Source: a phage | Length of the DNA stretch: 60,053 nt | Direction: 5' to 3' (one strand) | Assembly: GCA_012409925.1 (NCBI GenBank) | Contig: GCA_012409925.1_4804.1 | Part shown: one piece after another, positions 1 to 60,053 of the stretch | How positions within the stretch are numbered: the first letter of the stretch is position 1 | Layout: the number at the start of each line of letters is the position of its first letter | The notes under the pieces: model-generated | The model's input: only the letters and a program-made list of their open reading frames with translations | What the model was told of the DNA's origin: nothing | Databases searched by the model: none | Program-made: the position numbers and the translations under genes

Positions 1-508
1 ACGAAGACACCGCGCCTTGAGTATTGTCGGTCACATATGCGTAGCGTGACGAAGAGTAATCCCAAGCCTCTCCACGGTTGAAAATCCACTTAAGCATGCG
101 GTTGATACTTTCGATGCGGCCATCACTTGTGAGCGTCAGATAACGAAGCTTAAGAAGTATGCGCGCTTCTTCGATATTCTTTACAACCTTCCCGCCAGCA
201 CCAAAGAAGTTGCCGCCGATGTTGTCAGCACCTTCAAAGTTGTCGCGCGTCGGGCCGAACGCCCAGTTGTGCTCATAATTGCTTAAGTCCACAAAGTCTC
301 TTGGTATGCAAAGAATGTCGCACCAAATATAAATGCCCATTGCATCACAAGTATCAATGTTGAAAATGTTGTTGTACCAGTCAGTCCAAAACTGATCTTG
401 GTATCTTTCATACCAGTCACTTTTCTTTTGCACCAAAGACGTGATGTTTGGCGCATTGTTCTGCATCCACTTAAGGTTTTGCAACAGGTTTGTGTCAAAC
501 TTTTGCAT
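1..508 (-). CDS. virion (tail/baseplate-region) protein, partial; 3' end beyond window start
   Basis: Minus-strand frame opening at ATG 506-508 with GAGGAA RBS just upstream, running off the window edge (N-term MQKFDTNLLQNLKWMQNNAPN...); absent from ORF track only because truncated; lies at distal end of baseplate gene run. Confidence 0.4.
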   Translation of the reverse strand, partial: MQKFDTNLLQNLKWMQNNAPNITSLVQKKSDWYERYQDQFWTDWYNNIFNIDTCDAMGIYIWCDILCIPRDFVDLSNYEHNWAFGPTRDNFEGADNIGGNFFGAGGKVVKNIEEARILLKLRYLTLTSDGRIESINRMLKWIFNRGEAWDYSSSRYAYVTDNTQGAVSS

Positions 509-514
509 AGTTCC

Positions 515-1786
515 TCACACAAATTTAACGTTGATGAAGCCGCGCATAGTATTCGCCTTATCCCAAGGATTGGCAATCCACTCGCTGCCGTAATCGGATG
601 GATAATTTGGCGCTGCCTGTCCGCTTTTCACTGCTGCAATTTTGCAATCTTTAATATACAAGCCTGGATACTCGCAAGACACTGCTGAAGCAATTTCAAA
701 AGAAGATTGAGATTGGCCCACTGCATATCCTTGCTCGCCGTTAAAATTGCCATTGCCGTAATTCAACACAGCGGCAATAATAGATTCCGCATCGGCGGTT
801 GCGGTGCCTCTTGAAACAGTAATATCGACATACAAGTCATATATTACTGCAGTGTTGAACTTCACGAAATAAGACAGTTGCGATTCTTCGTCGACAACTT
901 CTATTCCATCAGGAGAGTTGACTGGATTGCCCTGGTTGGCAGCACCAAAGTCCCACGGCTGGCCGCCCATTTTCGCTTTGAAAATAGTCTCAGCAAAAAC
1001 TTGCTTATCGAAAGTTCCGCTTGCGCACACCCAAACACCGTTAGGCGTTGAAAAGGTGATGCCGCGTACCGTTCCAGGCAATCCCGTGTCGTTCTCCACG
1101 ACCATCACAGATTCCACGCCGTCGACCGACATGGCGCGAGCGCGAATGGCACCAAGCGATGCAATGCCCTGCTGGTAAAGACGCTTAACGCGAGCGGCCT
1201 TTAATGCTCCGTCGCTCATGTATTGCGTTCCTGGCACAGTCGTCGTTGCTGATGTTGAATACGTTCTTGACCATCCGATGACGTCATAACCTTGCACCAC
1301 TGTAAACTCTTCATCAGGGGCAACAGTGAATGAGCCATACTCTTTTGATGCAAGAGTCATATTGCTTGTCTTGCCAGTCGAAGTGATTTGAACGTCTTCC
1401 AAAACATACCAGTATGTGCCGTTTGAATCCGTCAGCAAACTTCCAGCAGGAATTTCCAACAGCGGCGTTCCTTCTGCGGTAATTCCTTTCAACATCGTGC
1501 TGATGTTTTTCGTTCGCTCAATACCAAGCAATGCCGCGATGGCATCAAGGTATACGCCATATGAATAATTAGGGTTGATGAGACTTCCCAGCTCGGCGTT
1601 GTTCTTCATGACTGAAGTTCTTGCCAAAGTCTCTGTCGCGATTAGGGTGCCTTGCGGTGTCGAGGCATCAACGTCAAGCCCGACCCCTAATGACTCAATC
1701 CATTCGCTTTGAACGTCAGCCAGCAAATCGGCTGTGTCGATGGTTATTACACCAGTGCTTACTATGTAAGAATATTGTGCACTCAT
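515..1786 (-). CDS. baseplate/tail structural protein, 423 aa (wedge/J-like candidate)
   Basis: ORF track; start overlaps stop of upstream spike-like gene; Ser/Thr/Gly-rich composition typical of baseplate proteins; assignment by position only. Confidence 0.35.
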   Translation of the reverse strand: MSAQYSYIVSTGVITIDTADLLADVQSEWIESLGVGLDVDASTPQGTLIATETLARTSVMKNNAELGSLINPNYSYGVYLDAIAALLGIERTKNISTMLKGITAEGTPLLEIPAGSLLTDSNGTYWYVLEDVQITSTGKTSNMTLASKEYGSFTVAPDEEFTVVQGYDVIGWSRTYSTSATTTVPGTQYMSDGALKAARVKRLYQQGIASLGAIRARAMSVDGVESVMVVENDTGLPGTVRGITFSTPNGVWVCASGTFDKQVFAETIFKAKMGGQPWDFGAANQGNPVNSPDGIEVVDEESQLSYFVKFNTAVIYDLYVDITVSRGTATADAESIIAAVLNYGNGNFNGEQGYAVGQSQSSFEIASAVSCEYPGLYIKDCKIAAVKSGQAAPNYPSDYGSEWIANPWDKANTMRGFINVKFV

Positions 1787-2511
1787 TCTATCATATCCCC
1801 AGTTCTGTTTCCAGGTCCGTTACCTATGTGCCCGTGAGTGGATACATTTGTGCCGCCGATTGTGGTGCCAGTCGGAAGCGTTGCCGTCGTTCCTTCTTTC
1901 CCTTCTATACCACCATTGAATGTTGCCTTTCCATTCACTATCAGTTGTTGGTCGATAGTGGTGATTGGTGTTTTCACGTTTACCCCAGCTGATGCGGTTA
2001 TGTTTATCGAGTCATCACTTAATGCAATTCGTACAGCGCCGCTGAGTGACTGAATTACCATTGAGCCTGCATCCTCTCCGCTTATGGTGTATTTTCGGAA
2101 TATATCCGGTATGAACAGTCCATCAGCGAAAGTTTTAACGCGACCATTGGTAGGCGCGGTCGGCTTCAATTCTTCAAGGAATGTCGACAACTCGCGGTCG
2201 CCAGCGAATATCCAGCCCAAATCACCTTCTTTCAAAGGAAAGTTGATTACAAAGCCGCCGCCGCCGATTGCCAATACAGGAATTGACACCAGAGGTTGAC
2301 GCTCCACTGGTTTATCATCAAGACTTACGAAATGAATAACAGGCTTTATGACTGCTAAATTCTGTTTGCGGTCATAAGATATTACTTGTGCAGGAATCAT
2401 GCCGTCAGTGGTATACTTGCCACGGTCCAGCATTCCCTGCAGCGCGGCAAACATACTTGATTTGTCAGTTTGGTTGGGGCTTGTAAGTTGAGTTAACTTC
2501 TCTGCCATCAT
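1783..2511 (-). CDS. baseplate central spike/hub-like protein
   Basis: ORF track frame; start moved to ATG at 2511 (AAGGAG RBS 3 nt upstream; track used TTG at 2535); Gly-rich central part and C-terminal beta-rich tail ending in a THGH His motif reminiscent of spike-tip domains. Confidence 0.4.
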   Translation of the reverse strand: MMAEKLTQLTSPNQTDKSSMFAALQGMLDRGKYTTDGMIPAQVISYDRKQNLAVIKPVIHFVSLDDKPVERQPLVSIPVLAIGGGGFVINFPLKEGDLGWIFAGDRELSTFLEELKPTAPTNGRVKTFADGLFIPDIFRKYTISGEDAGSMVIQSLSGAVRIALSDDSINITASAGVNVKTPITTIDQQLIVNGKATFNGGIEGKEGTTATLPTGTTIGGTNVSTHGHIGNGPGNRTGDMIE

Positions 2512-2568
2512 AGACTCCTTATATCTGATCAACAAATTATAATCTATAAGGAGTCTATAAGCAATATT

Positions 2569-3090
2569 TTAGCGATTTGACTTTGATTCTTTAATGGCAG
2601 CTTCGTTTGAGTAGGCTTCATTAAGTGATTTTGCTATTAGTCCATCAAACATAGCGAATGCATCACGCAATGAATAATATTCTTCCAATTCTTTTAACGA
2701 AGCAAGACCATTGTTTATTAGGCTTGCAACCATCGGCTCAAGATAATTAGGCTCTACGGTCGGGACGTCAGCCAAGAATCTATTTGGAATCTTAGTGCCT
2801 TTCCAATCACTGAGGAATCCAAAATTGTGCTTCTTTACCGCTTCCATTAGAACTTTCAATACAAGGTTGGGCGGCAAGTGATTTGGCACACTTTTCACTT
2901 CTTCACTGATGGCCTTCTCAGAGTTTAATCTGACTTTAGTTCCGTCATATTTAATAACATGACATTCACTTAATAATTCAAGTGGAGTTAATATGCTTAT
3001 CGCATCAACCATTTCAAACGCGTCTATTGCGCTGAATTGATGTATTTCATAAGTAACTCCAAACAGCTCAATTACTTTATTCTTTCTCAT
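2569..3090 (-). CDS. hypothetical tail/baseplate protein, 173 aa
   Basis: ORF track; tightly packed between tail genes. Confidence 0.45.
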   Translation of the reverse strand: MRKNKVIELFGVTYEIHQFSAIDAFEMVDAISILTPLELLSECHVIKYDGTKVRLNSEKAISEEVKSVPNHLPPNLVLKVLMEAVKKHNFGFLSDWKGTKIPNRFLADVPTVEPNYLEPMVASLINNGLASLKELEEYYSLRDAFAMFDGLIAKSLNEAYSNEAAIKESKSNR

Positions 3091-3092
3091 AT

Positions 3093-3965
3093 TTAGGCCG
3101 ATGGTGCAACGCCGCCCGTCACCGTAAATATATCATCACGACTTGCTAAATCATATTCAAGTTGCATGATGACAAATGTGGTGTCGTTCAAGCTTGGGTT
3201 TAAGACTGATTTGAATTTCACACCTTGGGCAAGCTTCAAATCCGCGTTATACATGCAAGTGAAGTCAGCACCCCACTCGTTCCACATCGGTATTCCGACA
3301 AATTCCTCAATCACCGTTATCTGTTCTGGATTCAGAATTTTGTCTTTATCCTTGACGATGAGCGTATCATCATCGATATATGCCGCAATAGAGTTCCTTT
3401 GATAGTTCTGAATCTCAAGCAACAAGGCGGCTGCAACATATGTTGTGCGGCCTGGGTTAACAAGGCGCTGATTGTTAATCGAAGTATCGCATATAACAGT
3501 ATCAATATCCATTTGCTTTGCCGACCACTCCACAAACTCTTTGAATGTTGGGTTTGACGGTGCAGCTTGAGTGATAAACTTAGTCCTGTTTATCTGGTTG
3601 GTGTAGCAAGTGATGCGTATGACGATGTTCGGCGGCGGCGCTGTTATCTCGACCGTTGTGACTTGCCCCTTGTAGACTAAGTTGCTACTAACAACGTTGC
3701 CTTCTCTATATCCAGCTTCAATTGTTACGTTGACATAATTCGCCGCCAATTGGCCTTGATCACGCAGACGTTTGTTGAATGCGGTGAAGTTGGAAAGCAG
3801 GTACTCTCTTAAGTACCCTGTCAATCCTGCGACTTCGATTGTGGCCTTATTTTGCACGGAAAGTGCTGCCTTTTTAATTCGGCATCTAAGCATCAATCCT
3901 TCATCAAGCACTTGGCTTGTGCCATCCGGCATAGATAAGGTGACTTTAAGGATTCTCTTTTTCAA
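3093..3965 (-). CDS. hypothetical tail protein, 290 aa (distal-tail/hub candidate)
   Basis: ORF track; immediately downstream of tape-measure gene, the usual place of distal tail/hub proteins. Confidence 0.4.
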   Translation of the reverse strand: MKKRILKVTLSMPDGTSQVLDEGLMLRCRIKKAALSVQNKATIEVAGLTGYLREYLLSNFTAFNKRLRDQGQLAANYVNVTIEAGYREGNVVSSNLVYKGQVTTVEITAPPPNIVIRITCYTNQINRTKFITQAAPSNPTFKEFVEWSAKQMDIDTVICDTSINNQRLVNPGRTTYVAAALLLEIQNYQRNSIAAYIDDDTLIVKDKDKILNPEQITVIEEFVGIPMWNEWGADFTCMYNADLKLAQGVKFKSVLNPSLNDTTFVIMQLEYDLASRDDIFTVTGGVAPSA

Positions 3966-3969
3966 ATTA

Positions 3970-6150
3970 TCACCACTTCAAAGGTGTAGCAGTAAGGTTG
4001 TTTATGTCGTTGATATCATCTTGTTCAAGCACTCGTTTCGTTTCGAATGCCGTGCTGCGTGGGTCTTGAGCGCCGTTGATGTTGATGACAACGTTTTTCT
4101 GACCCATAGTAATATCACGCCCACCAGGTCGACTATTCGCGGAAAGGTCGCCGCCGTATTTCTGGAATGCTTCAAGTTGGAATGCAGCAAGACGAGCGTT
4201 TTTCATAGCTTCGGCTTGAATGTTCGGTCTTACACCTGGAGTTGAAGCCAGTTGCATATTTTTAATATAATCCCTTTGCGTTCCAAGCTTAAGGTAAGTT
4301 TGAGCAAAGTCAATATCACCTTTGTTTACTTGTCCCTGCATCAACTGCTCAACTGGTACGTTCAGGTATCCTGCAATGGCTTCTTGCAATTGCCTGTATT
4401 GCACCGTTTGGCGCGATTGGCCTTGCACTGGTGCATAGCTGCCCTTTGGTGCTTCCGCTCCGCTACCGCTAAGTACTGGAGTGACTGGTGCACCTTGCGG
4501 CGCTGCCGTGGCATACTCACCATTGGATTGTCGGTCGAGAGCGGCCATGACCTTTCCAGGATAAGCGCGTGTATTCTTGCCCCAGCCGCTGCGGTCGTAG
4601 CCGCCGTGATACATCGTCAGCGCAAGATTCCAATCGCCGTTGGCAGCGTTTAAATACTCTTTCAACAGTTGAGCGCCGCCCATAATGTTTTGTCTAGGGT
4701 CGTTGCCGTCTGTGATGCCAAGACCCTTGAAGTTAGAAGGCATGATTTGCATCAAACCAGTCGCGCCTGCTCCGCTCACAGCATTTGGATTGAATCCAGA
4801 TTCGACTTCAGTTACAGCCTTCATCATTGCTACAGGTATGCCATAGCGTTTTGAAGCTTCCTCATATATTGAGTCATATGCTGTCGGATTCCCTGACCCA
4901 AGATTATTCCCTACGGTCGCGCCAGTATTCAATGCTGGTGTTCCAGGCATCGCGGATTGCCCTGCGCTGCGCCCGATTTCACCTGCCCATGCCGCCCAAG
5001 CTTGACGCTCATCAATCACGCCAGCAAAGGTTGACACAGCACTTGAAAAAAGATTTATATCACGAGTAAAAAGAGCCTGTGCAGAACGTTGTTCAGCGGC
5101 GTTCTGTTCTTGATTCCTTTGGCGTTTAACATCGCCATCAGCCATTTGGGTGATCCATCGGTCAACCGCTCTTTCGTGACGTTCGTTGACAGCGGCCTGC
5201 TTGTCGAACGGATGTTTCAAGTCAGCGATGAAGTTGTCGACAAATTCGCTCCATCCGTCAGACATTCTCTGAAACATCATCTGGAATCCTTCGACTGTAT
5301 CAGCAGTTTTGCTGACAAGAGTCGAGAATGCAGGCATGACATTTTCACCAATTACCAACTCAATACGCCGCCAATCTTCTTGAATTTGCCCCATACTATT
5401 TCGTATAGTCTCAAGAGCAGCTTGCTGTCTTTGCAGCTTCGCGGTTTCTTCGTCGCTTATGCGCGTGCTTTCTTTCACAGACTGGTTGCGCTCACGAAGG
5501 GCGCGGACTTCATCGGCGGTAAAACCTGCCAGAGCACCAATAGCACGAGCGGTTTGCTCATTCACACTTCTCAGCTTTGTTCCAATTTCATCAAGCAGCT
5601 GATTCGTGTCTTTGATGCCGCCGTTACTGTTGAAAGGACTTGTCCCCATCTTGTTCAACAACAAGTTGTCCTTGTTCATCACATCGGGGTTGGTGTATGC
5701 ATTGAATGCCAGATTAGAAGCTTTGCTGATTAAGTCTCGCGACCCCTGTGCGCCAAGGATGCCACCTGAACTTTCATTCAACTGTCGTTGTAGTTGTTCG
5801 ACACCCATTGGAGAGAGTCCGGCTTCAAAACCAAGCTTTCTTTGCGCTTCGTATTCTTTTCGAACATCAACGATGGATTTGACGACGACAGCCAATCCTG
5901 CGACAACAGGGACGAGCGCGGCAAAACGATATGTCAGCCGCGCAAGTATTCCGTCAATTGACCCTAGCTCACCAGTAAGCGGCTTTAGCTCGCCAAAAAC
6001 ATCTTTGAATGCTCCAGAGAAATCTTTGCCAGCGGATTTTGCCTTTTTGCTTGTCTGATCAACCTTATCTTGCAATTGCTCAAGACGATTGATGGACTCT
6101 TTCAAGTCCACCGTATATTGAAGCACAAATTTTTCTAATGAGTCAGACAC
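3970..6150 (-). CDS. tail tape-measure protein with internal lytic transglycosylase (SLT) domain
   Basis: 726 aa, coiled-coil-like N-terminal two thirds with a hydrophobic segment (LVPVVAGLAVVVKSIV); SLT signature ...AVTEVESGFNPNAVSGAGATGLMQIMP...TMYHGGY... at approx 4530-4875. Confidence 0.8.
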   Translation of the reverse strand: MSDSLEKFVLQYTVDLKESINRLEQLQDKVDQTSKKAKSAGKDFSGAFKDVFGELKPLTGELGSIDGILARLTYRFAALVPVVAGLAVVVKSIVDVRKEYEAQRKLGFEAGLSPMGVEQLQRQLNESSGGILGAQGSRDLISKASNLAFNAYTNPDVMNKDNLLLNKMGTSPFNSNGGIKDTNQLLDEIGTKLRSVNEQTARAIGALAGFTADEVRALRERNQSVKESTRISDEETAKLQRQQAALETIRNSMGQIQEDWRRIELVIGENVMPAFSTLVSKTADTVEGFQMMFQRMSDGWSEFVDNFIADLKHPFDKQAAVNERHERAVDRWITQMADGDVKRQRNQEQNAAEQRSAQALFTRDINLFSSAVSTFAGVIDERQAWAAWAGEIGRSAGQSAMPGTPALNTGATVGNNLGSGNPTAYDSIYEEASKRYGIPVAMMKAVTEVESGFNPNAVSGAGATGLMQIMPSNFKGLGITDGNDPRQNIMGGAQLLKEYLNAANGDWNLALTMYHGGYDRSGWGKNTRAYPGKVMAALDRQSNGEYATAAPQGAPVTPVLSGSGAEAPKGSYAPVQGQSRQTVQYRQLQEAIAGYLNVPVEQLMQGQVNKGDIDFAQTYLKLGTQRDYIKNMQLASTPGVRPNIQAEAMKNARLAAFQLEAFQKYGGDLSANSRPGGRDITMGQKNVVININGAQDPRSTAFETKRVLEQDDINDINNLTATPLKW

Positions 6151-6153
6151 AGT

Positions 6154-6570
6154 TTACCCCTTGTTTGGAGTCTTGCCGCTGAGGAATGGCGCGATTAATC
6201 GCATCGATTCGCCGATGAATGCTGCAGCCATTTCGCCGCCAGCTTGTTCCCAGTAGCCTTCACGCTCGGCGTGGGTATCTGGGTTTATACCGTTCTCCAT
6301 GAGGACTGCTTCGAAGACTTCTTTAAGGTTTTCCCAGTCACCAAGATGGTTGTCAATTAGTGCACCAGTACTTAATGGGATTTCTTGGCCCACATCAAGC
6401 TCGACTTTTGCGAAGCTCAACACTTCCATCGTATACTCTGAACGAAAAGCAGGGTCTTTCGACATTGCAAATTCGACAAAGCGACGCTGAATATTCCAGC
6501 CTTCCATCGCAGTCATTTTGCTGATTTTAATTTCTACTGTACGACCAGTTTGTTTGTTGGTGATCTTCAT
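6154..6570 (-). CDS. tail assembly chaperone candidate, 138 aa
   Basis: ORF track; directly upstream of tape-measure gene; acidic. Confidence 0.35.
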   Translation of the reverse strand: MKITNKQTGRTVEIKISKMTAMEGWNIQRRFVEFAMSKDPAFRSEYTMEVLSFAKVELDVGQEIPLSTGALIDNHLGDWENLKEVFEAVLMENGINPDTHAEREGYWEQAGGEMAAAFIGESMRLIAPFLSGKTPNKG

Positions 6571-6571
6571 T

Positions 6572-7132
6572 TTATATTCCTACTGTTGATTTTATTTTAT
6601 TATATAACGAACTCACAGTTGTAGTCAAACTGACTGGTTCTTTAATAGCAACACCATTTGATGATTCGTCTGCAGATTGTTTAGGGTCGAAGCTTCCTTG
6701 AATGCTAAATGACGTTTGCTCGAAAGTTATTACTATTGAGACTCCATTCAAGTTTTCTTCTGACTGGGTTATTTCAACGTCGGACATCGACATTTTACTG
6801 GCAATGATGCTTCGAGAAGTTATTGAAAATGTGACTTCGTCATCATCAAATGAATTTATGATATTTTCAATTGTAGACTGGTCATTGCAAATTACGTTTA
6901 ACGCCATATGGGCTGGCATTACAACCTTTGCCGCCTGTAAATTGCTTACTGATGACGTGCTTGATACTTCGACAACCTGCATGGCTGTACCAGCAAGAGG
7001 GAATTGAGTTGTTTCTGCTGGGGATGTTATTTCTGCAGAAACAGGTGAAAGCCTTGTCCAGACAGGAAGACCTGTTGACTCATTCGTTATGGTCAAAGAT
7101 TGACCAGAAAGCAGAATCGAAACGAAGTCCAT
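6572..7132 (-). CDS. hypothetical tail-module protein, 186 aa
   Basis: ORF track; 1-nt spacing to neighbours. Confidence 0.4.
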   Translation of the reverse strand: MDFVSILLSGQSLTITNESTGLPVWTRLSPVSAEITSPAETTQFPLAGTAMQVVEVSSTSSVSNLQAAKVVMPAHMALNVICNDQSTIENIINSFDDDEVTFSITSRSIIASKMSMSDVEITQSEENLNGVSIVITFEQTSFSIQGSFDPKQSADESSNGVAIKEPVSLTTTVSSLYNKIKSTVGI

Positions 7133-7665
7133 CAGAACATCCCCTTGATACCATTCATCACCTTTGTAGCGACGCCAGTGACGCTGGCAGAAGTTTCTTT
7201 TATGTATGCAATGCCGCGCTCTATTACTGTTGAGTCGCCTGACTGCGCTGTTTGAATAGACACATCCTGCTGTGTTAATATCTCATGGAAGACCAATTGT
7301 ATGGGCTGAGACGTTATATTGTCAGCGTCCTGGCTGAAGTTGTTATTTTGCAGCACCATACGTTCGAATATTAGACCACGGGAATTAATTGTGTATATAG
7401 TCGACCTGTTTTGCAACATCTTAGCTATTGCATCTGATGCGCTTTTCGTCTGAGCTATCACGGTGACAGTGAGTATTCGCGGCATCTTTACTCTGCCATC
7501 GACAATATAGCTGCCGTCTTCCCTTTGGTTTTTGAATATCTTCGCTTGGAGTCTTATTTTGACGTTGACTATGGCCCATCCAAGCGTGGATACTTCTCCA
7601 AGGTTGAAGCTCTTTATCGTGAAGCTTCTGTTTGATAGACTATATGACAGTAAATCGATAGCCAT
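7132..7665 (-). CDS. hypothetical tail-module protein, 177 aa
   Basis: ORF track; start/stop overlap with neighbours. Confidence 0.4.
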   Translation of the reverse strand: MAIDLLSYSLSNRSFTIKSFNLGEVSTLGWAIVNVKIRLQAKIFKNQREDGSYIVDGRVKMPRILTVTVIAQTKSASDAIAKMLQNRSTIYTINSRGLIFERMVLQNNNFSQDADNITSQPIQLVFHEILTQQDVSIQTAQSGDSTVIERGIAYIKETSASVTGVATKVMNGIKGMF

Positions 7666-8162
7666 TAAATGGACCCCAATATGCTCTGCACCACGCCCTT
7701 GGCAATTTGAGACGTGCTCTGTGCGCCACCGTAGCTGGCAAACACAAATGTGTATCGGTTTGTCTTGCGACGGCCTGATTGCTCTATGGAGTCACCAAGC
7801 GGACCGCTGATTATCGTTCCGTTAGAGAATGCCACCCTTCCACCGTCAGGATATGTAATGAGCATCGATGTCACATCCTGAATTGGCAACCACTTGAATC
7901 CACCTTTACGGGCAGATAATAAAAGCTTAAGATTTATGTCGTCTTCAGTGTTTGGAATGACCGCAATGGATACGCGAACGACGGCGGCTTTGTCGTATAT
8001 GCAAATGCCGCCGTCGTAAGTAAGTTGATAACCTACTGATTCAACTTCCTCAATAATTAGCGAATCCTGGTCATCAGACAAAGAACTGATATTCAGCCCA
8101 ACAGGAAAAGATTGAAGAGCGACAATTCTAATGCTTGTGCCAAATCCACTAATATTGACCAT
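7665..8162 (-). CDS. tail tube-like protein, paralogue of 9113..9580
   Basis: N-terminus MVNISGFGTSIRIVALQSFPVG... aligns with MINVSGFGASIRLVASNTFPNG... of 9113..9580; similar length (165 vs 155 aa). Confidence 0.4.
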   Translation of the reverse strand: MVNISGFGTSIRIVALQSFPVGLNISSLSDDQDSLIIEEVESVGYQLTYDGGICIYDKAAVVRVSIAVIPNTEDDINLKLLLSARKGGFKWLPIQDVTSMLITYPDGGRVAFSNGTIISGPLGDSIEQSGRRKTNRYTFVFASYGGAQSTSQIAKGVVQSILGSI

Positions 8163-8164
8163 GT

Positions 8165-8431
8165 TTACTCCGCAGATGCAGATTTAACTGCAGCAAGAAT
8201 TTCATCCTTATAAGAAAGACCCTTGATGTCAATGCCATTTTCTTTAGCATAAGACTTCAATTCTGAAACGCTCATGGAATCAAAATCTAGTTTTTGTTCA
8301 ACGGATTTTTCTTCGACCTGCTCTTTGATTTCTGCAACAGGCTCAACCTTCTTATTAAACAGCTCTGATGCGTCTTCAAATTTTTCGCCAAATTTCATGA
8401 CGCCATTTGCAAAATGAATTACTTGTGCCAT
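8165..8431 (-). CDS. hypothetical protein, 88 aa
   Basis: ORF track; acidic, Lys/Glu-rich. Confidence 0.45.
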   Translation of the reverse strand: MAQVIHFANGVMKFGEKFEDASELFNKKVEPVAEIKEQVEEKSVEQKLDFDSMSVSELKSYAKENGIDIKGLSYKDEILAAVKSASAE

Positions 8432-8787
8432 TATTGATTACTCACCTTTATACGTTCGCCATAAATAGTCACCACTTCTGCAGTGAATCCAAGGATACCG
8501 TTTTGGATGGTGACAGTCAATGAGTCGATTCCGGCAACGTCTGCTTTCTTCAGAATAGCATCTGCAATCGACTTTCGCGCACCGTCTTCGTCAACGGGCG
8601 ACTTGAAAACGGTCCCCAAATAATCGACACCGTTTTCTATATCGTACAAGTCTTCACCAAGTCGCATCTGGTGCGCGGCCTTGATTACTTGCACCATCGC
8701 TTTTTCTCCTGAAAGAATATTTAAGTTTCTTCCATCAGGCAGAAAAAGGTCATTATTTTCGTTAACTTCAATTGTTAGAGTTGTCAA
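8431..8787 (-). CDS. hypothetical protein, 118 aa
   Basis: ORF track; overlapping start/stop with neighbours. Confidence 0.45.
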   Translation of the reverse strand: MTTLTIEVNENNDLFLPDGRNLNILSGEKAMVQVIKAAHQMRLGEDLYDIENGVDYLGTVFKSPVDEDGARKSIADAILKKADVAGIDSLTVTIQNGILGFTAEVVTIYGERIKVSNQ

Positions 8788-9113
8788 ATTGCAAACTCCG
8801 CTTCAGCAGTTGCCTGGAATTCAGCCAACTCAGATTCTGACATGTAATATAGATTACAGCCGCCAGAGTTAAAACTTTCATAATCAGGTACGCTGTCGAA
8901 AATGAAATTACCGTACCCAATCATGAGATACTTATAAGGCACCATTGGGATACCACCAAAACAGCGCACCCCTTGAATCAAAAGTTCACCGTTGCGGTAT
9001 ACGTCGGCGCACATGTGCTCGATAGCGGCAAAAATGTGCAACTGCCAATATGCACCGTCAACGTTAAAGCTGATATTCTGGTTAGGTACGCTGTCAAGTG
9101 GTATTTGATACAT
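8784..9113 (-). CDS. hypothetical protein, 109 aa
   Basis: ORF track; ATGA-type overlap with upstream gene. Confidence 0.45.
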   Translation of the reverse strand: MYQIPLDSVPNQNISFNVDGAYWQLHIFAAIEHMCADVYRNGELLIQGVRCFGGIPMVPYKYLMIGYGNFIFDSVPDYESFNSGGCNLYYMSESELAEFQATAEAEFAI

Positions 9114-9580
9114 TATAAAATCTCTTGGTTGCTCACGCCAGTTTTGACTACGTTCTCAAACTTGAAGCGATATTGACGTGTTTTCACACGACCTTGAGAC
9201 TGGATGCCAGGAATTACTGAACCAGTTGTCAAGGTGCCTTTGTTTAGCGTGATAACCATTCCAGAAGGATAAGTCAGCACAAGTGTGATCACGTCTTTTG
9301 CAGAGTTCTTACGCTTGCCTACGCGGTTTGCAGCTGCAAGAACGTCCAAGTTGACATCACTTTCAGAAGTAGGGATGATGTTCACACCTACTTCAAGCGG
9401 GTTTGCACGGTTCCATACTACTAAGTCACCGTTAAGGCCCATTGCGGCCTCAGAGATTTGCAGGTCCGGCGCGTCAATCGGATCAGCATCATCTGCAAAA
9501 TCAGAAAGAGTCACACCATTCGGAAAAGTGTTTGATGCTACCAAACGAATCGAAGCGCCAAAACCGGAAACGTTAATCAT
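9113..9580 (-). CDS. tail tube-like protein, 155 aa
   Basis: Immediately downstream of the 512-aa sheath-like gene; paralogue of 7665..8162; size typical of tube proteins. Confidence 0.4.
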   Translation of the reverse strand: MINVSGFGASIRLVASNTFPNGVTLSDFADDADPIDAPDLQISEAAMGLNGDLVVWNRANPLEVGVNIIPTSESDVNLDVLAAANRVGKRKNSAKDVITLVLTYPSGMVITLNKGTLTTGSVIPGIQSQGRVKTRQYRFKFENVVKTGVSNQEIL

Positions 9581-9627
9581 TACAGATTCCTCTCAGAGAG
9601 ATGGCCGCCAATTACGGCGGCAATTAT

Positions 9628-11166
9628 TTAGATAAGAACGTCACGACCTTCAACGCGACGCACAGCATCATCTTTAGAGTAGATTAGCGTGTATGTTGCA
9701 TAGTATTCGGTGCGCCCATCGGAAGTGGTTTCAGTATCAAAATCTACAGTCAGCCAGTAACCGATAGTTTCAACCTGCCGCCAAGCAGTGTTGTCACCGG
9801 AAGTTTGCGTGATGTATTGTTTCTGAATCTCAGTCAGCGCCTTGCCAACAGAGATGGTGCCGTTCACTTTTGCGTTATCCACAGCAACCTGAATCATGGC
9901 TTGCACAGTCGCTTTCCCTTCTTCGTTAGCAGGGACGCGACCCAGATTCAAGAACATGCTGAACAGCTGAGAAGTGATAGCAGATTTAAGCCACATCTCG
10001 TTGGCATAAGTGTTCATGTCAACTGCTGCGGTAGACCCGCCCATCAGAACACCACGCTGGAAGAACGCGAGAGTTTGACCAGCTTGCTGAGTCGCACCGA
10101 TATAGTTTGCACGGTTTTGATCAGCAGTATCTGCGCGTGAATCAGTCGATACGGTTACATTTCGCGTTTCAAACTGATAATACATGTAGTTTTGAGTTGC
10201 ATTTACAGTGTTATAGTTTGTCGCCGCAAGAATTTCAGCAGGTGCCTGGTCGATGTAATCATTAGCGAGGTTAGTTGCACGGATCATCATACCAACGCCT
10301 GAGTAACCTTTCAACGCGGTATAGTATGAGCCGATGTTGGCGAATGCAGTCGAGAACAGATACATGTACATGTTGTTCTGCGAGTGAGTCCAAGCTGCAA
10401 CGGCTGTGATTTCTTCCAGCGTTCGGTCTGCTCCAGCGAAAAGGAATGAGCCAAAGTTGTTGGAAATCTCCACAGATGCCGCGATGGCTTCTACCGGACT
10501 TGCTACACCCTGGCCAGCAACCGTAACGGTGCCAGTAGTCGTCCAACCAAGCGCCTGAGATGGGTCTGTCGGTTGACCTGTGACGTTAATCGAAAGGTTT
10601 CCAGCACCAGCGGTCGACGTAGCGGCTTCCAAAGTGAACTGCTGGGTGTTGGCATTCCAATACACTTCTGCATCAGCAAGTGCAGGCACCGACGTGCCAC
10701 CTTCTGCTGCAAACTTGGTGTTGATTGCCGTTTCCAAAAGTTCCGCTACGTTGGCAAGGCTTGTTGCCGCTGAAAGGTTGATGGCGTCAGTCAGGTAGTC
10801 TGTGCCGTCATAAGTGATGCTTAAGATAGCGCCAGTGAATGCCTGGAAAGTAGCAAGCGTTTTAGGCTCAGTGTCGCCGATAACCATTGCAGGAATCGCC
10901 GTGGATACAACGCGAGAAAAGCTGATTGAATCAGGCGAGTTGATTTGCTTGCTGATGAATCCGAAATACAGTGCTGCACGCTTGTATTCTTCGGAAGAAA
11001 AACCGAAATATGATCCAACGGCATCAGCAGTTGAAAATTCTGCTACAATGCCTGGCGGCAGGACTGTATTGGAAGTCATGATGCGAAGCGACAGTTTGCG
11101 AACTGCAACAGCCGCGCCTGCTCCGACCCCTGATACAATTTTAATATAACGAGATTGACTGATCAC
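9628..11166 (-). CDS. large tail structural protein, 512 aa (sheath-like candidate)
   Basis: ORF track; size and position (between head-tail joining genes and tube-like gene) fit a contractile-tail sheath; no sequence signature confirmed by eye. Confidence 0.35.
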   Translation of the reverse strand: MISQSRYIKIVSGVGAGAAVAVRKLSLRIMTSNTVLPPGIVAEFSTADAVGSYFGFSSEEYKRAALYFGFISKQINSPDSISFSRVVSTAIPAMVIGDTEPKTLATFQAFTGAILSITYDGTDYLTDAINLSAATSLANVAELLETAINTKFAAEGGTSVPALADAEVYWNANTQQFTLEAATSTAGAGNLSINVTGQPTDPSQALGWTTTGTVTVAGQGVASPVEAIAASVEISNNFGSFLFAGADRTLEEITAVAAWTHSQNNMYMYLFSTAFANIGSYYTALKGYSGVGMMIRATNLANDYIDQAPAEILAATNYNTVNATQNYMYYQFETRNVTVSTDSRADTADQNRANYIGATQQAGQTLAFFQRGVLMGGSTAAVDMNTYANEMWLKSAITSQLFSMFLNLGRVPANEEGKATVQAMIQVAVDNAKVNGTISVGKALTEIQKQYITQTSGDNTAWRQVETIGYWLTVDFDTETTSDGRTEYYATYTLIYSKDDAVRRVEGRDVLI

Positions 11167-11178
11167 GTCGGTGTCCTC

Positions 11179-11664
11179 TTATTTAATGACTTGGCTGCTG
11201 ACAGATTGCCACATGAGGCTAGTGTGAATCAAAGGCTTGTCGAATCCCTTCACACGTACAGTATATCTGGCATTTGGTTGCCACGGTCCGTTTTTAATTG
11301 ATTCGACAATCTTTGCTTCCATCGCAAGCCCAATTTGACCCAATGCCTGTCTAGCGTCTATTTTACCGGAAAAAATCTTTTTAGCAATTTTATTCTCTAT
11401 TTCACTGCGCTCACTAACGAATAATTCATAGGCATATCTCATGAATGGTCTGGGTGGCACTTCTACCCTGACTGGGCCTTGTCCAAAGTTCAAAACGGCT
11501 ATGTGACCAAACTCGTTAAGCCGCGCGACTTCTGACACCAGTATTCCTTCTCCACCAGTTTCTGAAGGGTATCTGGTAGAATCAAACCATCCTGCCTCAA
11601 CAGTAAGACCCTTCATAGACTGAAGCGCCTTAATCTGTTTTTCTATCATTTTTGATTTTGTCAT
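11179..11664 (-). CDS. hypothetical head-tail joining/virion protein
   Basis: ORF track frame; start moved to internal ATG (MTKSKMIEKQ...) abutting the stop of the upstream gene. Confidence 0.4.
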   Translation of the reverse strand: MTKSKMIEKQIKALQSMKGLTVEAGWFDSTRYPSETGGEGILVSEVARLNEFGHIAVLNFGQGPVRVEVPPRPFMRYAYELFVSERSEIENKIAKKIFSGKIDARQALGQIGLAMEAKIVESIKNGPWQPNARYTVRVKGFDKPLIHTSLMWQSVSSQVIK

Positions 11665-11665
11665 A

Positions 11666-12247
11666 TTACACCGGAATATCACCCAAATCATTATTAACAG
11701 CTCTTGCAACAGCAGGAGTATCAATTGAAATTGCGTTTCTGTGAAGTATTACCAAATCAAAAGAAGGGAATGATTCAAATTGCGACATGTCATCATAAAA
11801 CTTTTCATTATTATTCATGTCGATTCGATATACTGATGCCTGATGCTTGTTGAACCAATCCCTCAAATTCGCTTTATGAGTTATGAATCTTGCCAAATAA
11901 GTCAATACGTCATTAGCAGTAGGCTTTTCTGGATTGCCAGGAACTTCTGGAAATAAGCCGCTGATTTGAAAACGTGTAGCGTATATTTGATCTTCAATAT
12001 CTTTGAATTTTCCGTTTACAAATTGAGACTCATCATTGACAAATTCACTTTTCCTCATGGACCATCCAAACGGAACTGAGAATAAAAGGTTAAACCAAAT
12101 TTGGTCACCAGTCGGAATACCCTGTTGAGTCGGTTGATACTTTTTCTGGACCGGAACAGCAGAAAGGTCTGCACGACTATACGCCGCCAGACCTTCTTCA
12201 ATTCGCGTTGCCAGCATGTCAATCAGGTCGACATCTGTCATATACAC
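11666..12247 (-). CDS. hypothetical head-tail joining/virion protein, 193 aa
   Basis: ORF track; packed between capsid and tail modules. Confidence 0.45.
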   Translation of the reverse strand: MYMTDVDLIDMLATRIEEGLAAYSRADLSAVPVQKKYQPTQQGIPTGDQIWFNLLFSVPFGWSMRKSEFVNDESQFVNGKFKDIEDQIYATRFQISGLFPEVPGNPEKPTANDVLTYLARFITHKANLRDWFNKHQASVYRIDMNNNEKFYDDMSQFESFPSFDLVILHRNAISIDTPAVARAVNNDLGDIPV

Positions 12248-12248
12248 C

Positions 12249-12635
12249 TCAAGTAGACACTGGAAAGCTTTGTTTTACTTCCACGGCAAGGCAAGACGTC
12301 CAACCATCTTGGTCAAACCATGTCGTTTCATCTTCCATCTTGTACGTTTTGCCACCAAACACAAAATAGTCGCCGGAAGCGTCGCGGTCAAGGTCAACAA
12401 TGTCTTTGTCCACCCAGATTTTGACATAGTTCTTTTGAAGCTCTAAACCAAGCTCAACGTATTGGTTTCGAAGTACAGCCTGCACCGAAGCAAGTAAAGT
12501 GATTGGTTCTTCATATGTAGTGACATAGTTGCGCATCTTATCAAGGGTGCGCCCCTTGTACATGTAATATTGAATCGGTTGGCGACCGATAACCTTTGTC
12601 GCAACTCGATATAAGTTTACGCCAGGAATCCTCAC
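12249..12635 (-). CDS. hypothetical head-tail joining/virion protein, 128 aa
   Basis: ORF track. Confidence 0.45.
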   Translation of the reverse strand: MRIPGVNLYRVATKVIGRQPIQYYMYKGRTLDKMRNYVTTYEEPITLLASVQAVLRNQYVELGLELQKNYVKIWVDKDIVDLDRDASGDYFVFGGKTYKMEDETTWFDQDGWTSCLAVEVKQSFPVST

Positions 12636-13096
12636 CAGAATACCCCACCAATTTTACGGAATCCTTCACGCTCTGGAAGACCGCCGAATGACAAGCCGCC
12701 AACGGCCAGTGCTTGAAGAAGCGCCCACAGCGCCATGCCATATGGAGTGCTTGATAGCCAGTATTCCCAGCCATCACTCGCAGGCGGCGCGACTTTGTTC
12801 ACTGTGATGTCACCAATTGTTGCGCCAGTCACGAAGCCGCCTTGTTCAACTCCGTCACCAGAAGACACAGACACTTGTTGGTCTGCGGCTATGCATAAAA
12901 GATGAGCCGTCATATATTCCAATGCCAGCTCCAATTTACTGCCATTTAAAACACGACAAGGACTGTCTTGTGATTCAATAAATTCACATGCCATGTCATA
13001 GAATACTTGAAGTGTTGTGTCAGGGAATTTAACCTGATCAGCAAACTGTGGAAATTTAATTCTGAACTTTTCGTAATCTAATGACATGGCATTCAC
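12632..13096 (-). CDS. hypothetical head-tail joining/virion protein, 154 aa
   Basis: ORF track; ATGA-type overlap with downstream gene. Confidence 0.45.
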   Translation of the reverse strand: MNAMSLDYEKFRIKFPQFADQVKFPDTTLQVFYDMACEFIESQDSPCRVLNGSKLELALEYMTAHLLCIAADQQVSVSSGDGVEQGGFVTGATIGDITVNKVAPPASDGWEYWLSSTPYGMALWALLQALAVGGLSFGGLPEREGFRKIGGVFW

Positions 13097-13101
13097 CTTA
13101 T

Positions 13102-13566
13102 TTAAACGCGGAACAAATCATCTTCTTGGTCGCCGCTCAATTTTACCTTGATGCGCTTGTCAGCAGTTTCGCGCGTCATAGGCGCAAACGGGTCGTCTGA
13201 CATGCTGCGAACTTCTTTAGCGACGGCTTTGTGGTTGCCAACAATGTCGTGATTTACGACTTTCACCAAACCTTTTTCAAGATGCTGCTTAAACACGTGA
13301 TGATCTTTCAGATGCTCAAAATCTGCATCGCTTACAACGGTGACGATTCCTTCAGGAGTCCACAAAGGTGCACCGTCAGCGCCTTTTGCCATTTCACCAA
13401 AGCCGGAAGTTGCTGAAGTAAGACCAGCGCCGCCCTTGATTAGAATCTGTTTGCGAATATTTGGAAGAGCGCCTGAACCAGCTTTTGCATTCGGGTTTTC
13501 TTTCACTTCCGTATAGAAAGTGTAGTTAACTGACATAGACATAGTTGAAACGATGTATTTTGACAT
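13102..13566 (-). CDS. hypothetical virion protein, 154 aa
   Basis: ORF track; first gene downstream of capsid gene. Confidence 0.45.
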   Translation of the reverse strand: MSKYIVSTMSMSVNYTFYTEVKENPNAKAGSGALPNIRKQILIKGGAGLTSATSGFGEMAKGADGAPLWTPEGIVTVVSDADFEHLKDHHVFKQHLEKGLVKVVNHDIVGNHKAVAKEVRSMSDDPFAPMTRETADKRIKVKLSGDQEDDLFRV

Positions 13567-13681
13567 TTTGTAGTCCTATTTATATAAGCCTCAGATAAGC
13601 CCCTACAGCCCTTGAGGTCTATTGATATGGGGCGAAGCCTTTCGACCACGCCCCATGTGTTTTACTGTGTAATCACAGCAA

Positions 13682-14821
13682 TTAAATACCAGTCATACGG
13701 ACGACTGCGAACGGACGCTTGAGCAGAACGCCTGCTGTTGCGTTTGCGTAGTCTTCAACGTAGCTCTTAGCACGCTTTTCAACGCCCAGAGTCATGAACT
13801 TGGTTTGAACCAGCTGACTGAATACGGAACCATCATCGCTTGAACCATCGATTGAGGAATCGATGTGATCAGCGTACAGGTATGCCACGTTCAAGAAAGT
13901 CGGGTCACTGCCAAGTGCGCCGTTGAGTTCCGGTGCAGATTTGATCTTCATCTTCGGATAAGTCTGGGTGATCCAGTCACGTACAGAAATACCGAAGTCA
14001 GTGGTGTTGGACAGCCAATCGATAGAGTTAGTCGGCAGCGCCAGAGTCATGTCAACTTTCTCTGGATCAATCTGGTCCTGAGAGTTCACACGAATTTGAC
14101 GAACCATCAAACGGATGTCTGCAGTTACCTGTTGGAAAGTCGCAGTAGCCCAGCCGGAAGTGGTGTTGGAAGTCATCGCTGCTGGCAGGTTTGGATCATT
14201 CAGGAAGCCGAATGTGCGGTTGTTCCCGTTGTACCAACCATAGAAGCCGATTGCGTTACGCATGATTTCCAGAGATACAGCAGCCTGCTGGCGCTTGGTT
14301 TCTGCGGAGTTCAGACGCATAGCGGATGCGCGGCCTTCTTCCAGCATACCAACTGCCATGCCCATTTCGCCACGAACGATAGAACGACGTTCAAAGTTTA
14401 CGTTCCAGCTTGCCAGAGGAATAGATGTGAAATCACCATATTCAACTGCGGTGCCAGCTGGTTCAACAATGCCCTGAACGATTTCTGCATCTTCCCACTG
14501 ACCAACGGTATCAATACCAACCAGCTCGTCGATTTTACGAGCAGCGGTCATGATTTTGACGAAGCCAGGCAGCCACTGCTGCAGGAATTGCAACGGGGTC
14601 GGGATTGACGGAGTAGTCTGCGGCGCAGTAAACGCGGCGTCACCTACGCGGAAAGCGCCTGCACGGTTTAAGTGCTCAATCTGATCACGCACAATCGCGG
14701 AATCAAACACAATACCGATACGAGCAAGCTGGGAAACAGCCGCGTCAGTAACGGATTGCATATCAAAAGGGCGCACCTTGCTCGCTGGGAGGCGAGAGTG
14801 TGTTTGGCTAATGCGAGTCAT
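13682..14821 (-). CDS. major capsid protein candidate, 379 aa
   Basis: Third gene of a protease/scaffold - small protein - ~380-aa protein triad as seen in many phage head modules; size fits HK97-fold capsid proteins; by position. Confidence 0.5.
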
Positions 14822-14835
14822 TATTCACCTGCCTA

Positions 14836-15453
14836 TTAACGAGTCAATTGTACAATGGTATAAGTGGAAGACTGGACGCTTGGGCCGGAAAGGGCAATAG
14901 CAGTCGGGTCAATCACGATACCGCCTGGAATGGCAACCATGCCAGTTGGCAGTGAGCCAGTATAGGCGATAATTGCACCGATAGGCAAGTTGTTCGGGTT
15001 GTTACCGCTGGAAATGCCTTTAGGTACATAAGCGAGCAGGTCGCCGTAGTTCAGCGTCTGCGGACTGGTGCTTGGGTTGAATACTTCAACTACGAGGCCC
15101 GTGCACATATCATAGAACTCGCCTTCGCTATATTGAGGCAGAACCATGCTGGCACCCAAAGGACCAGTAGAGTTGCCATACAGAGCGTAACGCTTGCTGT
15201 TGCCAAGGATGCCATAGTAATTGGTGCCGCCCAGTTCAACTTCAAAGTCCTGCGCGCCCAAGGTTTTGGTTTGGCCAGTACCCATTAATGACACGTCAGC
15301 CTTAAAACCAAACACACGGCTGATGGCGTTTACGTTTGCACCGTCGTTGGCGCTAACGATTCGGCCTGGCTTCCCACGCTGTGGGCCGTCGCGAACGATG
15401 TCGCCAGGAAAGCCAGTTGTATATTGACGGCCTACACTAGTTTGGAAAGTCAT
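14836..15453 (-). CDS. head-module protein, 205 aa (decoration/structural candidate)
   Basis: ORF track frame; start moved to internal ATG (MTFQTSVGRQY...) so it no longer overlaps the scaffold gene. Confidence 0.4.
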   Translation of the reverse strand: MTFQTSVGRQYTTGFPGDIVRDGPQRGKPGRIVSANDGANVNAISRVFGFKADVSLMGTGQTKTLGAQDFEVELGGTNYYGILGNSKRYALYGNSTGPLGASMVLPQYSEGEFYDMCTGLVVEVFNPSTSPQTLNYGDLLAYVPKGISSGNNPNNLPIGAIIAYTGSLPTGMVAIPGGIVIDPTAIALSGPSVQSSTYTIVQLTR

Positions 15454-15455
15454 GT

Positions 15456-16874
15456 TTATTCCCCTTTCAACCAAGCTTCAAATGCTTCGTCAGTTGCTGC
15501 AGAATCCGCAGCGGCCTTTTGTTTTGCGACTACACGCTGTTTTTGACCGTGCTCAACGCCGCGCAGATAATTATCCACCACGTCAAACTCAGCACCATCA
15601 ACGCACTTCAAGCCTAACTTTTTAGCGCCATATTTCGCTACGGACTTGGAGTCCATAGTTGCATGATCAAAGGCACCAACAACTTTAGACAGGCGCTGGT
15701 AGAGGCTATTCTTACGAGCAGAATCAGCGTAGAAAGCAGCAACTGCTGAATCAGATGCCATTGAGTGTTCCCCTTTTGCTGGACCTGGCGACGCTTTCGC
15801 CGCTTTTGTCGGTTTGTCATCTTTTTCGACCGAAGCCCCCTTTACGTTGCTGTTTTGCAGGCCGCTAACCACATCTTCAGCTTTGTCGCAAGGTGATACA
15901 TCTTCAGCCTTGACTTCAACTTCTTCGTCTTTGACTTCGGCTTCAACTTCTTCTTCATCACCTACCGCGCCACCTTTCAGTTTTGCAATAAGTGCTTCGA
16001 TTTGGCTGATCAGTTGCGGAAGCTCGCCGCCAGCGTGAGATTCAGTTTCAACTTCAAACTTCTCTTCACCTTCTGGAGTCTCTTCAGCTTCTGCTTTAAC
16101 TTCTGGATCAACCATCACTTCTTCACGTTCTTCGGTTGAATCCTTCTCTTCTGCTTTCACTTCAACTTCGTCCTGATGAGCCGCTTCGGTGCTCTCTTCA
16201 TTCAGAAATTGTTCGAGCGCAGGGATCAGTGATTTCAGCTGTTCAACAGCATTATCACGCGCTTTACCTTTTAACGGTTTTGGCATGTCTAAATCCTCGT
16301 TGGATGGTGTTACAGTCGTCAAACAAAGATGGTCAAAGCAACGACCATCCAGCACCCGTGCACCTGGTACTCGACCAACGTCCACGAGAGCAATGTGGTT
16401 GCCGCGAAGAGTTGTCTGTACCACTTCATACGGCTGCCCGTCAAACTCTCCAGACTGTATGATGAATTCACAGTCATAGCCCAAAGACAAGTCAACCTTT
16501 CCAGAATCGATGGCCTTCTTCAGACGACGGCTAAAAACTTTAAGGTCGCCGCGCATCCATGGCTTGTCATAATAAACATTGCCAGTTAGAACGCCATCAA
16601 CGCCATACTCTTCGGGTGCTGTGTTATCCTCATCACCTTCGAATCCAGAAAGCATTTCGTGATTGTCGATGAAAGGGATATTTTTGAATGAATCTATCGC
16701 TTCGGGGTCTTTCACCGCTGACTCTGGGCGATAAACTTTTACGATGCGATTCGGATCACCATCAAGTCCAACCTGACCTGCAGAATAATCAAAAATGCCA
16801 AATGACGAAATGGGACAACCCACAATCGTCAAGAATCCATTTTTGTCAATTTCGCGTGCCGTTTGCATTCGCAT
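15456..16874 (-). CDS. prohead protease/scaffold-like protein, 472 aa
   Basis: Globular N-terminal ~170 aa followed by a highly acidic low-complexity region (DEEEVEAEVKDEEVEVKAED...) typical of scaffolding proteins. Confidence 0.45.
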   Translation of the reverse strand: MRMQTAREIDKNGFLTIVGCPISSFGIFDYSAGQVGLDGDPNRIVKVYRPESAVKDPEAIDSFKNIPFIDNHEMLSGFEGDEDNTAPEEYGVDGVLTGNVYYDKPWMRGDLKVFSRRLKKAIDSGKVDLSLGYDCEFIIQSGEFDGQPYEVVQTTLRGNHIALVDVGRVPGARVLDGRCFDHLCLTTVTPSNEDLDMPKPLKGKARDNAVEQLKSLIPALEQFLNEESTEAAHQDEVEVKAEEKDSTEEREEVMVDPEVKAEAEETPEGEEKFEVETESHAGGELPQLISQIEALIAKLKGGAVGDEEEVEAEVKDEEVEVKAEDVSPCDKAEDVVSGLQNSNVKGASVEKDDKPTKAAKASPGPAKGEHSMASDSAVAAFYADSARKNSLYQRLSKVVGAFDHATMDSKSVAKYGAKKLGLKCVDGAEFDVVDNYLRGVEHGQKQRVVAKQKAAADSAATDEAFEAWLKGE

Positions 16875-16984
16875 CCACCCTCAAATAAGTATTGTGTATT
16901 ATATCTAATGAAAAAAACTTAGGCAAACAATAATTATGGTTTGAATATGTATAACAACCGATATAGCCGCGCCTTAATTAGTGT

Positions 16985-17260
16985 GATACGGATGATACGG
17001 ATAAAATGAGGCGTATTTTTATCCGTATCGGTGTATAAGCCGCGCTATCACTGGTGTGCTACGGATGATACGGATGATACGGATACTTTTCATATATAAG
17101 AGTTTATAAAAAAATAAAATTAAATTAGATATATAATTTTAAATTAATTTATTTGAATTCCTATATAGTACGGCGGCAACGCGTATCATCCGTATCATCC
17201 GTAAGATTCTTTTGAAAACAACAACTTACTTGATACGGATGATACGTCATTATACGTATA
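16985..17260. repeat. iteron cluster A: about 10 copies of GATACGGAT/ATCCGTATC in both orientations flanking a ~70-bp AT-rich block
   Basis: Direct reading: tandem copies at 16985-17002 and 17061-17086; inverse copies at 17021-17029 and 17182-17205; further copies 17232-17250; AT-rich block 17091-17170. Confidence 0.8.
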
Positions 17261-17437
17261 AAACTCGCGGCAATCCTTTGCCGATGAATTCAGTGAATAT
17301 TAAATAGCACTCCTGCCACTAAAACGCCAATCAACATCGAGTCATAAACAGCCCATTTCCAAGAAAGCAAAGAGTTGCAATTAATATTTCGCACTTTAAC
17401 ATAACGTGACTGAATAATCTTTTGCATAACTTCCTCT

Positions 17438-18358
17438 TTAGTTCAGCTTAATTGCGGTGATCTGTCCGTAAACGGTAGATGTCAACGCGTCGGTGCATTG
17501 ATAGTTTAAATACACATTACCAGGCGCGGCAAGAGTAATTACTTTTGTTGGGATGTTGCCGCCGAAGCGACCTGCAGTCCGAATGCCAGCTGACATGGCA
17601 AATGCATCATCCGTAATATCTGAATTGCTTGTTGACAATTTGACTGTAATTCCGGTATTCGCTTGAACGCCTGCTGTCGCGACAGTCAACTGACTTGCTG
17701 TTACAAGCCATTTCCCTGCAGGAAGGTTTAAGGTTGCCAGATTGACCAAAGTTGTTGGAGGATTGCTGACGCTATTAGTGGCATTCTGGACGGTACTTGC
17801 TGCTGCATTAAGCACACCAGACCCATCAATTGATAGAGTTGTACCGACCTTTACGCCGCCTAAAGTAGATGCTGAGGCAATCGGCAATGAGTATTGGGTG
17901 ACGCTGATTGTACCATCACCTGCTACGCTTATTCCGGTGCCTATTTTGACGCCACCAAGAACGGAAGCTGTTGCCGCTGGTAACGTGTATTGGTTGCCGC
18001 TGGTTTTCACAACTTTGACTGCGACAGCGTTTTTCGACCCTCCAGACTCCATACCTATGATCACTGCTTCACCAAAAGCAATGGTGATTGTTGATGCAGT
18101 CAAGCCAGTTTGAACGTCTGTGATGTTCATCTTAGGCACAGACAATGTCAGGTTAGGCTTGCTGGTCGAATCGCCATCATTGCCAATCATAAAGAATTGA
18201 CCTACTGAGTTATACCCTGATGCAAGCGGCGGGCTCAGTGGAACCATCAAGTTTTTATCAGAAGTGAATTCTGAGACAATTGCCAAGCCATTAGCATACA
18301 CCGCAGGCAAGACTGGAGTTTGTCCAGATAGAGGGAATGTGTTGATTGGTATCGTCAT
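17438..18358 (-). CDS. virion protein with two internal ~33-aa tandem repeats
   Basis: ORF track frame; start moved to ATG at 18358 (GAGG RBS); repeats YTLPAATASVLGGVKIGTGISVAGDGTISV / YSLPIASASTLGGVKVGTTLSIDGSGVLNA. Confidence 0.45.
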   Translation of the reverse strand: MTIPINTFPLSGQTPVLPAVYANGLAIVSEFTSDKNLMVPLSPPLASGYNSVGQFFMIGNDGDSTSKPNLTLSVPKMNITDVQTGLTASTITIAFGEAVIIGMESGGSKNAVAVKVVKTSGNQYTLPAATASVLGGVKIGTGISVAGDGTISVTQYSLPIASASTLGGVKVGTTLSIDGSGVLNAAASTVQNATNSVSNPPTTLVNLATLNLPAGKWLVTASQLTVATAGVQANTGITVKLSTSNSDITDDAFAMSAGIRTAGRFGGNIPTKVITLAAPGNVYLNYQCTDALTSTVYGQITAIKLN

Positions 18359-18365
18359 AATGACC

Positions 18366-19217
18366 TCAGATAATTGGTATTTTTCTGCACTTGCAGTGTA
18401 TTGCCCATCCAGGAGGACCGATGTCACCCTTTTTGAACTTAAGTTCTCCACCTACTTCCCATAAGCGTTTGTCATCAAGCTTGAATCTCATGCCGTCGAC
18501 GTGCTCATGTGATATTCGCGGCTCTTTGCCTGCTCCTGAATGCGCCCACTCAAATTCCTCAACGCCATTCTGTCGCATCCTTTCATCACTTAATACGCAA
18601 TAAAGTTTGCTCGTTTGGTCTTTGGCGATAAGGTCTACGCGTTTTGCAGAGAATTGTTTTACATTCCTTAGTGCCGCCTGAATGCCGGATGTGCCTTGCT
18701 GCGCTGGGTCTGGCGAAGTCAGCGAAAGCATCACCGCTTCGTACACCCTGTTGTGAATATCCTCGCCAACCTTAGTCACTAGAGTCGTGTTGAACGTCTC
18801 GCTTGTTTTAAGAGTGTTCTCAACGAATTTATTATATGTGGCTTTTGGCGCTTCTATTCCTGCAGATTTAAGACTTGCGAATGTAGCAGAAGTCGCACCC
18901 TTTTCAACTGACTTGATGAAATCTGCGGCAATCTTTGACCCAACACGGGCGAATGCTTTTGCCCATTTCAGTTGAAGGCGCTTCATCAAGGTCTGAAAAG
19001 TTGAATCAGCAGAGTCTTGCGCAAAGAACCTTTTCACCTGCTTCTTTTCAAGCCACTCAGCAATGCCTGCCTGATAGTCATCAATCATCGCATAGCAAAG
19101 ACCTTTCATCTCACGACGATAGGCCATCGCAATAGCGTTGGATGGGATTATCGGACTGCCGCGCCCGATTCTATCGGGTGAGCGGCGTTCGCGTTTTTTC
19201 GAAGCTTTAAAAGCCAT
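18366..19217 (-). CDS. head morphogenesis protein, MuF-like
   Basis: Directly downstream of portal; C-terminal ...GWAIHCKCRKIP... Cys/His motif typical of Mu F-like proteins; start at ATG 19217 abutting portal stop. Confidence 0.55.
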   Translation of the reverse strand: MAFKASKKRERRSPDRIGRGSPIIPSNAIAMAYRREMKGLCYAMIDDYQAGIAEWLEKKQVKRFFAQDSADSTFQTLMKRLQLKWAKAFARVGSKIAADFIKSVEKGATSATFASLKSAGIEAPKATYNKFVENTLKTSETFNTTLVTKVGEDIHNRVYEAVMLSLTSPDPAQQGTSGIQAALRNVKQFSAKRVDLIAKDQTSKLYCVLSDERMRQNGVEEFEWAHSGAGKEPRISHEHVDGMRFKLDDKRLWEVGGELKFKKGDIGPPGWAIHCKCRKIPII

Positions 19218-19218
19218 A

Positions 19219-21594
19219 TCAACCTTGCTTCGGTGAATTAGTAGGATTATTGAGTGCTCCATATGCTTGAGAGCAATCACTCTTCAACCACTCCTTGAAT
19301 GAGTTTACATCCAATTCGTGGATTGAGTCAAATCCATTCCAACCGTTACCAAATGATGCTTGATAAGCTTCTTTCGCTTCTTCTGCTGAATCGAATCCAA
19401 GCATACACTTGTGTTCATCAAATTCGCCAGAATAATTATCATTTTGGTTAATGATGAATACTTTAGGCGACTTCATATTTGGTCCAACAAAGCAGTCGAC
19501 TTCATCACCATCAGCACCCTTGGTGCCTTTGATAAATCCGTAATGGTGCGGCATCTTAACTGCCCATTCACCATCAAGGCTGTTACCCCTGCGAATGCTG
19601 TTTCGAGGATTCTCGATGCCAAGAATCATCCCGTGCAACTTCATCTTAGGCAGCGACGCAGCATCCATCTTCCCTACGTTGTGGCGCAAGTTGACTACAT
19701 TGCCTTTTACGCTTGGAAGGGTAGACGGCTGCACAGACCTTGCGTCTTTTTGAGGGTCAAAATCCACATCCTGACCTTCTTTAAGGTAATAGTCAGAAAT
19801 ACCCTCCAGACCTTCTTTCAGTTGCGTTAGGACATCAACCTGATGGCTTGATTCGTCATCGGTATCATCCATGTTGATCTCAACTGGTGCCCTGTCAGGG
19901 TTTTCTGCCAACTCACCGCGCGCGGCACCTTCCGGCATGATACCAGTCTCACTATAGAACTGGCCGCCCATTTTGACGACATCAGCTTTGGCCTGTTCAA
20001 TATCGGCTTTACCTTGCAGAACTTCACCAGCAGACTTGCCAAGCAATGCCATATTCTCTGGAGACATCCCTGGGGTTTCTTCTGCTGTATCTTCTGGCAA
20101 ACGGTTGTAGCCGCTGTTTTTGTCGTCCTTGATGCGGTCGCGCTCTTCATCAGGGGAGATGACGCCAGCATCAATGAGAGTCTTACCAGTATTCGCTCGT
20201 TTGTCGTTAATCTCTGCAAGCTGAGTAGCAGTAAGTGAACCAACTGGCTCCCATGCCACTTTAACGTCGACTTCAACACCTTCAGATTTCAAAAGGATTT
20301 TATAGTGACGGTCAAGAATCTTCGTCAAATCGTGCTGCTGACAAGTCTCCAATTCTTCGTGATAGCTGACCATTTCGAACTCACCAGTGGCATTAAAGCC
20401 TTTAGGTGACGTCCCTAACAGTTTTGTCGACGGAACTTTTGCGATTGCGGCCACCAGCTGGTACTGGTTCATGATGATGCTGTCGAAGTCTGACAAGTTG
20501 ATGTCAAACTGGTCCATCTCTTCTTTCTGACCAAGCACTTTAACCGCATAGTTGTCGCGGTACTTAATCCACATCATCAGACGTTCGGCAAACGACCGCT
20601 CATTGGCAATCGCCTTGTCAACGTCGGTCCGCAGAGTGGTTGTACGCTTAGACATCGCCAGCAATGGCGCTTCGTTAGCGGTACGTTCAGCGGCATAGAT
20701 ACGTTCATAAATCTGTTGAGTCAGAGGAATGCCGCCGTAGATATAAGTCGGCTTGAGAATATCAGCTGGCTCATCATTGCGCAAGATGATTAGGTGGCTG
20801 CGATGATAACGCTGTCCGCTGATCACCCAGTATTCTGGATCATAGAAGTGCTGTGATGCAGGGTCTGCAGTGTTTTCAGACGTCAAGAATGGCATCATCC
20901 AATAAGGGTCAACTTGAATGATTCCCTTATAAGACCCTTTTGTCACACCATCGATGTTAAAAGGTTTGCTATAATATTCTGGGTCATCACTGCGCACATC
21001 AAATATGATGACGCGGATACCAAAAATATTCTTGAATCGTTCGGCTTCAACTAAGTGCTCTTTGATATTAAATTCTTTATCAATTTGCTTTAGGCGTTCG
21101 CTGGCCTGTACTGACAATTCCGACTCAGAACTGGATTTGACTTCCCAGCCTTTACGGACCGCATCGCGGCCTACCATGGAACAAGCCTTGTTCACCAGCC
21201 AGTGCTGCGCGATGATGGCGCAAGCTTGATATCCGATAAATGATTGCGATAAGTACCAGTTTTGCAACTGAATAGGTACTGTGTATGGATTAACCTGCCC
21301 TTCTGAACTGATGTTCTTCAAAGCATTGTCCATAACTTTTTTGGATACGGTTGCTGAATCTACTGAGCGACCTTTGATGATTGCAACACCGTCCCCGTTG
21401 ATATCAGGCTCATATAAAGGAAAGTCATCAACGGTTTTAAAGGTCGGGCGGTTGCTTTCTGTCTTATCCCAGCGTTGACCGCTGCCGCGCCTTTCCAGGC
21501 GTTCAAACGGTGCCAATGGGTCGCCTGGCGGCATCTCCGCTTGTTCGGCTTCTGGTTGCGTCTTCTCCCAGAGTTTTATGCCAAGAATTTTCAT
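19219..21594 (-). CDS. portal protein with C-terminal inorganic-pyrophosphatase-like extension
   Basis: ~790 aa between large terminase and MuF-like gene; start at ATG 21594 with GGTGG RBS (track used GTG 21606); C-terminal ~130 aa carry ...HYGFIKGTKGADGDEVDCFVGP... resembling the DGDPxDVLV core of family-I pyrophosphatases. Confidence 0.55.
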   Translation of the reverse strand: MKILGIKLWEKTQPEAEQAEMPPGDPLAPFERLERRGSGQRWDKTESNRPTFKTVDDFPLYEPDINGDGVAIIKGRSVDSATVSKKVMDNALKNISSEGQVNPYTVPIQLQNWYLSQSFIGYQACAIIAQHWLVNKACSMVGRDAVRKGWEVKSSSESELSVQASERLKQIDKEFNIKEHLVEAERFKNIFGIRVIIFDVRSDDPEYYSKPFNIDGVTKGSYKGIIQVDPYWMMPFLTSENTADPASQHFYDPEYWVISGQRYHRSHLIILRNDEPADILKPTYIYGGIPLTQQIYERIYAAERTANEAPLLAMSKRTTTLRTDVDKAIANERSFAERLMMWIKYRDNYAVKVLGQKEEMDQFDINLSDFDSIIMNQYQLVAAIAKVPSTKLLGTSPKGFNATGEFEMVSYHEELETCQQHDLTKILDRHYKILLKSEGVEVDVKVAWEPVGSLTATQLAEINDKRANTGKTLIDAGVISPDEERDRIKDDKNSGYNRLPEDTAEETPGMSPENMALLGKSAGEVLQGKADIEQAKADVVKMGGQFYSETGIMPEGAARGELAENPDRAPVEINMDDTDDESSHQVDVLTQLKEGLEGISDYYLKEGQDVDFDPQKDARSVQPSTLPSVKGNVVNLRHNVGKMDAASLPKMKLHGMILGIENPRNSIRRGNSLDGEWAVKMPHHYGFIKGTKGADGDEVDCFVGPNMKSPKVFIINQNDNYSGEFDEHKCMLGFDSAEEAKEAYQASFGNGWNGFDSIHELDVNSFKEWLKSDCSQAYGALNNPTNSPKQG

Positions 21595-21701
21595 TGTTAA
21601 CGCCACCTGACAGTGAAAGGGGAATCAATCTATATTATAAATATTCATGTGTTTGTAAGCAAATGATATGTATAGTAATCATAAATAGTTCATAAAATAT
21701 T

Positions 21702-21729
21702 TTGCTTTTGTATCATTTTGAGTTATATT
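21702..21729 (+). promoter_or_regulatory. candidate sigma70-type promoter for plus-strand cassette
   Basis: TTGCTT (21702-21707), 16-nt spacer, TATATT (21724-21729) in the AT-rich divergent region upstream of AAGGAG RBS and ATG 21758. Confidence 0.3.
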
Positions 21730-21757
21730 TTAGTTAACCAAACGAAAGGAGATTGAA

Positions 21758-22174
21758 ATGAGCACAACAATTGTATTTGTCGTCCTTCATCAAGGCGAAG
21801 TAGTAAACGTATGCGAATATGAAGAGCTGGCAAAAGCCACTGCTGCACGATATGAAGGTGCCACAGTTGACCCTTGGATTTTGGATGCGCGAAACGTGTT
21901 GCAGGCGACAATGGATGAGTGGCTTTTAGGTCGCAAGGTGTATCCGGTTGAAAACATCGAATCCATTCAAGGTGAAACAGTATACTTTGAAGATGAATGC
22001 GTTCGCGGCATTGGTAAATTTATGGGATTGTGCCCATCTTCATCCAAAAATAAATTTTATCGTATTCAAGTTGAAGAAAACGATATGTTCGACAAAGTAA
22101 CGCGCTCTATTGTTCCTGGCGGCGGCACTCCAATCTTTATGGCAGAATCAGACATCAAGGGGATCATCAAATGA
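21758..22174 (+). CDS. hypothetical protein, 138 aa (moron cassette gene 1)
   Basis: ORF track; strong AAGGAG RBS; opposite strand to flanking packaging genes; acidic. Confidence 0.55.
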   Translation: MSTTIVFVVLHQGEVVNVCEYEELAKATAARYEGATVDPWILDARNVLQATMDEWLLGRKVYPVENIESIQGETVYFEDECVRGIGKFMGLCPSSSKNKFYRIQVEENDMFDKVTRSIVPGGGTPIFMAESDIKGIIK

Positions 22175-22410
22175 GAACGTTAACCGAACTCGATGTTTTG
22201 AAAGACGTTGCAGCCGCGCTGGGCGTAGAATTATCCGAAAAGGCGACACTAGGTGCTTTGCGTCGGGATTTACTCGAAGCCGTTGACCGCAACGATTTTG
22301 ACCGTAAGTGTATGCAAAAGAAGATTCGGCAGGCGGTGAGAGCGGGTAAGCGATTCCGTGCCAGGTCGTTTGCCGCAAGAAAGCTTGACCTTCAGCACGG
22401 AATGCTTTGA
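22171..22410 (+). CDS. hypothetical small basic protein, 79 aa (moron cassette gene 2)
   Basis: ORF track; ATGA overlap with gene 1; Arg/Lys-rich C-terminus (RQAVRAGKRFRARSFAARKL); stop 3 nt from convergent terminase stop. Confidence 0.5.
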   Translation: MRTLTELDVLKDVAAALGVELSEKATLGALRRDLLEAVDRNDFDRKCMQKKIRQAVRAGKRFRARSFAARKLDLQHGML

Positions 22411-22413
22411 TTG

Positions 22414-23874
22414 TTAAAGGTTAGAGAAGAAGCCGGATGCTGCAACGATTGGTTTCATCAATGCCATGATTGCTGCGTCCGCTTTGTTAGGTGATTTGAC
22501 TCCACGCTTTGCCATATCCTTTTTGGATTCAACTTTGAACTTGCCAAGAACAGACGTATCTTTGCGCGGCGCTGACATCTCAAAAAGAAACGTCTCAATC
22601 TCTTCAGTAGTCCAAGCTGGAATCCCAAGTTCCGGTATGCCATCGGTGTCGATTGAAATCAATTCATCAGTCGGATATACGGCTTGCCCAGTCGCATACT
22701 CGTATGTCTTTCTGAATCGTTCCGCAATCTCAGTCCACTTTTGCGCTTTTATGTTTGCAAAATGGTCTTTATTGAGTATTTCAACGTGTGGTAGTTCAAG
22801 AAAAACGTCATCAGGATCATCAACAGACCCTTGCGCATTGAACGCATTAAATTCGATTCTTGGAAATGATGGATTTTCATGTATTGCATACTCGTTCAGT
22901 TCATCAAATTTTGAACCAGCAAAAGCGCCGACACCGATGGCATCATAAGTTATAGAAGCGCCAAATGTAAGCGCATCTTTCCAAACTCCGCTTGCCGATT
23001 TCAACAATTCATCTTCCAGACCTTCCCACGTCTTGATGCCACGTAATACGTTTCCTGTAACGAATGCAGTGGCATTAAGGTCGTCGCCATCGTCCGCTAC
23101 GTCAAAGCCTATACGGTTAGACCCTGACAAACTCCAGCCCAGCGTAGGGTGTTTGTGGAGATTAAGAGCGGCCTTAACGAATGCACGGTTGATTACAGAT
23201 TTATCGCCGCCAGTCTTCGGCACGCCGCCATAAACGTGCTCTGCCTTTTTCGGGTCGCGCTCGTACATGCCTGCAATAACGTCCAGCATCGTTTGCGACA
23301 AGAATGGGTTGTCTTGCCAGTTTATCTTTTTAACTATGGCATTCTTCGGCGGTCGCATAACAAAGTTTTGGTAGACGAAATCGGCCTCTTCATCAGGGTT
23401 AAAGATGATCCATATTTCTGACCCTTCTTTACGGATTGTCGGCTCAATAATGTCCCACTGTTCTTCAGTAAGTGCGTGCGCTTCTTCCAGCCAAAGAACA
23501 TCAACACCTTCCGTTGATTTAATTTCATCAACGTTACGTGCGATACCGTAAAATAGAAATTCAGATTTAGTTCTTTTATGCTCGATAGAGTTCTTTAATA
23601 AATTGAACTCATCTTTAAAATCAGAAATCTCTATTTTATCTTTTAATAGAGTATATACAGATTCAGAAATCTTGTTCTGGAATTGTCGAACGCAAAGGAA
23701 TTTTAATTTGAAGTTTGCCGCCAAATAAATAGCAAAACCAGCGGCATCGTGCGATTTGGAAGATGCACGACCGCCGTATATTACTTTGTATCGCGCTTTT
23801 GTCTTCCAGACTTCTTTTAAAGCAGGATTCAACTGGTACATGACTTTCCAATTACGTGTTAATATTTTATTCAT
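22414..23874 (-). CDS. terminase large subunit
   Basis: 486 aa; N-terminal P-loop ...KVIYGGRASSKS...; acidic nuclease-like C-terminal half; alternative start at 23841 (Met12) has a better RBS. Confidence 0.8.
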   Translation of the reverse strand: MNKILTRNWKVMYQLNPALKEVWKTKARYKVIYGGRASSKSHDAAGFAIYLAANFKLKFLCVRQFQNKISESVYTLLKDKIEISDFKDEFNLLKNSIEHKRTKSEFLFYGIARNVDEIKSTEGVDVLWLEEAHALTEEQWDIIEPTIRKEGSEIWIIFNPDEEADFVYQNFVMRPPKNAIVKKINWQDNPFLSQTMLDVIAGMYERDPKKAEHVYGGVPKTGGDKSVINRAFVKAALNLHKHPTLGWSLSGSNRIGFDVADDGDDLNATAFVTGNVLRGIKTWEGLEDELLKSASGVWKDALTFGASITYDAIGVGAFAGSKFDELNEYAIHENPSFPRIEFNAFNAQGSVDDPDDVFLELPHVEILNKDHFANIKAQKWTEIAERFRKTYEYATGQAVYPTDELISIDTDGIPELGIPAWTTEEIETFLFEMSAPRKDTSVLGKFKVESKKDMAKRGVKSPNKADAAIMALMKPIVAASGFFSNL

Positions 23875-23950
23875 ATTATAGTTTGCTTGTACAAGCTATA
23901 TCAAGTAAAATTATGATTCCAGCTTAGTAGTGGATAAAGGGTGATCTTTC

Positions 23951-23978
23951 GGCCAGATTCTTTCTGGCCATTTTTTTA
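23951..23978 (+). terminator. rho-independent terminator-like hairpin (plus strand)
   Basis: GGCCAG-attcttt-CTGGCC followed by ATTTTTTTAT; orientation-specific (no T-run on minus strand). Confidence 0.45.
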
Positions 23979-23991
23979 TCAGGAGTAAACC

Positions 23992-24222
23992 ATGGCCCTA
24001 GTCAACATTCAACTCACTCCCTCTTATACTTCCGTTATTTCCGTTGCCGAAAACGTATCCGGCGCACTCATTCAAGTTCGCGGCGGCACTGCTGAGATTT
24101 GTTTTGAGGAAAAGGCCGATGACAAGTTGATCGGCATTGCTGTTAACGGCACAATCGAAATCCCGCCAGGCGTTGAGATTTTCGCAAAGGGAAGTGGCAC
24201 ATTAATTGTGTCTTCACACTGA
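23992..24222 (+). CDS. hypothetical protein, 76 aa
   Basis: ORF track; AGGAG RBS. Confidence 0.5.
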   Translation: MALVNIQLTPSYTSVISVAENVSGALIQVRGGTAEICFEEKADDKLIGIAVNGTIEIPPGVEIFAKGSGTLIVSSH

Positions 24223-24310
24223 TACGATGCCATGGACGGCATAATTCACAAAAAGTTTGCCTTTCTGAAAGTCTGCGTTATAATCATATTAACTCAAAAC
24301 CGGAGGTAAT

Positions 24311-24526
24311 ATGAAACTCATCGACCGTGCCATCAAAGCCATAGACAACCATTCCACAGCTATTGCGTTTGTAATGGGATTCTGTTTTACTGCTGTGTTT
24401 GGCGACGTTCACACATTCAAGTCTGTCATCTTGTGCTGGTCTATCTGGTCCCTCATTTCTCTGGTTTTGATTCTTCCGATGACTTGGCTTGTCCTTACTT
24501 GTCTGGAATCTCAAGGTGAAGACTGA
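24311..24526 (+). CDS. small membrane protein, 2 predicted TM helices (holin-like candidate)
   Basis: 71 aa with hydrophobic stretches AIAFVMGFCFTAVFG and VILCWSIWSLISLVLILPMTWLVL and charged C-terminus; GGAGG RBS. Confidence 0.4.
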   Translation: MKLIDRAIKAIDNHSTAIAFVMGFCFTAVFGDVHTFKSVILCWSIWSLISLVLILPMTWLVLTCLESQGED

Positions 24527-24747
24527 TGAGACTATCAATCAAAGAGCGGGCAAAACGGCCCAAAAGGAGTGAGCCAAAAGCGAAATATACATGCGTAGGC
24601 GGTCCATTCGACGGGCAACCTATATGGCTTTCAAAATCTAATCCATCGACGGTTGAGTTTAGCCTTCATGGAATGCGCGGCAGATACCTGCTAAACAGAG
24701 AAACAATCGGCAGCACATTTGTGGAGTGGAAAGAAAATGGTAAGTGA
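24526..24747 (+). CDS. hypothetical protein, 73 aa
   Basis: ORF track; ATGA overlap with upstream gene. Confidence 0.45.
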   Translation: MRLSIKERAKRPKRSEPKAKYTCVGGPFDGQPIWLSKSNPSTVEFSLHGMRGRYLLNRETIGSTFVEWKENGK

Positions 24748-24970
24748 ATTAACTTTAAAAGTACCAAAAGAAGTGCTAGATAAGGCATATGCGGATTCTG
24801 TAAAAGAATTGGCTGGGGTGCTTGGAATCGAAAATGAATTTAACGTTCAATTGCAATTCCTTAAGGATGCTCTTCAAATCAAAGAGAATAGAGAGGCTGG
24901 TGGTGGTGCACCTTTGGCTTTGGCAATCCTCTATGCGGGACTTGTTCTGCAATCTGGAGATGAACTGTGA
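24737..24970 (+). CDS. hypothetical protein with C-terminal hydrophobic segment
   Basis: ORF track frame from ATG 24737 (track used TTG 24719); C-terminal APLALAILYAGLVL. Confidence 0.4.
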   Translation: MVSELTLKVPKEVLDKAYADSVKELAGVLGIENEFNVQLQFLKDALQIKENREAGGGAPLALAILYAGLVLQSGDEL

Positions 24971-25166
24971 ATCGTTGGTGCAGTTGGAAGCTGAAACGAC
25001 TCGCCTGGGCCAATGCCGCCAATTCTGCTGGCCCAATCACCGCTGGCGTTGGGTCGGTATGGGATGGCGAAGGCCGTTGGGACTCGCTGTGTGGCACGCG
25101 CCTATTCTTTCGCGTAAAATAATTATCGCCCTTCCCGAAATGGGAAGGGCATTTAAAGAGGTTATC

Positions 25167-25508
25167 ATGAACAATACTTTATCACAACTGTTAATCTGGA
25201 CTATCGCCGCTATCATCGGCACCGTTATTATGATGTCAAGTGCAAAGGCTGAAACGGATATTTGCGGCAGGCTGATTTCTGAAAACGGCGAAATTTATTA
25301 TGGCAACTCAAAAGGTGATTATATATCGCCTGAAGTTTGCGCTCAGAAGAAAGCAGAAATGCAAAAGCAGTATCATGAAGATCAATCTATATCTCAAGCC
25401 GCGCTGATTGAATTAAGTATATCAGCCATCATCTTTCTAATCGTTTTTATGCTCATTATTAAACCAAATAATGACAACAACCGTCATATTCCTCTCAAAA
25501 GAAATTAA
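25167..25508 (+). CDS. small exported/membrane protein (signal peptide plus C-terminal TM)
   Basis: ATG 25167 with AAGAGG RBS inside track ORF 24822..25508; N-terminal hydrophobic stretch ending AKA, C-terminal LIELSISAIIFLIVFMLII. Confidence 0.45.
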   Translation: MNNTLSQLLIWTIAAIIGTVIMMSSAKAETDICGRLISENGEIYYGNSKGDYISPEVCAQKKAEMQKQYHEDQSISQAALIELSISAIIFLIVFMLIIKPNNDNNRHIPLKRN

Positions 25509-25546
25509 GGTTATAATACGGTTGTCGACAAAACGAGGACCGTAAA

Positions 25547-27883
25547 ATGCCAAGGCTAATATTCAAAAACAACTTTGAGGTCGCGCTTGCTCAGCCAACG
25601 ACGACTTCAGACACCACAATTACAATCCGCTCAGGGTCGGGCTTTCCGACCTTGGCCGCAAACGAGCGTGTAGTGGCGACAATCGTCGACGCTGCAACAG
25701 GCCTCCAATTCGAAATCATCACAGTAACAGCCGTCGTTGGTGATGTCCTGACCGTTCAGCGTGCACAGGAAGGGACTGCAGCGCGTGCATGGGCTGCTGG
25801 TGACATGCTTTCCATTCGAACAACTGCCGCGACTTTGACGGGTACTGTCCGAAACTTTGGCGTAATTCCTAATGGAGTAAACCTTAACGCGCTGAACGGA
25901 AGCTGGTTCGGGCAGTATTACCAACTGGCTGATTCTGGGGCATCAATATCACTCAACTATCCTGTCGCACAAGCGGGAATACTTGAAGTTTTACAAACGG
26001 GAGTTTCAACGAACGGATGTGTTCAGCGATACACACCTTACAACACTAACACTGTATACCAGAGGCTGTATAATGCCATCACATCAACTTGGCTTGATTG
26101 GGTTCAAGTTTATAATACGCAAAGCGTTATACCAGTCGCAAATGGCGGTACAGGACAAACGACCATCCAAGGGATGAAGTCTGCTTTTGGATTCGGAACG
26201 GTCGCTGATCAAAACATTGTTCCCACTTCAATGGGCGGTACGGGATCAGCAGACAATGCGCAAGCATGGTTGAATATTCGTCCACAAGGTTCAACGCCGC
26301 TCGCTGGTGATCCAGTTAACGATTATGATGCCACGACAAAGCGTTGGGTGGAAAACTTAGTTAACACAGGCACCGTTGGCCCAAGTATGAACGGCGTTAT
26401 GAACTATGGCGTTGGTGATTTCCATCTGCGTGACAGCCGTGCTTATATTCAACCATACGAAGTTGTTGCCGATGGGCAATTGTTAAACCGCGCTGACTGG
26501 CCTGAGCTTTGGGCGTATGCGCAAATGTTGACACCTATTGCCGATGCCGACTGGCTTGCGGACCCGCAAAAGCGCGGCAAGTATTCACTTGGTAACGGCA
26601 CAACAACATTCCGCGTACCGGACCGTAATGGCGTCCAGACAGGTTCTATATATGGTCTTTTCGGTCGAGGCGACGGCGGCACAAGTTCGAACGATGGGTT
26701 GGTATACCCTTCTGGCGCGCCAAATATCACAGGTACACCAGAAGTGACCATGATGTCGGGTTGGGGAACTGGGGGTGCTGTTCGAGGCAGGGGTGCTTTC
26801 ACACCGCAGACCACAACATCGACGCCTATTGGCGGTTCTATCACTGGATCTTATGTAAACATCGATTTTGACGCGTCAAAGTCAAACCCGATATATGGAA
26901 GAACAAGCACAGAGTTACGACCGAATAATTTCATCGGAGTTTGGGTGATTCGTGCATCGGGTGGATTTGTTGCTGCGAATACGACTTGGAGCGTTATTAA
27001 TGGTGACGCAGCAAAACCTGCAACCGGAACGCTTGTCAGAGGCGGTAGTGTAAAATCTGAATATAAGATTGGCACGAACATCGCGTATCAAGCATTCTTG
27101 CAGGCATACGGCAAGATTGATGGATCAACATCAGAATGTGGAGCAATAGTTTCAAATGGTGTACAAGAATGGAAGTTTGCGCAAGACGGTACATTTTATT
27201 TCCCTAACTCCATAAATCAAATTGGCACGGAAAGGTCAGACGGGGCGCTGAATGTTAATGCATATCTCAGACCAAAAGACCTTGTTGCGCAACCGTTGAA
27301 CTCAGTAGGCGTTTCAGCGTATGAAAGCAACGGCATGAGGATGATAAACTTCAACCAGTCAACACCTGGGTATGTATCATATTTTTCAGGGGATTGGTAT
27401 GCTGGCAGTTATACATTCGGAGGCGTTCGAGGCACCGGAACTGATTTGATGCACGCGCAAATATCCATAAACAATGGGCAAGGCGCTGCAGCAGACTTCA
27501 AATTTCTACCTGATGGTACTGCTACTGCAGGGAACTGGGTAAGCACGTCTGATGAAAGGGTAAAAACAAATATTCAAAGGATTTCCGACCCGTTAGGAAA
27601 GATGAGGTTGATCAAGGGTGTGACTTGGGAGCGCCTTGATAAGTCAGAGAAACCGAATGGCATCGGCTTTATAGCTCAAGATGTAGAAGGTGTATTCCCT
27701 GACGCAGTAAGAACTTTGAAATATTCAAACACGGAACTTAAGGATGGCACGGTTGTAGAGAATATCAAGTCAGTCGACACTTACGGAGTGGCAGCGGCAC
27801 TGCACCACGAGGCTATTCTCGCATTGATGGATCAAATAGATGAACTCAAGGCAGAGATAGCCGCGCTGAAAGCAGCGAAATAA
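25547..27883 (+). CDS. tail fibre protein with C-terminal intramolecular chaperone (S74-like) domain
   Basis: 778 aa, Gly/Thr/Asn-rich; C-terminus ...SDERVKTNIQRISDPLGKMRLIKGVTWERLDKSEKPNGIGFIAQDVEGVFPDAV...ALMDQIDELKAEIAALKAAK matches the autoproteolytic chaperone module of tail fibres and endosialidases. Confidence 0.8.
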   Translation: MPRLIFKNNFEVALAQPTTTSDTTITIRSGSGFPTLAANERVVATIVDAATGLQFEIITVTAVVGDVLTVQRAQEGTAARAWAAGDMLSIRTTAATLTGTVRNFGVIPNGVNLNALNGSWFGQYYQLADSGASISLNYPVAQAGILEVLQTGVSTNGCVQRYTPYNTNTVYQRLYNAITSTWLDWVQVYNTQSVIPVANGGTGQTTIQGMKSAFGFGTVADQNIVPTSMGGTGSADNAQAWLNIRPQGSTPLAGDPVNDYDATTKRWVENLVNTGTVGPSMNGVMNYGVGDFHLRDSRAYIQPYEVVADGQLLNRADWPELWAYAQMLTPIADADWLADPQKRGKYSLGNGTTTFRVPDRNGVQTGSIYGLFGRGDGGTSSNDGLVYPSGAPNITGTPEVTMMSGWGTGGAVRGRGAFTPQTTTSTPIGGSITGSYVNIDFDASKSNPIYGRTSTELRPNNFIGVWVIRASGGFVAANTTWSVINGDAAKPATGTLVRGGSVKSEYKIGTNIAYQAFLQAYGKIDGSTSECGAIVSNGVQEWKFAQDGTFYFPNSINQIGTERSDGALNVNAYLRPKDLVAQPLNSVGVSAYESNGMRMINFNQSTPGYVSYFSGDWYAGSYTFGGVRGTGTDLMHAQISINNGQGAAADFKFLPDGTATAGNWVSTSDERVKTNIQRISDPLGKMRLIKGVTWERLDKSEKPNGIGFIAQDVEGVFPDAVRTLKYSNTELKDGTVVENIKSVDTYGVAAALHHEAILALMDQIDELKAEIAALKAAK

Positions 27884-27892
27884 TTCACTCAA

Positions 27893-27918
27893 GGCGCTGA
27901 AAAGCGCCTTTACTTTAT
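27893..27918 (+). terminator. rho-independent terminator after tail fibre gene
   Basis: GGCGC-tgaaaa-GCGCC hairpin followed by TTTACTTTAT. Confidence 0.55.
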
Positions 27919-27936
27919 GAGCGATTAAGTTATACT
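27909..27936 (+). promoter_or_regulatory. candidate sigma70-type promoter
   Basis: TTTACT (27909-27914), 16-nt spacer, TATACT (27931-27936); overlaps terminator T-run; precedes GAGGTG RBS and ATG 27964. Confidence 0.35.
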
Positions 27937-27963
27937 CATTATACGTTAACAAGTGAGGTGTTT

Positions 27964-28170
27964 ATGGAAATTAAAGTGTTGTCCGATTTTGTAAAAAGTA
28001 TCGAAGCCAAAGGCATGACCATCAAGGCCAAAGGCAGTCTCGTTTGCATCGATAAACAGCAAAGCGATCAAAGCATATCACTTGATGATATCAAAACGAT
28101 GCAAAAGCTCAATAAGAAAGGTGCGTTGCACGAGTTCTTAACGGATATTGGAGCAGTGGACAATGGATAA
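27964..28170 (+). CDS. hypothetical protein, 68 aa
   Basis: ATG 27964 with GAGGTG RBS within track ORF 27958..28170. Confidence 0.45.
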   Translation: MEIKVLSDFVKSIEAKGMTIKAKGSLVCIDKQQSDQSISLDDIKTMQKLNKKGALHEFLTDIGAVDNG

Positions 28171-28264
28171 AGAGGCACGGCGCTTTGCATTTTGGGCAAC
28201 CGTTTGCATTTGCTCTATTCTTGGAATCGTTTATTCAATCATTCATGCCGCAACTGTATCATGA
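28163..28264 (+). CDS. small hydrophobic peptide, 33 aa (below ORF-track cutoff)
   Basis: ATG 28163 overlapping upstream stop; MDKEARRFAFWATVCICSILGIVYSIIHAATVS; its stop overlaps the next ATG (ATGA), suggesting translational coupling. Confidence 0.3.
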   Translation: MDKEARRFAFWATVCICSILGIVYSIIHAATVS

Positions 28265-28638
28265 TTATTGACATCGAAAAAGCGCTCAAGCGCGAACTGA
28301 CGCCAGGTGCAACTCCTGGCGAAGAAGCCTATTACCGACCCAAGTCGCAGCGCACCAATGATATTCCGGTCAAAAGGCGCGGTCCAAGGAATTTCAAAAC
28401 ATCAAATATCAAAAAGGAACGCCTTTCTTTACATAAAAGACTTTTGAATAGGCTTGATATCATGGGTTGCCAAGCTTATGTCGACCAAGCTGGCCAAGTT
28501 TGGGTAAAAATTGGCAATAGTACACGCCTACAGAAAGGATTACCCTGTGGAGAGTGCAGACCTATGGAAAAGACAGACCGATTGGCTACTGGCCGCGAGA
28601 TTGCGGAAAGCTGGCTTAAATTTTTCTTGGACCTTTGA
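28261..28638 (+). CDS. hypothetical basic protein, 125 aa
   Basis: In-frame ATG 28261 of track ORF 28192..28638 (track start is TTG); Arg/Lys-rich. Confidence 0.4.
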   Translation: MIIDIEKALKRELTPGATPGEEAYYRPKSQRTNDIPVKRRGPRNFKTSNIKKERLSLHKRLLNRLDIMGCQAYVDQAGQVWVKIGNSTRLQKGLPCGECRPMEKTDRLATGREIAESWLKFFLDL

Positions 28639-28645
28639 GGTTAAC

Positions 28646-28894
28646 ATGAATCAAAATGAATCAGTAGCATTCTTACAATGGCTGGAAGGTGTGGTGGAGT
28701 ATAACGCGGCAAGCGACCGTTTCACCTTTCAAGGTAAAAGCTACAAGCGCAAAGGTCAAGCCCAGAAAGCAGCGCGCAAGTACTGGAAAGAAGTTTATTC
28801 AGAATTTTTCTCTCAAATGGGAATCATCGGCTCAACGGTATCCGGCGACCCTGCGCAATTGGTATCGATTGATGAATCCAATCGTCACAATTAA
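28646..28894 (+). CDS. hypothetical protein, 82 aa
   Basis: ATG 28646 with GAGG RBS in track ORF 28511..28894. Confidence 0.45.
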   Translation: MNQNESVAFLQWLEGVVEYNAASDRFTFQGKSYKRKGQAQKAARKYWKEVYSEFFSQMGIIGSTVSGDPAQLVSIDESNRHN

Positions 28895-28969
28895 TAAATC
28901 GATTTGAATGGCGCGCTATGCGGCTTTATTATAGTTATTGTTAATCACCCAAATATTAAAGGTAATGAT

Positions 28970-29383
28970 ATGTCAAATAAAAATGATTCTATGAGCCATA
29001 CTTACACTAAAGGCAGCGGCACTGCTTTTGGTTCCAGCATCAAACTTGACGCTCCTGGTTTGCACATCCACAACGTTAATGAAAAATCTGATGTAAGCAG
29101 TCGTGATTTGTCTTTGGTTCTTAAAAATCAACTCGCCTTGGAATCACGGTTGGATAATATTGAGAAGTCGCTGGAAAGTTTGCGCGACCAGCTTTATGGG
29201 CCTTGTCCTGTTGCGGATGATTCAAAGACAGTTAATGTAAATTACGGATTGATCGATAATATGCTTGGAGTCACGTCGCGCTCTGCTGTTAAGGCATATA
29301 ATATTGAAAATCTGATTGGGCAGATTGCTGATGGCTTCGGCACATCTTGCCTTACAGGTATTGAAAGCGATTTCAGTGAATAG
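28970..29383 (+). CDS. hypothetical protein, 137 aa
   Basis: ATG 28970 with AAAGG RBS in track ORF 28904..29383; followed by terminator. Confidence 0.45.
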   Translation: MSNKNDSMSHTYTKGSGTAFGSSIKLDAPGLHIHNVNEKSDVSSRDLSLVLKNQLALESRLDNIEKSLESLRDQLYGPCPVADDSKTVNVNYGLIDNMLGVTSRSAVKAYNIENLIGQIADGFGTSCLTGIESDFSE

Positions 29384-29403
29384 TTGGTAGTGTTGATTTA
29401 ACC

Positions 29404-29445
29404 GTGAATCGTGGGTCGTGGGTCGTGGGTCGTGGGTCGTGGGTC
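29404..29445. repeat. perfect heptamer tandem repeat (GTGGGTC)x5 preceded by one degenerate unit GTGAATC
   Basis: Direct reading: units at 29411, 29418, 29425, 29432, 29439. Confidence 0.95.
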
Positions 29446-29467
29446 GCTTAGTGCGGCCCTTTATTTT
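29441..29467 (+). terminator. rho-independent terminator overlapping last repeat unit
   Basis: GGGTCGC-ttagt-GCGGCCC (one mismatch) followed by TTTATTTT. Confidence 0.45.
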
Positions 29468-30062
29468 GCCTGCCGCGCAGGAGTGTACTGCAAATTTCCT
29501 GTGGGTACAAAATAGTACGGTACTGTCTAGGACTTTTTCTTTGAAAGTTAGTGGACCAAATGTGTCGTATTTTGATTAGTGTACCGCAAATTCCATCAAG
29601 TACCAAAACGCACCAAAAGACCCATGCCATAAAAACCACACGAACGCAATAATCAATCGCCGTTACAGTTTCCAGCGTTACAATTCGAAAGCGAATGATT
29701 CGACGCATAATAATATGAAGCATAATGATTCGAAAGCGAACGATTGCGTGTAGGATAATATCGGTGGGGATTATTCTAGATGCATGTAATTTCGCATGCG
29801 TACTATTTTCGGACGAAGGGTCGGCATATTCCTCGTTTTAGTTCGGAACGAAGGGAAAGTTTTGCGCCTTTATAAAACAACGACTTACGCGACCCGCCCT
29901 AACGGTCCGATATAGGTGTCTATATAAAACAAGGACTTACACGATGTTCTCCATTTAACGTAATACCTGTTATGCGAACTAAGGCGCATCTCGACGAAGA
30001 TTATGCGACGACGAAGGGAAGGATAAAGGAGTTTTCGCGGAGAAGCGCATCGAGATAGGGAC

Positions 30063-30088
30063 GAAGAAAAGCCGCGACTAAGCGCGGC
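30063..30088 (-). terminator. rho-independent terminator ending the minus-strand island operon
   Basis: On minus strand GCCGCG-cttagt-CGCGGC followed by TTTTCTTC. Confidence 0.5.
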
Positions 30089-30114
30089 CTATTAGTAACG
30101 GTGGGTAATTATAA

Positions 30115-30324
30115 TTAAAGGAATAATCCGGCGCGTTTAATTTGTCCCAGGACGTTATCGCGCTTACGACGCATAACCGCGTATTTAACCTCTTCTTCGT
30201 ATCCCCAGCCGCCGATGGATAACATCGCGTTCATATTATCGCATAATTCCTTAAGTTCGCGGAACATATCGATGACGGCGGTACGATGGGCGCGCGCATT
30301 AAGAGAGTTATTCATATTATTCAT
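30115..30324 (-). CDS. small protein, 69 aa
   Basis: ORF track; GGAG RBS overlapping stop of upstream gene; TAA stop. Confidence 0.5.
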   Translation of the reverse strand: MNNMNNSLNARAHRTAVIDMFRELKELCDNMNAMLSIGGWGYEEEVKYAVMRRKRDNVLGQIKRAGLFL

Positions 30325-30335
30325 TTTTCTTCTCC

Positions 30336-30626
30336 TTAAAGGCTTACGATTTTAAAGAAAGTTACTTCGCCGCCGAGTTGCGGGACAGCGATATATTCGC
30401 CGCCGATTTCGGTAATCGTATAGACGAAGCCGTTGATGGTTACGCGGTAGGATACTACGTCCTCGTCGCGATACTTGTAAAGGTCGAGGAGGTTGATCGG
30501 CTCATAAATAGACTCGATAGTCGCGTCTACGTTAGAGAGATAAACGCTCTCTAAGGTTTCGCCAAATACGTTAGAGTTTTCGGAAGTCTCGACGCGAGCG
30601 GAACGGATAGCGGCTAAAGTAATCAT
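30336..30626 (-). CDS. small acidic protein, 96 aa, paralogue of 31262..31546
   Basis: ORF track; AGGAG RBS; net charge about -10; no His/Cys/Trp; shares VY..NVD.TIE and VN.NG(Y/F)...EIG segments with the divergently transcribed paralogue. Confidence 0.6.
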   Translation of the reverse strand: MITLAAIRSARVETSENSNVFGETLESVYLSNVDATIESIYEPINLLDLYKYRDEDVVSYRVTINGFVYTITEIGGEYIAVPQLGGEVTFFKIVSL

Positions 30627-30693
30627 AATAATCTCCTAGCTGGGAGGGCGGGTAGCGACCTATTCGCTACCTCATCCCCTCTCGATATAAAAC

Positions 30694-30722
30694 ATTATAG
30701 TCTTAGTGTACGAAGAAGTAAA
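30694..30722 (-). promoter_or_regulatory. near-consensus sigma70-type promoter (island copy 1)
   Basis: Minus strand reads GTGCTTTACT-17 nt-TATAAT; -35 at 30717-30722, -10 at 30694-30699. Confidence 0.55.
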
Positions 30723-30733
30723 GCACTTTTTCG

Positions 30734-31036
30734 TTATTCTGCGATAAAATATTTATAAGCCTTATCGCCTTCTACGTCGATATACTCGACGATAATTAAC
30801 GCTTCGCCGCGCGGCGTAACCGTCTCGATAAGGGTAACGGCTTCGTCGTCGGTCTTCGCGAATCGGATTGCGCTACGTTCGGCGTATTTAATTTCGTCGA
30901 AGGAGAGGCCGACGAAAGCGACGGCGCGGACCTTAATGGCGCTAGATTCTAGTTCCGCGTTAACGGCGGCGATAAGAGAGCGAACGGTTAAGCGGTCTTC
31001 GTCGTAAGTAAGGATAGAAGAGATTAAAGTGGTCAT
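30734..31036 (-). CDS. small acidic protein, 100 aa
   Basis: ORF track frame; start at ATG 31036 (GGGAG RBS); no His/Cys/Trp/Gln; TAA stop. Confidence 0.55.
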   Translation of the reverse strand: MTTLISSILTYDEDRLTVRSLIAAVNAELESSAIKVRAVAFVGLSFDEIKYAERSAIRFAKTDDEAVTLIETVTPRGEALIIVEYIDVEGDKAYKYFIAE

Positions 31037-31093
31037 AATAAAACTCCCGATGCTATTAGAAGGAAGGGCCATCGCCCGTCTCGATATAAACAA

Positions 31094-31121
31094 GTATACG
31101 CGAGTGTACGAAGAAGTAAAG
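31094..31121 (-). promoter_or_regulatory. near-consensus sigma70-type promoter (island copy 2)
   Basis: Minus strand reads CTTTACT-16 nt-TATACT with the same TTCTTCGTACAC spacer core as copy 1. Confidence 0.5.
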
Positions 31122-31165
31122 AAAAAAAGATAAAATAATTTATCGCATTTTTATCGAAAAAGTGC

Positions 31166-31193
31166 TTTACTTTTTTCTACACTATATTATAAT
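31166..31193 (+). promoter_or_regulatory. near-consensus sigma70-type promoter (island copy 3)
   Basis: AGTGCTTTACT-16 nt-TATAAT; -35 at 31166-31171, -10 at 31188-31193; shares GTGCTTTACT and TACACT with copies 1 and 2. Confidence 0.55.
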
Positions 31194-31261
31194 GTACTCA
31201 TATCGGGACGGGATGAGTTAACGAATAGGTCGTTAACGCCTCTCCCAACTAGGAGTTTAAA

Positions 31262-31546
31262 ATGGCTATTCTTAACGTTTCTTCTATCCGTAACGCTATC
31301 GTCGAGAACTACGGCGTAAAACAAATTTTATCCGAAGTCTACGCCGCGAACGTAGACCAAACTATCGAGGCGGGTGGGGTAACGGTCGCCGAGGCTTTTA
31401 AACTTTACGCGGCGTTACCGGAATCGGACCGCGAAGCCTTCGAAGTAAACGTTAACGGATATTTCTTCGAAGCGGTCGAAATCGGTAATATCTTACTCGT
31501 TATGGGCGAAGAAGAATTTGAGACCTTCTCCCTCGTCGAAGCGTAA
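31262..31546 (+). CDS. small acidic protein, 94 aa, paralogue of 30336..30626
   Basis: ORF track; AGGAG RBS; net charge about -15; no His/Cys/Trp. Confidence 0.6.
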   Translation: MAILNVSSIRNAIVENYGVKQILSEVYAANVDQTIEAGGVTVAEAFKLYAALPESDREAFEVNVNGYFFEAVEIGNILLVMGEEEFETFSLVEA

Positions 31547-31626
31547 GAGAGGATTTTTAGAGCGTCGTGCGCGGCGCTTTAATAAAATTCTTTCGCGCCT
31601 AGCGCCCTAACAAATAGGAGTTTATT

Positions 31627-32253
31627 ATGGTTAGCTTAAATCGTTTCTCGACTAGCGGCGACGTTATCGCAACTAAGACCGCCGACCTCGTTGCATTTTA
31701 TAATGCAAATTCCGGTTCGAAGCCGATTAAGAAATTTGCGGACCGCCGGACCGCCGAGACTCGCGTAATCGCGTTAATCGAGTCCTTAAACGCGCTCGAT
31801 GAGCCATCCAATGAATCGCCCATTCCCGACGCGAAGCCGCGCGAGGAAGTGTCCAGCGATGTAAAAACGCATAAGGCGCGTGCGGTCGTTAAAAAGGCTG
31901 AGCCGACCCAGGAAGAACTCGACGCGATGAGCGATGAAGAATATGAAGCCTTCGTTAAGAGCGGCTTAAACGATAGTGCAAATTGCGTAGTACAAAATGG
32001 AACTCCTTCCCATCGCCGTTCGAATAGCGAAGGTATTGCAAAAAGTTGGGATAATAAGGAAGTGGCGCAAAAGCGTCTTACCCGTAACGGCGTTATGGTC
32101 GAGGGTGTAGGCGAGTTCAAATCGGTCCGCGCAGCATTCGCCGCGCTGGGCTTACCGGACAGCAAGCATATTCGCTTCCGCATGAAGCTTAAAGAAGCTG
32201 GACGCTTGAACTTCGAGTTCGGCAACAAGTCCTTCACCTTCCAGATTATCTAA
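31627..32253 (+). CDS. hypothetical protein, 208 aa
   Basis: ORF track; AGGAG RBS; composition switches mid-gene from the island dialect to ordinary coding. Confidence 0.5.
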   Translation: MVSLNRFSTSGDVIATKTADLVAFYNANSGSKPIKKFADRRTAETRVIALIESLNALDEPSNESPIPDAKPREEVSSDVKTHKARAVVKKAEPTQEELDAMSDEEYEAFVKSGLNDSANCVVQNGTPSHRRSNSEGIAKSWDNKEVAQKRLTRNGVMVEGVGEFKSVRAAFAALGLPDSKHIRFRMKLKEAGRLNFEFGNKSFTFQII

Positions 32254-32260
32254 TCAAATG

Positions 32261-32285
32261 GCGGCCCTTCGAGGTCGCTTTTCAT
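32261..32285 (+). terminator. terminator-like hairpin
   Basis: GCGGCC-cttcga-GGTCGC (one G-U pair) followed by TTTTCAT. Confidence 0.35.
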
Positions 32286-32303
32286 AGTGCAAATTGGTGG
32301 CTT

Positions 32304-32567
32304 ATGAACACGCTTATTCTCATCGCTACGTTGTCCATCGGAAGTGGTCGCACCTTATCGCTGTACGACCATAGTGCAAATTGCGCTTACCCTACGCGCG
32401 TTGCGGCAATAGTTAATAGTGCAAATCGAATGCTATTCGAGACTTGTTGGCGGGTCGATAACGAGAAAGGGCGCATCATCTTAGGTTATAGTGCGAATCT
32501 GCTGGTGGAGTCGTTCGATTGGACGGTTGAAGGTCGTAAATTGTTACGTAAGGTGACTAAAAGATGA
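32304..32567 (+). CDS. hypothetical protein, 87 aa (carries three in-frame motif copies)
   Basis: ORF track; GGTGG RBS; ATAGTGCAAAT-type motif occurs three times in frame as Ser-Ala-Asn, so coding status is uncertain. Confidence 0.35.
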   Translation: MNTLILIATLSIGSGRTLSLYDHSANCAYPTRVAAIVNSANRMLFETCWRVDNEKGRIILGYSANLLVESFDWTVEGRKLLRKVTKR

Positions 32568-32681
32568 CTTATAATAATACACTTTCTAACGCGTTTATGG
32601 TTGTAACCTTCCCCGTCGTATTACCGATGGCCCTAGAAGTGGAGAAAATGTGTTCTAGGGCCGTTTTATAGTGCAAATTGG

Positions 32682-33155
32682 CTAGTGGCGGGAGAATTGC
32701 TCGCCTTCTTTGGCCGCCTCTCCGAAATCCTTGTAGAAATCGTCCATGGAACGGCCCATTTTACTATTGCCGTTTTCATCAATCATCGTGATGCCGTAGA
32801 TGATGTTCAGTTCACGAATAGCATTAAGCTTGGCTGACGCCGCGACTTCTGGATCACGCACAAGCTTGACCAAATTGTGAATTGCACCTTTTACGCTCCA
32901 CAAATCCTTGAGTGGCATCTCTTCCATACGCTTTTTGAAGCGCATCTTGTAGTATGGATTGCGTTGCGTGCAAAGGATTCGCTGGCCAGTGTAGTTATCC
33001 GTTGCAACTTCCATTCCAAATACTAGTGCAAAAGCTGCGCGCATGTCATGGCCCTGAATAACAAGGTCAATGAACTCATCGAATAAAGCCTGATTGTGCT
33101 CTGCAAATCGCGGGTCTTCAAAGTCTTCAGGCATCGCTACATAATCTTGACTCAT
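32682..33155 (-). CDS. hypothetical protein, 157 aa (small-terminase candidate, speculative)
   Basis: ORF track frame from ATG 33155 (MSQDYVAMPEDFEDPRF...); ordinary codon usage; start codon abuts three tandem motif copies. Confidence 0.4.
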   Translation of the reverse strand: MSQDYVAMPEDFEDPRFAEHNQALFDEFIDLVIQGHDMRAAFALVFGMEVATDNYTGQRILCTQRNPYYKMRFKKRMEEMPLKDLWSVKGAIHNLVKLVRDPEVAASAKLNAIRELNIIYGITMIDENGNSKMGRSMDDFYKDFGEAAKEGEQFSRH

Positions 33156-33280
33156 AGTGCAAAATCCCATAGTGCAAATTAATAGTGTGAATTATACAAT
33201 GGATGGACATTATATTCAAGTGCAGATTGATGTTCATTATGGCTATAAACATACACAAATCATAGTGCTGAATGAATAGC

Positions 33281-33874
33281 GGACCGTGGTGCGTGGTGTA
33301 CTGTTTGATACGTATAAAATAAATCCATCCCTTTTGCCGCTTGTTATGCAAATCAATGACTTAGCCGCTGCTGGCTGGTTGAAGCGTATCATGACGTATC
33401 ATCCGTATTGCCGCAAGTCTTTGTTTTTACTTATATCTTACGGATAATACGTATAAATATAAGTTTAGTATAAGTATGAGGATGTAGAAAAAAAATTAAT
33501 TTAAATGTTTTTAAAATGGAGTTAATTAATTTTTAGAATTATTCTGGTTACAATAAGAAAAAATGGCGTATCATCCGTATCATCCGTATGAGTGTACCAG
33601 TAGAATCCAGGCGCGGCGCACCTTACAGCCATGATACGTCTCAATACGGCCAAAAACCTATCCGTAAGAGTGTACGCATCAACCAAAGAATCCAGGCGCG
33701 GCGCACTCTTCCACACCACACACCACGGTTCAATCTCCAAAATCCACACACTAAAAGTCACAATCACCGTATCATTCTCCAAAAATAAATCCAAATTTCC
33801 ATTTTATTTATTATTTTCATCCACAATATCCTAAATTCCATCCGTATCAACCAAGCCTCAACCCACCACGGTCC
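33281..33874. repeat. iteron cluster B: ATCCGTATC-type repeats, 19-bp direct repeat and AT-rich block, bracketed by 11-bp inverted repeat
   Basis: GCGTATCATCCGTATCATCCGTA at 33567-33589 identical to 17181-17203; further copies at 33385-33410, 33437-33457, 33631-33649, 33659-33668, 33766-33777 and 33841-33851; GAATCCAGGCGCGGCGCAC at 33603 and 33688; GGACCGTGGTG (33281) / CACCACGGTCC (33864). Confidence 0.8.
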
Positions 33875-33982
33875 ACGCCACTCACTTCAAAATTTCCATC
33901 AAAAACGACAAAAGGCCGCATAAAGCGACCAATTGTACACGTCCCATTATTCAAAACACGTAAAACAGTGTCCGTTTATTTG

Positions 33983-34519
33983 CTACAATTTAGGCATTAA
34001 TCCTTTGTCAATCCGTCTTTTTATCTCTTCCTCTATCATTTTATTGGTGACTTTATAACCAATCCTTTCTAATTCCAGCAATACTTCCTTTTGGTGTTTC
34101 TTTATTTTTACAATGTCAACCGTATCCCTCCAATAAGATAATACCTTCTTAATGATTTCCTTTTCCATTTTATATCTGGCAGTTGTCATGTATTTCATTT
34201 TAAATATAGAGTTGATTGCGTCAGTCTTCAACCACTCGCCTCTCAACTCAGGGTGATCATCCCAAAGAGCTATGGCAAACTCTTGCGGGCTTTTACATCT
34301 TTTTCTAAGCTCAATTATATAGTCGACCGTTTTCGTTTTCTTATCCAACCTTGCGCGGCAAACTTTGCACTCTTCCTTGAGTAACCATTCAGCCTTATTA
34401 CTTTGCGACGCTGATTCATTATCCCTTCTGTAGCTGCCGCATATACTTATTCCTTCATTATCCAAGAAGTAATGCAAGTCTTTAGAGTATTTAGCTTTAC
34501 GCCAAAAGCCGCCCATCAC
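33983..34519 (-). CDS. hypothetical Lys-rich protein, 178 aa
   Basis: ORF track; AT-rich codon usage differing from neighbours. Confidence 0.45.
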   Translation of the reverse strand: MMGGFWRKAKYSKDLHYFLDNEGISICGSYRRDNESASQSNKAEWLLKEECKVCRARLDKKTKTVDYIIELRKRCKSPQEFAIALWDDHPELRGEWLKTDAINSIFKMKYMTTARYKMEKEIIKKVLSYWRDTVDIVKIKKHQKEVLLELERIGYKVTNKMIEEEIKRRIDKGLMPKL

Positions 34520-34941
34520 GCCTCCTTAACGACCCGATAAGCAACAATCTTTGCACCAGTCGGGCTTGTGACTTTATCCCATGTCAAACTATCCGAAGGA
34601 ACAGCACATTTTGATTTATAACCGTTGAGTAATTCAAACTCAACCATCTTCCCAGGCACCGGATTCGCGCCACCAAACCACACAGTCCACGCTTCCTCCT
34701 TCGGCGCATCATCATCCACGCCTATAGTAGCAACAACGTCGTGCAACTGCTTAACAAGCACCGATGCATCACGGACCTGTGAGCGTAATGCAACCAACTC
34801 GCGTTGCGCTTCACTATATTTCGCTTCCAGCGCGGCATAGTCCTCATATGCAACAAAACGTCCTTCGTGACTTTCTGGAACAGGAGTGATGTCGAAATCT
34901 TCTGTCGCCACATCGTATGTCAGATCATAACGTTGTACCAT
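34516..34941 (-). CDS. hypothetical early protein sharing C-terminal module with 36076..36585
   Basis: ORF track; C-terminus ...NPVPGKMVEFELLNGYKSKCAVPSDSLTWDKV...IVAYRVV. Confidence 0.5.
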   Translation of the reverse strand: MVQRYDLTYDVATEDFDITPVPESHEGRFVAYEDYAALEAKYSEAQRELVALRSQVRDASVLVKQLHDVVATIGVDDDAPKEEAWTVWFGGANPVPGKMVEFELLNGYKSKCAVPSDSLTWDKVTSPTGAKIVAYRVVKEA

Positions 34942-34944
34942 GAT

Positions 34945-35337
34945 TTAATCCTGTTTGGATTGAATAGTTAATTTTACGTAAGCCTTTCCGATTACTTTTG
35001 CGCGTTTAAATTCTATTGCGCGAAGGAGTTCGAAACGCATCCAAGTGGTGCGACAAGGTTGGCCGTCGACAATCTCATAGATGATGCCGTCGCTATCATC
35101 ACTTGTCGGGAATGCATAAACGCTTCCAGAAGAATTGACCATTTTGACAACAGTATATTCTTCGCCGGATGTTTTCATAAGGTCAATTTGCAAGTCACGA
35201 TAGGCCAGTTCAGCGGCGATGTCCGACTTGCTGTAAAGTCCTTCTTGAGTCATGGCATAGATGTGGCGCGTATAATAGCCGCCCTCGTCGAGTTGCTCAA
35301 TGTCACGTTGCCCGACTGCGTAGTATTTGTTGGTCAT
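34945..35337 (-). CDS. hypothetical protein, 130 aa
   Basis: ORF track. Confidence 0.45.
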   Translation of the reverse strand: MTNKYYAVGQRDIEQLDEGGYYTRHIYAMTQEGLYSKSDIAAELAYRDLQIDLMKTSGEEYTVVKMVNSSGSVYAFPTSDDSDGIIYEIVDGQPCRTTWMRFELLRAIEFKRAKVIGKAYVKLTIQSKQD

Positions 35338-35738
35338 GGTGTCACCTTTTCATAGACAGTTGCAACTGCGCCTTCGCCTTTGTTGGCGTGCAGCTTAATG
35401 ATTATGTGCATCGCGGCGCGCAACGGGTTGTCGTGATTGCCGCTGCATTTAAATGATGCAATGTCCATGCCGTCCAACGCGACGTAAGCCGAGTAGTCAC
35501 AGTTCGGTTCTTTGTTGCCGCAGTTGCGCACGACGCTTACATCATTGGCAAGCATCACGGGCCACGCAGCGGTGATGTCGTTGCAATAATCGCGCGGATA
35601 AGGGAAACGGCCTTGTGGGTCGACCAGCCCATGCACGTACTCGTTGATGATTGCATCACTAAGATTGAACAGCGAGTCGGTGCCGCCGTAAAGCTCACCT
35701 TGCACCAGTTCTTCTAAACGTTCTTTATGTTGATTCAT
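35334..35738 (-). CDS. hypothetical protein, 134 aa
   Basis: ORF track; ATGA overlap. Confidence 0.45.
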   Translation of the reverse strand: MNQHKERLEELVQGELYGGTDSLFNLSDAIINEYVHGLVDPQGRFPYPRDYCNDITAAWPVMLANDVSVVRNCGNKEPNCDYSAYVALDGMDIASFKCSGNHDNPLRAAMHIIIKLHANKGEGAVATVYEKVTP

Positions 35739-36076
35739 TTAACCTTCTCCAATTGGAATCTTGTTTCTGGAAAGCCTGCGACAAACATGTCACGACCCTC
35801 GACATCACGCTTCACGAACCAACGCATCCCGTTGACGACCGTGAAGACAATTTGCCTTCCATCAATAATAAGTCCTTTTGCCTCATAAAGCAAATAAGTC
35901 TGACCGACTTTGAAGCTTAACATATCCTTGCTTGTGCTGATGCACTTGAGCCGCCACTGGGTGAGATTGGATTCGTTCGCCTCGATGTCAACAACCTTAC
36001 CGCGCAGCGGCGATGTGCGCTGAAGCTCTTGCATCTGCTCGTCGAAAGTTAGCTCACGTCCTTCTTGCTCTTCCAT
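35735..36076 (-). CDS. hypothetical protein, 113 aa
   Basis: ORF track. Confidence 0.45.
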   Translation of the reverse strand: MEEQEGRELTFDEQMQELQRTSPLRGKVVDIEANESNLTQWRLKCISTSKDMLSFKVGQTYLLYEAKGLIIDGRQIVFTVVNGMRWFVKRDVEGRDMFVAGFPETRFQLEKVK

Positions 36077-36585
36077 TATTCCTCCACGACGCGATAAGCA
36101 ATGATGTCGTCGCCAAAAGGTCTACCGACAATTTCCCATGTCATACTATCCGAAAGTACAGGCCTTCTTGATTCATAACCGTCTCGAAGCTTATACATAA
36201 CTTTCTTACCTGGTACTGGATTCGAGTCGCTGCCGTCCCAATCAATCCAGCCGTCAGCAGTCTTTTGCTTATCCTTCAAATGCTCATGCTTCTCACCGAT
36301 GTGGGCAATTGGCTGGCTGCTTTTGTAAAAGAATCCAAGCGCAACATCGTAGCACGGGTGGCTATGGGAAAGGCAGATGTCATCGCACCAAAGCTCCATG
36401 GTGCGCGACTTAAGCGTCATCATATTAGTATACCACTCGATGGTGTAGTGGTCGTTAAGGTTGCCGACGATATAGAAGTTGCGACAAAAATGCGCGCCAT
36501 CATCCGACTTCTCACGACGCCAGCTTTTGATTGCTCCTGCTTTAACAGCCATTTCCAATACTGCTTCGAGTTGTTCGATTTTCAT
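36076..36585 (-). CDS. hypothetical early protein sharing C-terminal module with 34516..34941
   Basis: ORF track; C-terminus ...NPVPGKKVMYKLRDGYESRRPVLSDSMTWEIV...IIAYRVV. Confidence 0.5.
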   Translation of the reverse strand: MKIEQLEAVLEMAVKAGAIKSWRREKSDDGAHFCRNFYIVGNLNDHYTIEWYTNMMTLKSRTMELWCDDICLSHSHPCYDVALGFFYKSSQPIAHIGEKHEHLKDKQKTADGWIDWDGSDSNPVPGKKVMYKLRDGYESRRPVLSDSMTWEIVGRPFGDDIIAYRVVEE

Positions 36586-36818
36586 TTCTTTACTCCTAGT
36601 TCAATTTGATAGCCGATTGACAATTCATTTTCGCCGATGTTGAATGCATCAACGGGCTGCGACATCACCGCCTTTAAATATACCTTCTTGCGTCGCTTCG
36701 CCTTGTACAAACAACGGTCGCCGCTGCGGTTGTAGATGTTAAGCCAGGTGCGCTTGCTAATCTTATACGGCACATGCGGCTTGATGAATAATAAGCGTGC
36801 TTTAAGGTTGGATGTCAT
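36582..36818 (-). CDS. hypothetical basic protein
   Basis: ORF track frame; start at internal ATG 36818 forming ATGA overlap with upstream stop. Confidence 0.4.
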   Translation of the reverse strand: MTSNLKARLLFIKPHVPYKISKRTWLNIYNRSGDRCLYKAKRRKKVYLKAVMSQPVDAFNIGENELSIGYQIELGVKK

Positions 36819-37000
36819 TGTTGTCGTCTCCAAACTGCTTGTAATGTTTTCTGATCAAACTTAGACAGCGTTTCACGCTCCGAAGCCTTAAGGAATCGTG
36901 TTCCAAAGAACAGCATGCCTTGCGGCGTTTTAACGAGAGACACGCCTTTGTTACGGTAAAAGCTGACCAAGGCTGATGCGTTGTGGACTTCGGTACTCAT
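36815..37000 (-). CDS. hypothetical protein, 61 aa
   Basis: ORF track frame; start at ATG 37000 forming ATGA overlap. Confidence 0.35.
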   Translation of the reverse strand: MSTEVHNASALVSFYRNKGVSLVKTPQGMLFFGTRFLKASERETLSKFDQKTLQAVWRRQQ

Positions 37001-37302
37001 AAATTCCCTCCAAACGTTGCGACACGGATTCCGCAACGTTCAAATGTCAACATAGGGTTAAGGCCGTCGGCACAAGTGATGAATAAATCATCAACAACAA
37101 GCTCATACCCTCCGACGTAAAGTATAAACTTATCATCGGTGTTATTTAATAAAAGGTTTGCGGCGATGCCGCCTTGATTATTACTAAATCCTATTGCATT
37201 TTCTCCGCTGACTTGCGCCTCATTAAACTCTTTAATGGCACCACAGTCCACGGCTTCTTGCAAAGCGTTCAAAATCTTTTTCTTCATTGCTTCGGTACTC
37301 AT
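36997..37302 (-). CDS. hypothetical protein, 101 aa
   Basis: ORF track. Confidence 0.45.
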   Translation of the reverse strand: MSTEAMKKKILNALQEAVDCGAIKEFNEAQVSGENAIGFSNNQGGIAANLLLNNTDDKFILYVGGYELVVDDLFITCADGLNPMLTFERCGIRVATFGGNL

Positions 37303-37601
37303 AGCTCACCCTCTTTAAAAACAAATCCGCTGATAACAGATTGATAGTAGTTCACGCCGCGCACCTCTACAACCTTGCACCGATGAGCCTGACCCTTGTA
37401 TTCTATCCACCAGACTTCCATATCAGGCAAGCTGTTGCGACGCGTCAACCAGCCGTGAAACAGCTTGTATGTTTCGCCGACCTTAAAAGGTTTCAGCGTA
37501 CCGTAAGAATCAACGTTGAATACGCAGACAACATCTTGGCTGTCCTTACATACAGCATCGTGAAATAATCCACTTCTGCCAAACCTTTCGTCGTAACTCA
37601 T
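37299..37601 (-). CDS. hypothetical protein, 100 aa
   Basis: ORF track frame; start at ATG 37601 with GGAG RBS. Confidence 0.45.
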   Translation of the reverse strand: MSYDERFGRSGLFHDAVCKDSQDVVCVFNVDSYGTLKPFKVGETYKLFHGWLTRRNSLPDMEVWWIEYKGQAHRCKVVEVRGVNYYQSVISGFVFKEGEL

Positions 37602-37679
37602 AATCAAATCTCCTTTGCTTGATGAACTAAGTATAATACAGGCAAACAAAAAGGCAAGCATTTAGCTCACCTTTTTGAA

Positions 37680-37940
37680 TTAAATATTCTTCGCCTCTTC
37701 GTGGAGGCCGACTGACCTTAGTTTGCGTCGCAAGTAAGCTTTCTTTTCACTCTCCCGCCCTTTCGGAGTAACGCGCCAGCGTAATGTGTTCTCCAGATTC
37801 TTGCGTCGGTTGTGCTCGTCAAGTAGCTCTACCAGTGCCTTTGCGTCGTCGAGTGTTAACGCCACAGGCCGCGACCCATTAACGGCTTGTCGAAGCTTCC
37901 GCGCGACAACGGCTAACTTAGTCATCGGACCCTTGTTCAC
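37680..37940 (-). CDS. hypothetical basic protein, 86 aa (regulator candidate)
   Basis: ORF track; Arg/Lys-rich. Confidence 0.4.
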   Translation of the reverse strand: MNKGPMTKLAVVARKLRQAVNGSRPVALTLDDAKALVELLDEHNRRKNLENTLRWRVTPKGRESEKKAYLRRKLRSVGLHEEAKNI

Positions 37941-38320
37941 GGCAACTCCTTATTCATAGGCGTGATAGACAACACCTTCACTTCAGTGATGTCACGGTTG
38001 TATTCGCGCTTCATTTGTAGAATCTGAGATTGGATGCGCGCGATAAAGTGCGGCGTGATTCCTTCCTTAACGTTAATCCAGGCCGCAAGCTGAATTGAGT
38101 CGATGTCGCTTCTCAATGTCGTTGGACAGTAAATCGTACTTGGTGCGCCGTAAGCCCGTTGCACTTCATAAGCAGAAGCTTTGAATGACACAAGAAACAT
38201 TCTTTCTTCAAGTTGGCTTTCGCTATTAGGATTCTTATCACAGTTAGTCATGTGCTGCACAAACTCTTCGTGTGGAAGGTGCATTACATCGTGGCAGTAA
38301 GGGCAACGCTTCATTCTCAT
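37937..38320 (-). CDS. Cys/His zinc-finger-like protein
   Basis: ORF track frame; start at ATG 38320 with GGAG RBS; MRMKRCPYCHDVMHLPHEEFVQHMTNCD. Confidence 0.45.
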   Translation of the reverse strand: MRMKRCPYCHDVMHLPHEEFVQHMTNCDKNPNSESQLEERMFLVSFKASAYEVQRAYGAPSTIYCPTTLRSDIDSIQLAAWINVKEGITPHFIARIQSQILQMKREYNRDITEVKVLSITPMNKELP

Positions 38321-38535
38321 TTTGCATACTCCATAGCATATTGCTGCAACTTGAATGCAGCTTTGTTTAGTTGTTTGTGTCTTGCGTACAAGCACTCACG
38401 TTCTTCTTCAGGACAATCGGCACGAAGAATTGTCATTGCAATGCTTGACATGGCATTAAGGGTGCGCTGAAAAGCCGACACCATACGCAACTCATTGCGC
38501 TTATTAAAAGACAACTTACCCAGCGCGGCATTCAT
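38317..38535 (-). CDS. hypothetical protein, 72 aa
   Basis: ORF track frame; ATGA overlaps at both ends. Confidence 0.4.
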   Translation of the reverse strand: MNAALGKLSFNKRNELRMVSAFQRTLNAMSSIAMTILRADCPEEERECLYARHKQLNKAAFKLQQYAMEYAK

Positions 38536-38849
38536 AATCGCACCTCGACACACGATTCACTAGCCTCGAAGCTCCAGCCTTCCAGCCCGACTTCGCCGCA
38601 ACAGCGCACCTTTGCCCAACCAGTCATGAGCCATTGGTGATACTTTTCGAAGTAGGTCGGCTTTTCTGAATAACAATGTACGAGGCCGTCATTGTCAATG
38701 GCCACGTAACGCGTCCAAGGCGCGACGGGTACAACTACGTCGCCGTGGTCCTCTGGCCAAGGCTTGATGTGTACAGCTGTGTTCAAGTCTACGTTTAACA
38801 CGCTTCCTAACCGCTCGTCTTGTTCCTTGTCGATGCCTAAGTAAATCAT
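38532..38849 (-). CDS. hypothetical protein, 105 aa
   Basis: ORF track. Confidence 0.45.
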   Translation of the reverse strand: MIYLGIDKEQDERLGSVLNVDLNTAVHIKPWPEDHGDVVVPVAPWTRYVAIDNDGLVHCYSEKPTYFEKYHQWLMTGWAKVRCCGEVGLEGWSFEASESCVEVRL

Positions 38850-38934
38850 AATTCACCTCACTTGTTCGTCTTGATGAAAAGAGTATAAGCATTGATAAAA
38901 GAAAAGGCAAGCATTTAGCTCACCTTTTTGATAT

Positions 38935-39267
38935 TCATTTTACATAGTGGAGTAGGTCAATTTCTATCTGATCACGCGTCCTTGTTATCTTTGTGTCGCC
39001 CGTTCGGCAGGAGAATCGATAGATGGTTAGCTCACCGTCACTCCCTCTATCAAACTTCATGCTGGCTAGTCGACAAGCGCATATTGCATTAAGCTTTTCG
39101 CCATAAGACAGAAGATTAAAGGTCAACACGGTGTTGCCCATTCTTGCATTTTCTTTTATGCACTTCTTTAAGAAGTAATAAGAATCAGCAAAGGCATTCG
39201 CCTTCTTCCACACTTCCTTTATCAGTCCACGCTCATGCGCGGCGAGTATCTGATCACGTGTCATCAC
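38935..39267 (-). CDS. hypothetical protein, 110 aa
   Basis: ORF track. Confidence 0.45.
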   Translation of the reverse strand: MMTRDQILAAHERGLIKEVWKKANAFADSYYFLKKCIKENARMGNTVLTFNLLSYGEKLNAICACRLASMKFDRGSDGELTIYRFSCRTGDTKITRTRDQIEIDLLHYVK

Positions 39268-39500
39268 TGCACCTCTGTTATTCCGGTGATGCGCACGATG
39301 ACCGTGTCATCAAGATTGAACTGTTGCCGCGCGACGCGCTTGATGTCATCCTTAAGGTCCGCGATTAGTTCGCGCGTTAACACCGTGCGCTCTGAGACAT
39401 CGTATTGAACGTCAAAGGTATATTCCCCATAAAACACGGCACCGTCGGGAAGTTGAACGACATAAAATGCCATGTACATCGCGTTGATATAGTCTTCCAT
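39264..39500 (-). CDS. hypothetical protein, 78 aa
   Basis: ORF track; ATGA overlap. Confidence 0.45.
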   Translation of the reverse strand: MEDYINAMYMAFYVVQLPDGAVFYGEYTFDVQYDVSERTVLTRELIADLKDDIKRVARQQFNLDDTVIVRITGITEVQ

Positions 39501-39847
39501 TAAGTATTCTCCACTGGTCGACGGATGAGTTTACGCAATCCTTCAGGCCATACCTTCTTGATGACGGCCTTTGCAGGGCTGGATGAAAGCTTCTTAAGCT
39601 TCAATACAACACATTCCTGTTCTTCGTCGCGCTGCGCATGGATAACGACGCGCGCTTGTCGGTCGATGACCATGACATCGCCAATGCGAATGTCTTTTAC
39701 CAACACGCCCATCTCCTTCGTGCCGGATACGCCATTGATGTGATCAAAACCTTTTCGCAGCGGCTTCATTATTTCTTCTCCTGCCATTTCTCTGACACGT
39801 TTCTTAATCTCTGCGCCAAACAACACTTCGTCTTTAACATGAGCCAT
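39500..39847 (-). CDS. hypothetical protein, 115 aa
   Basis: ORF track frame; start moved to internal ATG 39847 to limit overlap with upstream gene. Confidence 0.4.
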   Translation of the reverse strand: MAHVKDEVLFGAEIKKRVREMAGEEIMKPLRKGFDHINGVSGTKEMGVLVKDIRIGDVMVIDRQARVVIHAQRDEEQECVVLKLKKLSSSPAKAVIKKVWPEGLRKLIRRPVENT

Positions 39848-40325
39848 GGTCGAGTACCTTATAGAATTTAGTGGTGAATCGCTCGTCGCCATAGTAGCGA
39901 TATTTGCCGCCGCCAGTGTTATCAAACCTTACCCATTGAATTAAAGTCTGATCAGCGTCGTGCGACACGTGAATCACTCGGCCATTGACAGGAATTGCAC
40001 CCTCTTCCGCGTCCTTGCTTATGATTGAGTCGCCGTTCTTTATGTCAAATATGTCAATTGGCTTAAGGCGCGGCTTTTTATCAACATAAGTTTTAATAGG
40101 AACTCTTACGCAACGTGATTGATGGCAAATGGGTCTTGTTGCACCGTTGACGTTGCGCTTCAGCAATTCATCAATGGCATAGTCAACATCATCACTTTCG
40201 AACTGCTTCATAATGAAGTCTCTTACCTTTACGCGAAGGTTAACATCTGCTTCTGCACGTCTCAATGCGTGTAAAATTTCTTTAGCTTCTTCTTTGTTTA
40301 ACATTAAAGGGCGATTGATGATCAT
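39834..40325 (-). CDS. hypothetical protein, 163 aa
   Basis: ORF track. Confidence 0.45.
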   Translation of the reverse strand: MIINRPLMLNKEEAKEILHALRRAEADVNLRVKVRDFIMKQFESDDVDYAIDELLKRNVNGATRPICHQSRCVRVPIKTYVDKKPRLKPIDIFDIKNGDSIISKDAEEGAIPVNGRVIHVSHDADQTLIQWVRFDNTGGGKYRYYGDERFTTKFYKVLDHGSC

Positions 40326-40327
40326 AA

Positions 40328-40483
40328 TTAGCCTCTGATTTGTGACACAAAACGTTTATAATGTTCTTTTGCCAGGACGCGTGCGCGCTCTTTCGTATGG
40401 CCGCTGGCTTCAAGTACGCGGCGAAGCTGCTTGATTGCGTCTGCCTTACTGATTTTATTATCGTTAAATTGATATTTATTCAT
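40328..40483 (-). CDS. small protein, 51 aa (below ORF-track cutoff)
   Basis: ATG 40483 in ATGA overlap with upstream stop; MNKYQFNDNKISKADAIKQLRRVLEASGHTKERARVLAKEHYKRFVSQIRG; stop 3 nt before next start. Confidence 0.35.
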   Translation of the reverse strand: MNKYQFNDNKISKADAIKQLRRVLEASGHTKERARVLAKEHYKRFVSQIRG

Positions 40484-40701
40484 GCTTCACAAGCCGCCTT
40501 TATTTGACGTGGAGTTACAATGACGACTTCACCAACCAGTGACTTGTCATCTTCTTTTACTGTATCGATTCTTACACGATAGTGATTGCGACCGCGCGAA
40601 TCAGTAAGGTGTTGATCCAGCTCAAGGATGGTGCCTGCGCGCATATTCTGTCCTGACATCCAACGGATGCGGTCCCCAGCCTTAAGAGTTTTCTTTCTCA
40701 T
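40480..40701 (-). CDS. hypothetical protein, 73 aa
   Basis: ORF track frame; start at internal ATG 40701 (MRKKTLKAGDRIRW...); the Arg/Cys-rich N-terminal extension of the track ORF is unlikely to be coding. Confidence 0.4.
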   Translation of the reverse strand: MRKKTLKAGDRIRWMSGQNMRAGTILELDQHLTDSRGRNHYRVRIDTVKEDDKSLVGEVVIVTPRQIKAACEA

Positions 40702-40708
40702 CTTCAAC

Positions 40709-40987
40709 TCACTTATAGTATTTAAACATTGCCGCGCAAAAGTCTTGCATGGCATTCTTGATTTGCTTCTTGAACAACGGGTCATGCATCGTCTCAACAT
40801 TCGTCTTAATCCGAACGTGACCGATAACATCAAACGCAGTCGCTGGCATCGGCTCATAGATTTCATGATCATTCAAGATTATATCTAGCCTTGACTCAGA
40901 AATCACGGGATAATTCTTGCCAGCAGTAAATTGGTCATCAATAGATGATGTGCATTTGACAAAGAATACTTTGTATGTAGTAATCAT
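40709..40987 (-). CDS. hypothetical protein, 92 aa
   Basis: ORF track; AAGGA RBS. Confidence 0.45.
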   Translation of the reverse strand: MITTYKVFFVKCTSSIDDQFTAGKNYPVISESRLDIILNDHEIYEPMPATAFDVIGHVRIKTNVETMHDPLFKKQIKNAMQDFCAAMFKYYK

Positions 40988-41158
40988 AGAGAATCCTTCG
41001 GGCCGCAGTAGCGCCCGTCCAGGTAGCGGTCATATTGGATTAAAGCGAATGTTTTCAACGAAAGGTTACGGCGCTTAAACAGGTGACCCGTTGATGGATT
41101 CTGCTCGTGCGCCGTTGGATAAAGGCGTGTCAGGTAGTGGATGAGGACTTGTAAAGCT

Positions 41159-41383
41159 CTACGTTGCTTTGTTATTCTCCCCTGTGTATTCATGGCTGAA
41201 TCTACCCTCTGTCAATATCCGGTCATGGATGACTATACCAGTGCAGCGCAGGCGGTTGGCATTGCTTCGCGCCTTTGCTGCTTGATGAGGATTGAACAAG
41301 CCAAACAAACTAGCCTTAAAAGCAAACTGGTAATATTTGATTAAGGTACTAAGTGCTAACTCAATCCTGTCTAAATTAATCAT
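41159..41383 (-). CDS. hypothetical protein, 74 aa
   Basis: ORF track; GAGGTG RBS. Confidence 0.45.
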   Translation of the reverse strand: MINLDRIELALSTLIKYYQFAFKASLFGLFNPHQAAKARSNANRLRCTGIVIHDRILTEGRFSHEYTGENNKAT

Positions 41384-41422
41384 AATATCACCTCGTCAGA
41401 AAAGCAAATATTTTGATGATAA

Positions 41423-42070
41423 TTATCCTGTGGCCTGCATATTGCGTACATACTTCTGCTCTAATGAATAGATGAAGTCGGCGACCGTCAATCCTTTGGT
41501 GTGCCATTCATACATGGTGAAGCCTGTATTCAGGAAATAGCCGCGCACCTTGTCCATCGCTTCAGCTTCCTCCATTGAAGCCATCAGCGCGGCGACGTTG
41601 TCATAAGAAGGCACAAATCCCTTCTTGCGTAGCGCATTGCGCAAATCTTTAGTTCTGAAGCCAATCTTGCAAGGGTCATCGCGACCCGTGGATGATGCAA
41701 CCTTCGGTAGCGCAAGGAACTCTTTAAGGAACATGGCAATGTTCAAGTCGCCTGCATCATCAAGCTTTTGGATTCGGTTGCGACCGCGACCCTTGAATTC
41801 ACTCGCACGAGGGTGAGCGCCAAAACAGTGCGCCCCTTCCAGCTTAGGGTCAATGATCATCACATCTTTCCCGATGCGCAGCTCTACGTAGTAAAGATAA
41901 GACTCATCGACAAGCTTTGTACGCTTGCAAGTGATTGAGTCCTTATCATAACCAAAGCCACGCAACACGGTTGAGATCATTCGGTTCATTTCTTCGCCGT
42001 GAACGTCACTTTCTTTGTTCAGTTCACCAAGATGTTGAAAGAATTTAGCGATGTTGATTGCTTTATTCAT
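41423..42070 (-). CDS. hypothetical protein, 215 aa
   Basis: ORF track; immediately downstream of helicase gene. Confidence 0.45.
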   Translation of the reverse strand: MNKAINIAKFFQHLGELNKESDVHGEEMNRMISTVLRGFGYDKDSITCKRTKLVDESYLYYVELRIGKDVMIIDPKLEGAHCFGAHPRASEFKGRGRNRIQKLDDAGDLNIAMFLKEFLALPKVASSTGRDDPCKIGFRTKDLRNALRKKGFVPSYDNVAALMASMEEAEAMDKVRGYFLNTGFTMYEWHTKGLTVADFIYSLEQKYVRNMQATG

Positions 42071-43740
42071 CAGAATTCATCCTTATCTCTTCCCAAAGAA
42101 CGTTTACGCTCAATAACCTTCTTCAAGAATTCAATATCTTCAGGGTCAGACTCATCGCGGATAAGATACGCTAAGATGGTCATCAAATCAGAAATGTATT
42201 CTCCTGCTTCATTCTTAATCAGCGGCGTAAAGTACCCGCGCTGGTTGCGATAGGTTGCAGGCTCAAAACCAAGCTTCGACATGTGCGGCGCAAGGGTACG
42301 AGAGAAAGGCGACTTGCCACACTTCGCTCTGAATCCCATAGCAATAGCACCACTGGTGATGTGCCAGCGTCCGCTGTGATGTCGGTCATAAGGCGCGGTG
42401 ATGACGACTTCAACAAGGTCGTTGTCCACCATCTCATCACGGATAACGCCGCGCGCACGTTCCATTTCGTTTTTACTGAACTCAGTAAGCATTCGAGATG
42501 TTTCACCAACAAACGCGTTATAGCCTGCTTCGCCGTTCTTCTCCATCCACGCAGCGCACTCAGCCATAAGCTGCCAAACGTCTTCTTTCAAAGTGGAAAG
42601 GTCGGCTTGGAAGTCCTTAGACCAGTTCGGTTGCCCGTCCTTGTCAGCGAGTTGGCCAACAAAGATAGGGTACACACGACGGTTGCCCGTGTCGTCACGC
42701 TGCATGCCTGCGTATTCGTTGCCGTCCATGATCGCAATCCACTGGCGTGGTTTAACCTGCGTATCTTCAAATTTGAAGTCCAGGTCATCTTCCGTCTTAG
42801 TCAGGAATGCTTTCATGTTTTCGATGTCGGCCTTTTTAAAGCCTGTCATCTCGCCGACGTTCGCGATAATTGAGCGACCCGTAATAGCTCGCAAGAACGG
42901 GTTGAAGTTTTGCGCGGCTAAGTTCAACGGAATCGGTGTTGCGTGGCGGTCGTTCATAATAGCTTCGCAAAGCAGCTTGCTAAAATAACTCTTCCCTGCG
43001 TTCTGGCCGCCGATGAGCGCGATGGAGATTGGCGCTTGACAGCCAGGGTTGGTCAGGCGGTTGTAGAGCGATAGCCAAAAATACACACCGATTTGTCGGT
43101 TTAACTCTGTATCGAACGGTCGGAATAGCTCGATAAGGTATTTCTCGATGCGCGCAGTACCGTCCCATTCAGGCAGCTTCTTGTAGAAGAAGTCCATCAG
43201 GTCGTCGCGCTGATAACGCATGGCCCATTCCTTATAGGATTGAGCGACCTGACGTGAGTTTGGGTTGGACAACCCTGCTGCGTCGACAGCAGCGACTATC
43301 TCTGTGACTTCCAAGGTACGGTCAGTGAATGTTTCGCCGCGATGGTCGACTAAGCGCCCACGAAAAGTATCTTTGTGAGGGAATGGAACAATGCCACTTC
43401 CCTTATCAAACAACGCGTCGAAAACCGCATAACGGTTCATGTCACTCGTCCGGTCTGCCTGTAGAACGAAGTCATCTTTGGTAGGCTTGTAGTGAGGGAA
43501 CTTGATTACCTGAAGTGAGGCGAGCAAGCGTGCTCTTTCAACCAAGTCTTCTTCACCGTAGCATTCCATGCGCTCTGAATCTTTTTCAACAGCTTTGTGT
43601 TGAAGGCTGATTTTAGCTCTGGTGCCTTGCTGCTCTGCTGCCTGCATTTCTTCCGAAACACCTGCATCTTGAATTTCGTCAAAGATTGCACCAAATTCAT
43701 CACCTGTATCCTCTGGAAGATTGTCATTATTAATTGACAT
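42070..43740 (-). CDS. VirE/D5-like replicative NTPase (helicase-primase-associated)
   Basis: 556 aa; P-loop ...IALIGGQNAGKSYF...; conserved LPEWDGTARIEKYL segment; AGGAGG RBS. Confidence 0.6.
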   Translation of the reverse strand: MSINNDNLPEDTGDEFGAIFDEIQDAGVSEEMQAAEQQGTRAKISLQHKAVEKDSERMECYGEEDLVERARLLASLQVIKFPHYKPTKDDFVLQADRTSDMNRYAVFDALFDKGSGIVPFPHKDTFRGRLVDHRGETFTDRTLEVTEIVAAVDAAGLSNPNSRQVAQSYKEWAMRYQRDDLMDFFYKKLPEWDGTARIEKYLIELFRPFDTELNRQIGVYFWLSLYNRLTNPGCQAPISIALIGGQNAGKSYFSKLLCEAIMNDRHATPIPLNLAAQNFNPFLRAITGRSIIANVGEMTGFKKADIENMKAFLTKTEDDLDFKFEDTQVKPRQWIAIMDGNEYAGMQRDDTGNRRVYPIFVGQLADKDGQPNWSKDFQADLSTLKEDVWQLMAECAAWMEKNGEAGYNAFVGETSRMLTEFSKNEMERARGVIRDEMVDNDLVEVVITAPYDRHHSGRWHITSGAIAMGFRAKCGKSPFSRTLAPHMSKLGFEPATYRNQRGYFTPLIKNEAGEYISDLMTILAYLIRDESDPEDIEFLKKVIERKRSLGRDKDEF

Positions 43741-43800
43741 TTAATCCTCCTGATACGGCTTTGTTATATTGTTGCATGGATATATCCTTTCAGGGTGCGG

Positions 43801-43824
43801 TAAATAAACGCCAGAAATCTGGCG
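43801..43824 (-). terminator. terminator-like hairpin
   Basis: On minus strand CGCCAG-loop-CTGGCG followed by TTTATTTA. Confidence 0.4.
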
Positions 43825-43876
43825 TTGTATATTAATATAGTAAAACTCAATTTAAAGCAATATAACTGGTGAACTA

Positions 43877-44167
43877 TCAGCAAGGAAATTGGTTGGCGTA
43901 TGCCTTTCTCAATTTGTTTACTGATTGAACAGCATGAAGGTATTGGCAATCGGTGAAGATGCGGCGCAAATGATCCATAGAAGACAGGTCATCGTTAGTA
44001 ACCACCAGAATCTCTTCCGAAGGGCAACCAGCTTCTTTGACAATCTCATTGAGATTTGCGCCACTAATTTCTTCAACACGTTTCACCTCATCGATACCGT
44101 AAACATCAACGGCAACTTCGATGTCGTCATCGCTGATATTTTCACCATAAAGAATCACAATATTCAT
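43877..44167 (-). CDS. hypothetical acidic protein, 96 aa
   Basis: ORF track. Confidence 0.45.
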   Translation of the reverse strand: MNIVILYGENISDDDIEVAVDVYGIDEVKRVEEISGANLNEIVKEAGCPSEEILVVTNDDLSSMDHLRRIFTDCQYLHAVQSVNKLRKAYANQFPC

Positions 44168-44286
44168 TTACTCACCCCTGCCAAATAATATGCCATATCC
44201 AATACATATAATAGCCCCAGGATGATAACAAGGGAAATGATTAATGTGTATTTCTTTACGGCTTTCATAAGTATCTATACCTAAAT

Positions 44287-44550
44287 TTACTGTTGAGGAT
44301 CACCAATGGAGTCTGTCGCATCCCATTCAACGCGTGCTGTGCGCTCTGCTGGTGGGCAACCTTCGCCAGCGTAAAGCTCAACAACGCCTTCATGAGAGCA
44401 GCACTGGCACTCTACAAGGTCGCCATCTTCCCAGGCACCTTCCTCCGCGTTGCGATGCTGCCGCACCTTGATAACATCGCTTGCACAGTTAGGACAAGTC
44501 GAGAGATTGCGGGTGACGTTCCAGATGAACTCGTTACGGAAAGCGCCCAT
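44287..44550 (-). CDS. zinc-ribbon protein, 87 aa
   Basis: ORF track frame; start at ATG 44550 with GAGGTG RBS; CPNC...CQCC motif. Confidence 0.45.
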   Translation of the reverse strand: MGAFRNEFIWNVTRNLSTCPNCASDVIKVRQHRNAEEGAWEDGDLVECQCCSHEGVVELYAGEGCPPAERTARVEWDATDSIGDPQQ

Positions 44551-44551
44551 G

Positions 44552-44842
44552 CTACACCTCTTGATCTCTTTGCTGTTGAATCGCGGCTGAAGCTTCGTCA
44601 AAATTGACTGGCTCAACAGTGAACGTTGCGCTGACGGTAAGGTCTTTAATAGTCAGAAGTGTGTTGAATCGCTCGGCCTGAAGATTCATAGCGACATGCG
44701 TTGATACGTTAAGGATTGCACCAACAACTTCCTCCACTGCGTAGCCTGCAAACAAGGGGAGAATCTGGTTGACAAGCTTAAGCTCGTTTTCAACACGAAG
44801 CTTTTGCGCTTCTTCAACGGTCATCATTTTTGGTTCGTTCAT
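44552..44842 (-). CDS. hypothetical protein, 96 aa
   Basis: ORF track. Confidence 0.45.
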   Translation of the reverse strand: MNEPKMMTVEEAQKLRVENELKLVNQILPLFAGYAVEEVVGAILNVSTHVAMNLQAERFNTLLTIKDLTVSATFTVEPVNFDEASAAIQQQRDQEV

Positions 44843-44844
44843 TT

Positions 44845-44991
44845 TTATTCCTTAACAAATTCAGAGTAGTGTTTGGCCGCAGCCGCTTGATGTTGAGCCA
44901 TGACTCCTTGAAGGGTCGGAAGCTCTGCTGGTTTAGGTTCTAACGACTTTAACAGACATTCAACCTCGATGTTCAATTCTTCGCTTTGCAT
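44845..44991 (-). CDS. small protein, 48 aa (below ORF-track cutoff)
   Basis: ATG 44991 with GAGGTG RBS; MQSEELNIEVECLLKSLEPKPAELPTLQGVMAQHQAAAAKHYSEFVKE. Confidence 0.35.
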   Translation of the reverse strand: MQSEELNIEVECLLKSLEPKPAELPTLQGVMAQHQAAAAKHYSEFVKE

Positions 44992-45049
44992 GAATCACCT
45001 CTGCTTCAGTTCATAAAATGATTATAGTTGCTATGAAAATAAAAGCAAA

Positions 45050-46132
45050 CTATTTTATGCCACCTGCACGACGATTTATCATGTCAAGTTGATTCTCAAT
45101 ATAAGGCATGACGATTGCTTCAACAAAAGCAGTCCAACCTTTCTTGCCTTCCCCTTTCCGGTGGCAGTCGTGGGCGCAACCGAACACAAATTCATGTTCT
45201 GCACCAGGGATAGGGCCGCGAAAGTACGCGCCATACGGGTCGCCGTTGGTGTGCTCTTCACCCCAAGGGCAGATTATGCGGCACTTGCCTGACATATTCT
45301 CGATGACGTCGCCATCAGACCCTTCACCCATCTTGTTGCGCGCTAGAATCTGCTGGGCTATTTTATACCAAACAGCATCGTACTTGTATTCATCTACGTC
45401 AATTTGAATCTCACGCTTTTGCGGCATAACGACGTGAAAGCCGAATGCCTGACAGATGTCTTCGATGGTGTAGCGCAAGGAGTAGTCTGCATGGACAAGT
45501 CGGCAGCGGAACGGGTCGCCGTTCTCATCGACATATTTATAGGGGCCGTCGTGAGTCACACGCTTGTTGTTGATGCACCCAGGAACACGGCCCACGCGCG
45601 TTACGTCTTTAATCGTGTTGTCGCCGCCCTTCTTGAGTACCATGTTAACGAAAGACCCAAGGAACGCTTTGAACTGAATAAGATGGTCAATCGGTTCTTT
45701 AAAGAAGTACCAAAGCTGGTGGTTGTTCGGTGAAGTCTCGACGATGACAGTCGGCTTCAGTCGCTCGAAAAAGAATTCCAAATCTAAATCGCCTTTGGAC
45801 CCTTTACCGTGACCGATGTCGTCGACCATCATCGCCATACCGTGACCAAAGGCCGACTCTGTACGCCAGTATCGCATCTCACCCGTCTTTGGGTTGGGAG
45901 ACTTACGCATTGAACTGATGCACGCATAGCCGTTTTGGTGCTGCATGAGCGGCTTGCCCAACTTCCAAGGCTTAGGCCAGAAGCTGCTGTTAATCTTCTT
46001 GCCGCGCTCGTCAGTCTGCACCGTTGCTTCAGGAGCAAACACCGTCATGACGCGCTCATCTTCTGGGATGCCTCTTTGGAGTTCTGTTAAAAACTCTTCA
46101 ATTATTTTTGCTTCTTCTCTTAAACTAGCCAT
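45050..46132 (-). CDS. DNA primase-polymerase (PrimPol-like) with C-terminal zinc-binding primase domain
   Basis: 360 aa; ...MAMMVDDIGHG... and ...ETSPNNHQLWYFF... motifs; C-terminal CPWGEEH...CAHDCH Cys/His cluster. Confidence 0.55.
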   Translation of the reverse strand: MASLREEAKIIEEFLTELQRGIPEDERVMTVFAPEATVQTDERGKKINSSFWPKPWKLGKPLMQHQNGYACISSMRKSPNPKTGEMRYWRTESAFGHGMAMMVDDIGHGKGSKGDLDLEFFFERLKPTVIVETSPNNHQLWYFFKEPIDHLIQFKAFLGSFVNMVLKKGGDNTIKDVTRVGRVPGCINNKRVTHDGPYKYVDENGDPFRCRLVHADYSLRYTIEDICQAFGFHVVMPQKREIQIDVDEYKYDAVWYKIAQQILARNKMGEGSDGDVIENMSGKCRIICPWGEEHTNGDPYGAYFRGPIPGAEHEFVFGCAHDCHRKGEGKKGWTAFVEAIVMPYIENQLDMINRRAGGIK

Positions 46133-46292
46133 CTTTCTTTCCTTCGGTGATCAATACCTGCAGTATAATATTGAGTGATACAAAGTCAACAATATTTACC
46201 ATTTAGTTCACAATTTCGATTTACTTTGCTTTATACTATATCTGCAATTATACTATCAAAAAATATTTCCGCACTAACAAAGGTCGCCTGAA

Positions 46293-46619
46293 ATGAACGA
46301 AAAAGAGACGAAGCAACGCGAGCGTGCAACACACGTCGGAATCGTTGAGTCCTTCCTTAATACAAGATTGAATTCAAGCCTAACAATCATGCGATTCCTG
46401 GGTCAACCAGACAGAATCAAATTTATTTTTGCCGCAAATCCGGTATCGCTGTACATCCCTGTTGAATCCATGGCATACTTGGTGCGCGACGAGAAAGGAT
46501 GGAAGATACCAAACACAACTGTTTTCTTCAGCCATGTTGATGGTGAGATGTTTGAACGAAAAGAAGATTGCCATTTTATTCCAGTATATCTGGACCTTGA
46601 CAGCGTAGTGGAGTTATAA
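46293..46619 (+). CDS. hypothetical protein, 108 aa
   Basis: ORF track; first gene of plus-strand replication block after divergent AT-rich region. Confidence 0.45.
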   Translation: MNEKETKQRERATHVGIVESFLNTRLNSSLTIMRFLGQPDRIKFIFAANPVSLYIPVESMAYLVRDEKGWKIPNTTVFFSHVDGEMFERKEDCHFIPVYLDLDSVVEL

Positions 46620-47803
46620 TGAATATTCCAGAATTTAATGATGAGCCAGTTATTCAGTTTAACGCGCAACAAATCGATGCCATCGAGAAGGCCGTTGCAT
46701 GGTACAAGCGATTGCAGGACGGTAAAACGACGAAGCGTGTGTTTTTCATTGCTGGCTATGCAGGGACTGGTAAAACCTCTATTGCTCGTGAGATTGTGCG
46801 CCGCTGTGTCGGTGAGTACGGCGCTATCTATATTGCGCCGACCGGAAAGGCTGCAAGCCGATTAAAGCAAAAAGGCTGTCGTGGCGCTAAGACCCTTCAC
46901 CAGTTCATCTATAACGTGCGCGGCGTAAATGACGACAATGAGCCAATCTTTTCGAGAAAGTCAAAGCTGGATGAAAGGCCGCACCTTGTTGTACTCGATG
47001 AAGCGTCGATGGTTGGCGAGTGGGACACAGAGCGCCTTCTTGATCACCGCATCCCTGTCCTGGCATTAGGCGACATTGGACAAGTCCCTCCGGTAAAAGC
47101 CGCCGCCTACTTTACTGAAGATGCCGTTGACGTACTGTTAACCGAAATCATGCGGCAAGGGAAAGAGTCCAACATAATCCGCGCCTCCTTCTTCGTGCGC
47201 CAAGGCAACCGCCTTCCTCCGCGTGAATACGATGACGTCAAAGTATTGGCAGAATCGCCGCGCGTTACTGCATTGAAGAAATTCATGGGCGAGGATGATC
47301 AAATTATTTGCTCCTATAATAGCACCAAAGATAAATGGAATTCATTATTACGGCAAGTGAGCGGACGTATAACGCCAATGCCAGGAATCGGCGAGAAGGT
47401 TATTTGCACCTTCAACCAGCACGGGCCAGGATTCTGTAATGGTGAGCAGGGGATTGTTATTAGCTATGAGCCAGTGCCGGACTTTGAAAGGGATGAAGAT
47501 GAGTCGAATGAAATAATGTATGTCAACTTGCGTTCATTGACTGATGGTAAAGATATAAAGGTAAAGATTAATCCTCTTTCCTTCTCTACTGATCAGGAAG
47601 TGCGCAAAGAAGCGCAACGCGCTGTTGGCGGGATGGACTATGGCTATGTCATCACGGTGCACAAATCGCAAGGCAGCGAGTGGGACAATGTGTGCGTGCT
47701 GGAAGAAATCTTGCGCGGCGTTCCGTACTCCAAGATGATGTACACCGCTATCACCCGTGCTAAGAAGAATCTGACCGTGTACCGTGATTTGAAAGCGCGT
47801 TAA
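46619..47803 (+). CDS. Dda/RecD-like SF1 DNA helicase
   Basis: Walker A GYAGTGKTS, Walker B VVLDEASMV, C-terminal ...YGYVITVHKSQGSEWDNVCVL... motif. Confidence 0.8.
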   Translation: MNIPEFNDEPVIQFNAQQIDAIEKAVAWYKRLQDGKTTKRVFFIAGYAGTGKTSIAREIVRRCVGEYGAIYIAPTGKAASRLKQKGCRGAKTLHQFIYNVRGVNDDNEPIFSRKSKLDERPHLVVLDEASMVGEWDTERLLDHRIPVLALGDIGQVPPVKAAAYFTEDAVDVLLTEIMRQGKESNIIRASFFVRQGNRLPPREYDDVKVLAESPRVTALKKFMGEDDQIICSYNSTKDKWNSLLRQVSGRITPMPGIGEKVICTFNQHGPGFCNGEQGIVISYEPVPDFERDEDESNEIMYVNLRSLTDGKDIKVKINPLSFSTDQEVRKEAQRAVGGMDYGYVITVHKSQGSEWDNVCVLEEILRGVPYSKMMYTAITRAKKNLTVYRDLKAR

Positions 47804-47961
47804 TGTTGACGTAAATTTACGAAAAATAAAACTGAAAATCAGTTTAATTAAAGTGGCATTGCCGCCATAGTTTTTAGTTGCTACTGGCGGCGACTGAAGG
47901 CATAATTAAGTTATCCCAAACGGGGAATATAAATAAACTAATTTATTTAAGGACTGTGAAT

Positions 47962-48801
47962 ATGGCCGAAGCAATCAAAGTATTATCTAAAGAAGAAAAA
48001 CAAGCAGCTGCAGCAGAACGTCGTCGCGTGGCTGAAGAAAAACGTCTGGCTAAAAAGAAAGAAGCCGAAGAGAAGCGCCAGAAGCGCGAGCAGGAAAAAC
48101 AAGCCAAGCGTGAAGAAGCTGCGCTGAAGCGCAAACAGGCTGCTGATGAGAAGGCTCAGAAGCGTGCTGAAGAAGCAGCGAAGAAAGCCAAAGAGCGTGC
48201 TGAAAAGGCTGCTGCTAAGAAGGCAGAGCGTGAAGCCGCTAAAGCAGCGAAAGAAATTGAAAAGGCTAAAGCTAAAGAAGAAGCCAAGCGTCTGAAAGCA
48301 GAGCAGGCTGCTGCCAAGAAAGCAGAGCGTGATCAAGCCCGTGCTGCAGCGAAGGCCGAAAAAGAGAAGGCCAAAGAAGAAGCTAAAGCGAAACGCAAAG
48401 CAGAGCGTGAAGCTGCTAAGATTGCGGCGAAAGAAGCTGCGGAAAAGCAGAAAGAACAGCGTAAGAAAGAAGCTGAAGAACGTCGCAAAGCCATCGCAGA
48501 GCGCAAGGCTGCTAAAAAGGCAAACGGTCAGCGTCGTGCAAAAGCCACTCACTTCATCTACACTGGCAATGGCCTGAGCCAGCCGCAAGAGCATTCCACC
48601 CGTGGACGCGTTCTGGCGGCGATCAAAGAAGGCGAAGTTGGCGTGGCGCAGTCTATCGATGAGCTGGGAGAGAAAGTTAAAGATCAACTGTTTGGCGCTT
48701 CCGTTCGCTCCTACCTGAGCAAGCTGGAAGAGATGGGCCACATCGAGTTTGTCGATGTTGAATCCAACGACGATGCCGAAGACGGTGATCAAGCGGAATA
48801 A
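47962..48801 (+). CDS. K/A/E/R-rich low-complexity protein with globular C-terminal ~90 aa
   Basis: ATG 47962 (AAGGA RBS) in track ORF 47878..48801; ~200 aa of EEKRLAKKKEAEEKRQKRE-type repeats; acidic C-terminal tail. Confidence 0.55.
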   Translation: MAEAIKVLSKEEKQAAAAERRRVAEEKRLAKKKEAEEKRQKREQEKQAKREEAALKRKQAADEKAQKRAEEAAKKAKERAEKAAAKKAEREAAKAAKEIEKAKAKEEAKRLKAEQAAAKKAERDQARAAAKAEKEKAKEEAKAKRKAEREAAKIAAKEAAEKQKEQRKKEAEERRKAIAERKAAKKANGQRRAKATHFIYTGNGLSQPQEHSTRGRVLAAIKEGEVGVAQSIDELGEKVKDQLFGASVRSYLSKLEEMGHIEFVDVESNDDAEDGDQAE

Positions 48802-48829
48802 CCTGTAGGACGGTTATATAGCGGTAATT

Positions 48830-48858
48830 GACCCACACTTGTTGTGGGTCTTTTTTCG
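48830..48858 (+). terminator. rho-independent terminator
   Basis: GACCCACA-cttgt-TGTGGGTC followed by TTTTTTCG. Confidence 0.65.
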
Positions 48859-48882
48859 TCTGTACTAAATAGAAATGACTTG

Positions 48883-48911
48883 TTGCTGTAAAATAATTTA
48901 GCTATTATACT
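48883..48911 (+). promoter_or_regulatory. candidate sigma70-type promoter
   Basis: TTGCTG, 17-nt spacer, TATACT; precedes AAGGA RBS and ATG 48936. Confidence 0.35.
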
Positions 48912-48935
48912 TCTCATATCACCCACAAAGGACAA

Positions 48936-49931
48936 ATGAACATGAAACAACCTGTAATGATTATCGGCGGCGGTTTGGCAGGACTTATCACGGCTTGTCA
49001 CTTTCCGAACTCTATTGTGTACGAAGCAGGCGAACGCGTCGCGCAGCACAAGGCGCTGCTACGATTTCGCGGCGAAGAAGTAAGCCGTATTACCGGAATC
49101 CCCTTTAAGGCCGTGACAGTCGATAAGGCTGTGTATTTTCGTGGCAACTACTATCACGACCACTGCCCGATTAACCTTGCCAACATGTACTCTATGAAAG
49201 TCACCAACCAGTTTGGCAGCCGCTCAATCATGAAGCTTCAAACTGCTACGCGCTACATAGCGCCGGATGACTTTTATGATCAACTTGTCGATAAACTGGG
49301 TGACCGTATATTCTTTAATACTCCGGTCGACACGCTTTGCGGCTATAGCGAGACGCCAATCATCAACACATCGCCGCTGCCAGTCATGATGAAGCTTGCT
49401 GGTATTGATCAAAAGCTCGACTTCTCGTTTGATAAGGCAAATATTCGCGTTTATCGTTTTAAGATTAAGCGCAAGTGTGAACTTTATCAAACAATTTACT
49501 TCCCTGACTATTCTGTAAGGACTTACCGCGCATCAATCACTGGTGACACGCTGATCATTGAAACAATTCCATTGGTAAGCGTCAGCGCGGCAGCAGTTGA
49601 AGCCGCTGGCGGCATTACCCGTTATCGCGACATGAAGCTGCGTGCAGAAGTGGATGAAGTTCTTACCGCTTTTGGTCTTTCATGGAATGACATCTCTTTG
49701 GAAGAAGTTGAAAAGGTTGACCAGAAGTATGGCAAAATTGTCGACATTCCGAAAGACTTGCGCCACGCCTTACTGCTCCAGTTGACTATGGATTTGAACG
49801 TATTTAGTGTCGGTCGATTCGCTACTTGGCGAAACATTTTGCTTGATGACGTCGCTCATGACCTTGCTGAAGTTGAAAAACTCATCAAAGCAAATAACTA
49901 TCAAAAATTTGCTTATATTGCTAATAAATAA
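48936..49931 (+). CDS. FAD/NAD(P)-binding Rossmann-fold oxidoreductase, 331 aa
   Basis: N-terminal dinucleotide-binding fingerprint MKQPVMIIGGGLAGL; family not resolved. Confidence 0.5.
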   Translation: MNMKQPVMIIGGGLAGLITACHFPNSIVYEAGERVAQHKALLRFRGEEVSRITGIPFKAVTVDKAVYFRGNYYHDHCPINLANMYSMKVTNQFGSRSIMKLQTATRYIAPDDFYDQLVDKLGDRIFFNTPVDTLCGYSETPIINTSPLPVMMKLAGIDQKLDFSFDKANIRVYRFKIKRKCELYQTIYFPDYSVRTYRASITGDTLIIETIPLVSVSAAAVEAAGGITRYRDMKLRAEVDEVLTAFGLSWNDISLEEVEKVDQKYGKIVDIPKDLRHALLLQLTMDLNVFSVGRFATWRNILLDDVAHDLAEVEKLIKANNYQKFAYIANK

Positions 49932-49996
49932 TTTGCTTTCTGCTTCAATGGGCGTATACTTTAATCATTGAAGCAGAACTCATAGAGGAAACGAAA

Positions 49997-50443
49997 ATGA
50001 AACGCATCACTGGAATCGCGCTTGCCGCGACTGCTATTCTCGGAACCATGTATATGGAAGCGACTGAAGCCGCTGTCCGTACTTCCGATTCAATCGCTGT
50101 TTACGATTGCGAAGCGATGGACGGCAAGACCGCAGCGACGACTGGCGCAACAATTACCACTTACATCGGTGTGAACGAGCAAGAAGGTCTGAATATTCAG
50201 ATTCAGGGATTCACCGGAAAAGGTGCCAACCGGACTCCGTGGATGCAGCGTTTCACTTTCGTTCAGCCTCGTTCAACTGGCGGCTTTATTAACCTGATTG
50301 GGGAAAACCGTTCTGGTGCAGAAATCTTTACATCAATGAGTTCTAATAATGAACCAAAGAAAAGTTTTCAGTTGCTTTATAACGCACAATTCGTTTATCA
50401 TTGCACCTTCTCTGGTGATCAGCAACTAGTGAATTACCGTTAA
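49997..50443 (+). CDS. secreted/periplasmic protein, 148 aa
   Basis: N-terminal signal-peptide-like MKRITGIALAATAILGTMYMEA; two Cys in mature part. Confidence 0.45.
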   Translation: MKRITGIALAATAILGTMYMEATEAAVRTSDSIAVYDCEAMDGKTAATTGATITTYIGVNEQEGLNIQIQGFTGKGANRTPWMQRFTFVQPRSTGGFINLIGENRSGAEIFTSMSSNNEPKKSFQLLYNAQFVYHCTFSGDQQLVNYR

Positions 50444-50456
50444 TAGGATAATTAAA

Positions 50457-51260
50457 ATGAAAGTTGAATTAATTCGATACACCCAAGATGCACTTGACCT
50501 TTTGCTGGAAACAAAGAACACGCGCATGATTGGTAAGCCAGTCTCTGAGATGACAGAATCAGAGAAGCAAGAGCACTGGCGCTACATGCTTGATACAATC
50601 AAGTCGCCTTTTGACTTTGTGGACTATATCTTTGACATCACTGATGTATCAAAGAATATGACTCATCAGATGGTGCGCACACGCACAGGTGCATATCAAG
50701 AACGCACAAGCCGCGCTCAGGAGTCGTCAGCATTTGATGCGATTCGTCCTGCCAAATTTACTTACCCAGAGGATGATCCAAAGGGATGGACTCGTCATGA
50801 CGAGAAGGCTGCTGAACTGGCAGAGAAATGGGATGATGCAATGGCAACCATTGACGCCCTATACCAAGAACTTCGCGCGGCTGGCGCAGAGATTCAAGAT
50901 GCACGTGCCGTGTTGCCTTCTAATATGCAAACGCATATCATGGCAAAGTTCAACTTGCGCACGCTGCAGCAGATGGCGTCAAACCGCTTGTGCACGCGCA
51001 CCCAAGGCGAGTATCAAGAAGTATTCCGCGCAATGGTTGCGGAAGTCCTCAAGGTGCACCCGTGGGCAAATCCACTATTACAGCCGCAATGCATCGGTAT
51101 GGGTAAATGCGCGTTTCCTCGTCATGGCAAAGCCCATTGCCCTTGGTATCGTGATTGGATGGATACCACGGCACAGCAAGAAGAGTTGCGCATCCAGTTT
51201 TGGAGTGCAATGCCAATCACCAACAATCCAGTTGCTAAAGATGGAGTATCAAAAGGATGA
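50457..51260 (+). CDS. thyX: divergent flavin-dependent thymidylate synthase (ThyX)-like protein
   Basis: ...MTHQMVRTRTGAYQERTSRAQES... and ...ARAVLPSNMQTHIMAKFNLRTLQQMASNRLCTRTQGEYQEV... align with ThyX signature blocks, but RHR is RTR and a Cys-rich C-terminal tail is appended. Confidence 0.55.
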   Translation: MKVELIRYTQDALDLLLETKNTRMIGKPVSEMTESEKQEHWRYMLDTIKSPFDFVDYIFDITDVSKNMTHQMVRTRTGAYQERTSRAQESSAFDAIRPAKFTYPEDDPKGWTRHDEKAAELAEKWDDAMATIDALYQELRAAGAEIQDARAVLPSNMQTHIMAKFNLRTLQQMASNRLCTRTQGEYQEVFRAMVAEVLKVHPWANPLLQPQCIGMGKCAFPRHGKAHCPWYRDWMDTTAQQEELRIQFWSAMPITNNPVAKDGVSKG

Positions 51261-52132
51261 GCATTAAAAACAGCGAAATCTTAAACGTATTCGACCTTGA
51301 CGGAACGCTGTTTGATGACCGTTGGCGCTTAGACCGCATCAAGGTGGCAGGTCCGTTGTCAGACTATGATGACTATCACAGCGGTATTGGTTATGATCAG
51401 TTCTATCCTCACATTGCATCAGCAGTAGAGTCGGCATCTCTTCGCGGTGAGGCGGTTGAATATTGGACTGCAAGGCCAGAAAAATACAGACAAGTGACTT
51501 TTGAACGTCTAGACAATGTTTTCCCTTTTGATGAATTTACAATCAAGATGAGAGACTATGGCGACAAACGTCCATCAACTATTATGAAATCTGCATGGCT
51601 ATCGCACGCTTTGCGGCACGGCGATTATCGAATCATCAATGTATTCGACGACCGACAAGACGTACTCGCGCGGATGCAAGAAGAAGCTTTGCACTATAAT
51701 TCCATGGCGCAAAATAAAATCGCCTTTACATTTAATCTTTGCAAGGCAGGTGAAGTGGTGCAACAATTAGCAGTTGATCCAAGTGCAACAGGGAAAGAAG
51801 AGACTAAACTTGTTGAAGTTGAACAACAAGCCCCAGCAACCGCTGCTGATATTCTTGATGCGATGGCCGCGACCTTCCGTGAGCGCAATGCCGTTTATGG
51901 CGATAACGCTGTGATGGTAGGTCAGGTTATGCAGGTGTTGTTCCCTAATGGCGTAACTTTGAAGACACCGGAAGACTACCACATGTGGCATCTGTTCGAG
52001 CTTAAGATTGTCAAGCTTACACGCTTCGCAATCAGCGGCCTGAAGCACGAAGACTCAATACACGACGATGGTGTTTATAGCGCCATGTGTGAACGTCTTG
52101 TTAACACCCATAATATTAATTTCAATAAATAG
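51257..52132 (+). CDS. HAD-superfamily phosphatase-like protein
   Basis: N-terminal motif I ...VFDLDGTLFD...; ATGA overlap with ThyX-like gene. Confidence 0.55.
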   Translation: MSIKNSEILNVFDLDGTLFDDRWRLDRIKVAGPLSDYDDYHSGIGYDQFYPHIASAVESASLRGEAVEYWTARPEKYRQVTFERLDNVFPFDEFTIKMRDYGDKRPSTIMKSAWLSHALRHGDYRIINVFDDRQDVLARMQEEALHYNSMAQNKIAFTFNLCKAGEVVQQLAVDPSATGKEETKLVEVEQQAPATAADILDAMAATFRERNAVYGDNAVMVGQVMQVLFPNGVTLKTPEDYHMWHLFELKIVKLTRFAISGLKHEDSIHDDGVYSAMCERLVNTHNINFNK

Positions 52133-52161
52133 TTTACTTGTGCGTTTCGATGAGTTATATT
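52133..52161 (+). promoter_or_regulatory. candidate sigma70-type promoter with conserved hairpin/leader (copy A)
   Basis: TTTACT, 17-nt spacer, TATATT; spacer and leader GATGAGTTATATTTACCTCATCGAAACGAA nearly identical to element at 58976-59006. Confidence 0.45.
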
Positions 52162-52197
52162 TACCTCATCGAAACGAAGTCCAAAAAGGATAAATAA

Positions 52198-52881
52198 ATG
52201 AAAAAAGTAATTGTTGTAACAGGTTCCAATTCCGGTCTTGGTAAATCTATTTTTGACACCCTTGGCGCTTACGGTCATAACGTGCTTGGCATCGATTCAG
52301 CATACGGACATGACGTCCGCGATGCTAAACAGATGAAAGAAATTTTAAGCCCATATGATGTTGAAGGCTTGATCAACTGTGCTGGTGTCAACTCTAACAA
52401 TTGGTTTGAAGATGTAAACTATGAAGAGTTTAACCGCGTTATGCACACCAACGCATTCTCTTTCGTTAACACGACTCAGGCTGCGCTGAAAAGTCTTATC
52501 GACAACAAAGGCTTTGTGATCAACATCGTTTCCAACGCTGCGCATATTCCTATGACGTCCAGCTTGTGTTATAATGCATCCAAGGCCGCTGCGCTTATGA
52601 TCAGCAAGCAGATGGCTCACGAACTTACGCCTAAGTACGGCATCACGGTATTCTCTATTAGTCCTAACAAGTTACGCGGCACTGGCATGTCTAAACAGAT
52701 TGAAGATGCCGTTTGTGCGACTCGCGGCTGGACTCCTGAATACGCTGCTGAATACCAGAAAAAGGCATTGATGAACGGATTGGAGACTGAGCCGCAAGTA
52801 ATTGCTGACTTCATTCGCCATATCTTAATTACGGGCGCATGGCGCTTTATGTCTGGTACTGATATTCCATTTGGTAAATAA
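52198..52881 (+). CDS. short-chain dehydrogenase/reductase (SDR)
   Basis: Cofactor motif VVTGSNSGLGKS and catalytic Y-x3-K (YNASKAA); 227 aa. Confidence 0.65.
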   Translation: MKKVIVVTGSNSGLGKSIFDTLGAYGHNVLGIDSAYGHDVRDAKQMKEILSPYDVEGLINCAGVNSNNWFEDVNYEEFNRVMHTNAFSFVNTTQAALKSLIDNKGFVINIVSNAAHIPMTSSLCYNASKAAALMISKQMAHELTPKYGITVFSISPNKLRGTGMSKQIEDAVCATRGWTPEYAAEYQKKALMNGLETEPQVIADFIRHILITGAWRFMSGTDIPFGK

Positions 52882-52971
52882 ATCAAGAACATTTGAAGTT
52901 GTCGCTGCTCCTGAAAAACAGGACGAAGACAACACAGTAATTAATCAATAATATTTAATTAAGGAAACAAA

Positions 52972-53523
52972 ATGCCACATTTTAAAATTGAACAAATCGC
53001 CCTGTCAATTCCAGGTGCTCAGCGCGCACAGAATTTCCTGGCTAAAATCGGCCTGACAGAATGGTTCCATGATCACGTTGTTGCTACTGGTCGCGTATTT
53101 GAAGCTGATGTCTTTAAGGGTCAGCGCGGCGATTGCACCAACGAAGCTGACTTGCGCTTCAACTATCAGGCTGGCAACGGCACCGATGGCGGCGCTGGTA
53201 AGCCTCTTGAGCTTGAAATTCTTGACTATACAAAAGGTTGCAACTGGATTCACGAAAACATCGAATACATCGATGCGCACGACAATCAGGTTAGCCATCT
53301 TGGTATGCACGTGACTGCCGCTGAACTTGCTGAATGGCGCAAGTTCTTTAAAGAAGAAGGCATTCAGGTTGCGCAGGAAGTTGTGACCGACTCTCACACC
53401 AACCCAAACATTGCTGGTCAGCGTCGTTACAACTATGTGATCTTTGATACGCGTGAAATCATTGGTGTCGACCTTAAGTTCATCGTGCGGTTGAATCAAG
53501 ACGGTACTCCGTACACTGTATAA
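52972..53523 (+). CDS. hypothetical protein, 183 aa (VOC/glyoxalase-like candidate)
   Basis: ORF track; weak resemblance to vicinal-oxygen-chelate fold (HxGxxV, conserved Glu); low confidence. Confidence 0.3.
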   Translation: MPHFKIEQIALSIPGAQRAQNFLAKIGLTEWFHDHVVATGRVFEADVFKGQRGDCTNEADLRFNYQAGNGTDGGAGKPLELEILDYTKGCNWIHENIEYIDAHDNQVSHLGMHVTAAELAEWRKFFKEEGIQVAQEVVTDSHTNPNIAGQRRYNYVIFDTREIIGVDLKFIVRLNQDGTPYTV

Positions 53524-53539
53524 CGAATCGTGAATCTGT

Positions 53540-53565
53540 GGCCGTCCTAATGGGCGGCCTTTTTG
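53540..53565 (+). terminator. rho-independent terminator
   Basis: GGCCGTCC-taat-GGGCGGCC followed by TTTTTG. Confidence 0.55.
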
Positions 53566-53577
53566 TAGGAGGCTAAT

Positions 53578-54120
53578 GTGTTATTTCTCCCTTATGACTT
53601 CGAAACAACCGGATTGACCGTGCACCCGAAAGCGCCGCTTGGGATGCAGCCGCGCCCTATTGAATTTGCAGGCCTGTTGACAGACGGCAAAGAGATTATT
53701 GAAACGTTTGAATTCATAATTAATCCTGAAATCGTGATTGAAGAAATTATCACAAAGATTACCGGATTAACAAATGAAGACCTTGAGTGCAATCCACCGT
53801 TCATCAATTTCGTCCCGCAGCTAAAAGAAATCTTCAAGAAGACTGATGCAACTATCGCGCACAACCATGCGTTCGATAAAAACATTCTTGATTATGCACT
53901 ACAGCGCGAAGGACTTACGCTTGATGATGTTAATTTTCCAGAAATAAACATATGTACAGTTGAGCAAACCTTGCCTATTTTTGGCCGAAGAGTTAAGCTT
54001 CAAGAGCTGTATGAATTATATTTCGGAAAATATGAACAGAAACACCGTGCATTAGACGACGTAATATTACTGCACAAAGTCTGCCAACAAATTGGCGTAT
54101 ATGACATCTGGAGTAAATAA
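53578..54120 (+). CDS. DnaQ-like 3'-5' exonuclease (DEDDh)
   Basis: GTG start with GGAGG RBS; Exo I YDFETTG, Exo II AHNHAFD, Exo III HRALDD. Confidence 0.75.
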   Translation: MLFLPYDFETTGLTVHPKAPLGMQPRPIEFAGLLTDGKEIIETFEFIINPEIVIEEIITKITGLTNEDLECNPPFINFVPQLKEIFKKTDATIAHNHAFDKNILDYALQREGLTLDDVNFPEINICTVEQTLPIFGRRVKLQELYELYFGKYEQKHRALDDVILLHKVCQQIGVYDIWSK

Positions 54121-57017
54121 TGTTTCCACAATTGAGAGTTCGCAGCGGTTACACGTTCAAAGAAGTTTATGGACGGCATCCTGAAATTATAGCACGGCTC
54201 AAAGAGTTGGGCTGCGAAGTCGCGGCATTAGTTGATAACAACACATGGGGTCACGTTCGCTGGGAAAAGGAATGCCAGAAAAATGATATTAAGCCTATGT
54301 TTGGGATGGAGATTCCAATCATCGACCCTGATGCGGACCCTAAAAAGGGATTCAAACCGAAGGCTTGGATATTGGCCCTTGACTTAAAATCTTTTTACAA
54401 TGCTACAACACTTTCAACGCAGCGCGGTGGGCTTACCCGTGCAGAGTTCGGTGCGCTCGATGGCGTCGTTAAATTCTGTGGCGGTGCCGTGGAGTTGCTG
54501 CGGCCAGAGGACTACGACTATATAGACGTCAACCCATCATCGTTCCTTTTGGCAAAGCGCCAGGCATTGGCTCATCGTAGCAGTGGAAGGCCGCTGGTTT
54601 TAACCGGATACAATCACATGCCTTCTCCTGAGCACGTTGACTTCGCTTATGCTTGGGAAGTGCGCGACACGGTCAAGCCGCACTGCATCGTTGACGCGGA
54701 AGACTTGCGCAAACAGCTTAAAGGCATCTTGACTGAAGATGAGCTCAATCAGGCAACGGCCAATGCTGTTGACATAGCAAACGGCATAGTCGGACTTGAC
54801 CTGAAATTGCGTAAGGCACCGATTATTCACCTTGCTGGTGACATGGTAAAGCTTGCGCGTGAGGGGATGGAGTACCGTCTAAAAGCAGGTCACATCAAAG
54901 AATGGACTCAGGAATATGAGGACCGCTTCAACGAAGAAATTCACCAGATTCAGCTGAAAGATTTCGACTCATACTTTCTGGTAGTAGCAGACCTTGTACG
55001 ATTCGCAAAAACAAAAATGCTCGTCGGTCCTGCTCGCGGCTCATCGGCTGGTTCACTTGTTTGCTATTGCCTCGGCATCACGGAAGTGGACCCAATCCCG
55101 TATAAGCTGCTGTTTGCCCGATTCATCGACGTAAGTCGCGCCGACCTTCCTGACATCGACATCGACTTTGAAGATACCAAACGCTATATGGTGTTTGATT
55201 ATCTTAAAGAGAAATACGGCGAAATGAACGTTGCAAAGCTTGGCAACATCAACACGCTTAAGGCCAACTCAGTAATGGCTCAAGTTGGTAAGAAGTTCAA
55301 CATTGGATACCACGAAACAGCCAACATTAAAAACGCACTGCTTGAATACTCATCCGGTGACGCCCGTTATGGTCACGGCCTGGAGGATACCTTTGCAACA
55401 ACGACCACGGGTCAAGAGTTCGTGGCTAAATATCCTGATGCCGCGCGTTGCATGGGTGACCTTGAGATTCACCCGTCCCACACAGGTGTTCACGCAGCGG
55501 GAATCATTGTGTGTAATGACCCAATCTCTGATTACTGTACTGTAACTGCAGAAGGGATTGCGCAAATCGATAAGCCTGACAGCGAATACCTAAACCTTTT
55601 GAAGCTTGATGCGCTGGGCCTTCGTACTCTCGGCATTATTTCTGATACAGGCGTTATTGATGCTGAAACGCTCTACGGAATCAAGCTTGATGATCAAAGC
55701 GTCCTTGACATTCTTAACGAAAACAAGATGTCAGGCATCTTCCAGTTTGAAGGTGATGCTGTACGCTCAGTAACAAACTTTGTTCACGTCGATAACTTTA
55801 ACAAAATCGACAACCTGACAGCTTTGGGTCGACCTGGCCCGTTGTCATCCGGTATGGCCCAGAAATACATTGAACGCGCGGCAGGGCGTGCGCCGATTGA
55901 ATACGACGTGCCGCAGCTTGAGCCGTACTTAAAAGAGACTTACGGCGTGTTTCTTTACCAAGAGCAAATCATGGCCGTGGTTAAAGAGATTGGTTCATTT
56001 GACTGGGCGAAAACGTCCGCTGTACGTAAGGCGATGTCAGGCCGTAAGGGTGAAGAATACTTTAACAAGCTTGGCGAAGACTTCGTTGCAGGAGCAATAA
56101 ATAACGGTGTACCGGAAGCGGATGCAAGAAAGCTTTGGCAAGCGATGGCCACGTTCGGGTCATGGGGCTTTAACAAGTCACACTCCGTGTCATACGCGGT
56201 CGTGACCTACTGGACATTGTGGCTTAAGCGACACTACCCGTTGGAATTTGCCGCAGCCTGCTTACGCGCTGCTAAGGACGAAGACCAGACGATTGCGATA
56301 TTACGTGAACTTGCGAAGGAAGGCGTGGATTACGTTCCAATCGACCCTGATCACTCTTCGATGAACTGGACCATCGCGAACGGAAAGCTAATCGGCGGCA
56401 TCATGAACGCGAAAGGGTACGGAATGGTGAAGGCGATGAAGTATATCGAAGCACGTGAAGCCGGAACCTTAACGCAAAAGCAAAAGGATGCATTGGCCAA
56501 TGCTGAAGTTAAATACGGCGACCTTACAGAGATGCACACCAAGTTCGGCTGGGCATATAATGACCCCTATCTGATTGGCGTTACTTCCGGTGCTTCAATA
56601 CGCCAGATGAAGGAAGTCGGCGATGACGAGCGCGCAATAGTAATCGGCAAGTTGACCAAGAAAGTGCTGGCAGACGAGAACGAAGCAACACGCATCCGTA
56701 AACGTCTTGAGCGCGGCATTTATACAAAGCACGGCAAACTTAAAAAGGGTCTTCAAGCTGATGGCCGCTACGCAGAGTTTGACCAGTATGGAAACAAGCT
56801 TGAGACTCAGTTCATCGACCTTATGTGCAAAGACGACTCGACCGACTCGCCAATGCGCTTCAGGATTCGTCCAGAGAAGTTCCAGAAGTACGGGAAGTAC
56901 ATCGCTGAAAACGTCGGGAACGGCGCATTCTTCCTGATGAAAGGTCGTAAGCTTGAAGGCATTGACATGTTCATCGTTGACGTGATCAAACAGGTGTATC
57001 CAGATGGCAACAAATAA
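54120..57017 (+). CDS. dnaE: DnaE-type (family C) DNA polymerase catalytic subunit
   Basis: 965 aa; palm motifs ...GPARGSSAGSLVCYCLGITEVDP... and ...FARFIDVSRADLPDIDIDFE...; N-terminal PHP-like LRVRSGYTF lacks canonical His residues. Confidence 0.8.
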   Translation: MFPQLRVRSGYTFKEVYGRHPEIIARLKELGCEVAALVDNNTWGHVRWEKECQKNDIKPMFGMEIPIIDPDADPKKGFKPKAWILALDLKSFYNATTLSTQRGGLTRAEFGALDGVVKFCGGAVELLRPEDYDYIDVNPSSFLLAKRQALAHRSSGRPLVLTGYNHMPSPEHVDFAYAWEVRDTVKPHCIVDAEDLRKQLKGILTEDELNQATANAVDIANGIVGLDLKLRKAPIIHLAGDMVKLAREGMEYRLKAGHIKEWTQEYEDRFNEEIHQIQLKDFDSYFLVVADLVRFAKTKMLVGPARGSSAGSLVCYCLGITEVDPIPYKLLFARFIDVSRADLPDIDIDFEDTKRYMVFDYLKEKYGEMNVAKLGNINTLKANSVMAQVGKKFNIGYHETANIKNALLEYSSGDARYGHGLEDTFATTTTGQEFVAKYPDAARCMGDLEIHPSHTGVHAAGIIVCNDPISDYCTVTAEGIAQIDKPDSEYLNLLKLDALGLRTLGIISDTGVIDAETLYGIKLDDQSVLDILNENKMSGIFQFEGDAVRSVTNFVHVDNFNKIDNLTALGRPGPLSSGMAQKYIERAAGRAPIEYDVPQLEPYLKETYGVFLYQEQIMAVVKEIGSFDWAKTSAVRKAMSGRKGEEYFNKLGEDFVAGAINNGVPEADARKLWQAMATFGSWGFNKSHSVSYAVVTYWTLWLKRHYPLEFAAACLRAAKDEDQTIAILRELAKEGVDYVPIDPDHSSMNWTIANGKLIGGIMNAKGYGMVKAMKYIEAREAGTLTQKQKDALANAEVKYGDLTEMHTKFGWAYNDPYLIGVTSGASIRQMKEVGDDERAIVIGKLTKKVLADENEATRIRKRLERGIYTKHGKLKKGLQADGRYAEFDQYGNKLETQFIDLMCKDDSTDSPMRFRIRPEKFQKYGKYIAENVGNGAFFLMKGRKLEGIDMFIVDVIKQVYPDGNK

Positions 57018-57426
57018 CCGTGAGCAGAAATACATATTCGTGCCTTTGAAGAAGCATTCAGAATCGGTATTGAAGCTTCAACGAATCGAGTCGATGACTG
57101 GTGATGGCGTGCCGGACGTAATCGGCACCAACCGGAAAGGGCGCGGCTTTTGGCTTGAAATGAAGTTCTTTGAATCGTGGCCTGCAAGGGCCACCACTGC
57201 ACCTTTCAGAAATGCATTTGAGAAAGGCCAGTGCAGCTTTCTTTCTTCGTGGAATGATTGGAAATACCCATCATTTGTTTTGCTTAAAGTCGATTCTGAG
57301 AAGATGTTTTATTTAGTCCACCCTTCTATTGAATTAAAGCGTTATAATACTGCAGACGTTCAACGTGAGATAATCGTGAAGGGAACTATTCATCACATCA
57401 TCAAGTATTTAGAGGAATTGTCATGA
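57004..57426 (+). CDS. VRR-NUC domain nuclease
   Basis: PD-(D/E)xK-type motifs ...GDGVPDVIG... and ...GFWLEMKF...; overlaps DnaE stop. Confidence 0.6.
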   Translation: MATNNREQKYIFVPLKKHSESVLKLQRIESMTGDGVPDVIGTNRKGRGFWLEMKFFESWPARATTAPFRNAFEKGQCSFLSSWNDWKYPSFVLLKVDSEKMFYLVHPSIELKRYNTADVQREIIVKGTIHHIIKYLEELS

Positions 57427-58946
57427 AAACACAAGGAATGCGCCACCAATTATTGGCGCTTGATAAAGCAGGCCGCAGAAAATACTTTGCTTATTTTATG
57501 GAACAGGGTCTTGGTAAAACCTGGACTGCTTTGGCAGAGTTTGAAAAACACTTCGCCGCTGGCGCATTTGATGCCATGGTTGTCATCGCTCCTAACGGTG
57601 TCCACTCGAACTGGATTCGTCGTGAAGCACCAGAACACCTTTCCATTAAATGGATTGGTCATTACTGGCGCGGAAATGACAAGATGAAAACTAAAAAGGG
57701 TAAAGCCATTTGGGAGAAGATGTTTGCTGATCACTATCCTGAAGGTGAAGTGCCTGCGCGCATCTTCTCATTCAACATCGATACTGTCAACACACCAGTC
57801 GGTTATCAACACATCGAGTCGGTCTTGAAGAAATACCGCTGTTTGATGATCATTGATGAATCGACGCGTATCAAAAATAACACAGCCAAACGCTCCATCA
57901 AGGTTGTAGAATTGGGGCGGCTGGCAAAGGCCCGTCGCATACTTTCCGGCACGCCGCTGCCGCGCTCGCCTGCTGATATTTACATGCAGTATCACTTCCT
58001 TGAAGCTGGCTTGCTTGGCACCAAATCGTTCCGTGCATTTAACTCTGAATTCACAGTACTGCTTGAAGCGCACGACCCAGAGATGCAGGCCATTCTCAAG
58101 AAAATCGGCGGCAGTGGCTATGGGATTCCGCAAGTGCCGCGCAAAGACCAGTTTGGCCGACCGATGTACAAGAACCTTGACAAGCTTATCCGGCTGATGG
58201 AACCGCACTATTTCCGCGCGACAAAAGCGGAATACCTGCCGGACCTTCCAGAGAAGGTGTACAAGTTTATCGACTTCGAGTTGTCGCCTAAGCAGCGCGA
58301 TGTCTATGATGAACTCAAGAATGAGTACAACTATCTTATGGAATACAAAGGCGAAGAAGAAAACGTTAAGTTTGAGATGATCGCGTCTCGCACTAAGATG
58401 AAGCAGGTGACATCAGGCTTTGTTAAGGTGTATGATGAGATGGTCTACATGGAAGACAACCCACGATTCACGGCCTTTAAGGACTATGTGGAAGGGGTGC
58501 TGGAAGACGACCCAGAGCGCAAATTCATCGTGTGGGCCATCTTTAAGGAAGAGATGAACCAGATTAAGGATTGGCTTGAGTCTGAAGGAGTGGTCACTGG
58601 TGTGTATAACGGTGAGACGTCAAAAGAGCAGCGTGAGTTCTTGATTGATGACTTCCAGAAAAACACAGTCGAGAACGGTGGAACACAAGTCTTGGTTTGC
58701 CACGCTGCAGCGGCAGGCATCGGAATCACGCTTACCGCCGCCGACTTGGCAATCTATTATTCTTGCAACTATGACAACGAGCTGCGCAAGCAATCCGAAG
58801 ACCGAAATCACCGCATCGGCACCAAATCAAGCGTGTTGTATGTTGATTTTATTGGGGTTGATACCATCGACGAAGAAATTCAGCGTTCACTGAGTATGAA
58901 GTCCATGCTTGCTGATCACATCCTCGACGGCAAAAAGATGAATTAA
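57423..58946 (+). CDS. SNF2-family helicase/ATPase
   Basis: Motif I EQGLGKTW, motif II MIIDESTRIKN (DExx); 507 aa; adjacent to VRR-NUC gene. Confidence 0.75.
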   Translation: MKTQGMRHQLLALDKAGRRKYFAYFMEQGLGKTWTALAEFEKHFAAGAFDAMVVIAPNGVHSNWIRREAPEHLSIKWIGHYWRGNDKMKTKKGKAIWEKMFADHYPEGEVPARIFSFNIDTVNTPVGYQHIESVLKKYRCLMIIDESTRIKNNTAKRSIKVVELGRLAKARRILSGTPLPRSPADIYMQYHFLEAGLLGTKSFRAFNSEFTVLLEAHDPEMQAILKKIGGSGYGIPQVPRKDQFGRPMYKNLDKLIRLMEPHYFRATKAEYLPDLPEKVYKFIDFELSPKQRDVYDELKNEYNYLMEYKGEEENVKFEMIASRTKMKQVTSGFVKVYDEMVYMEDNPRFTAFKDYVEGVLEDDPERKFIVWAIFKEEMNQIKDWLESEGVVTGVYNGETSKEQREFLIDDFQKNTVENGGTQVLVCHAAAAGIGITLTAADLAIYYSCNYDNELRKQSEDRNHRIGTKSSVLYVDFIGVDTIDEEIQRSLSMKSMLADHILDGKKMN

Positions 58947-58959
58947 TATCAAAAATAAT

Positions 58960-58988
58960 TTGACTTGTCATGGAAGATGAGTCATAAT
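58960..58988 (+). promoter_or_regulatory. candidate sigma70-type promoter with conserved hairpin/leader (copy B)
   Basis: TTGACT, 17-nt spacer, CATAAT; spacer and leader GATGAGTCATAATTACTTCATCGAAACGAA nearly identical to element at 52149-52179. Confidence 0.45.
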
Positions 58989-59020
58989 TACTTCATCGAA
59001 ACGAAACAGAGGAATACAAA

Positions 59021-59284
59021 ATGGTACGCATCCTTGAACGTTACAAAAATGAAGCTACTGGCGCAATCGCTTTCAAACGTCTTTTGGTCAAAGAAATTGA
59101 CGGGATGTTCCGCGTTGTTAAAGAGTTTGATTATGGCAACGGTGCTGGGGTGAATACCGTTATTATGCCTGGCATCAAGGCATATAAAACCTTAAAAGGC
59201 GCTGAGAAGGCTTTGGCGGCTTGGAAACCTGAACGTTATCAAATGACCCGTGTTGAAGGGCTAATGCAAGAAGGTAAAATATGA
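59021..59284 (+). CDS. hypothetical protein, 87 aa
   Basis: ORF track. Confidence 0.45.
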   Translation: MVRILERYKNEATGAIAFKRLLVKEIDGMFRVVKEFDYGNGAGVNTVIMPGIKAYKTLKGAEKALAAWKPERYQMTRVEGLMQEGKI

Positions 59285-59838
59285 GCAATATTAATTGGGA
59301 AGATGATTTGCCGCAGGTTGCTCCTGAGAGCATTCAAGAGCGCCTTGCGCGCTTAGTGTCTGAACTGGCAGAACGCCAAGAAGCTTTGACAGAGCTTGAA
59401 GATGAAGCTGATATGCAAAAGCAGCGCATCAGCGAAATCAAAACTGTTCTGCTTCCTGGCGTTATGGATGAGCTTGGCGTGTCCGAAATCAAGCTTGAGG
59501 ACAAGACCAAAATCAAGGTCGAGTCCAAGGTGAATGCTTCGATCAAGAAAGAAAACGAATTAAAAGTTTTCGATTGGCTTGTCAACAACGGTTACGGCGG
59601 CCTGATCAAGTCCAGCGTCACGGCTGAGTTCGGTCGCGAAGAAATCGAACAGGCGCAAGAGATTGTTGCCGCGCTGCGTGAAGATGGTGTTGAAGCCACA
59701 CTGAAACAAGGCGTTCATTCTGCTACACTGAAGTCCTTTGTAAAAGAACAGCTGGAAGCAGGCAATCCAGTTAGTGAAGATATTAGCGTTTTTGAATACA
59801 AAGAAGCTAAAATAACCTTGCCTAAAAGCAAAAAGTAA
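59281..59838 (+). CDS. hypothetical acidic coiled-coil protein, 185 aa
   Basis: ORF track; ATGA overlap with upstream gene. Confidence 0.45.
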   Translation: MSNINWEDDLPQVAPESIQERLARLVSELAERQEALTELEDEADMQKQRISEIKTVLLPGVMDELGVSEIKLEDKTKIKVESKVNASIKKENELKVFDWLVNNGYGGLIKSSVTAEFGREEIEQAQEIVAALREDGVEATLKQGVHSATLKSFVKEQLEAGNPVSEDISVFEYKEAKITLPKSKK

Positions 59839-59897
59839 TTTAACCTTTATCTTGAAATCAGGTTGCCACGAAACTTGATACTATAGGAAAATATCAA

Positions 59898-60053
59898 ATG
59901 TCTAAGAAAGAAACTACCGAAGTTGCAGCGAAAAACACCCAGATGTCCGCTATGGCTGATTTTGTCGACATGACCGATTTTGGCGCTGGCTTTGAAGGTG
60001 CCGATGCCGATGCATATGCCATTCCTTTTATCGTCGTACTGCAGAAGATGTCT
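59898..60053 (+). CDS. hypothetical protein, partial (3' end beyond window)
   Basis: ATG 59898 with AGGA RBS; open to window end (MSKKETTEVAAKNTQMSAMADFVDMTDFGAGFEGADADAYAIPFIVVLQKMS...). Confidence 0.4.
   Translation, partial: MSKKETTEVAAKNTQMSAMADFVDMTDFGAGFEGADADAYAIPFIVVLQKMS

What the first reader, a model, noticed from the sequence alone, without database searches (positions are those of the whole stretch)
30627..31261. Covarying stem-loops in the 5' leaders of the paralogous genes
The leader of 31262..31546 contains GTTAACGA-atagg-TCGTTAAC (31217-31237); the leader of 30336..30626 (mRNA sense) contains GGTAGCGA-atagg-TCGCTACC (30651-30671). The loop ATAGG is identical while the stem carries compensatory changes that preserve pairing; both are preceded by GGGATGAG and followed by a CCCTCCC...CTAGGAG Shine-Dalgarno context. 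Covariation argues for a functional RNA structure such as a translational operator, a processing site or a protein-binding hairpin.
Basis: seen in the sequence. Interest (0 to 1): 0.65.

Follow-up and report, generated by a model that had tools for sequence, protein, structure and literature searches.

The report
Phage early-mRNA leader stem-loops
Two copies of a small RNA hairpin sit just downstream of two duplicated strong early promoters in the terminal repeat of an E. coli Wifcevirus phage; it looks like a real but ordinary structured mRNA leader, and its exact job (mRNA stability or translation control versus a protein-binding site) is not settled.

Summary
The window holds exactly two 8-bp hairpins with an AUAGG loop, at 31217-31237 (+) and 30651-30671 (-). 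They differ by two fully compensated base pairs.

The window is a Wifcevirus, a PB1-related E. coli myovirus. The locus lies in its direct terminal repeat. The hairpins occupy +18..+38 of 62-nt leaders of two paralogous sigma-70 promoter-leader cassettes, P1 and P3. A third cassette, P2, with its own 100-aa gene, lies between them and carries a different small hairpin.

Across about 50 Wifcevirus genomes the promoter, the first 17 transcribed bases and the hairpin are almost invariant. The C-rich spacer after the hairpin is hypervariable, yet it is always predicted to pair with the G-rich start of the transcript. Single-base stem variants are two G·U wobbles and three mismatches. The same P3 leader drives at least three different first genes.

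There is no Rfam match and no homologue outside the genus. Related Kylevirus leaders also show compensated 5' hairpins.

Best reading: a selected cis-acting leader structure in a portable early expression cassette. A loop-specific binding site, RNase III processing and a DNA palindrome are not excluded.

Interest is modest.

The parts
31166..31193 (+). P3 sigma-70 promoter: -35 TTTACT at 31166-31171, 16-nt spacer, -10 TATAAT at 31188-31193, with an A/T-rich upstream region
31200..31261 (+). P3 leader of 62 nt. The start is predicted at A31200, the seventh base after the -10 and preceded by a pyrimidine. The start point is inferred, not measured.
   Evidence: inference from E. coli start-site rules
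31205..31212 (+). G-rich 5' strand (GGGACGGG) of the predicted outer helix
31217..31237 (+). P3 inner hairpin, GUUAACGA-AUAGG-UCGUUAAC, at +18..+38
31239..31246 (+). C-rich 3' strand (CCUCUCCC) of the predicted outer helix. This stretch is hypervariable between genomes.
31250..31255 (+). Shine-Dalgarno sequence UAGGAG of gene 31262..31546
   Evidence: ribosome-binding site annotated in Mansfield
30694..30722 (-). P1 sigma-70 promoter: -35 TTTACT at 30722-30717, 17-nt spacer, -10 TATAAT at 30699-30694
30627..30688 (-). P1 leader of 62 nt, with the start predicted at about 30688 (or 30686)
   Evidence: inference
30672..30683 (-). G-rich 5' strand (GAGAGGGGAUGA) of the predicted outer helix
30651..30671 (-). 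P1 inner hairpin, GGUAGCGA-AUAGG-UCGCUACC, at +18..+38
30642..30650 (-). C-rich 3' strand (CGCCCUCCC) of the predicted outer helix. This stretch is hypervariable between genomes.
30633..30638 (-). Shine-Dalgarno sequence UAGGAG of gene 30336..30626
31093..31120 (-). P2 promoter, the third paralogous cassette: -35 TTTACT at 31120-31115 and -10 TATACT at 31098-31093. It drives gene 30734..31036.
31066..31077 (-). P2 leader mini-hairpin GGGC-GAUG-GCCC. Mansfield and L186 have a 7-bp hairpin of different sequence at the same place.
30336..30626 (-). 96-aa acidic early protein, first gene of the P1 unit. It has no family assignment.
30734..31036 (-). 100-aa early protein, the gene of the P2 unit. 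P2 transcripts would read through the P1 leader.
31262..31546 (+). 94-aa acidic early protein, first gene of the P3 unit in this phage. Other Wifceviruses have a different gene here or none.

Best explanation
The two hairpins are the tops of an extended, imperfect RNA stem-loop spanning about +6 to +47. This stem-loop forms in the 62-nt 5' leaders of immediate-early transcripts. The transcripts are made by host sigma-70 RNA polymerase from duplicated promoter-leader cassettes in the phage's direct terminal repeat.

Each cassette contains an A/T-rich upstream element, GTGCTTTACTT..TACAC..TATAAT, a conserved purine-rich start AUAUCG(A/G)GA(G/C)GGGAUGA, the 8-bp AUAGG hairpin, a C-rich spacer and a UAGGAG Shine-Dalgarno sequence.

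The structure most likely acts in cis. It folds as soon as it is transcribed and pairs the SD-like, G-rich start of the RNA with the anti-SD-like, C-rich spacer. This gives every gene placed behind the cassette the same self-contained leader. The result would be dependable stability and translation of early mRNAs whatever coding sequence follows.

Shown: the promoters as consensus matches, the hairpins, their compensated differences, their conservation across the genus, and the portability of the cassette.

Inferred: the transcription start points, folding in vivo, the outer helix, and the effect on stability or translation.
For: Identity and location:
- The window is a Wifcevirus and the locus lies in the terminal repeat.
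- In the related Pbunavirus 14-1, early transcription comes from host sigma-70-like promoters, and one at the genome start is strong in E. coli (PMC10914365).
- There are three paralogous promoter cassettes against 0.02 expected by chance.

Inner stem:
- 97.9% of cells are paired, with two doubly changed pairs and the A-U / G·U / G-C series at one pair.
- P is about 0.002-0.004 under independent substitutions.
- Fold z-scores are -2.0 and -2.3.

Extended structure:
- Every natural leader variant folds into hairpin plus outer helix, at -15 to -22 kcal/mol.
- Five to seven bases of +5..+16 are paired to the spacer at P > 0.5 in all 9 variants tested. In the leader alone the SD is mostly unpaired, with P(unpaired) 0.65-0.96.
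- The spacer is the most polymorphic part of the cassette but stays C-rich.
- The L178-type variant loses one inner pair but gains a continuous outer helix: -20.4 against -21.3 kcal/mol.

Independent examples:
- P2 has a different 5' hairpin that changes register and sequence yet persists.
- In the Kylevirus gene-7 leader, Kyle and PA1 differ by two compensated pairs plus one G·U to G-C change.

Portability and RNA sense:
- The same P3 leader precedes a 94-aa, a 103-105-aa or the 208-aa gene.
- G·U pairs occur only in the mRNA sense.
Against: - No transcriptome exists for any Wifcevirus, so the start sites and the fold are predictions.
- With the predicted start, 5-7 bases remain single-stranded at the 5' end. 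That is longer than classical 5'-terminal stabilisers tolerate (own knowledge of the Emory/Bouvet/Belasco work).
- An internal stem-loop is a poor obstacle to RNase E scanning (PMC11194081).
- The outer helix is not significantly better than random window 12-mers for any single variant (p = 0.06-0.34), and RNAalifold does not recover it.
- When 36-40 nt of coding sequence are added, the predicted ensemble pairs the SD with the C-rich spacer instead. The 'SD kept open' step therefore depends on co-transcriptional folding.
- Two homologous Kylevirus promoters have short unstructured leaders, so the structure is not required for expression from this promoter family.
- The loop and the top three pairs are identical in both copies and in about 50 genomes. 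A purely structural role does not require that.
- Three natural variants carry stem mismatches.
Confidence: 0.4

Rival explanations
1. The hairpin is a sequence-specific binding site, read through its invariant AUAGG loop and CGA/UCG closing pairs, for a phage or host protein that co-regulates the two divergent early units. The protein could shut off early translation, alter mRNA decay, or modify elongating RNA polymerase in the manner of lambda nut or HK022 put.
For: - The loop and the three closing pairs are identical in both paralogous copies. The loop is unchanged and the closing pairs nearly so (one Bas98 change) in all roughly 50 genomes, while the distal stem covaries and the flank varies.
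- There are exactly two copies, one per divergent unit. This resembles nutL/nutR and putL/putR (own knowledge).
- The Kylevirus gene-6 leader hairpin, CGG-AAUAGA-CCG, has a similar loop and is identical in Kyle and PA1.
Against: - Identity of an 11-nt core between copies that are about 78% identical is expected by chance at about 0.07 (own estimate from A1). Gene conversion between cassettes is evident.
- The Kylevirus similarity is ambiguous. MAFFT aligns Kyle's GGAAUAGA with Wifcevirus GGGAUGAG rather than with the loop, and AAUAG mini-hairpins are common by chance.
- No lambda-type boxA lies next to the hairpins.
- AUAGG is not a GNRA-like pentaloop.
- No strong terminator inside the units needs to be overcome.
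- The early proteins are acidic and have no RNA-binding family.
- The 69-aa 'transcriptional regulator' (phrog_10377) is absent from most genomes that keep the hairpins.
- P2 lacks the element.
Confidence: 0.2
2. The extended stem-loop is an RNase III processing site that trims the leader, as at T7 R0.3 or in the lambda N leader. Cleavage would set a uniform 5' end and alter translation or stability. It would also cut P2 read-through transcripts upstream of the P1 gene.
For: - The composite helix has an internal loop between an 8-bp upper stem and a 4-7-bp lower stem, in an early phage leader.
- P2 transcripts must read through the P1 hairpin, because no terminator lies between them.
- There is precedent in coliphage early mRNAs (own knowledge).
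Against: - Only about 12-15 bp are paired in total. Typical E. coli RNase III substrates have about 20 bp (own knowledge).
- The lower helix is poorly supported statistically.
- There is no Rfam match.
Confidence: 0.12
3. There is no selected RNA function. The palindrome persists and looks 'compensated' because of hairpin-templated repair of quasi-palindromes and gene conversion between the duplicated cassettes.
For: - The cassettes clearly exchange sequence. The P1 spacer of this window resembles the P3 type, and the P3 variant GTTAGCGA carries the P1 base.
- F13 has an extra cassette copy.
- Orthologue changes are two wobbles against three mismatches, as expected without selection.
- Mismatched variants occur in viable natural phages.
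Against: - The hairpin is as conserved as the promoter, while the adjacent spacer is free to vary.
- Independent hairpins in P2 and in Kylevirus leaders are also compensated.
- The L178-type change is offset elsewhere in the structure.
Confidence: 0.1
4. The element works as double-stranded DNA. It would be a 21-bp palindromic operator at +18..+38, bound by a dimeric repressor that blocks the two early promoters, or a cruciform.
For: - It is a perfect 8-bp inverted repeat with a 5-bp spacer, of operator size, just downstream of two strong promoters.
- Some genomes encode a small 'transcriptional regulator' in the P1 unit.
Against: - The two sites in one genome differ symmetrically at 2 of 8 half-site positions. 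Recognition by a single protein does not predict this.
- G·T-type variants break the DNA symmetry but keep RNA pairing.
- The candidate regulator is missing from most genomes that have the hairpins.
- P2 shares the promoter but has no palindrome.
Confidence: 0.08

Closest known systems
5'-terminal stem-loop mRNA stabilisers of E. coli (ompA hp1, papA) and the 5' stem-loop of T7 late (phi10) transcripts
   Same: A stable hairpin lies near the 5' end of an abundant mRNA, upstream of a strong SD. The function needs structure rather than sequence, which fits the compensated stems here and in P2 and Kylevirus.
   Different: The known elements begin within a few nucleotides of the 5' end. Here 5-7 unpaired bases are predicted before the outer helix and 17 before the well-supported inner hairpin. 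The loop is sequence-conserved. No half-life data exist.
Lambda nutL/nutR boxB and HK022 putL/putR
   Same: There are two copies, one in each divergent early transcription unit, close to the promoters. The loop is conserved and the stems differ by compensated changes.
   Different: The stem is 8 bp, not 5 bp. AUAGG is not a GNRA-like pentaloop. There is no adjacent boxA, no N-like arginine-rich protein, no obvious terminators to override, and a single hairpin rather than the two-hairpin put fold.
RNase III sites in coliphage early leaders (T7 R0.3, lambda N leader)
   Same: It is an imperfect helix with an internal loop in an untranslated early leader, and it is also intercistronic for read-through transcripts.
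   Different: The helix is much shorter, at about 12-15 bp. No cleavage data exist.
PeSL promoter-stem-loop cassettes of T4-type phages (PMC2839356, PMC4122927)
   Same: These are repeated sigma-70 early promoter plus stem-loop modules that flank small orphan genes in a plastic region. Gene gain, loss and replacement occur at the repeats.
   Different: In PeSLs the stem-loop is a terminator upstream of the promoter. Here it lies downstream, inside the leader, and has no U-tract.

Membership tests
5'-terminal stem-loop mRNA stabiliser (ompA/papA type) | The stem-loop begins within about 0-4 unpaired nucleotides of the transcript's 5' end | tested here: inconclusive
   With the predicted start sites (A31200; A30688 or A30686), bases 1-5 are unpaired at P of 0.5 or more in all 9 variants. 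The start sites are not measured.
5'-terminal stem-loop mRNA stabiliser (ompA/papA type) | Structure, not sequence, is conserved | tested here: met
   Two compensated pairs separate P1 and P3. Compensated hairpins also occur in P2 and in the Kylevirus gene-7 leader. The loop, however, is invariant.
5'-terminal stem-loop mRNA stabiliser (ompA/papA type) | Lengthens mRNA half-life in an RNase E / RppH-dependent way | not testable with these tools
   Needs half-life measurements.
Lambda-type nut site (boxA + boxB) | boxB: a 5-bp stem with a GNRA-like pentaloop (GAAAA / GAAGA / GACAA) | tested here: not met
   The stem is 8 bp and the loop is AUAGG.
Lambda-type nut site (boxA + boxB) | A boxA (CGCUCUUA-like) a few nucleotides upstream of boxB | tested here: not met
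   No match with one mismatch or fewer lies within either leader.
RNase III processing site | About two helical turns (roughly 20 bp) of mostly continuous double-stranded RNA | tested here: not met
   There are 8 bp plus 4-7 bp separated by an internal loop. Shorter substrates exist, so this lowers the possibility but does not exclude it.
RNase III processing site | Cleavage by RNase III in vivo or in vitro | not testable with these tools
   No data.
Intrinsic terminator / attenuator | A GC-rich hairpin followed directly by a U-tract | tested here: not met
   CGCCC... or GCCUC... follows the stems, and the terminator scan lists neither hairpin.
Palindromic DNA operator | The same half-site sequence at all sites bound by one regulator, and the regulator gene co-occurring with the sites | tested here: not met
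   Half-sites differ at 2 of 8 positions between the two sites. The only annotated regulator (69 aa) is absent from most genomes with the hairpins.
PeSL cassette (T4-type phages) | The stem-loop acts as a terminator upstream of an early promoter | tested here: not met
   The stem-loop is at +18..+38 downstream of the promoter and has no U-tract.
Any curated Rfam family | A score at or above the family's gathering threshold | tested here: not met
   There are no hits at gathering thresholds in the whole window. Only chance-level hits (E of 1.3 or more) appear in 30550-31350.

The most novel reading that the evidence does not exclude
The AUAGG hairpin is a dedicated recognition element, read through its invariant loop by a Wifcevirus early protein or a host factor. 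Recognition would switch the leader between an 'open' fold and a 'closed' fold. In the open fold the G-rich start pairs with the C-rich spacer and the SD is free. In the closed fold the spacer CUCC pairs with the SD GGAG, and the hairpin's 5' arm pairs with the first codons. This would time the shut-off of both divergent immediate-early units in a phage reported to complete its cycle within minutes.
Probability: 0.15. Interest if true: 0.6.

Novelty: new member of a known kind. Interest (0 to 1): 0.3.

Why it matters
Wifceviruses are hardly studied. A paper read here reports unusually fast replication and notes that no regulatory work has been done on them (10.1101/2024.09.12.612763). This analysis defines their immediate-early expression cassettes: three strong sigma-70 promoters in the terminal repeat, each with a structured leader. 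These are concrete targets for 5' end mapping and reporter tests. The cassettes could also serve as compact, strong, portable expression modules in E. coli. The hairpin itself is an ordinary kind of element. It would become more interesting only if the loop proves to be a specific binding site or part of an on/off switch.

Tried and rejected
- **Rfam.** Gathering and E-value modes gave nothing.
- **Promoter-only scan of viral contigs.** The pattern was too unspecific; nearly all 120 hits were chance.
- **Other collection scans.** I ran hairpin-anchored or promoter-anchored scans of viral contigs, metagenomes and bacterial genomes. They returned only Wifcevirus contigs (one is mislabelled as a Xanthomonas pisi contig) plus chance hits, so no deeper homologues exist for covariation analysis.
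- **Covariance model.** A model of the hairpin was searched against the window and 13 related loci. It found only the two known copies, and the weak hits (E of 0.4 or more) are not convincing.
- **Kylevirus 'AAUAG' loop similarity.** The alignment is ambiguous and such mini-hairpins are common by chance.
- **Outer helix.** Tested against random 12-mers and shuffles, it is not significant for any single variant. RNAalifold does not recover it.
- **Mini-ORF AUG-AGN-UAR overlapping the 5' arm.** Rejected as a conserved feature, because the AUG is missing in four genomes.
- **Hairpin 5' arm versus first codons.** The complementarity is significant only for the window's P3/94-aa pair (p = 0.007). 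Other combinations and cross-controls are similar to each other, at p = 0.03-0.44.
- **Function of the early proteins.** There are no Pfam or PHROG functions and no PDB sequence relatives. The NusA hit at E = 0.25 is not significant. The AlphaFold model of the 96-aa protein has pLDDT 56, so I did no fold search.
- **First fuzzy-regex harvest.** I mis-specified the pattern and redid it.

Full report
**What the window is**

The 2.4 kb around the finding is 91-96% identical to 29 GenBank phages of the genus Wifcevirus, including WFC, WFH, ECML-117, FEC19, Mansfield and Bas98-101. In phage Mansfield the matching stretch lies inside the 3.7-kb direct terminal repeat predicted by PhageTerm. Wifceviruses are distant relatives of the Pseudomonas PB1-like Pbunaviruses. 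Almost nothing is known about their gene regulation (10.1101/2024.09.12.612763). The 208-aa protein encoded next to the finding has homologues in Pbunavirus, Kylevirus, Myosmarvirus and Xanthomonas phages. In Pbunavirus 14-1, early transcription starts at host sigma-70-like promoters (PMC10914365).

**Checking the observation**

They are the only hairpins with an ATAGG loop in the window. The flanking GGGATGAG and the core CGAATAGGTCG occur exactly only at these two places.

The four stem differences form two compensated base pairs. Four independent substitutions would leave eight Watson-Crick pairs with a probability of about 0.002-0.004. Predicted folds are more stable than shuffles, with z-scores of -2.0 and -2.3.

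**Anatomy**

The interval 30627-31261 is not simply two leaders. It holds three paralogous promoter cassettes that share GTGCTTTACTTnTTCnTACAC, against 0.02 matches expected by chance. Each has a near-consensus -10 and an A/T-rich upstream region.

| Cassette | Strand | Gene driven |
|---|---|---|
| P1 | - | 96-aa gene, 30336..30626 |
| P2 | - | 100-aa gene, 30734..31036, previously overlooked |
| P3 | + | 94-aa gene, 31262..31546 |

E. coli start-site rules put the starts at about 30688, 31087 and 31200. All three RNAs would then begin AUAUCG(A/G)GA(G/C)GG.

In P1 and P3 the hairpin occupies +18..+38 of a 62-nt leader. It is followed by a C-rich spacer and a UAGGAG Shine-Dalgarno sequence. 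P2 instead carries GGGC-GAUG-GCCC at +11..+22. The start sites are inferred; no transcriptome exists.

**Comparative evidence**

I collected the cassettes from about 50 genomes: GenBank records, IMG/VR and metagenome contigs, and Logan/ENA assemblies.

Conservation is uneven. The promoter, the first 17 transcribed bases and the hairpin are almost invariant. The 12-15 bases between the hairpin and the SD are the most polymorphic part of the cassette.

Single-base variants of the inner stem are:
- A-U to G·U in P3 (ECML-117, RCIP0319, F13, SP13, Ro157lw);
- U-A to U·G in P3 (Eco4M-7);
- A·C in P3 in one contig;
- C·A in P1 (Bas98);
- A·A in P1 in four contigs.

That is two wobbles and three mismatches, which carries no statistical weight. 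The A·A variant also has a one-base deletion that makes the outer helix continuous, and its predicted energy barely changes: -20.4 against -21.3 kcal/mol.

**The outer helix**

In every variant the G-rich +5..+16 is predicted to pair with the spacer. The spacer stays C-rich although its sequence changes.

This outer helix is not significant against random 12-mers for any single variant. RNAalifold does not recover it either. I treat it as plausible, not shown.

**Independent parallels**

The P2 hairpin has a different sequence and register in Mansfield and in one Logan contig, yet it persists.

Pantoea phages Kyle and PA1 (Kylevirus) have the same promoter family. Two of their four leaders carry 5' hairpins. 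One of these differs between the two phages by two compensated pairs plus one G·U to G-C change. The other two leaders are short and unstructured.

Structured 5' leaders are therefore recurrent in this promoter family but not obligatory.

**Portability**

The P3 leader is followed by different first genes in different genomes:
- the 94-aa gene in this window;
- a 103-105-aa gene in WFC-type genomes;
- the 208-aa gene directly in ECML-117, Eco4M-7 and RCIP0319.

The junctions fall at a repeated ribosome-binding sequence. F13 has an extra copy of the P1 cassette. The hairpin therefore belongs to the promoter module, not to 'the paralogous genes'. The 96-aa and 94-aa proteins are indeed distant paralogues.

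**Mechanism**

An RNA-level structure is favoured for three reasons:
- the stem differences are compensated;
- wobble pairs exist only in the mRNA sense;
- the two palindromes in one genome differ symmetrically, which a single DNA-binding dimer would not require.

The simplest role is a self-contained, cis-acting leader fold that gives all early genes the same stable, translatable 5' end.

Several results count against the classical '5'-terminal stabiliser' version of this:
- Five to seven bases are predicted to remain single-stranded at the 5' end.
- Internal stem-loops are poor obstacles for RNase E (PMC11194081).
- With coding sequence added, the predicted ensemble pairs the SD with the spacer.

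The invariant loop keeps a trans-factor model alive, but it could equally reflect gene conversion between the cassettes. RNase III processing is possible but the helix is short. A DNA operator is unlikely, and the only annotated regulator (69 aa, phrog_10377) is absent from most genomes that keep the hairpins.

**Comparison with known systems**

There is no Rfam family and no homologue outside Wifcevirus.

| Known system | How this element differs |
|---|---|
| ompA / T7 phi10 5' stem-loops | Farther from the 5' end |
| lambda nut / HK022 put | boxB and boxA features are not met |
| RNase III sites in T7 and lambda leaders | Too short |
| PeSL cassettes of T4-type phages | There the stem-loop is an upstream terminator |

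**Verdict**

This is a real, conserved, probably functional leader stem-loop of a little-studied phage genus. It is a new member of a familiar class, and its function is unresolved. Interest is modest.

Noticed in passing
window 31700-33179 (+ strand): Nine same-strand copies of ATAGTGCAAAT (one mismatch or fewer) are clustered in 1.5 kb of the terminal repeat. The whole window has 11 against 1.7 expected. They lie inside and around the 208-aa and 87-aa genes and reach the start of the 162-aa gene, which Mansfield annotates as terminase small subunit. This could be a protein-binding array for packaging or regulation.
   Followed up: partly
window 29409-29459: There is a perfect heptamer tandem repeat, TCGTGGG x 5.4, running into a terminator-like hairpin (29441-29459). 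It sits in a ~700-bp ORF-poor stretch that contains the inner boundary of the terminal repeat (about 29,850 by projection from Mansfield).
   Followed up: no
window 33170-33980: This ~800-bp ORF-poor region contains the projected physical genome end, at about 33,515 by comparison with Mansfield position 1. It holds an exact 20-nt direct repeat, AGAATCCAGGCGCGGCGCAC, at 33602 and 33687, CGTATCATC x 2.6 at 33567, and several inverted repeats.
   Followed up: no
window 31246-31268 and 31611-31633: The ribosome-binding sequence CAA(C/A)TAGGAGTTTA(A/T)(A/T)ATGG is repeated ahead of the 94-aa and 208-aa genes. ECML-117, Eco4M-7, RCIP0319 and Ro157lw lack the 94-aa gene exactly between the two copies. 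Other genomes carry a different 103-105-aa gene there. This looks like module shuffling by recombination at repeated regulatory sequence.
   Followed up: partly
L127 (phage F13) 1727 and 2030, - strand: F13 carries a second complete P1 promoter-leader cassette. In that copy the start codon is replaced (…AATATTACGCG…), so the cassettes themselves duplicate.
   Followed up: no
window 31213-31221 (+) and 30675-30667 (-): A two-codon mini-ORF overlaps the 5' arm: AUG AGU UAA in P3 and AUG AGG UAG in P1. It follows an SD-like purine run. Both 5'-arm substitutions fall on third codon positions and keep the stop codon. The AUG is absent in four Logan contigs (GGGGAGAGGAAGCGA), so it is not conserved.
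   Followed up: yes
window 31264-31277 versus 31217-31229: Codons 2-5 of the 94-aa gene are complementary to the hairpin's 5' arm plus loop (11 bp with one bulge, -10.4 kcal/mol, p = 0.007 against random 45-mers). In folds that include the coding sequence, spacer CUCC also pairs with SD GGAG. This could be an alternative 'closed' conformation. Other leader-gene combinations are not significant.
   Followed up: partly
window 31037-31072 (- strand): In the P2 leader, the AUG of GGGCGAUGG is in frame with the 100-aa gene and open, giving a 12-codon N-terminal extension. SP13 and F13 annotate this longer form. A 1-nt deletion in Ro157lw shifts the frame, so the extension is not conserved.
   Followed up: partly
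L196 (NZ_JPLE01000151.1, 'Xanthomonas pisi DSM 18956' contig of 687 bp): Around the P3 promoter-leader cassette this short contig of a bacterial genome assembly is identical, across the ~160 nt inspected, to the WFC-type Wifcevirus sequence (the same sequence as metagenome contig L152). It is most likely phage contamination of that assembly.
   Followed up: no
window 31627-32253: The 208-aa early protein (phrog_4730) is conserved from Wifcevirus to Pbunavirus, Kylevirus, Myosmarvirus, Xanthomonas and Aeromonas phages. Its C-terminal motif LPDSKHIRFR(M/L)KLKEA is nearly invariant (RMKLKEA in two of the three aligned sequences, RLKLKEA in the third). Its function is unknown. A weak PDB sequence hit to the NusA N-terminal domain (E = 0.25) is not significant.
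   Followed up: partly

What the first reader, a model, noticed from the sequence alone, without database searches (positions are those of the whole stretch)
30694..31193. One near-consensus promoter present in three copies, each driving one island gene
The three small genes are each preceded by GTGCTTTACT - 16/17 nt containing TACAC(T) - TATAAT/TATACT (-10 at 30694-30699 and 31094-31099 on minus, 31188-31193 on plus). Triplicated near-consensus host-type promoters over small genes resemble the strong early promoters at the entering end of T7-like genomes. Weaker TTTACT/TTGCTx promoters with 16-17 nt spacers also occur at 21702, 27909, 48883, 52133 and 58960.
Basis: seen in the sequence. Interest (0 to 1): 0.55.

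Follow-up and report, generated by a model that had tools for sequence, protein, structure and literature searches.

The report
Triplicated early promoters in phage terminal repeat
Three near-identical promoters of the kind read by the E. coli host's own RNA polymerase sit in the middle of the 3.9-kb terminal repeat of a Wifcevirus phage; this is an ordinary kind of element, but it lies in a stretch of DNA almost free of the dinucleotides CA and TG, which may be the phage's first-entering anti-restriction module.

Summary
TTTACT-N16/17-TATAAT/TATACT occurs three times within 500 bp (four times in the window; 0.02 expected). The window is a Wifcevirus, an E. coli myophage with no RNA polymerase gene annotated. 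The promoters lie in the centre of its 3.9-kb direct terminal repeat (window 29616-33517).

Among 14 genomes the promoter cores and the shared AT-rich spacer are almost invariant (0-3 variable columns), while the genes they drive vary at 21-36% of columns.

Each copy is a compact expression cassette:
- an upstream AT-rich (UP-like) tract
- the core promoter
- an initial transcribed sequence identical to that of T7 A1 (ATCGAGAGGG)
- a 5' hairpin with compensatory changes
- a strong ribosome-binding site
- a small acidic orphan gene

I read them as immediate-early sigma-70 promoters, a new member of a known kind (T7 A1-A3, T5 pre-early).

The unexpected part is the context. About 2 kb around the promoters is purged of CA/TG (observed/expected 0.15-0.3), even at synonymous sites. 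Published restriction phenotypes of these phages track which enzymes have sites in the repeat. That suggests a T5-like first-entering anti-restriction module, but it is unproven.

The parts
29616..33517 (.). Direct terminal repeat (DTR) of the phage genome. On the right-hand copy the physical terminus is at the 29616 side; on the left-hand copy it is at the 33517 side.
   Evidence: The 3899-bp DTR of phage SP13 (first and last 3899 nt identical, 0 mismatches) maps to 33517..29616 at 96.5% identity. Mansfield carries a PhageTerm DTR annotation. The WFC paper reports a repeat of about 3.7 kb.
30694..30722 (-). P1 core promoter: -35 TTTACT (30722..30717), 17-nt spacer containing TACACT, -10 TATAAT (30699..30694).
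   Evidence: Present in all 13 relatives fetched. 3 of 29 columns vary among 14 genomes.
30723..30765 (-). P1 upstream AT-rich (UP-like) region: TTTTATCGCAGAATAACGAAAAAGTGC. It overlaps the 3' end of gene B and contains one EcoKI site (AACGAAAAAGTGC).
   Evidence: shared TTATCGCA..AAAAAGTGC with P3; TTTATC.AAAAAG with T7 A1. (EcoKI site at 30723).
30627..30688 (-). P1 start region and leader. ATATCGAGAGGGG (ATCGAGAGGG from 30686 equals T7 A1 +1..+10); 5' hairpin 30681..30644 (inner stem 30671..30651, loop AAUAGGU); ribosome-binding site TAGGAG 30638..30633.
   Evidence: two compensatory base pairs and a G-U intermediate between the P1- and P3-type leaders..
30336..30626 (-). Gene A: 96 aa, acidic, orphan. 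Paralogue of gene C.
   Evidence: BLASTP against gene C: E = 6e-7, 32% identity. Family found only in Wifcevirus-sized contigs. No Pfam, PHROG or NCBIfam match.
30115..30324 (-). Gene D: 69 aa, PHROG 10377 'transcriptional regulator'. Second gene of the P1 unit; absent from most relatives.
30069..30090 (-). Intrinsic terminator that ends the leftward P2/P1 unit.
   Evidence: Annotated at the same place in WFC, WFH and Mansfield.
31093..31120 (-). P2 core promoter: -35 TTTACT (31120..31115), 16-nt spacer containing TACACT, -10 TATACT (31098..31093).
   Evidence: 0 of 28 columns vary among 14 genomes.
31037..31087 (-). P2 start region and leader. ATATCGAGACGGG; short 5' hairpin 31080..31063, replaced in Mansfield by a different hairpin-forming sequence; ribosome-binding site GGGAG 31048..31044.
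30734..31036 (-). Gene B: 100 aa, acidic, orphan. Not detectably homologous to genes A or C by sequence.
   Evidence: The predicted order of secondary-structure elements resembles gene A, but both models are low-confidence.
31121..31165 (.). 45-bp AT-rich spacer between the back-to-back -35 hexamers of P2 and P3. It is the upstream (UP-like) region of both promoters.
   Evidence: 1 of 45 columns varies among 14 genomes.
31166..31193 (+). P3 core promoter: -35 TTTACT, 16-nt spacer containing TACACT, -10 TATAAT.
   Evidence: 1 of 28 columns varies. Full-length alignment to T7 A1.
31200..31261 (+). P3 start region and leader. ATATCGGGACGGG; 5' hairpin 31205-31246 (inner stem 31217-31237, loop AAUAGGU); ribosome-binding site TAGGAG 31250-31255.
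31262..31546 (+). Gene C: 94 aa, very acidic. Paralogue of gene A. Missing or replaced in several relatives.
31547..31606 (+). Long intercistronic hairpin between genes C and E. It could be a leaky terminator or an RNase III-type processing site.
   Evidence: -32.3 kcal/mol, z = -3.2 against shuffles.
31627..32253 (+). Gene E: 208 aa, PHROG 4730, function unknown. Distal gene of the P3 unit. P3 drives it directly in RCIP0319, Eco4M-7 and Ro157lw.
32260..32279 (+). Intrinsic terminator that ends the rightward P3 unit.
   Evidence: Annotated in WFC and WFH.
29800..31800 (.). Island purged of CA/TG dinucleotides. It contains all three promoters and lies 0.2-2.2 kb from the right physical terminus.

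Best explanation
P1, P2 and P3 are strong promoters read by the host's sigma-70 RNA polymerase, and they fire immediately on DNA entry.

Each is part of a compact high-expression cassette:
- an AT-rich UP-like tract (TTATCG..AAAAAG) upstream
- a TTTACT -35, an optimal 16-17-nt spacer and a TATAAT/TATACT -10
- a start at or near the A of ATCGAG, giving an initial transcribed sequence like that of T7 A1
- a 5'-proximal hairpin, probably an mRNA stabiliser
- a TAGGAG/GGGAG ribosome-binding site 6-7 nt before the ATG
- a small acidic orphan gene

P2 and P3 are back to back and share a 45-bp AT-rich spacer. P1 is a tandem duplicate. The P1 and P3 cassettes are paralogous throughout, from promoter through leader to gene.

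Because the cluster lies in the direct terminal repeat (DTR), it is present twice per virion DNA and on whichever end enters first, with at least one promoter pointing inward from either end.

Shown here: the sequence anatomy, the location in the DTR, the conservation and the resemblance to T7 A1.
Inferred: recognition by sigma-70 holoenzyme, the exact start site, early timing, the hairpin's function and what the gene products do.
For: 1. The motif occurs 4 times against 0.02 expected, three of them within 500 bp and each correctly placed upstream of a gene with a strong ribosome-binding site.
2. All three copies are present in all 13 relatives fetched. Variable alignment columns among 14 genomes: P2 core 0/28, P3 core 1/28, P1 core 3/29, shared spacer 1/45, start region 0/18. 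Gene A has 106/291 and gene B 64/303.
3. The promoters of the paralogous P1 and P3 cassettes are 77% identical and their leaders 79%, while their proteins are 32% identical. P2 keeps the core promoter but has an unrelated leader and gene.
4. No RNA polymerase or sigma factor is annotated in the curated relative Bas99. The distant relative Pbunavirus 14-1 uses host polymerase with sigma-70-like promoters that are active in E. coli (PMC10914365).
5. The annotated T7 A1 start reads ATCGAGAGGG, identical to P1 from 7 nt downstream of its -10. The upstream TTTATC(G)AAAAAG is also shared.
6. The P3 alignment with T7 A1 over -50..+12 scores 17, against a shuffle mean of 7.3, sd 1.4 and maximum 16 in 5000 shuffles.
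7. The composite pattern of -35, -10 and ATCGAGAGGG occurs in 2.9 million viral contigs only in T7-like phages, Wifceviruses and one 188-kb contig.
8. The leader hairpin keeps its pairing through two double changes (G-C to U-A; G-C to G-U to A-U) between the P1- and P3-type leaders.
9. In the surrounding CA/TG-purged DNA, the few CA/TG left in non-coding sequence fall at positions shared by the promoter copies: TATCGCA, GTGC, TACAC, TATAATG, CATATCG and GATGAG. This marks them as constrained.
10. Terminators bound both transcription units.
Against: - There are no transcript, start-site or reporter data for any Wifcevirus in the literature searched.
- The -35 matches the consensus at only 4 of 6 positions, and there is no extended -10 TG.
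- By hexamer score alone, 27 sites in the window do as well.
- The spacer TACACT and the downstream block are conserved as strongly as the hexamers. Sigma-70 recognition alone does not require that, so another factor (a repressor, or a polymerase-modifying protein) may also read these sequences.
- The resemblance to T7 A1 is partly generic. T5 promoters score nearly as high against P3 and higher against P1.
- The leader folds are only weakly better than shuffles (z = -1.3 to -1.6).
- The covariation rests on essentially two sequence types.
Confidence: 0.8

Rival explanations
1. The elements are host-polymerase promoters, but their extra conserved blocks are operators for a phage protein. Candidates are AGTG-N15-CACT flanking the -35 in P1 and P3, TACACT in all three, and ATCGAGAGGG. 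The phage protein would shut early transcription off or retarget the polymerase, so the unit would be a promoter plus operator rather than a constitutive promoter. This extends the best explanation more than it competes with it.
For: - Spacer and downstream blocks are as invariant as the hexamers.
- They retain CA/TG in a purged background.
- AGTGC also forms the core of the ATAGTGCAAAT motif repeated nine times nearby.
- The P1 unit of this genome encodes a 69-aa protein filed under a 'transcriptional regulator' PHROG.
- Pbunavirus 14-1 is thought to redirect host polymerase through gp12.
Against: - P2 lacks the left half-site (TTTC instead of GTGC).
- Gene D is absent from most relatives, which nevertheless keep identical promoters.
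- No DNA-binding domain was detected in any island protein.
- T7 A1 shares the start-region block without any such operator being known.
Confidence: 0.3
2. The invariant AT-rich divergent region is primarily a cis-acting DNA element of the terminal repeat, such as a replication origin, a packaging or terminase site, or an injection-control site. On this view the promoter-like hexamers are incidental.
For: - It lies in the centre of the DTR.
- Conservation is extreme (3 variable positions in about 113 nt).
- The sequence is AT-rich and repeats lie nearby.
- T5's terminal repeat holds conserved non-coding cis elements.
Against: - Each copy sits at a fixed distance upstream of a ribosome-binding site and gene.
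- Copies occur in both orientations, always matching the gene's strand.
- P1 has no AT-rich intergenic setting; its upstream part overlaps the end of gene B.
- F13 has a fourth copy duplicated with its leader.
- The sequence is co-linear with T7 A1, an experimentally defined promoter.
Confidence: 0.07
3. The three copies resemble one another only because the cassette duplicated recently or is homogenised by gene conversion. On this view the conservation says nothing about function.
For: - P1 and P3 are clearly duplicated cassettes.
- F13 shows an ongoing 303-bp duplication.
Against: - The proteins of the duplicated cassettes have diverged to 32% identity, while the promoters and leaders stay at 77-79%.
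- P2 shares only the promoter.
- Across 14 genomes the promoters vary 5- to 10-fold less than the adjacent coding sequence. Gene conversion between copies within one genome would not give that pattern across genomes.
Confidence: 0.04
4. They are phage-specific promoters that need a virion-delivered or phage-encoded factor rather than plain sigma-70 holoenzyme.
For: - An approximately 60-nt block is conserved well beyond the hexamers.
- Pbunavirus 14-1 has a second, non-sigma-70 promoter class that is inactive in uninfected cells.
Against: - No RNA polymerase or sigma factor is annotated.
- The -10, the spacing and the UP-like tract are canonical.
- The sequence resembles T7 A1 and T5 promoters, which plain holoenzyme reads.
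Confidence: 0.06

Closest known systems
T7 early promoters A1, A2 and A3 (E. coli RNA polymerase promoters at the entering left end of T7, upstream of gene 0.3/ocr)
   Same: - A cluster of three strong host-type promoters near a genome end, upstream of small early genes.
- P1's start region equals T7 A1 +1..+10, and the upstream TTTATC(G)AAAAAG is shared.
- P3 aligns with A1 over -50..+12.
- A long intercistronic hairpin recalls the RNase III sites of T7 early mRNA (the T7 comparison here is from general knowledge).
   Different: - The T7 promoters are tandem and all point inward. Here there is a divergent pair plus a tandem duplicate.
- The T7 promoters lie outside its 160-bp terminal repeat. 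These lie inside a 3.9-kb repeat.
- The -35 is TTTACT rather than TTGACT/TTGACA.
- The three copies are paralogues of one another, whereas A1-A3 are dissimilar in sequence.
- No ocr homologue was detected.
T5 pre-early promoters and genes in the long terminal repeat (first-step-transfer DNA)
   Same: - Host-polymerase promoters inside a long DTR.
- Divergent promoters sit in the middle of the repeat, with small genes running both ways (T5 annotation).
- Conserved repeat arrays lie at the inner part of the repeat.
- Resistance to restriction depends on whether sites lie in the first-entering DNA.
- CpG excess is confined to the repeat: T5 1.3-1.5 against 0.65-0.9 outside.
   Different: - The repeat is 3.9 kb rather than 10.2 kb.
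- The phage is a myovirus, not a siphovirus.
- No A1, A2 or dmp homologues were detected by family scans.
- T5 has no CA/TG purge.
- Two-step DNA transfer has not been shown for Wifcevirus.
Host-takeover module in the terminal redundancy of Bacillus phage SPO1 (recalled from the literature, not tested here)
   Same: Many strong host-sigma early promoters with strong ribosome-binding sites drive small orphan genes inside a long terminal redundancy.
   Different: - Different host and sigma factor (sigma-A).
- About 12 promoters and 24 genes in 13 kb.
- No sequence comparison was made here.
Sigma-70-like promoters of Pbunavirus 14-1, a distant relative of Wifcevirus
   Same: - A related phage lineage that depends on the host polymerase.
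- Its sigma-70-like promoters were validated as active in E. coli (PMC10914365).
   Different: - No terminal-repeat promoter cluster has been described for it.
- No CA/TG-purged island was found in the 34 kb of 14-1 sampled.

Membership tests
Sigma-70 (housekeeping) bacterial promoter | -10 hexamer close to TATAAT, with A at position 2 and T at position 6 | tested here: met
   TATAAT (P1, P3) and TATACT (P2).
Sigma-70 (housekeeping) bacterial promoter | -35 hexamer close to TTGACA, 16-18 nt upstream of the -10 | tested here: met
   TTTACT matches at 4 of 6 positions; spacers are 17, 16 and 16 nt. The two mismatches are exactly the bases that would create a TG and a CA dinucleotide.
Sigma-70 (housekeeping) bacterial promoter | A/T-rich UP element at about -40 to -60 (for strong promoters) | tested here: inconclusive
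   A tract AAAAAG just upstream of the -35 in P1 and P3, a T-tract further upstream, and a 45-bp AT-rich spacer shared by P2 and P3. I compared these with the published UP consensus from memory only. The match to the T7 A1 upstream region was tested.
Sigma-70 (housekeeping) bacterial promoter | A mapped transcription start 6-8 nt downstream of the -10, and activity with holoenzyme | not testable with these tools
   No transcript data for Wifcevirus were found.
T7-type early promoter cluster at the entering genome end | Location within the first DNA to enter the cell | tested here: inconclusive
   Inside the DTR, 1.6 kb (P3) from the right terminus and 2.4-2.8 kb (P2, P1) from the left terminus. 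Which end enters first is unknown.
T7-type early promoter cluster at the entering genome end | Sequence relationship to A1, A2 or A3 | tested here: met
   Met for A1 only. The 10-nt start region is identical in P1, and P3 aligns over the full length beyond all 5000 shuffles. A2 and A3 score at background level.
T7-type early promoter cluster at the entering genome end | All promoters oriented inward, so that transcription can draw the genome in | tested here: not met
   The promoters diverge. P3 points inward from the right end; P1 and P2 point inward from the left end.
T5-type pre-early (first-step-transfer) module | Host-type promoters and small genes inside a long terminal repeat | tested here: met
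T5-type pre-early (first-step-transfer) module | Homologues of A1, A2 or dmp | tested here: not met
   No Pfam, PHROG or NCBIfam family beyond two uninformative PHROGs. There was no direct profile comparison with T5 A1 or A2.
T5-type pre-early (first-step-transfer) module | Restriction outcome determined by sites in the first-entering DNA | tested here: inconclusive
   Consistent, but it rests on two informative enzymes. EcoP1_I (AGACC) has 5-7 sites in the DTR, and Bas99 raw data show no plaques. EcoCFT_II (site inferred as CACAG) has 0-1 sites against about 5 expected, and the phages are resistant.
T5-type pre-early (first-step-transfer) module | Two-step DNA transfer with an injection stop signal | not testable with these tools
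   A conserved array of nine co-oriented ATAGTGCAAAT motifs lies just inward of the island. Its function is unknown.
T4 middle promoter (MotA/AsiA-dependent) | MotA box (a/t)(a/t)TGCTT(t/c)A centred at -30, 11-13 bp from the -10, replacing the -35 | tested here: not met
   TGCTTTA is present in P1 and P3 but ends 19-20 nt upstream of the -10, and it is absent from P2. No MotA or AsiA is annotated. The box consensus is recalled from the literature.
Known RNA family for the leader | Match to an Rfam covariance model | tested here: not met
   No relevant Rfam hit in 29000-34000 at E <= 1.

The most novel reading that the evidence does not exclude
The three promoters control a T5-like 'pre-early' module in a myovirus. 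On this reading, the terminal approximately 2 kb of the repeat (29800-31800) is the first, or at first the only, DNA exposed in the cell.

That stretch has been stripped of CA/TG dinucleotides at every codon phase, and even at the cost of His, Gln, Cys, Trp and Met. Two purposes are possible:
- to escape host nucleases, or
- to escape a CA/TG-dependent nuclease made by the phage itself.

Its strongly expressed small acidic proteins would then neutralise restriction for the rest of the genome.

This would explain a published puzzle. Wifceviruses resist every restriction system tested except EcoP1_I, whose site AGACC lacks CA/TG and occurs 5-7 times in the repeat. They resist EcoCFT_II (site inferred here as CACAG), which is equally frequent genome-wide but has 0-1 sites in the repeat.
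Probability: 0.25. Interest if true: 0.85.

Novelty: new member of a known kind. Interest (0 to 1): 0.45.

Why it matters
The promoters themselves are a textbook kind of element. They are useful mainly as the first concrete map of early transcription signals for Wifcevirus. This genus was reported to lyse cells within 3-5 min and to resist nearly all tested defences without any known protection mechanism.

They matter more for what they point to.
- They mark a short list of five small genes (A-E) as the immediate-early products, and so as the prime candidates for the unexplained anti-restriction activity.
- They sit in a 2-kb stretch with a dinucleotide signature (CA/TG about 0.2, CG and TA about 1.9 times the genome level). 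I found no description of this in the searched literature.
- The correlation between restriction phenotype and sites in the repeat turns the published EcoP1_I versus EcoCFT_II puzzle into a directly testable hypothesis.
- The compact cassettes (UP-like tract, core promoter, T7 A1-like start, 5' hairpin, strong ribosome-binding site) may also serve as strong expression parts free of CA/TG.

Tried and rejected
- **Function of the driven genes.** Pfam, PHROG and NCBIfam scans, a Protein Data Bank sequence search for gene D, a 5.8-billion-protein search and an exhaustive profile search found the family only in Wifceviruses. The one addition was weak repeated matches to bacterial Ig-like (Big_13) repeat proteins, which I treat as compositional. 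AlphaFold models of genes A and B were low-confidence (pLDDT 59.5 and 57.8), and the fold search gave only the WFH orthologue.
- **'Three paralogous genes'.** This holds only for A and C. B is not detectably related.
- **Rfam match for the leaders.** None.
- **MotA-box reading of GTGCTTTA.** Rejected on spacing and on its absence from P2.
- **TACACT as an alternative -10.** Rejected: there is no usable -35 at 16-18 nt, and the conserved 5' hairpin fits a start downstream of TATAAT.
- **Homology versus convergence with T7 A1.** Not resolved, because T5 promoters score almost as well.
- **Explanations for the CA/TG purge.**
  - Codon usage or horizontal origin: rejected. The purge occurs in all three codon phases and in non-coding DNA, its boundary falls inside gene E, and it is present whatever the gene content in relatives.
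  - Avoidance of one specific site: rejected. All eight CA/TG-containing trinucleotides are depleted, and no other 4-mer is.
  - Generic restriction-site avoidance: only partly supported. The island has the fewest distinct type II site types of any 2-kb window (277 against 347 +/- 16), but the total number of sites is unchanged.
  - Mutational causes (deamination, RIP-like): considered, but they do not explain the CpG gain at constant G+C.
- **The same island elsewhere.** T5's repeat shows only a CpG excess. Pbunavirus 14-1 shows nothing in the 34 kb sampled.
Full report
**What the window is.** The region 29500-33500 matches 29 Escherichia/Shigella phage records of the genus Wifcevirus at 92-97% identity. 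An IMG/VR contig of 68,520 nt encodes an identical gene C. Wifceviruses are myophages of about 68 kb with a direct terminal repeat (DTR) of 3.7-3.9 kb (PhageTerm annotation in Mansfield). The first and last 3899 nt of phage SP13 are identical, and they map to window 33517..29616 at 96.5% identity. The finding therefore lies in the centre of the DTR. On the right-hand copy the physical terminus is at the 29616 side, so P3 is about 1.6 kb from that end. On the left-hand copy, P2 and P1 are 2.4 and 2.8 kb from the 33517 end.

**Checking the observation.** The three sites exist:
- P1, minus strand: TTTACT at 30722..30717, 17-nt spacer, TATAAT at 30699..30694.
- P2, minus strand: TTTACT at 31120..31115, 16-nt spacer, TATACT at 31098..31093.
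- P3, plus strand: TTTACT at 31166-31171, 16-nt spacer, TATAAT at 31188-31193.

TACACT occupies the same spacer register in all three. GTGC precedes the -35 only in P1 and P3. The pattern TTTACT-N16/17-TATAMT has 4 matches in the window against 0.02 expected. By hexamer score alone they are not special, since 27 sites in the window reach 10 or more of 12. The signal is the near-identical triplication directly upstream of genes.

Those at 52133 and 58960 share extra sequence with each other and form a separate class in the replication-gene block.

**Anatomy.** Aligning the copies shows that the repeat is a whole cassette:
- an upstream TTATCGCA..AAAAAG tract
- the core promoter
- ATATCG(A/G)GA(G/C)GG
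- a leader
- a TAGGAG or GGGAG ribosome-binding site 6-7 nt before the ATG

P1 and P3 are 77% identical in the upstream tract, 77% in the core and 79% in the leader. Their genes A and C are paralogues at 32% amino-acid identity (BLASTP E = 6e-7). P2 shares only the core and start region (69-83%). Its leader is unrelated, and its gene B is not detectably homologous to A or C. The low-confidence models of A and B do show the same order of helices and strands.

P2 and P3 are back to back, with 45 AT-rich bp between their -35 hexamers. P1's -35 begins only 12 nt after the stop codon of gene B, with no terminator between them. P2 transcripts should therefore read through gene B into genes A and D, as far as the terminator at 30069-30090. 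P3 reads gene C, a very stable intercistronic hairpin (31547-31606; -32 kcal/mol, z = -3.2) and gene E, up to a terminator at 32260-32279. 'One gene each' is therefore only approximately right. In RCIP0319, Eco4M-7 and Ro157lw, gene C is missing and P3 drives gene E directly. F13 has a fourth copy, a duplicated P1.

**Conservation.** All three copies occur in all 13 relatives fetched. In a 14-genome alignment, the variable columns are:

| Region | Variable columns |
|---|---|
| P2 core | 0/28 |
| P3 core | 1/28 |
| P1 core | 3/29 |
| Shared AT-rich spacer | 1/45 |
| P1 start region | 0/18 |
| Gene A | 106/291 |
| Gene B | 64/303 |

The control region is thus held far more tightly than the proteins it drives. 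Recent duplication alone does not account for this.

**Leader structure.** The P1 and P3 leaders fold into a 5'-proximal hairpin with an 8-bp inner stem and the loop AAUAGGU. Across 10 distinct leader variants, the inner stem keeps pairing through G-C to U-A at one pair. At another it runs G-C to G-U to A-U, with the G-U form present in four genomes. The outer stem's 3' arm differs between genomes while remaining complementary. In Mansfield the short P2 hairpin is replaced by a different hairpin-forming sequence. The folds are only modestly better than shuffles (z = -1.3 to -1.6), and the covariation rests on few independent events, so a 5' stabilising hairpin is an inference. There is no Rfam match.

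**Is it a host-polymerase promoter?** No RNA polymerase or sigma factor is annotated in the curated Bas99 genome. The distant relative Pbunavirus 14-1 depends on the host polymerase, and its sigma-70-like promoters were shown to work in E. coli.

- The annotated T7 A1 start reads ATCGAGAGGG. This is identical to P1 starting 7 nt after its -10. The upstream TTTATC(G)AAAAAG is shared in near register.
- P3 aligns with A1 over the whole -50..+12 interval. The score is 17, against a shuffle mean of 7.3, sd 1.4 and maximum 16 in 5000 shuffles.
- A2 and A3 score at background level.
- The composite pattern (-35, -10 and ATCGAGAGGG) was found in 2.9 million viral contigs only in T7-like phages, Wifceviruses and one 188-kb contig.
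- T5 promoters score nearly as high against P3 and higher against P1.

I therefore read the resemblance as membership of the class of strong coliphage sigma-70 promoters. Homology and convergence remain unresolved.

**Context: a CA/TG-free island.** The promoters lie in about 2 kb (29800-31800) with an extreme dinucleotide signature.

| Dinucleotide | Island, observed/expected | Genome, observed/expected |
|---|---|---|
| TG | 0.15-0.32 | 1.13 |
| CA | 0.20-0.43 | 1.14 |
| CG | 2.1-2.2 (highest in the window) | 1.14 |
| TA | 1.2-1.4 | 0.70 |

All other dinucleotides are at about genome level. All eight CA/TG-containing trinucleotides are depleted (0.09-0.49), and no other 4-mer is.

The purge has these properties:
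- It affects all three codon phases and non-coding DNA.
- Genes A, B and C hold 9, 5 and 6 CA/TG. Recoding the same proteins with the genome's codon usage gives 34-36, with a minimum of 20 in 2000 simulations.
- The three proteins contain 7 His, Gln, Cys, Trp or Met residues in 293, against 10.5% elsewhere in the genome.
- The inner boundary falls inside gene E.
- The signature is present in every relative, whatever its gene content.

The two mismatches of TTTACT to TTGACA are exactly the bases that would create a TG and a CA. The few CA/TG left in non-coding DNA sit at positions shared by the promoter copies, which independently marks GTGC, TACAC, TATAATG and GATGAG as constrained.

T5's terminal repeat shows a weaker CpG excess (1.3-1.5 against 0.65-0.9 outside) but no CA/TG loss. 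The 34 kb sampled from Pbunavirus 14-1 shows nothing similar. I found no description of such an island in the searched literature.

[quoted passage not shown] Raw data for Bas99 show no plaques on EcoP1_I and a plating efficiency of about 1 on the other systems with recorded counts; no EcoKI count appears in the excerpt retrieved.

The EcoCFT_II site is given only in a figure, so I inferred it. CACAG is the only 5-mer whose counts reproduce the published 92 (Bas99) and 93 (Bas98). The same counting reproduces the published numbers for AGACC, EcoRI, EcoRV, EcoKI and EcoAI.

| Enzyme and site | Window DTR | Bas99 repeat region | Bas98 repeat region |
|---|---|---|---|
| EcoCFT_II, CACAG (inferred) | 0 (78 in the 60-kb window) | 0 (4.9 expected, P = 0.007) | 1 |
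| EcoP1_I, AGACC | 7, in both orientations | 6 | 5 |
| EcoRI, EcoRV, EcoAI-type | 0 (1 or fewer expected, uninformative) | 0 | 0 |
| EcoKI | 1, inside P1 | 1 | 0 |

Restriction sensitivity thus tracks the site content of the repeat, as is known for T5 first-step-transfer DNA. This rests on only two informative enzymes and an inferred recognition site, so I present it as a hypothesis and not a result.

**Verdict.** The finding is real, and its interpretation is largely right. These are very probably immediate-early sigma-70 promoters (confidence 0.8), a new member of a known kind. On their own they are of modest interest. The surrounding CA/TG-purged island and the restriction correlation are the unusual parts, and they give the promoters a testable role as the switch of a first-entering anti-restriction module (probability about 0.25).

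Noticed in passing
window 29800-31800: A stretch of about 2 kb is almost purged of CA/TG dinucleotides (observed/expected 0.15-0.43 against 1.13 for the genome). CG and TA are raised about 1.9-fold in compensation. The purge occurs in all codon phases and in non-coding DNA, and the proteins nearly lack His, Gln, Cys, Trp and Met. It is conserved in all relatives whatever their gene content. The cause is unknown.
   Followed up: partly
window 31700-33179, plus strand: Nine co-oriented copies of ATAGTGCAAAT (1 mismatch or fewer), against 1.7 expected for the whole window. They lie in genes on both strands and in intergenic DNA, just inward of the purged island, and they overlap the gene Mansfield annotates as small terminase. 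Relatives carry 7-10 copies on the same strand. Candidate roles are terminase recognition, an injection-stop or regulator array, or phage-specific promoters.
   Followed up: partly
window DTR 29616-33517; Bas98 and Bas99 genomes (L014, L015, L033-L035, L009): Published restriction phenotypes of Wifceviruses match the site content of the repeat. EcoP1_I (AGACC) has 5-7 sites there and the phages are very sensitive. EcoCFT_II, inferred here to recognise CACAG, has 0-1 sites there against about 5 expected, and the phages are resistant.
   Followed up: yes
window 29800-30070, and 30422, 30709, 31107: The motif (G)ACGAAG(G) recurs. Five copies on the plus strand lie in the non-coding 270 bp between the DTR boundary and the leftward terminator. 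It also occurs, as its complement CTTCGT, inside the spacers of P1 and P2.
   Followed up: no
window 29403-29446, 29674-29761, 29868-29944: Repeats flank the inner DTR boundary at 29616. There is a tandem CGTGGGT-containing 14-nt repeat in three copies just outside the DTR, and two pairs of 25-43-nt direct repeats just inside it.
   Followed up: no
window 52133-52180 and 58960-59006, plus strand: Two promoter-like sites in the replication-gene block share TTkACT-N17-(T/C)ATAwT followed by TACyTCATCGAAACGAA. An inverted repeat (GATGAG..CTCATC) brackets the -10. This is probably a distinct, possibly regulated, promoter class.
   Followed up: partly
window 31547-31606, plus strand: There is a very stable long hairpin between genes C and E (-32.3 kcal/mol, z = -3.2). 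It could be a leaky terminator or an RNase III-type processing site like those between T7 early genes.
   Followed up: partly
window 30723-30735, minus strand: The only EcoKI site (AAC N6 GTGC) in the DTR lies within the UP/-35 region of P1, as AACGAAAAAGTGC.
   Followed up: no
L030 (phage T5, 1-30000): T5's 10.2-kb terminal repeat has CpG observed/expected of 1.3-1.5, against 0.65-0.9 in the adjacent unique DNA. This is a weaker, CpG-only parallel to the Wifcevirus island. T5 also has divergent annotated promoters in the middle of its repeat.
   Followed up: partly
L020 (IMGVR_UViG_3300028833_000063, 188 kb), 6045-6089: An unrelated large phage contig carries TTGACT-17-TATACT followed by ATCGAGAGGGGG, the same start sequence as T7 A1 and Wifcevirus P1. 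About one such hit is expected by chance in the collection.
   Followed up: no
L004 (phage F13), 2872-3175: F13 has a 303-bp tandem duplication that gives a fourth promoter copy. Where the start codon of the extra copy would be, the sequence reads ACG instead of ATG.
   Followed up: no

What the first reader, a model, noticed from the sequence alone, without database searches (positions are those of the whole stretch)
31973..33274. Ten same-orientation copies of ATAGTGCAAATTG within 1.3 kb
Copies start at 31973, 32284, 32371, 32417, 32488, 32668, 33154, 33169, 33182 and 33262 (last four degenerate: ..GCAAAAT.., ..GTGAATT.., ..GCTGAAT..). They occur inside ORFs (three in frame as Ser-Ala-Asn in 32304..32567), after terminators and abutting the start codon of 32682..33155, so this is a DNA-level signal. 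Candidates: packaging (pac) recognition repeats for a small terminase, replication iterons, a centromere-like partition site, or promoters for a non-host polymerase. Gene 32682..33155, which the array brackets, is a possible small-terminase candidate, although the large terminase lies 10 kb away.
Basis: partly seen in the sequence, partly recalled or inferred. Interest (0 to 1): 0.75.

Follow-up and report, generated by a model that had tools for sequence, protein, structure and literature searches.

The report
Co-oriented DNA repeats around small-terminase gene
A short DNA word (ATAGTGCAAAT) is repeated about a dozen times, always in the same direction, around the small-terminase gene inside the terminal repeat of this E. 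coli phage (a Wifcevirus); it is most likely a recognition signal for the DNA-packaging machinery, but binding has not been shown and a replication-origin role is not excluded.

Summary
ATAGTGCAAATTG has 4 exact copies (0.01 expected). With near copies there are 9 strong and 4 weak sites, all on the + strand, between 31700 and 33274. No strong site occurs elsewhere in the window or in a complete related genome.

The window is a Wifcevirus. The array lies in the ~3.9 kb direct terminal repeat, 255-1820 bp from the physical left end (window 33517). ORF 32682..33155 is on the minus strand and is a true small terminase (E=7e-34 to the solved E217 TerS). One copy overlaps its start codon and one ends a base before its stop codon.

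The same core (TTTGCACTAY on the terS strand), with the same orientation and position, occurs in Pantoea phages Kyle and PA1 and in three metagenomic relatives (TerS about 42-48% identical to this one). There it is interspersed with correctly oriented Chi sites. It is absent from Serratia, Pseudomonas, Xanthomonas, Burkholderia and Aeromonas relatives.

Best reading (~0.4): a packaging-linked TerS recognition array that also sits as operators on the terS promoter. Main rival (~0.2): origin iterons, because TTTGCACTAC is the core of 22-23 bp iterons in many unrelated viral replication-initiator genes; but no such initiator is found here and the spacing is irregular. Phage-polymerase promoters and a partition site are rejected.

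The parts
31973..31985 (+). Motif copy, exact (ATAGTGCAAATTG), inside the g004 linker region
   Evidence: Absent in ECML-117 and RCIP0319, so this copy is dispensable.
31987..31998 (+). Degenerate copy (GTAGTACAAAAT; GTAGTGCAAAAT in most relatives), 14 bp after the previous copy
31700..31712 (+). Weak copy (ATAATGCAAATTC), scoring 17 bits on the weight matrix
32284..32296 (+). Motif copy, exact, directly after the g004 terminator hairpin and 8 nt before the g003 ATG
   Evidence: Conserved in 13 of 13 Wifcevirus genomes.
32371..32383 (+). Motif copy, exact, inside g003
32416..32428 (+). Motif copy with 1 mismatch, inside g003. The homologous codons of Kyle g2 (NSAN) also carry a copy.
32488..32500 (+). 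Motif copy (ATAGTGCGAATCT) inside g003, abutting the only Chi site of the terminal repeat
32501..32508 (+). Chi site GCTGGTGG, oriented to act on RecBCD entering at the terS-proximal genome end
   Evidence: Chi orientation rule taken from established RecBCD knowledge.
32668..32680 (+). Motif copy, exact, between the terminator hairpin and the terS stop codon (ends 1 nt before it)
32682..33155 (-). terS, the small terminase (157 aa)
   Evidence: phmmer E=7e-34 to PDB 7UXE, the E217 TerS. Foldseek probability 1.0 to 7uxe_A. Mansfield annotation.
33023..33034 (+). Weak conserved copy (CTAGTGCAAAAG) inside terS, antisense
33154..33194 (+). Three tandem copies (33154, 33169, 33182; spacing 15 and 13 bp) filling the terS 5' UTR; the first overlaps the start codon
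33191..33219 (-). Sigma-70-like promoter TTGAAT-17-TATAAT for terS, immediately upstream of the three tandem copies
   Evidence: (consensus match only) and reading
33262..33274 (+). Degenerate copy (ATAGTGCTGAATG)
   Evidence: 11 bits
32304..32567 (+). g003, a small protein with a signal-peptide-like N-terminus that carries 3 copies; homologous to Kyle g2
   Evidence: 27% identity, E=8e-11
31627..32253 (+). g004, a conserved 208-aa protein of the terminal repeat, with a SAP-like N-terminus and a conserved C-terminal domain
   Evidence: Detected by mass spectrometry in vB_Eco4M-7 (PMC7048862).
29616..33517 (.). Direct terminal repeat. The physical left end is at 33517, reading downward. The inner boundary is ~29616 by the Mansfield/Kyle offset, or ~29536 by the WFC record.
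29573..29594 (-). Element at the right boundary of the repeat, GGAATTTGCGGTACACTAATCA. Its 12-mer GTACACTAATCA is unique per genome and lies 32-33 bp beyond the repeat end in Mansfield and Kyle.
33334..33414 (-). Elements near the left end: GCGGCAA three times (+104, +150, +178 from the end) and an IHF-like AATCAATGACTTA (33351-33363, + strand)
33384..33590 (-). TACGGAT(GATACG) repeats flanking the left end (33590-33565 outside the repeat, 33410-33384 inside, one inverted copy around 33450-33436)

Best explanation
The array is a cis-acting, DNA-level set of binding sites belonging to the genome-end and packaging region of a phage with direct terminal repeats. Most likely the sites are recognition sites for the phage's own small terminase (TerS), whose gene they bracket.

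Proposed mechanism (inferred, not shown). TerS, a ring oligomer with N-terminal helix-turn-helix domains and a wide basic channel in its solved E217 homologue, recognises the asymmetric word TTTGCACTAT, read on the terS strand. About a dozen co-oriented copies lie 255-1820 bp inside the physical left end. These would mark the terminal repeat of the concatemer as phage DNA, fix the polarity of the terminase complex, and raise the chance that the terminase is captured or armed near the precise cut sites at the repeat boundaries. This is the same logic by which the interspersed Chi arrays in related phages raise the chance that RecBCD is stopped.

In Wifcevirus, three tandem copies lie between the -10 box of the terS promoter and the terS start codon. 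They would additionally let TerS repress its own synthesis.

Shown: the array, its uniqueness in the genome, its strict polarity, its position in the terminal repeat next to the end, the TerS identity of the gene, and conservation of core, orientation and position in a second genus.

Inferred: that TerS is the binder, and what binding does.
For: 1. The motif is unique to this 1.6 kb and strictly co-oriented.
2. The bracketed gene is a bona fide TerS.
3. The region lies in the direct terminal repeat. terS starts ~360 bp from the physical end in WFC, Mansfield and Kyle, and ~390 bp in MyoSmar.
4. In Kyle, PA1, L244, L247 and L248 (TerS about 42-48% identical to this one) the same core runs on the same strand from mid-terS to ~1.1 kb downstream. 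In Kyle, GCACTAY occurs 11 times in 450-1500 against 0.09 expected.
5. Individual copies are not at homologous positions and fall in different reading frames and in non-coding DNA. Copy number and orientation are conserved, not position.
6. TerS of all motif-bearing lineages has an invariant Arg65 preceded by Gln, Lys or Arg. The five lineages without the motif have Glu or Asp followed by Ser, Phe or Ala. These residues end helix 56-65 of the confidently modelled N-terminal domain.
7. g004, the other conserved protein of the repeat, shows no clade-specific change. No other clade-specific DNA-binding protein was found.
8. In several classical phages the packaging site lies in or beside terS (PMC9611059).
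9. Overexpressed E217 TerS reduces burst size (same review), which fits the operator-like triple site on the terS promoter.
10. HK97 TerS threads DNA through its ring and slides while reading sequence (PMC11331095). This gives a precedent for a reader that would benefit from a polar multi-copy array.
Against: 1. No binding data exist. E217 TerS showed no appreciable DNA binding in vitro.
2. Relatives with a homologous TerS (Pbunavirus, Myosmarvirus, XcP1, Maja, Gekk3-15) have no such array.
3. Other repeats lie much closer to the left-end cut and look more like lambda cosB. These are lineage-specific TACGGAT or ATATCCGAA repeats at -190 to +133, GCGGC(A/T)A at +104 to +235 in every genus examined, and an IHF-like site at +93 to +167.
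4. The core is unchanged while TerS diverges to about 43% identity. This is less expected for a co-evolving pair than for a host-fixed word or a very conserved binder.
5. The 10-mer core is identical to a widespread replication-iteron core.
6. The Arg65 correlation is confounded by phylogeny, because it defines a single clade.
7. The triple site on the terS promoter is absent from Kyle.
Confidence: 0.4

Rival explanations
1. Replication-origin or initiator-binding iterons. The copies would bind a phage replication protein and nucleate initiation inside the terminal repeat, for example for early replication or for duplicating the repeat at concatemer junctions.
For: A scan of viral contigs for two close copies of TTTGCACTAY found 14 loci with 3-6 copies at 22-23 bp spacing. 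A composition-matched control 10-mer gave only coding-type spacings, multiples of 3, and no iteron-type locus. Where ORFs were called (8 loci), the arrays lie inside genes for replication-initiator-type proteins. Six of the eight proteins scanned match Pfam HTH_36, DnaD_N or Phage_rep_O. One array adjoins a DnaA box (L129). Others are followed by DnaC-like or primase-helicase genes. The 10-11 bp core is identical to the Kyle and Wifcevirus motif. An AT-rich stretch (33190-33520) adjoins the tandem triple. The phage encodes a RepB-type primase and a VapE-type primase-helicase. In relatives, that helicase gene sits next to the terS upstream region, which carries other short repeats.
Against: Spacing is irregular (13 to 355 bp between successive copies) rather than helically phased. 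No HTH_36, Phage_rep_O or DnaD_N domain was found among 76 non-structural Bas99 proteins, and none appeared in a six-frame search with an HMM of the initiator N-terminal domains. hhalign found no relation of TerS or g004 to that domain. No DnaA box lies in the repeat. In Wifcevirus the primase-helicase gene is ~8 kb away.
Confidence: 0.2
2. Operator sites for a transcription regulator other than TerS, or for TerS acting only as a regulator. These would control genes of the terminal repeat, including terS.
For: Three tandem copies occupy the interval between the -10 box of a good sigma-70-like promoter and the terS start codon. One copy lies 8 nt upstream of the g003 start codon.
Against: Most copies lie inside ORFs or antisense to them. 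Kyle has none at its terS promoter. Strict co-orientation across convergent genes is not expected for operators. No candidate regulator was found.
Confidence: 0.12
3. A polar recombination or end-protection signal read by a translocating enzyme, analogous to Chi. It would act together with or instead of Chi at the genome end, for instance to promote recombination between terminal repeats and so form concatemers.
For: In Kyle, PA1, L244, L247 and L248 the motif is interspersed with, and sometimes abuts, 2-9 exact Chi sites. All of these are oriented for RecBCD entering at the terS-proximal end. The two arrays share the same layout: polar, irregular in spacing and indifferent to coding. Wifcevirus has the motif but only one Chi; MyoSmar has Chi but no motif.
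Against: The word bears no resemblance to E. coli Chi. No known E. coli or phage helicase-nuclease reads it (my own knowledge, not a test). No RecBCD- or AddAB-like enzyme is apparent in the phage. Co-location is equally explained if both signals simply need to be near the end.
Confidence: 0.1
4. Promoters for a phage-specific RNA polymerase or sigma factor, or an RNA-level motif in the g005-g003 transcript.
For: Two copies directly follow terminator hairpins. All copies would lie on one long + strand transcript if the terminators were read through.
Against: No phage RNA polymerase or sigma family was among the 25 of 29 Pfam families listed. Copies are not upstream of genes in a consistent direction. 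Four lie beyond two terminators, antisense to or upstream of terS. Rfam found nothing.
Confidence: 0.04

Closest known systems
Lambda cosB (gpNu1 R-sites with an IHF site) beside cosN and the Nu1 gene
   Same: Both have several short TerS-type sites between the genome end and the terS gene or overlapping it. Both place terS first after the left end. An IHF-like site lies between the end and the sites.
   Different: cosB is ~120 bp long with 3 sites, close to the cut. Here there are ~13 sites over 1.6 kb, starting 255 bp from the end, all co-oriented and mostly downstream of terS. The ends are a 3.9 kb direct repeat rather than cohesive ends. The TerS fold family is that of E217, not gpNu1.
pac sites inside or next to terS in headful packagers (P22, SPP1 pacL/pacR, Sf6; PMC9611059)
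   Same: Both are asymmetric recognition sequences within or flanking the terS gene, unique in the genome.
   Different: Those phages cut imprecisely and package by the headful mechanism. This family has exact ends with a long direct repeat (PhageTerm annotation). The number of sites and their spread are much larger here.
HK97 TerS:cos complex (PMC11331095)
   Same: It offers a ring TerS that threads DNA and slides while monitoring sequence, that is, a reader for which polar signals make sense. E217-type TerS has a channel wide enough for duplex DNA (PMC9611059).
   Different: HK97 has one minimal site at cos. No multi-copy array has been described there. Threading has not been shown for the E217 family.
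Iterons inside HTH_36 / Phage_rep_O / DnaD_N initiator genes (lambda O-type origins)
   Same: The 10-11 bp core ATTTGCACTAC is identical. Both are direct repeats. Copies fall in coding DNA in two reading frames, encoding SA(K/N) and VVQ.
   Different: True iterons are 4-6 tandem units at 22-23 bp spacing inside the initiator's own gene. Here spacing is irregular over 1.6 kb and no such initiator is encoded.
Chi (GCTGGTGG) arrays for RecBCD
   Same: Both are strictly polar, multi-copy, irregularly spaced and indifferent to coding. Both are concentrated in the first 2 kb from the same genome end in the Kyle-like relatives.

Membership tests
Terminase (TerS) recognition site of pac/cosB type | Lies within or beside the terS gene and near a packaging cleavage site | tested here: met
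   The copies bracket terS. They lie 255-1820 bp from the physical left end at 33517, inside the direct terminal repeat.
Terminase (TerS) recognition site of pac/cosB type | Unique in the genome | tested here: met
   Strong matrix hits occur only here in the window and in the complete Bas99 genome. The same holds in Kyle.
Terminase (TerS) recognition site of pac/cosB type | Specifically bound by the cognate TerS | not testable with these tools
   No binding data exist. E217 TerS did not bind DNA appreciably in vitro (PMC9611059).
Terminase (TerS) recognition site of pac/cosB type | Required in cis for packaging | not testable with these tools
   This needs plasmid-transduction or mutant-genome assays.
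Terminase (TerS) recognition site of pac/cosB type | Presence or sequence co-varies with TerS across lineages | tested here: inconclusive
   The motif is present in 6 lineages whose TerS has Arg65 and absent from 5 lineages without it. However, the motif-bearing lineages form one clade, and the core does not change while TerS diverges to about 43% identity.
Replication-origin iterons | Direct repeats of one orientation with a conserved core | tested here: met
   The core is identical to iterons in HTH_36 / Rep_O genes.
Replication-origin iterons | Regular, helically phased tandem spacing (~22 bp) | tested here: not met
   Spacings between successive copies are 14, 297, 87, 45, 72, 180, 355, 131, 14-15 and 13 bp.
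Replication-origin iterons | Cognate initiator encoded next to or around the repeats | tested here: not met
   No HTH_36, Rep_O or DnaD_N domain was found among 76 proteins, in six-frame ORFs or by hhalign.
Replication-origin iterons | Adjacent AT-rich unwinding element and/or DnaA boxes | tested here: inconclusive
   An AT-rich stretch lies at 33190-33520 (GC 0.39 for 33001-34000), but there is no DnaA box in the repeat.
Phage-polymerase or phage-sigma promoters | Placed upstream of genes in the direction of transcription, with a phage RNA polymerase or sigma factor encoded | tested here: not met
   Copies lie inside ORFs and antisense to terS. No RNA polymerase or sigma family was among the 25 of 29 Pfam families listed.
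Centromere-like partition site (parS) | Cognate ParA/ParB-type genes and a plasmid-like lifestyle | tested here: not met
   No such family appeared. Wifcevirus phages are lytic myoviruses (PMC11990801).
Chi-type polar signal read by a translocase | Strict co-orientation relative to a DNA end, with irregular spacing independent of coding | tested here: met
Chi-type polar signal read by a translocase | A known translocating enzyme that recognises the word | not testable with these tools
   The word is not E. coli Chi, and no reader is known.

The most novel reading that the evidence does not exclude
The array is a new kind of packaging signal: a Chi-like, polar, multi-copy word read by a TerS ring (or the whole terminase) while it slides or translocates along concatemeric DNA. 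Each copy would give a modest chance of capture, and a dozen copies would make capture near-certain. Capture inside the terminal repeat would switch the terminase to precise cutting at the repeat boundaries. The right boundary carries a unique related element, AATTTGC-AGTAC-ACTAATCA. On this reading the array is part of how a long direct terminal repeat is measured and generated, which is still unexplained for phages with long terminal repeats.
Probability: 0.15. Interest if true: 0.8.

Novelty: new variant of a known kind. Interest (0 to 1): 0.55.

Why it matters
How small terminases recognise viral DNA is a long-standing open question (PMC9611059, PMC11331095). How long direct terminal repeats are cut and duplicated is also poorly understood (my own knowledge of the field; no paper read here addresses it).

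The E217-type TerS has a solved structure but no known DNA target. It showed no DNA binding in vitro, and the reviewers speculated that it has a T4-like strategy without a packaging site. This array offers a concrete, testable candidate target for a 42%-identical member of that family. An E. coli phage of this genus can already be rebuilt from PCR fragments (PMC11074155), so cis-mutants are feasible.

If the array turns out to be an origin instead, it would locate the unknown origin of a phage group noted for a very short latent period (PMC11990801). It would also show that an iteron word is shared with unrelated initiator families.

Tried and rejected
1. Conservation of motif columns against flanking columns in 13 Wifcevirus genomes: 12.5% versus 18.2% variable, p=0.2. 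Divergence is too low to be informative.
2. Avoidance of the 7-mer core elsewhere in the genome: not significant in Bas99 or Kyle. The zero count in the window alone is not robust.
3. Literature search for the sequence words returned only primers and unrelated hits.
4. No paper on Wifcevirus, WFC or vB_Eco4M-7 describes the repeats or a packaging site.
5. De novo k-mer search for an equivalent array in PS44, MyoSmar, XcP1, Maja and Gekk3-15 found nothing comparable. It found only Chi in MyoSmar, GCGATAGTTA five times upstream of terS in Maja, and other small repeats.
7. Gene-content subtraction (Wifcevirus and Kyle, minus MyoSmar) yielded no recognisable DNA-binding protein.
8. The 42-nt-spaced TTTGCACTAT arrays in L035, L065, L102, L051 and L103 carry no TerS homologue. 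Their 42-nt period (14 codons) and extended conserved unit suggest protein-coding repeats, so I treated them as irrelevant.
9. Resemblance to DnaA boxes, sigma-54 -12 elements and the phage tf nick consensus was considered from memory and dismissed after aligning by eye.
10. Rfam found nothing.
Full report
**Observation**

The 13-mer ATAGTGCAAATTG occurs exactly four times (31973, 32284, 32371, 32668), all on the + strand. By chance 0.01 copies are expected. Allowing mismatches adds 32416, 32488, 33154 and 33169, and degenerate copies at 33182 and 33262.

Comparison with 12 other genomes shows three more weak but conserved copies, at 31700, 31987 and 33023. A weight matrix from the eight strong copies gives 17-25 bits only here. 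The best score elsewhere is 12.5 bits in the 60 kb window and 13 bits in the complete 68,355 bp genome of phage Bas99. All nine + strand RTAGTGC heptamers of the window lie in 31650-33300.

**What the region is**

The window is a Wifcevirus, an E. coli myovirus of the WFC / ECML-117 / Mansfield group. It is 90-97% identical to 29 phage records over 31000-34600. These phages have direct terminal repeats of about 3.7 kb (PMC6563267; PhageTerm feature in Mansfield).

The WFC record carries both repeat copies (3784 bp). WFC and Mansfield start at the same base, which maps to window 33517, reading downward. The inner boundary maps to about 29536 by WFC. It maps to about 29616 if one uses the offset that Mansfield and Kyle share relative to a unique 12-mer. 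The array therefore lies inside the terminal repeat, 255-1820 bp from a physical genome end.

It matches the solved small terminase of Pseudomonas phage E217 (PDB 7UXE) with E=7e-34. Its AF2 model has that structure as its only significant match. Mansfield's annotators also called it terS.

The motif at 33154 overlaps the terS start codon, and the motif at 32668-32680 ends one base before its stop codon. A sigma-70-like promoter (TTGAAT-17-TATAAT, 33219..33191) lies directly upstream of three tandem copies that fill the 5' UTR. TerL is at 23841..22417.

**Conservation**

Within Wifcevirus, seven strong copies and two weak ones (terS-relative -871 to +27) are present in 13 of 13 genomes. The two or three copies in g004 are missing from ECML-117 and RCIP0319. 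Divergence inside the genus is too low for a column-wise selection test.

The informative comparison is with Pantoea phage Kyle (TerS 43% identical). There T[TC]GCACTA[CT] occurs seven times, all on the terS strand, at 580-1476. It occurs nowhere else in 60 kb of the genome examined. GCACTAY occurs 11 times in 450-1500 against 0.09 expected. An unbiased 9-mer enumeration ranks TTTGCACTA first in both phages.

Pantoea phage PA1 has 11 copies. Metagenomic relatives L244, L247 and L248 repeat the pattern: same strand, from mid-terS to about 1.1 kb downstream.

Only one copy is at a homologous codon position (NSAN in g003 and Kyle g2). The rest have turned over, and they fall in two reading frames and in non-coding DNA. 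Selection is therefore on a DNA word, its number and its polarity.

Relatives with a homologous TerS but a different host range have no such array. These are MyoSmar, Pbunavirus PS44, XcP1, Maja and Gekk3-15.

**Who might read it**

TerS is the obvious candidate. All six motif-bearing lineages have an invariant Arg65 preceded by Gln, Lys or Arg. The five lineages without the motif have an acidic residue followed by Ser, Phe or Ala. These residues end helix 56-65 of the confidently modelled N-terminal helical domain. This is suggestive only, because the motif-bearing lineages form one clade.

The other conserved protein of the repeat is g004 (208 aa). It was detected by mass spectrometry in vB_Eco4M-7. 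It has a SAP-like N-terminus, and many homologues carry a zinc ribbon. It has no clade-specific residues and occurs in lineages without the motif. Subtracting MyoSmar's gene content from the genes shared by Wifcevirus and Kyle leaves no recognisable DNA-binding protein.

**The iteron lead**

I scanned 2.9 million viral contigs for two nearby TTTGCACTAY copies. This returned the Wifcevirus contigs and also 14 loci with 3-6 copies at 22-23 bp spacing. Where I called ORFs (8 loci), the arrays sit inside genes whose products carry an N-terminal winged-helix-type domain. Six of eight such proteins match Pfam HTH_36, DnaD_N or Phage_rep_O. In one case the array adjoins a DnaA box, and in others it is followed by DnaC-like or primase-helicase genes. 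This is the lambda-O arrangement of iterons inside the initiator gene.

A composition-matched control 10-mer returned a similar number of stretches, but with spacings that are multiples of three and no iteron-type locus. TTTGCACTAC is therefore a recurrent iteron core, and the identity with the Kyle and Wifcevirus word is unlikely to be chance.

Against an origin here:
- Spacing is irregular.
- No HTH_36, Rep_O or DnaD_N domain appears among 76 non-structural proteins.
- None appears in six-frame ORFs searched with an HMM of the initiator domain or by profile comparison.
- There is no DnaA box in the repeat.

I keep the origin reading as the main rival.

**Other end-proximal signals**

Closer to the left end there are lineage-specific short repeats:
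- TACGGAT in Wifcevirus, at about -190, -75, -66, +75 (inverted) and +110.
- ATATCCGAA in Kyle, at -128, -55 and +107.
- TTATATCGG and AACCGTTT in L247 and PA1.

There is also a pan-family GCGGC(A/T)A, one to three copies at +104 to +235 in every genus including Pbunavirus. An IHF-like consensus lies at +93 to +167 in five of seven lineages. These look more like a cosB-type site than the array does, and they lower my confidence that the array is the primary terminase site.

At the other boundary, the 12-mer GTACACTAATCA is unique per genome. It lies 32-33 bp beyond the repeat end in Mansfield and Kyle. Its context, AATTTGC-AGTAC-ACTAATCA, resembles the motif with five extra bases. That resemblance is a lead, not a result.

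**Chi**

In Kyle, PA1 and L244, seven to nine exact Chi sites lie in the first 2 kb. L247 and L248 have two or three in about 1 kb, and MyoSmar has four. All are oriented to act on RecBCD entering at the terS-proximal end, and they are interspersed with the motif. The window has one, at 32501, abutting a motif copy.

The two arrays share a layout that is polar, irregular and indifferent to coding. That layout is typical of words read by a moving enzyme. HK97 TerS threads DNA and slides while reading sequence (PMC11331095), and E217 TerS has a channel wide enough for duplex DNA (PMC9611059). This motivates the more novel reading given separately.

**Verdict**

The array is a real, conserved, DNA-level, polar signal in the terminal repeat.

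I rank the explanations as follows:
- A packaging-linked TerS recognition array, with autoregulatory operators in Wifcevirus: about 0.4.
- Origin iterons: about 0.2.
- Operators for another regulator: about 0.12.
- A recombination or end-processing polar signal: about 0.1.
- Promoter or RNA-level motif: about 0.04.

I found no description of this array in the papers I could search.

Noticed in passing
L004 (Kyle) 255-1972; L243 (PA1) 3361-4933; L244 5873-7570; L006 (MyoSmar) 2107-2447; window 32501-32508: Clusters of exact Chi sites (CCACCAGC on the terS strand) lie in the first ~2 kb of the terminal repeat: 9 in Kyle, 7 in PA1, 7 in L244, 4 in MyoSmar. All are oriented to stop RecBCD entering at the terS-proximal end. 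In Kyle, 9 of 11 top-strand Chi sites of the genome are there. The window has only one.
   Followed up: partly
window 29573-29594 (- strand) and 29480-29499; Mansfield record 3705; Kyle 3636; L244 9047: The 12-mer GTACACTAATCA is unique in each genome and lies 32 bp (Mansfield) or 33 bp (Kyle) beyond the annotated end of the terminal repeat. It is probably part of the right-end cleavage signal. The repeat boundary in the WFC record differs from this by ~80 bp. A second, weaker copy lies ~95 bp further out in Wifcevirus.
   Followed up: partly
window 33334-33414, 33351-33363, 33384-33590: The left physical end (33517) is flanked by TACGGAT(GATACG) repeats, three GCGGCAA copies at +104, +150 and +178, and an IHF-like AATCAATGACTTA. 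GCGGC(A/T)A at +104 to +235 recurs in Kyle, MyoSmar, PS44, L247 and L248. IHF-like sites recur at +93 to +167 in 5 of 7 lineages. This is a candidate cosB-like region for the whole phage family.
   Followed up: partly
L060 7456-7546, L101 6611-6678, L061 3457-3524, L113, L063, L129 1380-1425 and others: TTTGCACTAC is the core of 22-23 bp iterons embedded in genes of the HTH_36 / DnaD_N / Phage_rep_O replication-initiator type in many unrelated viral contigs. The repeats encode GSAK..VVQNL peptide repeats. L129 has an adjacent DnaA box.
   Followed up: partly
L005 (PS44) 602-1171 and 2458-3840: In Pbunavirus PS44, whose record starts at the physical end, terS and terL are only ~1.3 kb apart. 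The '~58 kb apart, opposite side of the genome' stated for E217 (PMC9611059) may therefore reflect where that record was opened rather than a real separation. I did not locate terL in the E217 record itself.
   Followed up: partly
window 31627-32253 (g004): A conserved protein of the terminal repeat, found in all genera examined. It has a SAP/Rho-N-like N-terminal helix pair, an acidic linker and a conserved alpha/beta C-terminal domain. Many homologues insert a CxxC...CxxC zinc ribbon. It was detected by mass spectrometry in vB_Eco4M-7, and tagging it reduces plaque yield. Its function is unknown.
   Followed up: partly
window ~29410-29450 (- strand): A tandem heptamer, CCCACGA repeated 5 times, lies just outside the inner boundary of the terminal repeat.
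   Followed up: no
window 33686-33703 and 33603-33620 (- strand): An 18-bp direct repeat, GCGCCGCGCCTGGATTCT, occurs twice, 83 bp apart, in the unique sequence just before the left end.
   Followed up: no
L247 1-360, L248 1-376: Two short metagenomic contigs begin ~360-376 bp upstream of terS, the same distance as the physical end in WFC, Mansfield and Kyle. The assemblies probably broke at the true genome terminus.
   Followed up: no
L019 (Maja) 3030-3290: Burkholderia phage Maja has five copies of GCGATAGTTA(A) between its primase-helicase gene and terS, plus one after terS. This may be a lineage-specific counterpart of an end or origin signal.
   Followed up: no
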